A stretch of 20,000 nucleotides of DNA from an uncultured virus (IMG/VR IMGVR_UViG_3300010003_000012) (lineage: Duplodnaviria; Heunggongvirae; Uroviricota; Caudoviricetes): the IMG/VR virus record IMGVR_UViG_3300010003_000012; one strand, written 5' to 3'. This document shows positions 1-20,000 of this stretch, one piece after another; positions within the stretch are counted from its first letter, which is position 1, and each line of letters begins with the position of its first letter. Below the pieces are notes generated by a model. That model ran no database searches. It worked only from the letters and a program-made list of their open reading frames with translations, and had not been told where the DNA came from. Position numbers and translations under genes: made by a program.

Positions 1-1
1 T

Positions 2-334
2 AGTTGGATTAACCTTTAACTCGTTTTTTAACAGCTCGTTATAGAAGCTCTTCACGCTGTAAAGCTTGGCAGAGATCGTCTTGTCTGAATTACCTCGCTC
101 AGAAAGATGATTCACATACATCTTGACATGACTATGCTTGATTTTGTCGATATCTTGCATCGTTACAAATTTCGTCTCCTTAGAAATTACGACACGAAAG
201 AACTCGTCAATTCTGTTCTGATATTCAGTTGCCGTTCGTAATGAGTTTCTCTTACTTGATTGAATGAACGACTCGAAGACCTGCTGTACATCTAAATGGT
301 CTTCACGAATGAACGTTACGTTTTGTGGAATCAT
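2..334 (-). CDS. Tyrosine recombinase/integrase-like protein, N-terminal core-binding (SAM-like) domain; runs off the left edge
   Basis: Not in the ORF track. Manual translation from ATG at 334 (RBS AGGAGA) gives MIPQNVTF...KRNSLRTATEYQNRIDEFF...VKMYVNHLSERGNSDKTISAKLYSVKSFYNELL...VNP. The S-x-x-T-x-x-x-Y, YxxxL-x-x-x-G-x-S-x-x-T and SxKSFY...NP patterns are typical of XerC/D-type N-terminal domains. The catalytic domain is outside the window. Confidence 0.8.
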   Translation of the reverse strand, partial: MIPQNVTFIREDHLDVQQVFESFIQSSKRNSLRTATEYQNRIDEFFRVVISKETKFVTMQDIDKIKHSHVKMYVNHLSERGNSDKTISAKLYSVKSFYNELLKNELKVNPT

Positions 335-368
335 TTAAAGTCATCTCCTATCATGTTTTGATAATACT

Positions 369-397
369 ACTGTAACAGTATAACAGTAAGGTGTCAA
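369..397 (-). promoter_or_regulatory. Putative sigmaA promoter of the recombinase-like gene, overlapped by operator copy 1 (369-387)
   Basis: Minus strand TTGACA (397-392), 17 nt, TACAGT. The operator ACTGTTA-TACTG-TTACAGT covers the spacer and -10. Confidence 0.6.
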
Positions 398-400
398 ATA

Positions 401-432
401 AAATATTACTACCGTCACCAATAGTAATATTT
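401..432 (-). terminator. Terminator-like hairpin overlapping the stop codon of the 82-aa gene
   Basis: Perfect 11-bp inverted repeat AAATATTACTA (401-411) / TAGTAATATTT (422-432); AT-rich stem. Confidence 0.45.
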
Positions 433-663
433 AGGATCGCTTACAGCGCATACGAGACCAGTCACAACCTGTCCAACTAAAGTGATTAAGACCATTCTAT
501 AGGCATTCTCAACAAATAGAATCATGAAGAGAAAGCTTAGGAAGAAGAGTCCAACAGTAAAGAAGTTGGCTAGCAACATCCATTCGTGGAAACTTGGTCT
601 GTAGTTGATGTGCCGTCTGTAATTTGGCTTGTATCCTTTCGGCTTCATGAAGAAGAAAAGCAT
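415..663 (-). CDS. Small membrane protein with two predicted transmembrane helices
   Basis: 82-aa ORF, purine-rich RBS (AAAGGG) before ATG, two hydrophobic stretches, co-oriented with neighbours. Confidence 0.7.
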   Translation of the reverse strand: MLFFFMKPKGYKPNYRRHINYRPSFHEWMLLANFFTVGLFFLSFLFMILFVENAYRMVLITLVGQVVTGLVCAVSDPKYYYW

Positions 664-687
664 ACCCTTTCGCCACCTTATCTGTGA

Positions 688-1473
688 TTAGTTGATTACG
701 TCTTCCGGAAAAACTAAAACCTCATATTCATTTCTGAAATCAAAGTAGTCAATTACATTATCGACATGAACCTTAGCTTCTTGAATAGTTCCTACCTTGT
801 CGAATCGACTCGAGAACCATTCGGCTACCTCTCTTTTCAAAGACCATGATAGAGAGTCATCTGTGAGGTCGTTGATGCCTCTGTATATCGTTAAAAACCC
901 TTCTTCATCTGCAATTGCTCTAAGATGACTTTTCCCTTGCAGGAAGCGATCGGTCGGCTCACCTGTTGAATAAATCTCTTTGATGATTTCAAGGTCTAGT
1001 ATTTCGAAACCAAATTCAGCTCTAACCCAAACTTCTGAGAAAACATCGATCATATCGCTCTTAGGGACATACTCATACATCATCGCAAAGTTTGCCATCG
1101 ATACCTTTTTATTCATTAGCAAGAAGACCATCGACCAGTTATCCTCGGACATATACTTCGCAAGCATCTCCTTGCCTCCGTGAATGTGTTTCTTAGTCTG
1201 AGCAAACTCCAAATACTCCATTTGAAAGTTTGAAATACCTACCCAAACTAATCCATCAAAATAGATGAATCTATCAAGGAATGCAAAGGCATTTTCGTCG
1301 TAGTATAAATCATCAATATCAATCTCAAGATACTGTAATGCCTTTCTAAGCATCTCCTCTTCGACGAGAGGCTCATCGCCTTCGTGCCATTCTATAGCTT
1401 CAGAGAGAGACATCATTCCTACTGGATAGGAATTAATCTGTTCGAATATATCCTGTACAAACTCTTTCTTCAT
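688..1473 (-). CDS. Protein with C-terminal ADP-ribosyltransferase-like (R-S-E) domain
   Basis: Start moved to ATG 1473 (MKKEF; AAAGGA RBS; ATGA overlap with the upstream stop). The C-terminus has IYRG...SLSWSL...AEWF...EYEVLV, the order of R, S and ExE motifs in ART folds. Confidence 0.6.
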   Translation of the reverse strand: MKKEFVQDIFEQINSYPVGMMSLSEAIEWHEGDEPLVEEEMLRKALQYLEIDIDDLYYDENAFAFLDRFIYFDGLVWVGISNFQMEYLEFAQTKKHIHGGKEMLAKYMSEDNWSMVFLLMNKKVSMANFAMMYEYVPKSDMIDVFSEVWVRAEFGFEILDLEIIKEIYSTGEPTDRFLQGKSHLRAIADEEGFLTIYRGINDLTDDSLSWSLKREVAEWFSSRFDKVGTIQEAKVHVDNVIDYFDFRNEYEVLVFPEDVIN

Positions 1474-2411
1474 TTCGTTTTCAATTCCTTTACTAGCGTC
1501 CGGTAATGAAAACATTGAATATTCCATCCACCTGCGCCAATTGTATTTACGACTGCAGTACCCTTTTCTCCGATAACGGTGCCATCAAGATTCCCTTTTT
1601 CACTGATGTAGAGGTCTTCAGCATCTGTGATTTCACCTGTGATATGAGTAATACGGTGAACGAGATCTAAAAGTTTCGCCTTTCTCTCATTTTCCAAGAA
1701 TGTTTCCAACATGGCAAGTCTTCTCTCCTCATCAAACCTGACACTGTACATGTCGTTGATCAGCAGTCCAAAATTAGCCTTTACCTTCTTCTCTGCCATG
1801 CGATCAAGCTCATTCTCTTCTAAATGCTCAGCAAGACCTCTTGATCTAATGTTGATGGTATCGTTCTCCCAGTAGCTTGCAATCTTTCCGTTCTCACCTA
1901 GGTAAGCTCCCATCTGTTCCGGATGCCCTTCAACATATGCAATCGTTGCTAGGTGACGTTTTTCTTTGAGTGAATCAAGAGTCTTTACCATGAAGTTGTA
2001 ATTGAAGATATACCACTCATGCGCCTTTTCCTTCCACGCTTGGACAAAGTCTTTCAAAATCTGTGGTGCATTATCATTCATGAACCGCTCTTGATTCACT
2101 TCCTTATCCAACTTCACTTCCCAGTTACTCAACGTCTTCTCGTTCTCGATCAGTTTCTTATTCGATTCTACGATTGCTTCCAACGCACGAGAAACACCAA
2201 ATGCTAACTCAAAGTTGTCATTTTCACGGGGATTAAGAGCGCTCCAAACCTCGTCCTTGTTCATTCCTTTGACATCGATTCCTGTCGCCTCAAGAACGGC
2301 TTCAATCTTCTTTGACAATGTCTTTTCATGACGAGCGATCGTGAGCTTTGACTTCTCTACACGTTCTCTTGCCTTTTCTGCCTTCTCTCTCAACTGTTCT
2401 ACGTTTGCCAT
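1470..2411 (-). CDS. Phage hypothetical protein with N-terminal coiled coil and C-terminal TIGAGGWNIQCFHYR motif
   Basis: Long ORF, likely start MANVE at 2411. The C-terminal motif is one I recall from uncharacterised Firmicutes phage/plasmid proteins; function unknown. Confidence 0.7.
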   Translation of the reverse strand: MANVEQLREKAEKARERVEKSKLTIARHEKTLSKKIEAVLEATGIDVKGMNKDEVWSALNPRENDNFELAFGVSRALEAIVESNKKLIENEKTLSNWEVKLDKEVNQERFMNDNAPQILKDFVQAWKEKAHEWYIFNYNFMVKTLDSLKEKRHLATIAYVEGHPEQMGAYLGENGKIASYWENDTINIRSRGLAEHLEENELDRMAEKKVKANFGLLINDMYSVRFDEERRLAMLETFLENERKAKLLDLVHRITHITGEITDAEDLYISEKGNLDGTVIGEKGTAVVNTIGAGGWNIQCFHYRTLVKELKTK

Positions 2412-2463
2412 TTCCACTCAGCTCCAATCATCGTTTTGGTTATATGGTTTCAATCACTTAATA

Positions 2464-2526
2464 ACTGTAACACTATTACAGTATACTCAGTTACGAGCTT
2501 GAAGTCAAGTCGACCTCAGCTCGTAA
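2464..2526 (-). promoter_or_regulatory. Hairpin-embedded sigmaA promoter plus operator copy 2 (2464-2482)
   Basis: TTGACT (2508-2503), 17 nt, TATACT (2485-2480). Operator ACTGTAA-TAGTG-TTACAGT has perfect 7-bp arms. Hairpin TTACGAGCT...AGCTCGTAA spans 2491-2526. Confidence 0.8.
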
Positions 2527-2531
2527 TTTGA

Positions 2532-3086
2532 TTACATCCATTGCTTATACTTGTTCTTTAATCGACGTAGCTTGCGATACATTTTGATGTGGCTTGTTTC
2601 TTTCTTGCCGATATCTTTAGAAATCGACATCAGTTGCTCATACAGGCTATTAACATTGTCCGTGACATAGTTAAGATCTCTGTACTCCTCTTTGAGAGAA
2701 ATTGGCGATGGTAACAGTGCAAACAAAGGATTGGAGAATTTCTCCGTCATTCCTCTCATAGCTACTATGCTAGGGACAAGGTCTCCGCCATGCGCAGTAT
2801 CGAAACCGAAGTACCAGTGTGTATTCTTGAATTCATGAGAGATGAATCCGGAACCCGAGAACGTTAGTCCGCCATGAACATTTATAAAATCTAGGTACGA
2901 ATGATCGATACCTTTTTGAAAGAGAGGATTGTCTACTCTTACTCCAACATACCCGTTGAGAGTACCGCTATGATTGCGAGAAACTACAAGGTGAAACTCA
3001 CCATTATCGATTGACAGGTGATCAGGCTCGTTGTTCCACTTTCCCTCTAAATCTCTCCAGTTTGTCTCTTCGTACAACTTACTCAC
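2532..3086 (-). CDS. Conserved phage hypothetical protein (GYVGV / HGGLTF / GFDxAH family)
   Basis: GTG start with GGAG/AAAGG RBS. Motifs NGYVGV, VHGGLTFSG and WYFGFDTAHGGD are characteristic of a widespread small phage protein family of unknown function. Confidence 0.75.
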   Translation of the reverse strand: MSKLYEETNWRDLEGKWNNEPDHLSIDNGEFHLVVSRNHSGTLNGYVGVRVDNPLFQKGIDHSYLDFINVHGGLTFSGSGFISHEFKNTHWYFGFDTAHGGDLVPSIVAMRGMTEKFSNPLFALLPSPISLKEEYRDLNYVTDNVNSLYEQLMSISKDIGKKETSHIKMYRKLRRLKNKYKQWM

Positions 3087-3100
3087 GCCTTTCTAACTCC

Positions 3101-3706
3101 TTAATGAGAGCTTCTTGAGAGCTGTTCATTGATTTTGCGCAAAAGATTTTCCTTCGCTAATTCAAATGTTTCTGCTAGGTCTTGTTGATCCTTGTCGAGA
3201 GACTTATTAATTCTCTCTTTTATGAATTCCGGCAACTCATCATATTGAGCGGTCTTTGTAAATGTTGCCGTATTCATAACGCTCTGTTCAAGTGTTTCTC
3301 TATTGTGTTCGTTTGTCATCAAACCGAATACGCTATTCATGAAATCATTTGAACCTTGATATAGCGAATAGGGAAGTTCGACTCCAATTTTCTTCGAGAA
3401 TTCATACAATTCATCTTCGTTCACTGCAAGCATCTTGAATAAATACTCTTGATGGTCAAGGAATGCTTGCACATGTTTAACCGCATCTTCTACCGAGTCA
3501 AATTCACCAATAGTTGTCTCTAACTTTCCGTTTACATCGATCAGCTCTGCTGTATAAGTGAACTCATCTATAATTACACGCCTCGCATGAATTTCACCTA
3601 TGATGATCTCGCCATCAAGCATCTCAGCCACTATTGCTTCGTCTCTCACTCTAGATAACAAATCGCTTAATTTATCATCATAATTACGAACTGATAGCTT
3701 CGTCAT
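3101..3706 (-). CDS. Hypothetical protein, local paralogue family 1 (N domain + helical C domain)
   Basis: 201-aa ORF, RBS GAGGTG; similar to 4031-4612 and 4639-5220. Confidence 0.8.
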   Translation of the reverse strand: MTKLSVRNYDDKLSDLLSRVRDEAIVAEMLDGEIIIGEIHARRVIIDEFTYTAELIDVNGKLETTIGEFDSVEDAVKHVQAFLDHQEYLFKMLAVNEDELYEFSKKIGVELPYSLYQGSNDFMNSVFGLMTNEHNRETLEQSVMNTATFTKTAQYDELPEFIKERINKSLDKDQQDLAETFELAKENLLRKINEQLSRSSH

Positions 3707-3707
3707 C

Positions 3708-4034
3708 TTATTTCACCTCTACGCTTTTGATGTAATCAATTACTTCTTGAAGTGTCGGAAACTCTCTGACTACCTTTGTCCCGTTATGATGCACGTTCCA
3801 ATGGCTATCACGATCTTTCACAGCATATTCTACACGATTATTCCGGAGATAACTTCGAGTGACGACATAAAAATCATCTTGAGACTTCATCTCGTACCCT
3901 ACTTCTTGTTCCGGAGATTCGTCCATTTCATTCATCAATGGATTAACAGTAAGTCCGAGCTTCTCGGAGAGACTCTTGGAGAATCTCTCGAGATCGCTTT
4001 GGATGGTCTGATAAGACAGGAATGTATAGCTCAT
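3708..4034 (-). CDS. Hypothetical protein
   Basis: 108-aa ORF, RBS AGGAGA, ATGA overlap with the upstream gene. C-terminal EFPTLQEVIDYIK resembles the end of the family-1 N domain. Confidence 0.75.
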   Translation of the reverse strand: MSYTFLSYQTIQSDLERFSKSLSEKLGLTVNPLMNEMDESPEQEVGYEMKSQDDFYVVTRSYLRNNRVEYAVKDRDSHWNVHHNGTKVVREFPTLQEVIDYIKSVEVK

Positions 4035-4612
4035 TGATTATTATCTCCTACGCTACTTTTAAGGTATCCCAATTGCTCATCCCGTTCCTTTTGAAGCTTA
4101 GAAATTTCATCTTTGTAGTACGTTACTTTTTCTTCGATTACATCTTTTAGAACACTTGGAATAGAAGCATATTCTTCTGTTGATTTCGATGCTTCGATAT
4201 CATTCAGTTTCCCTTGAAGGAGATCGATGTAATGTTGAACCATAAAGATGTTGTCAAGATAAGTTCGAACATTTCCGCTTTTGACGTACAACTCCTCGGA
4301 CACTGGAGCGTATTTTTTCACGCTGTCAATGATCTTGCTATATTCTACTCTAAGATCCGCTTTCTCACTCTCCGACTCTTCATGTACTTCTTTGATGAGT
4401 TCAATTCCGCTCTCCACGTCATCTACAGTATGGCTTCTGCCATGCTCATCTTCGGCTGAATAATGCTTGGTTACTTCCTGATCGTGAAGAAATACAGTCC
4501 CTACATTCGAACCGTTACCAACAACTTCTGCCATAACGCTCGTAACTACCATTGACGTCTCTTTGACAACTCGTTCCTTATCCTCAAATCGATTTACTGT
4601 GAATGAAATCAT
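4031..4612 (-). CDS. Hypothetical protein, local paralogue family 1
   Basis: 193-aa ORF, RBS GGGAGG. Confidence 0.8.
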   Translation of the reverse strand: MISFTVNRFEDKERVVKETSMVVTSVMAEVVGNGSNVGTVFLHDQEVTKHYSAEDEHGRSHTVDDVESGIELIKEVHEESESEKADLRVEYSKIIDSVKKYAPVSEELYVKSGNVRTYLDNIFMVQHYIDLLQGKLNDIEASKSTEEYASIPSVLKDVIEEKVTYYKDEISKLQKERDEQLGYLKSSVGDNNQ

Positions 4613-4638
4613 CTGCTATTCCTCCCGTGTCCGATTAA

Positions 4639-5220
4639 TTAACGATTCAACGCCTTGTTGATTCTCTCTTCACTTACTTTAATATCTTCTTTCAAGCGTT
4701 TAATCTCACTCTCTCGATTAGAAATCTCAACAAGCTGAACCTTTGCAATAGGATCGCTTTCATCTGTTGAGAGTAAATCGATATCTGATTTTGCGTCACT
4801 GATCAATCGATTCAACACTTCAATTTCTTTTCGCTTGTCATCGATGACTAGAATTTCAATTCGAATTGGTGCGTTATTCATGAAGTCATTATGACTAATG
4901 CCAAACTCTTTCATGACACTTTGATAGTGGCTTGGATTCGCAGAAGCCTGACGAATGAAATCCTCTTCTTCTTGGTACCAATGCTTGATTGCATCGATCG
5001 CTTGCTCAACTTCGTTAAATTTATCCTCAGCTTGATGAACGATTAATCCATCTCTTACTTCAGCCTTGTACATGATCAACTGTGAAATTTTCTCTTCAAT
5101 TACTTCTCCTACCACTCGCTCACCTGCAACAACACGACGAATGATGCGTGTTAAGAAGCCTTCTCCACTTACTTGAACTTCTTCTTTCCCAGTCAAATCG
5201 ATTACAGTAATTTTAGTCAT
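4639..5220 (-). CDS. Hypothetical protein, local paralogue family 1
   Basis: 193-aa ORF, RBS GGAGGG, TAATG overlap with the upstream gene. Confidence 0.8.
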   Translation of the reverse strand: MTKITVIDLTGKEEVQVSGEGFLTRIIRRVVAGERVVGEVIEEKISQLIMYKAEVRDGLIVHQAEDKFNEVEQAIDAIKHWYQEEEDFIRQASANPSHYQSVMKEFGISHNDFMNNAPIRIEILVIDDKRKEIEVLNRLISDAKSDIDLLSTDESDPIAKVQLVEISNRESEIKRLKEDIKVSEERINKALNR

Positions 5221-5441
5221 TATAGATTCCCTCCAATGTGATTGTCGTAAGCTTCGTGCAATGCTTCTACCGCTTCTTCAAAAGTATCGTAGCTACCAAC
5301 GACTCCACCGTGTTTTAATGTCGCCTCATAGGTTCCAATACCTTTGTTTCCTACCATACTAACGATAAACATCCCGACCGTTCCGATCAGTGTGGTCTTA
5401 CCGTCTACTTTTTTTGTGATTTCTTCAAATTGTGATGGCAT
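5220..5441 (-). CDS. Small hypothetical protein, stand-alone family-1 N-domain-like
   Basis: 73-aa ORF, RBS AAAAGGAG, first gene after the 5464-5545 promoter. Confidence 0.75.
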   Translation of the reverse strand: MPSQFEEITKKVDGKTTLIGTVGMFIVSMVGNKGIGTYEATLKHGGVVGSYDTFEEAVEALHEAYDNHIGGNL

Positions 5442-5463
5442 TTTAAATTAGCTCCTTTTAATT

Positions 5464-5545
5464 ACTGTGATAGTATTACACTTGATAAGTAAAATATTAG
5501 TCGATACTGTGCCGTGTGTCAAGCAAAATATCGACAAATATTTTA
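5464..5545 (-). promoter_or_regulatory. Hairpin-embedded sigmaA promoter plus operator copy 3 (5464-5482); direct repeat of 7226-7307
   Basis: TTGACA (5522-5517), 17 nt, TAATAT (5499-5494). Inverted arms 5490-5506 / 5529-5545. Operator AGTGTAA-TACTA-TCACAGT lies just downstream. Confidence 0.85.
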
Positions 5546-6208
5546 GTAATCAATTCCGTATAGACATTTCTCATAAATAAACGTGTCAATCTCTCCATAA
5601 TCATTAGTCTCATAGAAAGCAGATAGTCGTTTATGGAACTCCGGCAATAATTCTTCCGGAACGCTGATTAATCCTTTTCCGTGTTTAATCAACATCTTAT
5701 TTGCAAACAATGTACTCGTTCGCTTATTGCCGTCCCAAAATAACTGGCTCCGCATTCCATACAGCATGTAGCGGATTGCTTTGAATGTAATCGATTCATC
5801 AGAGTTCATCAGTTCAGAGATGTATTTCTCGGTCTCTTTACGATCGGGAACTTCCGGCTTGTAATTAACTCCGCTAATCCCCACGCTACCCTTCCGGATA
5901 TCTCCCCACTCAAGGCTTTCATTGTATGAGACAAAACCATTTATCTTGCATGCTAGGTCAAGAGTTTCTTCTGAGCTGATATTGTTTAAAATGTATTTCC
6001 AAGCGTTTCTGAGATTTAAGATGATTTGAAGGTCATCTAAGTCCATTCCGGAGATCGCTGTGCCATCGACGATGACTTTCGTTTCGGGGAATGTGATATT
6101 AACTCCTTCAAGTCTTGCACTGTTGTAAATACTTGCTACGAGAGTCTTCTTTGCAAGAAATACGCTTTCTCTCCTAGTCAAGTTATACTTGTCCGGAAAC
6201 TTCGACAT
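5543..6208 (-). CDS. Fic/Doc family protein with non-canonical active-site motif
   Basis: Start moved to MSKFP at 6208 (RBS GAGGTG). QLFWDGNKRTS matches the Fic motif HPFxDGNGRxxR with H>Q and G>K. N-terminal SARLEG matches the (S/T)xxxE(G/N) inhibitory helix. Confidence 0.85.
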   Translation of the reverse strand: MSKFPDKYNLTRRESVFLAKKTLVASIYNSARLEGVNITFPETKVIVDGTAISGMDLDDLQIILNLRNAWKYILNNISSEETLDLACKINGFVSYNESLEWGDIRKGSVGISGVNYKPEVPDRKETEKYISELMNSDESITFKAIRYMLYGMRSQLFWDGNKRTSTLFANKMLIKHGKGLISVPEELLPEFHKRLSAFYETNDYGEIDTFIYEKCLYGIDY

Positions 6209-6224
6209 TGCTTTCACCTCTTTA

Positions 6225-6479
6225 TTACAAATCCTTTTTCTCGATCGTCTTGATGACGTCAATAAGACCACCATAACCATCACTCTCTAATCCGTTTTTC
6301 CACATTTTCAGATTGCTGACGACATACTGAAAGTCCTTGACAATCTGATCTAACTCCTTAGCTTCATCTGCGCTAAAAGTGATTTCTCCGTTATTATCGA
6401 ACGCATGCATCATCTTCTGATTTACAAGTCTGCTCATTAATTCGATTTGTCCAAGGTTTCCTACTTTTTCTAATGCCAT
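6225..6479 (-). CDS. Small hypothetical protein upstream of Fic
   Basis: 84-aa ORF, RBS GGAGGA. Confidence 0.75.
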   Translation of the reverse strand: MALEKVGNLGQIELMSRLVNQKMMHAFDNNGEITFSADEAKELDQIVKDFQYVVSNLKMWKNGLESDGYGGLIDVIKTIEKKDL

Positions 6480-6517
6480 TTTAACTTCCTCCAGTGTCTA
6501 ATAAAAGTCTGATTTCA

Positions 6518-6868
6518 TTAATCTTTAGAAATAGAATTATTTGCATTTCCAACTTTCTCTAATTGGCTCATTATCTCTTTTCGGATTCTTTCAAAGTTGT
6601 CGATTTCCTTTTTGAGTGCTTCAATTCTATCTATGATAGTCTCCTTCACTGCCGGAAGCATCGCCTTGAATTCAATTGAATCTCTAAACTCCATTAGCTG
6701 AGTGATCGTTGTACGATTCTTGTTTATAAAAAACTCAGTGTTACCCATGTCGACAAAGAGGTTTCTCAACTCGGCATCTTCTTCGTAGATACTCTTATCT
6801 ATTCCAAGTTGATTTGCCAATTTACTATCCAACTTCCAAGAGTCTTTAACATTCAATTTAGGCATCAT
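6518..6868 (-). CDS. Hypothetical protein, stand-alone family-1 C-domain-like
   Basis: 116-aa ORF, RBS GGGAGGG. LGIDKSIYEE...EFKAMLPAVKETIIDRIEALKKEI aligns with the C halves of 3101-3706 and 4031-4612. Confidence 0.75.
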   Translation of the reverse strand: MMPKLNVKDSWKLDSKLANQLGIDKSIYEEDAELRNLFVDMGNTEFFINKNRTTITQLMEFRDSIEFKAMLPAVKETIIDRIEALKKEIDNFERIRKEIMSQLEKVGNANNSISKD

Positions 6869-6883
6869 AAACCCTCCCAGTTT

Positions 6884-7210
6884 TTACTTAGTTCCTGTCT
6901 TCAAAAATTGATCGATGAGATTAGTAACGAGATTAATCTGATCCTTGTCGAGCAATTTCAGCCTGTCGTAAACCGTTCTTGCCTCGTCCTTAAATGCTTC
7001 ATCTCTCAATTCAAGAAGGTAAACATATTCCATACCCAACAGTTCCGCCATCTTCTCTAGCGTCTCACTGGTTGGCTCACTCTCTCCACGTTCAATCCTT
7101 GCGACCGTCGCATTTGAAACGTTCAATGCGATTGCAAAGCTACGCTGACTTTCGTATCCTGATTCCACTCTCAACTGAGATACACGTCTTCCAAAATCTC
7201 TTCCTGCCAT
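6884..7210 (-). CDS. XRE/Cro-CI family helix-turn-helix transcription regulator
   Basis: Start MAGRDFG at 7210 (RBS AAGGAGGT). FGRRVSQLR...SQRSFAIALNVSNATVARIERGESEPTSETLEKMAELLG is a classic HTH_XRE pattern. Confidence 0.9.
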   Translation of the reverse strand: MAGRDFGRRVSQLRVESGYESQRSFAIALNVSNATVARIERGESEPTSETLEKMAELLGMEYVYLLELRDEAFKDEARTVYDRLKLLDKDQINLVTNLIDQFLKTGTK

Positions 7211-7225
7211 TTTAGGCACCTCCTT

Positions 7226-7307
7226 ACTGTGATAGTATTACACTTGATAATTAAAAGTATAGTCGCTACTGTGCCGTGTGTCAAGCACAATTGCGACTAT
7301 ACTTTTA
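7226..7307 (-). promoter_or_regulatory. Hairpin-embedded sigmaA promoter plus operator copy 4 (7226-7244); direct repeat of 5464-5545
   Basis: TTGACA (7284-7279), 17 nt, TATACT (7261-7256). Perfect 15-bp inverted arms 7252-7266 / 7293-7307. The operator is identical to copy 3 and abuts the XRE RBS. Confidence 0.85.
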
Positions 7308-7874
7308 CTCGAATTGCTCTAGCTTAATACTAGAACCTGTTTCTAAGTTATCTCCTGTTTCACCAAAGAACATATAATTCTCTTCTCCGCTAGAACCTAG
7401 GATTGTATTTACTTTCAAATCTCCTTCACCCGATGTGACAATGAAGTTTGAACCTTCTCCAACGTTTGATGCACGATATCGACCTGCAGGAATATCTTTT
7501 CCGATTACATATTGTCCTGCTCCGAGAACGATCGGTTTGCTCTTCGTCATGATCATTTTAACTGTGAGTCTATCTAAGAGGTCTTCCTTCTCAGTGACCT
7601 TCTTCTGCAATGCTTTATATTTAGAATCAAGCTTTTTCACATCAGCTTCGATTGAGTCACGCTTTTTAACGACGTCCAATGCTTCCTTGTTTTCTTTTGA
7701 AATACTTTGCTTCTTAGCTTCCAAAGTCTTGATCTCTTTGTTCAAGCTTTCAACACTAGCTTCCTTGCCATTAATTTCTGTTTCTGCTCCGGTACTTCCG
7801 ATCGCTTGTCCTAAAAAGAGTACGGCAACCATGATCCCGACGATAATTGCATAATGTCTAAATTTCTTGTCCAT
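7305..7874 (-). CDS. Membrane-anchored coiled-coil protein with C-terminal beta domain (GxYxxGKDIPAGRY)
   Basis: N-terminal TM/signal segment, heptad coiled coil and C-terminal LGAGQYVIGKDIPAGRYRA motif, as seen in Firmicutes surface proteins. The architecture is reminiscent of TcdC-like proteins (tentative). Confidence 0.7.
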   Translation of the reverse strand: MDKKFRHYAIIVGIMVAVLFLGQAIGSTGAETEINGKEASVESLNKEIKTLEAKKQSISKENKEALDVVKKRDSIEADVKKLDSKYKALQKKVTEKEDLLDRLTVKMIMTKSKPIVLGAGQYVIGKDIPAGRYRASNVGEGSNFIVTSGEGDLKVNTILGSSGEENYMFFGETGDNLETGSSIKLEQFE

Positions 7875-7901
7875 TTCCCTATTCCCCTGTCCTTTTTTAT
7901 A

Positions 7902-7936
7902 CTTAAAAAGAGAATCTGTTCGATCCTCTTCTTAAG
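7902..7936 (-). terminator. Intrinsic terminator-like hairpin just upstream of the 189-aa gene
   Basis: Minus strand AAGAGGATC-GAACA-GATTCTCTT followed by TTT; contains a G-U pair on this strand. Confidence 0.6.
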
Positions 7937-7995
7937 CCTAGATGGTGTAGCAGTATTCCCTTTTACGGTCAATACTTTTGTTTTAGAAATTTTTA

Positions 7996-8349
7996 TTAAA
8001 TCTCTAAATGTGGTGCATTATCGTCGACGAATCTTTGCCAAGAGTAGATGCCTATCTTGGATTTGGCTTCGACCGCATTCTTGTACATTCCTTTCAGCGA
8101 AAACCAATTTCCTGCTGACCAGTAAAATTTGTCTTCATGAATGCACGAACCTTCTCTAAAGTAATCTAATTCATCACTCATCTTAAGAGCCTCTTTCACT
8201 TCAGATACTACGATCGAATCAACGTCATCTCCTAGAATTTTCTCAACAAGAATAGATACATCCTTTGAGCTGAGAACCTTGCTCTTGGTTTTTTTAATCT
8301 CCTCAACGACTTCTTTCACGATATTACTTTGATGCATGTAAAGCTCCAT
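7996..8349 (-). CDS. Hypothetical protein (start may be ATG 8337, which has a GGAG RBS)
   Basis: 117-aa ORF directly downstream of a near-consensus promoter. Confidence 0.7.
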   Translation of the reverse strand: MELYMHQSNIVKEVVEEIKKTKSKVLSSKDVSILVEKILGDDVDSIVVSEVKEALKMSDELDYFREGSCIHEDKFYWSAGNWFSLKGMYKNAVEAKSKIGIYSWQRFVDDNAPHLEI

Positions 8350-8365
8350 TTCTGAGGTGTATAAC

Positions 8366-8402
8366 TTGATATAATTATATCAATATCAATTCATATATTC
8401 AA
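8366..8402 (-). promoter_or_regulatory. SigmaA promoter with extended -10, overlapped by a perfect 18-bp palindrome
   Basis: TTGAAT (8402-8397), 17 nt, TATAAT (8379-8374) preceded by TG-N. Palindrome TTGATATAATTATATCAA at 8366-8383. Confidence 0.7.
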
Positions 8403-8440
8403 TACTTTTGTTTAGTAAATAAGATAATACAGGAAAGCAT

Positions 8441-9253
8441 TTACCCAATGCGATCCTGTATTATCTTAACGTTCTTCTCAAATTCTTTTCCACTTCCACC
8501 ACTACCATGAAGTAGCAGTGTCGCCCACGGAACGTCGGCTATGTGCTTTGCAAATTCATTTAACAGCTTTTGATAGCATTGATCATAATTATATGTTGTA
8601 AAAGTGTTATATGTGTCAATTTCATAATAGTTACTTATTTTCTTACAAGATTCTATATCTTTCAAATGCACTTCTTGGATGTTCTTGCGATTAATTCTGT
8701 GTATGAACTCCAAATATTGCTCTTCTTTTTCTTCAATTAAAATATCTACTAACTCTATCGAATCTAAGGTTATTTTATTACTCTTACTAAATTCTATTAT
8801 CTCTTCTGGATACGAAAGGAAAAGTTCTTTATCTTTTGTGTTCTTTGCAAGCACTGGAATTTTATAAATGTCATTCAGCTTATCCATCCAATCATTGAAG
8901 CCTATGGTTTTCACTATTCTTTCATCAGATTTGTTAATATTGTTCAAGTTACTCAATCCATCTCTAGATACTGGAGTCAATGTGAGCGCCAAGACATCTG
9001 CTCCAAACGCTTTAAGACTTACTATAGCATCTTTTACATCATAAATTTTTTCTGCTTTTAGTATATCGTCCAAGAAGTTTTTATCCTCTTGTTTTTGTAC
9101 GTTGTCCAAGAATAATATAATAGGTTTATCTATCTTTAACTCAAAATAAGTACGGACTATATCTGTGGCATTTAAACCAGTTATATCTAATTGAACATAA
9201 TTCGCTAGACTAGAAACTCTTCCTCTCCCTTTATATCGTTGACCAAACATCAT
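8441..9253 (-). CDS. AT-rich hypothetical protein with a C-terminal P-loop-like motif
   Basis: The ORF is open to 9334, but ATG 9253 has an AAGGTG RBS. It ends in LLLHGSGGSGKEF; start uncertain. Confidence 0.6.
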   Translation of the reverse strand: MMFGQRYKGRGRVSSLANYVQLDITGLNATDIVRTYFELKIDKPIILFLDNVQKQEDKNFLDDILKAEKIYDVKDAIVSLKAFGADVLALTLTPVSRDGLSNLNNINKSDERIVKTIGFNDWMDKLNDIYKIPVLAKNTKDKELFLSYPEEIIEFSKSNKITLDSIELVDILIEEKEEQYLEFIHRINRKNIQEVHLKDIESCKKISNYYEIDTYNTFTTYNYDQCYQKLLNEFAKHIADVPWATLLLHGSGGSGKEFEKNVKIIQDRIG

Positions 9254-9804
9254 TGAACACACCTTACTCTCACGAGAGATTTTCAAATCACAATATTCTA
9301 AGCTGATCATTTCCAAACACTTTATATCTAGCATATGAAATACTGAATATACGAATTCAAAATGTCAAACCTTTGGCATTTATACGAATATCAGTACTGT
9401 TTGGTGTCATATTATTTTTTGGCTCAGCTTATTAATTATGTAGATGAGAGAAATAGCTCGTGTAATATGAATAATTTTACCTTTTTTAACGATCATAAAA
9501 AACATACTCTTTTACTATGCACTCCCCTCGTATTAAAACGTGATTCAAATACATTGTAATAAAGTCATAAACTCCATTAAAACATAGAACTATTAAAATA
9601 GTTATGAAATGCACATCATTTTTTAACTAACTATCAATGATATAAAAATACAATACTACAGACTATTTAATCACATTTTTTAAATACTATGTAGTAATAC
9701 ACATAGATAATTACTATATTATACATCTAATATAAAAATATGTAAAAAACAATATATATAAATTTTCTTTTTCCTTTACTTCTTTATTCTAACTATTTAA
9801 TGAG

Positions 9805-9849
9805 AAAATCGATACCCTTTCATTCAGAAAGAGTATCGATTCTTTTTTT
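9805..9849. terminator. Likely bidirectional intrinsic terminator after the lipoprotein gene
   Basis: Arms AATCGATACCCTTT / AAAGAGTATCGATT with T-runs on both strands. Confidence 0.7.
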
Positions 9850-9858
9850 ATTCTAAGT

Positions 9859-10419
9859 TTATTTCTTAAGTGATGCCAGTTCTTTTCCAGTTACCTTATG
9901 TTCTTCTTTTACGTTGTCATCTTTGTACGTTACATTCACTACGTCGCCTACGCTATATTTTGATTTATCAAAAGCGTATCCGCCACCTTTGCGATCTAAA
10001 GGCGAAGCAAAATACCAACCATCTTTTTCTTTAGTCGTAATTAAGAAGTTTTCTGTTTTATATCCTGAAAGAGTATCGATTCTCTTACTAAACAATCTTT
10101 CAACAAGAGCCAGTTCTTTTCCGACTACTTTATGTTCTTCCTTTACGTCGTCATCTTTATATTTTGCGCTAACAACGTCTCCTACATTGTACTTCTTCTT
10201 GTCGAATGCGTATCCACCGCCTTTTCGATTGATTGGCGGAGCAAAGTACCAACCATCCTTCTCGTCTTCAGTGATTAGGAATATCTCTGTCTTGTATCCG
10301 TCTGATTTATATACGTGCTGATCGTGATTTTTATTTTTTGATGAATCTGTGAGAGAGTTGGATGCACAACCTGCCATTAATAATCCTGCCAATACAACGT
10401 TTACGACTGCTTTTTTCAT
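9859..10419 (-). CDS. Lipoprotein with two tandem ~70-aa repeats
   Basis: Signal peptide with lipobox LMAG-C. The unit GYKTExFLIT..EKDGWYFA.P..RKGGGYAFDK.KY.VGDVV...YKDD.VKEEHKV.GKELA starts at aa 41 and aa 119. Confidence 0.85.
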   Translation of the reverse strand: MKKAVVNVVLAGLLMAGCASNSLTDSSKNKNHDQHVYKSDGYKTEIFLITEDEKDGWYFAPPINRKGGGYAFDKKKYNVGDVVSAKYKDDDVKEEHKVVGKELALVERLFSKRIDTLSGYKTENFLITTKEKDGWYFASPLDRKGGGYAFDKSKYSVGDVVNVTYKDDNVKEEHKVTGKELASLKK

Positions 10420-10491
10420 TTTAAATTCCGCCTTTTCATAGTTAGTTTTTTTTGTTAGTTTCTACATTTTTTAATGGTCAATAATTAATAA

Positions 10492-11409
10492 TTACTCTTT
10501 GATTTGCACTGGAATGTTTGAAATATCTTTCATGACTTGAGCCTTTTTTATCGCATCCTCACGACTAGATGAACTTGTAATATCAAACAATGTATTACCA
10601 TTTGTATGAAGAGTTTTTTCTCTCACCATCCATGTCTTTTGCGCTCCAATGCCAAATGATTCAATTTCGATTGTCTTCATTAATGGATGAGATTTTTCTC
10701 CCTTCGTAAATACATGATTGAAGTATTTTAAATCGAACGTATTGTTCCAGACATCTTCGAGACTCAAGCAGGCTTTCTGACCATGAATACCATTAACTTC
10801 GCATCTAGCCTCAATTCCATACTCGTCGATATACTTCATCACCTCATCACGAGTGAAGTATTTCAACTTAATCCATTCAAAGTTACTGATGATGTCATCG
10901 ATAATTTTCTCTGCGAGATGCTTTGGAAGCTTTTCGAGATCGCTAGAGCGGATAATTTTTTTCTCTTCAACCCAATCAATTTCTTTTTCACCTGTCGTAC
11001 AATACTCTCCGGCTTCGTAGTTGAGAGCCTTCTCTTTCGGATCAATACTCATTTCTCCATTCACAGGAACATACATATCGTAAGCGAGATTTTGATGGAA
11101 ACTGATACTCACCTCATAGGACTCGACTCCATCGATCATGTGAGTTTTCTTATCAACCCAACATGAAGGAGTGAGGATACTGTATTCTCGCAACATCGTT
11201 TCTTTTGAAACAGAATCTTTTTTTCCGTGATTATTTACTGCATCCCATGCATAGTCATCTGTGTAATGATAGGCACATTTTATTTTCAAGAATTCACCTC
11301 GCTCGATTGCCCGTCGAACTACATCTTGTCGTACCGTAGCGGAGTAGCGATTTTCTTTTCCTTCGATTTTCGCCAATGCCTTTTGGATAGAGTTGATGAT
11401 TTTTTTCAT
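10492..11409 (-). CDS. Multidomain hypothetical protein; N domain paralogous to 14680-15285
   Basis: Start MKKIINS at 11409 (RBS GAGGA inside the repeated leader). Shares the ERGEF..I....P.CWV...T..IDGVE.YE..ISFH.NLAY..YVP motif. Confidence 0.8.
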   Translation of the reverse strand: MKKIINSIQKALAKIEGKENRYSATVRQDVVRRAIERGEFLKIKCAYHYTDDYAWDAVNNHGKKDSVSKETMLREYSILTPSCWVDKKTHMIDGVESYEVSISFHQNLAYDMYVPVNGEMSIDPKEKALNYEAGEYCTTGEKEIDWVEEKKIIRSSDLEKLPKHLAEKIIDDIISNFEWIKLKYFTRDEVMKYIDEYGIEARCEVNGIHGQKACLSLEDVWNNTFDLKYFNHVFTKGEKSHPLMKTIEIESFGIGAQKTWMVREKTLHTNGNTLFDITSSSSREDAIKKAQVMKDISNIPVQIKE

Positions 11410-11457
11410 TTTAAAATTCCTCATTTCATAGTTTTATTTTGCAATACTTTTCTTTAG
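11410..11457 (-). repeat. Modular gene-leader repeat (junction motif fused directly to the RBS module, no hairpin)
   Basis: Minus strand CTAAAGAAAAGTATTGCAAAATAAAACTATGAAATGAGGAATTTTAAA-ATG. Confidence 0.7.
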
Positions 11458-11464
11458 TTGTATT

Positions 11465-11905
11465 TTAAAAGATGCGTTGAAATGTTCTAACTATCGACTC
11501 ATCGATTAATTCAATCTTCATGTATCCATCTGTAAATACGTTCATGTAAACATCGTGCAGATTCAATTTATCTGAATGTCTTACAGTATCCTTGTTTTCA
11601 CTGTAAATTTTTTTCACCTCTGCTAAATCTAGACTCGCAATACGTTCCTTTACTTTATTCTCATCTTCAACCTTAAGCTTATCTCTCTTTCTCATCTCGC
11701 TAATGCGATTTAGTTCAAGCGCTAGATCCTTTGATACTTCTATGAAATCCTTTACACCCTTGATGTAGTAGGGAGTTTTCGAACCTGTCTCAAGATTTTC
11801 TTTCACCATGCTTTCAAATGCTAGGTGAGGATTATTATTATTTAACAGCAAATAGTACTTGGCATCGTCACGCATTAAATTCATTTCGCTTTTTGTTCGT
11901 CTCAT
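11465..11905 (-). CDS. Hypothetical protein
   Basis: 146-aa ORF, RBS GAGGTG, 1 nt from the upstream stop. Confidence 0.75.
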   Translation of the reverse strand: MRRTKSEMNLMRDDAKYYLLLNNNNPHLAFESMVKENLETGSKTPYYIKGVKDFIEVSKDLALELNRISEMRKRDKLKVEDENKVKERIASLDLAEVKKIYSENKDTVRHSDKLNLHDVYMNVFTDGYMKIELIDESIVRTFQRIF

Positions 11906-11906
11906 A

Positions 11907-12740
11907 TTAAAGCACCTCTTCTTTTTTTATTCTGCATCGTGTAAGCACAGTCTGTTTTTCTTCTCGGAACGTCGAATGCTCTTTGATTGTTCCTTTTACC
12001 TTTACCGTAGAACCTTCTCCATACATGTGTGCTAAGTCTGACGATGTTTTCCATACAAAAATATTTCCGTTCTCATCCTTAAGCTTATTGATGCATGAGA
12101 ACCCGTAGAAGCTGTCAATTTCGAATGAGTTGATAATTTTTAATTCTAGATCTAAACGCTGTCCCTCTTCACCGATCCACTTAGATATAGGTTCATCATC
12201 TATTTTTTTCTGTCCCTCTACATACTGAATCACTTCATCATCAAATTTCTCTCTGACTTCTCCGAGATCTCCATATTTAATCAGCTTAGAGACGTCAAGT
12301 TCGACAGTGTCGTATTCTTTTTTATCCTCTGAGAAGTACCATCCGATGACAGCTCCTCCCCACTTAGCATTCTTTTCTTTCAGCTCGTTCTTGATGCTAA
12401 ATGTCTCACCAAGCACAGCAAATATTTTTCCGTTATGATAGCCAATCTTTTCTAGATACTCAGCATTTCTTTTTGGCGCCTCTGCACGAATCGCTTCTAG
12501 TTTCTTTTCTTCTGCCTTCGCTCTCTTTATGCGAAGTTTTTCTTCATGTTCCGAAGTGTAAACTTTTCTAGCAACTACCATGCGACCAGTGCCGTTACAC
12601 TTAAAGCAGGTTTCTCCTGTATATCTCCATGCTTTCGAACCACCTTTCCCACCGCATCTATCGCAGTGGGTTTCAACTGTTTGGTGCTTCGTGCCATTCC
12701 GATCGGTACGCTCTGCTATTATTTTATCTTGTTGAGCCAT
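11907..12740 (-). CDS. Zn-finger (CxxCxGxG x2) plus C-terminal OB-fold-like phage protein
   Basis: Start MAQQDK at 12740 (RBS GGGAGG). Has CDRCGGKG...CFKCNGTG and a C-terminal FVWKTS...VKGTIKEH...KQTVLTRC. Confidence 0.7.
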   Translation of the reverse strand: MAQQDKIIAERTDRNGTKHQTVETHCDRCGGKGGSKAWRYTGETCFKCNGTGRMVVARKVYTSEHEEKLRIKRAKAEEKKLEAIRAEAPKRNAEYLEKIGYHNGKIFAVLGETFSIKNELKEKNAKWGGAVIGWYFSEDKKEYDTVELDVSKLIKYGDLGEVREKFDDEVIQYVEGQKKIDDEPISKWIGEEGQRLDLELKIINSFEIDSFYGFSCINKLKDENGNIFVWKTSSDLAHMYGEGSTVKVKGTIKEHSTFREEKQTVLTRCRIKKEEVL

Positions 12741-12759
12741 TTTATTTCCTCCCATTATT

Positions 12760-13209
12760 TTAATCTAAGAATCCGTTTCCATCCTTGTCAATCTCTACTA
12801 ATCCATAATCAAATCGATATAAAATTTCCTGCATATCTTCGAAGTCAGCTTTTTCAATCTCATCCACTAACTCATCAAATTCTTCGTCATCGTATTCATC
12901 GTCATAATTATTAGCAATATGAGCTTCGAGCCAGTTCTTTGTCTCCTTAAGTGTCTCAATCTCATGGTCTTCGACATTTTTTATGTTGAACTCGTTTACG
13001 TTACGTCTACCTTCGTCATAGCGCATATATTTTTTTTCTTCTTGAACCTCTTCAAAGCTTCCGGTGAATACCCACATCGAGTTATATTCATTTTCATTCT
13101 TGACTCTTACGTCTCCATTCTCAGCAACTTCTGCTACTTCGAATACCTCTCCAATCTTATTTGAATACCAAGTTGGAACAGTCCACTCACTTGTAATTTT
13201 AATTTTCAT
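12760..13209 (-). CDS. Acidic two-domain hypothetical protein; C domain paralogous to 16647-17066
   Basis: 149-aa ORF with repeated leader; very D/E-rich C half. Confidence 0.8.
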   Translation of the reverse strand: MKIKITSEWTVPTWYSNKIGEVFEVAEVAENGDVRVKNENEYNSMWVFTGSFEEVQEEKKYMRYDEGRRNVNEFNIKNVEDHEIETLKETKNWLEAHIANNYDDEYDDEEFDELVDEIEKADFEDMQEILYRFDYGLVEIDKDGNGFLD

Positions 13210-13239
13210 TTTAATTTTCCCCTGTCATAGTTTATTTTG
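13210..13239 (-). repeat. Modular gene-leader repeat (RBS module)
   Basis: Minus strand CAAAATAAACTATGACAGGGGAAAATTAAA-ATG; 13207-13228 is identical to 13968-13989. Confidence 0.85.
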
Positions 13240-13244
13240 ACTAA

Positions 13245-13970
13245 TCAACACTCTGTTACATCAACTAGATAGTACGGTTTGTCAGACTCTACATACTCAA
13301 TGCTCTCAATCATGAAGTCGGAGCCGATAAATGTCACTTCTTTTTCTTTTCTCCATTTTTCTAACTTTTTGTACTTCTTTGTTATCTTGTGAATATCTAT
13401 AGCTTTTTTACTTTCTTTAAGTCTAAGTACAATAGGCTTGAATAATTCACTGGCACAGCTAACATTATTTTCTCTTAGGAGATACTCATCTTGACTCAGT
13501 TCTTTCAGAAGGTCGTCGTTAATATATGGATCAAAGGCAAATCTCTTTGCAATCTTTATTTTTTTTGACCAATGAGTTGAGCCGTGCCATTCTTCTACTA
13601 CCTTGCCAACTGCAAGTAGATTTGTCGGGTAGTTCATACCTCTGTAAAGAATTTTTTCAACTGGTTTCTCTAGTGACATGAGGTATAGTCTTAAATCTGA
13701 ACACAGCTCTCTACTGCCGAGAAAATTATCTAACTCATCAATTAAGTCATCCGTCAAATTATTTATCGATGACCCAACAGCTCTTAAATTGCTCAAGGCT
13801 TCATTGATAGAGTATAAGTTCTCATCATCCTCGTAAAACTCTCCCAAACACACTGGACAGCCACCTGCAAAAGCTCTTTTTCCTTTGACGATTCTGACAT
13901 TCGCTTCATTCCATTCACCTATAAACGTTGACTCTCCGCATCCTGCACATTTTATTTTGATATTTTCCAT
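13245..13970 (-). CDS. Zn-ribbon plus ADP-ribosyltransferase-like (R-S-E) protein
   Basis: N-terminal CAGC...CPVC, then LYRG...STHWS...AKRFA...EKEVTF in ART motif order. Confidence 0.6.
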   Translation of the reverse strand: MENIKIKCAGCGESTFIGEWNEANVRIVKGKRAFAGGCPVCLGEFYEDDENLYSINEALSNLRAVGSSINNLTDDLIDELDNFLGSRELCSDLRLYLMSLEKPVEKILYRGMNYPTNLLAVGKVVEEWHGSTHWSKKIKIAKRFAFDPYINDDLLKELSQDEYLLRENNVSCASELFKPIVLRLKESKKAIDIHKITKKYKKLEKWRKEKEVTFIGSDFMIESIEYVESDKPYYLVDVTEC

Positions 13971-14000
13971 TTTAATTTTCCCCTGTCATTTTTTATTTTT
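13971..14000 (-). repeat. Modular gene-leader repeat (RBS module)
   Basis: Minus strand AAAAATAAAAAATGACAGGGGAAAATTAAA-ATG. Confidence 0.85.
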
Positions 14001-14004
14001 TAAC

Positions 14005-14373
14005 TTAAACTGTTATAGCTCGTTCGAACGCTTCACGCTCACTCATACCCGACTCTACCAAGTGAAGATACTTTATATAATTACTTCCATAGTTGAAGGT
14101 CATGTTTCTTCTCATGTACTCGTTGATAGCAGACTTTATTTTCTTCACATCGAAGAGATGCGTTACATCGTCGGTCACATCAAACTCATCTGTGTTGGCA
14201 CAGTATATTTTTGCATCACCTGATTTTTTATCAATCTCCAAGCGGAATACTTCTTGCGACCATCCGTCACCAACGTATACTGGCTCCGTCTCAAATTCAT
14301 AGCCATTAAATTTTAATTCCGGATGTTCGATTTTAGCCGTTACATGGTTTATTATCTCTGTGAGTCTCTTCAT
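14005..14373 (-). CDS. Hypothetical protein
   Basis: 122-aa ORF, RBS AGGAGAGG, TAATG overlap with the upstream gene. Confidence 0.75.
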   Translation of the reverse strand: MKRLTEIINHVTAKIEHPELKFNGYEFETEPVYVGDGWSQEVFRLEIDKKSGDAKIYCANTDEFDVTDDVTHLFDVKKIKSAINEYMRRNMTFNYGSNYIKYLHLVESGMSEREAFERAITV

Positions 14374-14642
14374 TATTTAACCTCTCCTGTCATAATTTTT
14401 TTGAGTGCTTTTACAATTGCCGTCTGAACATGACTATCATTTAAACCCTTTTCGTACTGATCTAGAATAAACTTCGTTCCAAGTGCATGACGACAGGCGT
14501 CCCATGCTACACGGACGATTAGGACGCCTAGATTGTTATAGTTGTCAGATTTTTTAATAGCCTCGTAATGCGAGGCTATTATTTCTTTCTGACTCTCAAA
14601 TGCATTTGTTACTTTTTCATAATCTACTTTGCTCATCTTCAT
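14373..14642 (-). CDS. Small hypothetical protein
   Basis: 89-aa ORF preceded by the repeated leader. Confidence 0.8.
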   Translation of the reverse strand: MKMSKVDYEKVTNAFESQKEIIASHYEAIKKSDNYNNLGVLIVRVAWDACRHALGTKFILDQYEKGLNDSHVQTAIVKALKKIMTGEVK

Positions 14643-14672
14643 TTTTATTTTCCCCTGTCATTTTTATTTTGG
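14643..14672 (-). repeat. Modular gene-leader repeat (RBS module)
   Basis: Minus strand CCAAAATAAAAATGACAGGGGAAAATAAAA-ATG. Confidence 0.85.
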
Positions 14673-14679
14673 ACGTTAC

Positions 14680-15285
14680 TCAGTCTGTTTCTTCTCCGGT
14701 TTCCATTCCTAGCTCTATACGCCACTCAATCATTTCTTTATGGCTTTCGAATACTCTGTAATCGATTTGCTCAAGGCAGTTCTGCAAGTCTTCATCCTCA
14801 AGATTGGCAGTCATAATACTTTTTTCCAGTGCATGATATTCCTCGACCGTCTCGCACTCAATCATTCCCCAGTTCTCACGAATTACTTCTCGGATATGAT
14901 CAATGCCACCCTCCGACCATTCGCAAGTATCTTGAGCGTTCATGACGATGTAAGTTTTTTCTTCATTTTTCGGAACATAGACGTTGTAAGCCAAGTTTGA
15001 ATGGAAGCTGATATTTATTTCGTAGCACTCCACTCCGTCTATTATTTTTGTGTTCGGCTGTACCCAACAATCAGGAGACAATCCGATGTTGTAGTTATAC
15101 AAAACGGCTTCGCTATCAGACACTTTATTTTGAGTGTCGTGATTGAACACGAGTATTATTTTATGGAATTCACCACGCTCTAAAGATTTTTTCAACGTGT
15201 CTTTCCGGATTGTTGCCACTGCAGGATGACCAACCTTTAATTCTTTTTTCGCCAATACGCTCTCGATTGTTTTTAGGATTTTCAT
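14680..15285 (-). CDS. Two-domain hypothetical protein (N domain shared with 10492-11409; acidic C domain)
   Basis: 201-aa ORF, RBS GAGGAG. Confidence 0.8.
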   Translation of the reverse strand: MKILKTIESVLAKKELKVGHPAVATIRKDTLKKSLERGEFHKIILVFNHDTQNKVSDSEAVLYNYNIGLSPDCWVQPNTKIIDGVECYEINISFHSNLAYNVYVPKNEEKTYIVMNAQDTCEWSEGGIDHIREVIRENWGMIECETVEEYHALEKSIMTANLEDEDLQNCLEQIDYRVFESHKEMIEWRIELGMETGEETD

Positions 15286-15316
15286 TTTCTAACACTCTCC
15301 TCTATTTTTGTTTTGA

Positions 15317-15451
15317 TTACTTCTTGACTGCGTACTTCTCTAAGCCTGCCCAATATTTTTTCTCAACTTTCTTATGCTCCTTGAACAATATTGGAACTAG
15401 AACACCTATAGACATACCTGTGAATAAAGTGACGATGAATGTTAATACCAT
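15317..15451 (-). CDS. Unannotated 44-aa single-pass membrane peptide
   Basis: Below the ORF-track cutoff. MVLTFIVTLFTGMSIGVLVPILFKEHKKVEKKYWAGLEKYAVKK, with the family RBS AAAGGGGAAAATAATC-ATG; it fills the gap between two genes. Confidence 0.7.
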   Translation of the reverse strand: MVLTFIVTLFTGMSIGVLVPILFKEHKKVEKKYWAGLEKYAVKK

Positions 15452-15517
15452 GATTATTTTCCCCTTTGAGAGAGCCATTTCTGACTCTCATGATTTTATT
15501 TTTGCAATACTTTTGTT

Positions 15518-16294
15518 TTAGTGAATTTCAATAGCGACGTTGACAGAACCGACGTAGCACACTTTACACTGTCCACAATCTTTTTCTTTTGGCGTATTCT
15601 TGAATGCCTCACTTGCAGGACATGAGAAGTAATTTTTCTCCTCAAGTTGTCCTTTCGGAAGTGCAGTGAAGACACTCATGCCGACTTCTTCAGTCATCTT
15701 GACGAACTTTTCTTTCGTGTCTTCCCAAATAGATGACTTGAACGTGATGTTCACATTTTCTTTTCCGTACTTCTTGTACATTGCCTTCACAAATGGGAGC
15801 GACTTCGTATATGCCATGAAAACTATTTTTCGGTTGCCTTTAAAGTGATTCGCAATCTGTACCCACTTGTCAGTATATTCACGGTCGTAGAAGTCTCCTG
15901 CTTCGTGAATTCGGAAGAAGATAGTCTTACCCTTATTTTTTTTGCGGTCAAGCTCGAACTGTATCTGCTCAATCATAGACTCCACGAATTCTGCGGATCT
16001 CGAGAATTCTAGATTCATGTCTCGACGCTTCGCCACCGTTGGATACATTTTTTCTGCTTTCAGTGCATAGCATGATGCTTCGCACATCGCTGTACGGTAC
16101 GGACAAGATACGACGCTCGTTATATTCCACTGGTAGAAGCTAACCACCGACGAGTCTTTTAATTTTTTATTCCCTTCACTCAAGCGGAATAGGATGTTAG
16201 TAGCAGGCACAGTTTTTTTGTTTGCCTTCTCCCATTTTTTAGCCTGCACCTCGTTGTTGAATGTTGGTATTATTACGTTTGTAGCTGTTGCCAT
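15518..16294 (-). CDS. GP88-like phage protein (Cys-rich, radical-SAM-like Fe-S motif)
   Basis: GNKKL...CPYRTAMCEASCYA...FFRIHEAGDFY...AYTKS...CPA...CGQCKVC matches my recollection of the phage gene product 88 family. Confidence 0.7.
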   Translation of the reverse strand: MATATNVIIPTFNNEVQAKKWEKANKKTVPATNILFRLSEGNKKLKDSSVVSFYQWNITSVVSCPYRTAMCEASCYALKAEKMYPTVAKRRDMNLEFSRSAEFVESMIEQIQFELDRKKNKGKTIFFRIHEAGDFYDREYTDKWVQIANHFKGNRKIVFMAYTKSLPFVKAMYKKYGKENVNITFKSSIWEDTKEKFVKMTEEVGMSVFTALPKGQLEEKNYFSCPASEAFKNTPKEKDCGQCKVCYVGSVNVAIEIH

Positions 16295-16378
16295 TTTTAA
16301 TTTCCCCTGTCATGTTTTATTTTGGATTCACTAATCCATGAGAGAGACAATTTTTTGTCTCTCCTAGCATGAGTGAAT
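16295..16378 (-). repeat. Full gene-leader element: stem/internal-loop hairpin (16326-16378) plus RBS module
   Basis: ATTCACT-C-AT-GCTA-GGAGAGACAA-AAAA-TTGTCTCTCT-CATGG-AT-T-AGTGAAT, then CCAAAATAAAACATGACAGGGGAAATTAAAA-ATG. Confidence 0.8.
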
Positions 16379-16381
16379 GAT

Positions 16382-16645
16382 TTACCAACTCGTGATACCG
16401 AGATTTTTAATCGGTACACCTAGTTTATTTATCGAGTCCTCAATACGTTTAGCTCGTGATATAGCTTGAGATTTTTTCTCTTCATCGGACATCGTGAAGC
16501 TCTCAATTACCTTTCCTTCTCCCGAGAATATCGTGAAGTAAACGTTATATCCTTCGCCAAATTCTTCTATGCTAACCTCTGCATTTTTTTCTGCGTCGCT
16601 TATTATTTTGAGTGCCTTTTTTACGTCTGCTAGTGATGAATTCAT
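16382..16645 (-). CDS. Small hypothetical protein
   Basis: Start moved to MNSSL at 16645 (RBS GGAGGG, 1 nt after the upstream stop); 87 aa. Confidence 0.75.
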   Translation of the reverse strand: MNSSLADVKKALKIISDAEKNAEVSIEEFGEGYNVYFTIFSGEGKVIESFTMSDEEKKSQAISRAKRIEDSINKLGVPIKNLGITSW

Positions 16646-16646
16646 T

Positions 16647-17066
16647 TTATTTTCCCTCCGATGTATATACACAGACCTGACATGCTCCGTGGTCTGTGAA
16701 GAATTTTTCTTGGCTCTTCGCATCTTGCTCACAAGTGCATGTTAGCGTCGTCGTCATCTCTTCCCAAATCGGGTTGCCGTCCTCGTCCATATCGCAATAT
16801 GACCATCCGATTCCACCTAAACGGTCATCAAGTTCACTCAAATCTGTGACAGCTAAAATTTCTTCTACGAGTTTCTTATGCTCCTCTTCAGTCAAGTCCG
16901 AAGTGCCTCCGTAAAAGTCCTCGTTCCAGAAGTCTACAAGAAATTGTTTCATCTCTTCGAAAGTTTCTATTTCGTAGTCAACATCTATTACTTTCATGCC
17001 TTCTTCAAGCTCGTTGATATCGAACCGGAAGTATTTTTTTTCCTGTGCTTGAGTTGTGTTTGTCAT
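16647..17066 (-). CDS. Acidic protein with C-terminal Cys cluster (CxC...CxxC)
   Basis: 139-aa ORF with repeated leader; acidic domain paralogous to 12760-13209. Confidence 0.8.
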   Translation of the reverse strand: MTNTTQAQEKKYFRFDINELEEGMKVIDVDYEIETFEEMKQFLVDFWNEDFYGGTSDLTEEEHKKLVEEILAVTDLSELDDRLGGIGWSYCDMDEDGNPIWEEMTTTLTCTCEQDAKSQEKFFTDHGACQVCVYTSEGK

Positions 17067-17167
17067 TTTAAATTTCCCCTATCATGGTTTAGTTTTGGAT
17101 TGCAACAATCCATTGGCTACTGATAGCGTATCAGTAGCCTAGCATAGTTGCAATACTTTTGTTTAAG
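17067..17167 (-). repeat. Full gene-leader element: junction motif, hairpin (17099-17154) and RBS module
   Basis: ATTGCAAC-T-AT-GCTA-GGCTACTGATA-CGC-TATCAGTAGCC-AATGG-AT-T-GTTGCAAT, then CCAAAACTAAACCATGATAGGGGAAATTTAAA-ATG. Confidence 0.8.
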
Positions 17168-17606
17168 CAGAGTAAGTTACGACTGGTCGGTTCTTAGACT
17201 TATCCCAAGACAGACTGACCGAATTTGCCTGATCAATGTAATTCACTTCTCCATTCTTGAAGTAGGACTCAGCATCAACAAAGTTGCTTACGCACTGTGG
17301 CTTGTAGTACACGGGTTTCCCGTCGTGTATTGCCTCTAAGTCGTCGATGTATCCGACCATGAAAGCGTGTCTATCCTTTGCACCTGTTGGCGATTCTATT
17401 ACTTTGCGCTGTTTAGATTTATCTATGTGCGTCGTTACGTCTCGCAGTGTTATCTCGTCACAGTATCCAAGTACGAGTGCCGTGGTCTTACGTGACTTCA
17501 TGCCTACTATCGACCAACATTTTTTGTGTGCGTTCCAGTGTACTCCGACCAGTGTTTCTCCGTCTATTTTGCGTCCTTCTCGTGCAGTAAACTTCTCAAT
17601 TTTCAT
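17163..17606 (-). CDS. Conserved phage hypothetical protein; first gene of the leftward array
   Basis: VHWNAHKKCWSI...HAFMVG...VYYKP...FVD resembles a common phage family (VYxNLHxxxWSV...HAFVxG...YNP). Confidence 0.75.
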   Translation of the reverse strand: MKIEKFTAREGRKIDGETLVGVHWNAHKKCWSIVGMKSRKTTALVLGYCDEITLRDVTTHIDKSKQRKVIESPTGAKDRHAFMVGYIDDLEAIHDGKPVYYKPQCVSNFVDAESYFKNGEVNYIDQANSVSLSWDKSKNRPVVTYSA

Positions 17607-17708
17607 GTTAATTTTCCCCTTTTATGGCTTATTTGTGAGTTGCAATTGTCCATTGGACACTGATAAATCTATCAGTGACCTAGCACATTTGCAATAGTTT
17701 TGCTTTAG
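17607..17708 (-). repeat. Full gene-leader element: junction motif, hairpin (17640-17694) and RBS module
   Basis: TTGCAA-A-TGT-GCTA-GGTCACTGATA-GATT-TATCAGTGTCC-AATGG-ACA-A-TTGCAA, then CTCACAAATAAGCCATAAAAGGGGAAAATTAAC-ATG. Confidence 0.8.
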
Positions 17709-18303
17709 TTGGCTAAGCATTTTCGCTACTAACAAGGCTAAAAAGTTTGTGTTTGAAGCGGTTTTGCGAAGGTGTAAAGCGTGTGTTCAGGTGTTTCGGA
17801 AGGTGTAAAGCGTGTAAAATCTGTGTTGCTAAAGTGCAAACTTATAGCCTTGTTAGTAGCTGTTTTTACTCCTGTAGGGTATCTCCCTAGAGGGCAAACC
17901 TATTACGGTTTGTGGAACTCTTATCCTTATCTCCTCGCACACTTACTCCTCAAATCTCTCAGCTTGAGACGGGTAATTATATAGTCCACGGACTATATAA
18001 CACTCCTCACGAGCCAATCAACCGACTGTCCGGTGTGGTCATCAGTTTGCGGAACTAGGTCTTACTGTCACCCTTTTCCTGACTTTTTATCGCTATAGGA
18101 GGGAATCTACCCACCTCGCACTATAAGGCTTTTCCGAGCCAGTGCCGAATTATTCGATTGTCAAAGTACGTCTGAGTGCAGAAAGGTGTCTTGATTTTGC
18201 GTATATGCGCTCCTCCGTTTCATATGGTGGTCGACTCGCTCACACGCTCCGTGGAGGTGTGTGTCTGTCGTGTGTTGTGTTGTGTGCCGTTCTTGCTTGG
18301 CAC
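17709..18303 (-). ncRNA. Putative long structured 5' leader / ncRNA
   Basis: No minus-strand ORF of 60 aa or more. Many hairpins (17725-17860, 17977-18000, 18241-18263) and a boxA-like sequence at 18151-18169, downstream of a candidate promoter. Confidence 0.45.
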
Positions 18304-18307
18304 ACCA

Positions 18308-18338
18308 ATAATATCTCACAGGCATTTTCACCTGTCAA
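18308..18338 (-). promoter_or_regulatory. Candidate sigmaA promoter heading the leftward array
   Basis: TTGACA (18338-18333), 17 nt, GATATT preceded by TG-N, with an AT-rich upstream tract. The -10 is imperfect. Confidence 0.45.
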
Positions 18339-18441
18339 ACACTAATTTAAAATTTCCTGATTCGGGAGACCGTCCGGAATTGCCTTATTTAATTTTCAAA
18401 TGAGGCTAAAGGACTCGATTTTGGACATGAAAAAGTGCCTC

Positions 18442-19827
18442 AAACCGTTGGTACGCAAGGGTTCAAGGCACATTGGATTTTGTACGTCGTCCGGAAAGGT
18501 CGATTTTTGATCGATGGAAGTGGCTTCAGCCTTAGAGCGCCAACGGTTTAGAGCTAATTTCAATCATTGACCTAATTTAAAAAAATCAATTTTTATCCGA
18601 TTTTCCTTCGAAGTGCTATAAACCCTTATGTACCAACGGTTTATAGCCGATTTTAAGCATTGACCTAATTTATTAAAAACTTTTTTTATGAACGACTATT
18701 CATTTTTTGAAAACAGTCTAATTCACAAACTTTGTAAGCGTTCTCATAAATATTTTTTTGAGGCACACCAACGGTTTGTGAGTGTCAACACCTAAAATTT
18801 GAGCAAAGTTTGTGAAAAACCCGAGTTCATTTGAGCCTAAAACACCGATTCACAAACGACTCAAAGCGGTATGAACCCTACTGCCAGAACGGGTTAAGCG
18901 CTTACAACAAATCCGATTTTGTGAAATTGAGAGACCGCACCAAAAGCCGATGATGCCTTGAGAGGCTCTGAGCCTTAGAGCGCCAATGGTGTAAGCGTTT
19001 ACAAGACGTACCCTTTCGGTACTATCCGATATACCCTGCTGTATTACTGTCTGTATTATAAACACTATAAACGTTGATATAGAGCCATTTGTGGATGCTT
19101 AACAGGGTATAGGTGAAACAGGGTTGAGGTGGATCGATATATGCCCTCAAGTACTGGTGTTAAGCCATTTGTTGGCACATTGTATACCCTGTATACTATT
19201 TGCTCTGTATTACCTGCACTATGAAACAGTATGTGGGACGCTATATGTCCCACCTTATAGCTTATGGTATATACTGGTAACTCATAGCTTATATATAAGT
19301 TAGTGCCATATGTTGGTATATTGACAGTATATGTAAGAGATATGGATATGATTGTCAGTATATGCAATAAGTATGCAGTATGAGTGTATAAGGCTATGCT
19401 CCTATGGTGGTGTATGGCATAGCTATGGAGTGTGCTTAAGTGTTGGTACTGAAGGCTTTGGGATACCTTCGAGGGTACGGAATCCGGATATACAAATGAC
19501 TGCATATTGATTCAAAAAGACATATTGCTTGACAAGATTTTAAAAGTATGTTATTTACGTGTGCATCCATGCTAGATTGCCAGTAAATCCCAATTTCGTG
19601 AGAGTGCATAAAATCCTGCATACTGTCGATGATGAATACAGGTGCTATGATACAGTGTAAAGTGTTGGTATCACTGTGTTTAGGCTGTGTTACAGGTGGT
19701 GATATGTGGTGTTGTGGTGAGTGAATACGGATTGCATAGAGTGCATAAACAGGTCGGATTTGGTGAGTAGTACCTGCACATTCACATCACGGTGTACAGT
19801 GCCGAAAAGCATTGGCGCTGTAGGGTT
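18442..19827. repeat. Dispersed ~22-bp quasi-palindromic motif ARCCYT-N3-GYRCCAAYGGTTT, about 8 copies in both orientations
   Basis: Copies at 18442-18463(-), 18528-18549, 18621-18642, 18756-18777 (right half), 18874-18895 (diverged), 18971-18992, ~19438-19459(-) and 19807-19827(-). Confidence 0.7.
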
Positions 19828-20000
19828 CATGCCTCATATTCGATCCAAAATATGACACGATTTTGAGGCACAAAAACGTTATGCATTTTTGCACAAAAGG
19901 TGAATGAAAATCTGATGGTGTGCTGTCAAGTGATTGTACTTGACACACAGACAGAGCTTCCAGTATTTGACAGTCCTACTAATGTGTATTAGTGAGACAC

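Follow-up and report, generated by a model that had tools for sequence, protein, structure and literature searches.

Hairpins resembling the SP82/SPO1 RNase III processing sites in a putative early operon of an SPbeta-like Bacillus phage-plasmid

The closest described counterparts of the hairpins analyzed here are the RNase III sites of the Bacillus phages SP82 and SPO1. Both the kind of site and its mechanism are already known, and the sites have reportedly been in print since 1983/1998. The SPO1 sites RS-A to RS-C are presumably the mapped SP82 sites. In GenBank AF031901, six RNase III sites are annotated in the SPO1 host-takeover module, and RNase III cleavage in this module is mentioned in a passage of PMC3896407. 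SP82 RNAs are listed as RNase III targets in the relevant part of PMC4838370, and it is stated in a passage of PMC1935012 that Bs-RNase III makes a single, downstream-side cut in SP82 targets with an internal loop, like E. coli RNase III on T7 bubbles. The early sites of T7 (R1.1) are also similar to the present hairpins, with cleavage of a single strand in an internal-loop hairpin between early genes and about one helical turn above the cut (passages of PMC8708148 and PMC1935012). About 12 bp and a loop suffice for a single cut, and no strong consensus is described for E. coli RNase III, according to sections of PMC8708148. In addition, stabilization of SP82 mRNA depends on the ribosome-binding site, a result cited in passages of PMC7509114 and PMC11805744.

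The stretch of DNA analyzed here, referred to as the window, comprises 20,000 nucleotides from an uncultured virus, and all features described below are on its minus strand unless stated otherwise. The source is a ~132-kb SPbeta-like Bacillus phage-plasmid (complete record 131,737 bases) with a gene for an actin-like partition protein. The terminase of this phage shares 46% identity with YonF of SPbeta and 80-84% with those on 130-148-kb B. wiedmannii and B. velezensis plasmid records. Among named genomes, a 120-kb B. gaemokensis contig carries the nearest relative of the phage's GP88 protein. Together, the terminases of the plasmid records and the GP88 relative point to Bacillus as the most likely host genus. 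A blastn comparison of window positions 14000-20000 with GenBank phages gave no match. Two genes of the putative early operon (17606-17163 and 16294-15518) belong to early families of mycobacteriophage L5, gp82 and gp88, and have no Bacillus phage match among GenBank phages.

The operon is headed by a strong sigma-A-type promoter match (TTGACA-17-TG-GATATT, 18310..18338), identified by consensus match alone. It is followed by a structured leader of ~700 nt (17607..18305; fold z -5.3, 20 shuffles) with a 5' hairpin, a boxA-like site, a long stem and no terminator-like site. The promoter match and the terminator-free leader fit a long read-through transcript. The boxA-like sequence GUACUUUGACAA (18158..18169) was compared with the B. 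subtilis boxA consensus given in a section of PMC13753749; the word is better in the leaders of relatives, with 0-1 mismatch to the 12-letter query in three and 3 in the fourth. The leader starts with a small hairpin, GUGCC-AAGCAAGAAC-GGCAC (18305-18283), followed by an A/C-rich run and the boxA-like word (18169-18158). This layout is similar in the leaders of relatives (L003, L004, L318 and L322) and resembles an rRNA-type antitermination leader. Further downstream, a 19-bp stem (17725-17743 with 17842-17860, minus-strand RNA) encloses ~98 nt with two copies of ACACGCUUUACACCUUC, and may be another RNase III stalk from which a small RNA is released. Upstream of the operon, positions 18400-20000 form ~1.6 kb without convincing genes in which a CCTTAGAGCGCCAACGG-like word is repeated, both directly and inverted. 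In relatives this word also precedes the early operon, and it lies close to the motif copy of G230 as well. This region is a candidate origin, partition or packaging region.

Three hairpins punctuate the first four genes of the operon. Hairpin A (17640..17694) is followed by an ORF of 147 aa from the mycobacteriophage L5 gp82 family (PF25735; 17163..17606). Hairpin B (17099..17154) is followed by two ORFs without a family, the first of 139 aa (16647..17066) and the second of 87 aa (16382..16645), and the stop codon of the latter abuts hairpin C (16326..16378). The first gene after hairpin C encodes a 258-aa member of the GP88 family (PF17338; 15518..16294). All three hairpins consist of a lower stem, a 4x5 internal loop and an upper stem of 10-11 bp. 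In A, the internal loop is formed by GCUA (17684-17681) and AAUGG (17654-17650), below an 11-bp upper stem with one U.U and a GAUU loop. In B, GCUA (17143-17140) faces AAUGG (17114-17110) below an 11-bp upper stem, and in C, which has no promoter features, GCUA (16368-16365) faces CAUGG (16340-16336) below a 10-bp upper stem closed by a G.U pair.

These hairpins are real. Refolding reproduced the coordinates and minus-strand stems given in the initial annotation, with z between -4.6 and -5.9 (A -4.64, B -5.89, C -4.92), and 0 of 200 shuffles were equally stable for each. The core common to all three is U-GCUA-G, a 10-11-bp stem and NAUGG-A. The pattern TGCTAGG-N15-35-ATGGA occurs three times against 0.01 expected, a count that argues only against chance repeats as the pattern was taken from the copies themselves. 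Both in the 66-kb contig and in the complete record of this phage (131,737 bases), A, B and C are the only copies of the motif. It had been claimed that the stems differ and yet stay paired. The stems of A and B are partly shared (TTGCAA and CTGATA/TATCAG), which means that these two copies are not independent, and there are mismatches, namely the U.U in the upper stem of A and one in each lower stem. Similarly, the assignment to the minus strand is favored by the G.U pair of copy C, but the minus-strand fold is better than the plus-strand fold by just 0.8-1.6 kcal/mol in the three copies. With strand energies nearly equal, the assignment rests on this G.U pair, the direction of the genes and the SPO1 sites.

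Each hairpin ends 31-33 nt before an ATG, close to the ~30 nt noted earlier. The distance from the loop to the Shine-Dalgarno sequence is also 31-33 nt in all three, within the 26-37 nt of SP82/SPO1-type sites, and the hairpins are intergenic and on the coding strand, as is typical of such sites. Terminators, whether intrinsic or factor-dependent, or pause sites would also appear as stable intergenic stems, and one SPO1 copy of the motif overlaps the annotated terminator TL2.7 by 9 nt. However, no terminator-like site was found on the minus strand between 15500 and 18300, and no U-tract follows any of the three stems, in agreement with the initial annotation. Moreover, hairpin A sits before the first gene, and it is the loop that is conserved, not a tail. 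Intrinsic terminators were rejected because the U-tract is missing directly after the stems, and a terminator or pause role of any kind is hardly credible.

The link to SP82/SPO1 raised in the initial annotation is supported by the annotated sites of AF031901. The core of the window hairpins, as U-G(C/U)UA-G, a 10-11-bp stem and NAUGG-A, is present in four of the six (RS-A to RS-D), which share the loop, the upper-stem length and the position before the ribosome-binding site. RS-E and RS-F do not have the motif, and the RNase III annotation of AF031901 may be partly predictive. The asymmetric loop G(C/U)UA/NAUGG, closed by U-A below and G-C/U above, is found in 3/3 window copies with columns identical to those of RS-A to RS-D, and all three have a 10-11-bp upper stem of free sequence (with the U.U in A) and a short apical loop. 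SPO1 contains two further motif copies, before genes 44 and 57 (L147:4118-4150, plus strand, and L147:10552-10584, minus strand), that are unannotated as RNase III sites, and SP82G carries the same six copies as SPO1. The SPO1 sites RS-A to RS-D and the SP82 early sites thus share with the window the core, the 10-11-bp upper stem, a 3-5-nt loop and a lower stem, as well as the intergenic position on the coding strand, a start codon ~45 nt further on and the occurrence as multiple copies within a cluster of small early genes. The loop-to-ATG distance is 45-47 nt in the window, 42-51 nt in four of the six SPO1 copies and 39-46 nt in CP-51-like phages; it is 64 and 66 nt in the two SPO1 copies with an extra hairpin.

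A covariance model built from six SPO1 copies and one SP82G copy, with no window sequence included (R1), ranked A, B and C first to third among eight matches in the window (E up to 5). The three matches were full length and on the minus strand, with E values of 0.0016-0.12 (0.0016, 0.09 and 0.12), and the scores were weak for C (E 0.09) and A (E 0.12). A filtered whole-genome search with R1 missed A, B and C and returned one unrelated site. The support from R1 for each copy is real but modest. Among 11 aligned copies, changes on both sides were observed in 18 of 20 pairs, the upper stem was 95.5% paired, and the covariation score was 0.86 against 0.11-0.23 in slid controls, for a structure that was itself derived from the same 11 sequences. 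There are also differences from SPO1. The carrier here is a temperate SPbeta-like phage-plasmid, whereas that of the SPO1 sites is a lytic herellevirus; the stems are AT-rich and do not have the GGUU/AGCC lower stem of SPO1; two window copies overlap an operator/promoter element; and cleavage is predicted here.

In view of their structure, their identity with annotated SPO1 sites, their geometry and the distribution of the motif, A, B and C are probably SP82/SPO1-type processing sites for host RNase III, with a probability of about 80%. For the read-through, the cut, its position and the stabilization, we infer the following course. Transcription from the promoter near 18310 would yield a long early RNA that extends through the leader and the first genes. 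With one helical turn of dsRNA above the asymmetric 4x5 loop, RNase III would nick the 3' loop strand only. The upper stem would stay with the upstream piece and protect its 3' end from exonucleases, and the downstream piece would begin 31-33 nt before the Shine-Dalgarno sequence, where a bound ribosome would shield it from 5' decay. In this way, the front of the operon would be cut into separately stable messages, consisting of the leader, the gp82-like gene, a two-gene piece and the part from gp88 onward. Following what we take to be the SP82 rule, a cut 5' of the A in NAUGG, the 3' products are predicted to start near 17653 for A, near 17113 for B and near 16339 for C.

A covariance-model search of Bacillus phages, as had been proposed with the initial annotation, matched the motif in several lineages. 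R1, which contains only SPO1 and SP82G sequences, independently recovered copies in three other lineages (E 1e-6, 3e-4 and 7e-4), namely those of the CP-51-like contig, the B. velezensis plasmid records and the Bacillaceae contig described below. With a combined covariance model (R2), two of the 15 named phage records gave matches, CP-51 (six matches) and 0305phi8-36, the latter with one copy that is present in both terminal repeats. Under stricter filters, R2 found nothing in the other 13 records, including SPbeta, Tsamsa, SP-10, SP-15, G and AR9 as well as Bastille, Basilisk, A511, K and vB_EalM-132. Five R2 matches were found in a CP-51-like contig. The motif is also present in two of three related Bacillus plasmid records, both of which are B. 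velezensis phage-plasmids from the same clade as the window phage. These copies are located at the front of the equivalent operon, have unrelated AT-rich stems and lack the 16-bp element discussed below. Three closer relatives, G002, G003 and a B. wiedmannii plasmid (best E 0.5 in the plasmid), are without the motif in searches of limited sensitivity, indicating that it is dispensable, and R2 found nothing in 000TH008, three other viral contigs, or a B. gaemokensis genome and one small contig (0/2). A variant hairpin with a GGCUA/AAUCG loop and a 10-bp upper stem, scored by neither R1 nor R2, follows the GP88 gene in G002, the B. gaemokensis phage-plasmid (L003:1795-1845), where it is preceded by that phage's own version of the 16-bp element.

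In total, 31 copies were gathered by the loop pattern, and constancy was judged at positions outside that pattern. The U before the loop, the G that opens the stem and the A after the loop are nearly fixed (each in 30/31), and the stem-plus-loop length is 24-26 nt in 30/31. Pattern scans of IMG/VR found a stem with at least 9/10 pairs in 2 of 19 loci, both from the window phage, in 2 among the 120 matches listed (from the CP-51-like contig) and, in a third scan, in 0 among the 117 matches listed; these pattern matches are mostly due to chance and are no census. The scattered occurrence of the motif in unrelated elements that belong to one host group points to a host factor, and transfer and convergence are both compatible with this distribution.

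The conservation of the loop is stricter than RNase III is usually thought to need, at least in E. coli, as described in a section of PMC8708148. This would suit docking of an RNA-binding protein or nuclease encoded by the phage, in translational control or antitermination; binding of a phage protein had already been raised in the initial annotation. That alternative is weakened by the presence of the same loop in unrelated lineages sharing only the host group, namely herelleviruses, 0305phi8-36, SPbeta-like phage-plasmids and a Bacillaceae contig, which argues for a host factor, and it is now very improbable. A host factor other than classical RNase III has also been considered, such as Mini-III, RNase Y or RNase III that binds without cutting. 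Such a factor would be in line with the rarity of the motif in the host group. It was found in just 1 of 81 family-level genomes, represented by the Bacillaceae contig, in a non-coding stretch amid resolvase/recombinase genes, and in 0 of 151 order-level genomes, in searches whose sensitivity was limited as only 35-66 candidates were scored per genome. This rarity indicates that the motif is not a copy of a common chromosomal RNase III substrate. However, passages of PMC4838370 and PMC1935012 describe the corresponding sites of SP82 as targets of Bs-RNase III, and the chance that another host factor is responsible is slim.

Copies A and B are built on a candidate 16-bp operator/promoter element that is dispersed over the phage genome, a relationship that had been overlooked in the initial annotation. 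This element, AAACAAAAGTATTGCA, has 55 copies in the complete genome (up to 2 mismatches) and 31 in the 66-kb contig, compared with 0-1 in ten Markov controls. It is asymmetric, is spread over early, replication and structural regions, and is often found at a -35 box and again before a ribosome-binding site. The element is mostly intergenic, with 5/55 copies inside ORFs, and 46/55 are oriented toward a same-strand gene, 6 are opposite and 3 at piece ends were unscored. At hairpin A, a copy with two mismatches (17690..17705) provides TTGCAA, the 5' arm of the lower stem, as a candidate -35; a candidate extended -10, TG-A-TAGATT (17666..17674), follows 17 nt after TTGCAA, with a predicted start at 17660-17658. 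At hairpin B, a perfect copy (17149..17164) overlaps the upstream stop codon and the lower stem and provides a candidate -35; here the candidate extended -10 is TG-A-TACGCT (17125..17133), again 17 nt after TTGCAA, with a predicted start at 17119-17117. The predicted starts of A and B are 4-7 nt upstream of the predicted cuts. Further copies in the window are located at 15518-15503, 11455-11440, 8413-8398, 7983-7968 and 5349-5334.

In each of three relatives the element occurs as a variant of its own, with 20-40 copies, which resembles the behavior of immunity-type operators. The stoperators of L5 and D29 and the SPBRE of SPbeta (the MrpR operator) are likewise present as many dispersed intergenic copies, overlap or resemble -35 boxes and in some cases act as promoters, as described in passages of PMC12266134 and PMC10516654. 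In the window phage, the element is mostly oriented with transcription. It has the appearance of an operator system of the stoperator type, here in phage-plasmids of Bacillus. Identity with SPBRE or the MrpR operator was rejected, as the sequence of the element is unrelated to the word common to SPbeta MrpR targets, and the tyrosine-recombinase-like ORF of the window, the sole protein compared with MrpR, is not detectably MrpR. Near-identical promoter-like blocks, TTGACACACGGCACAGTA...GTGTAATACTATCACAGTAA, are found at 7284-7256 and 5522-5494, one of them before an XRE-type regulator gene, and possibly represent a shared operator. Six genes between 13185 and 17634 have a common pre-start block of ~30 nt, AAAT-N-AAA-N-ATGACAGGGGAAA-TTAAAAATG, which suggests repeated duplication of one intergenic module.

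It is likely, though at close to even odds, that A and B double as promoters in addition to their processing role. TAnnnT occurs exactly 17 nt after the -35 position in 18/55 element copies against a 5% background (spacings 16-18 together), and A and B are among these 18, both with the TG extension. The combination of an element ending in TTGCAA, a 17-bp spacer and TGnTAnnnT is found in A and B but not in C. The same observations could mean that A and B serve mainly as signals in the DNA, namely as repressible sigma-A promoters of the phage's element class, with the hairpin as a by-product or secondary feature. Against this, the element is missing from copy C and from the B. velezensis copies, all of which nevertheless form the loop and both stems, which argues that the RNA structure is selected on its own, and a promoter has no need of the 3' arm and the AUGG loop strand. 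In addition, both -10 boxes are rather weak (4/6 and 3/6), and A and B amount to about one independent event. A promoter role is compatible with RNase III processing, but as the sole or main function of A and B it is unlikely.

A more speculative proposal, which we hold only tentatively and at somewhat less than even odds, is that A and B are two-in-one switches, operator-promoter DNA and RNase III-cut RNA, and that UGCUAG/NAUGGA is a single-nick signal acquired or reinvented by at least four unrelated mobile-element groups. The 5' half of the A or B DNA would be an operator-controlled promoter whose transcript starts within the 3' arm and, for that reason, cannot fold the site. On read-through RNA, the whole hairpin would be present, and RNase III would cut it 4-7 nt beyond that start. 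Nearly the same message would thereby arise by two routes, with a 5' triphosphate in one case and a monophosphate in the other, and one route would be under the control of the genome-wide stoperator-like 16-bp element and the other under that of a host nuclease. In a wider sense, Bacillus RNase III would recognize UGCUAG/NAUGGA as a signal defined by its sequence.

The initial annotation had also suggested an uncatalogued RNA family. In Rfam 15, no family was found at the coordinates of A, B and C up to E 5, and the sites of SPO1 itself have no Rfam match at gathering scores. In this sense the family is uncatalogued, although SP82/SPO1 sites have been known, reportedly, for decades. A literature search with subscription journals outside its scope found no description of the motif outside SP82/SPO1 and nothing linking 0305phi8-36 with RNase III. 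New here are the presence of the motif in temperate phage-plasmids and other Bacillus elements, the letter-level conservation of its loop, the absence of an Rfam family even for the sites of SPO1 and the likely promoter overlap.

With these results, a signal previously associated with a single group of lytic phages (SP82/SPO1) is found to reach temperate phage-plasmids and further mobile elements of Bacillus. The ~30 natural variants separate what is fixed (the loop, the closing pairs and the arm length) from what is free. With them, the sequence requirements of Bacillus RNase III for nicking a single strand can be tested directly, and an Rfam-style family is justified. Finally, the promoter/operator overlap in two copies suggests that such sites may have originated from the repeated intergenic module of the phage.
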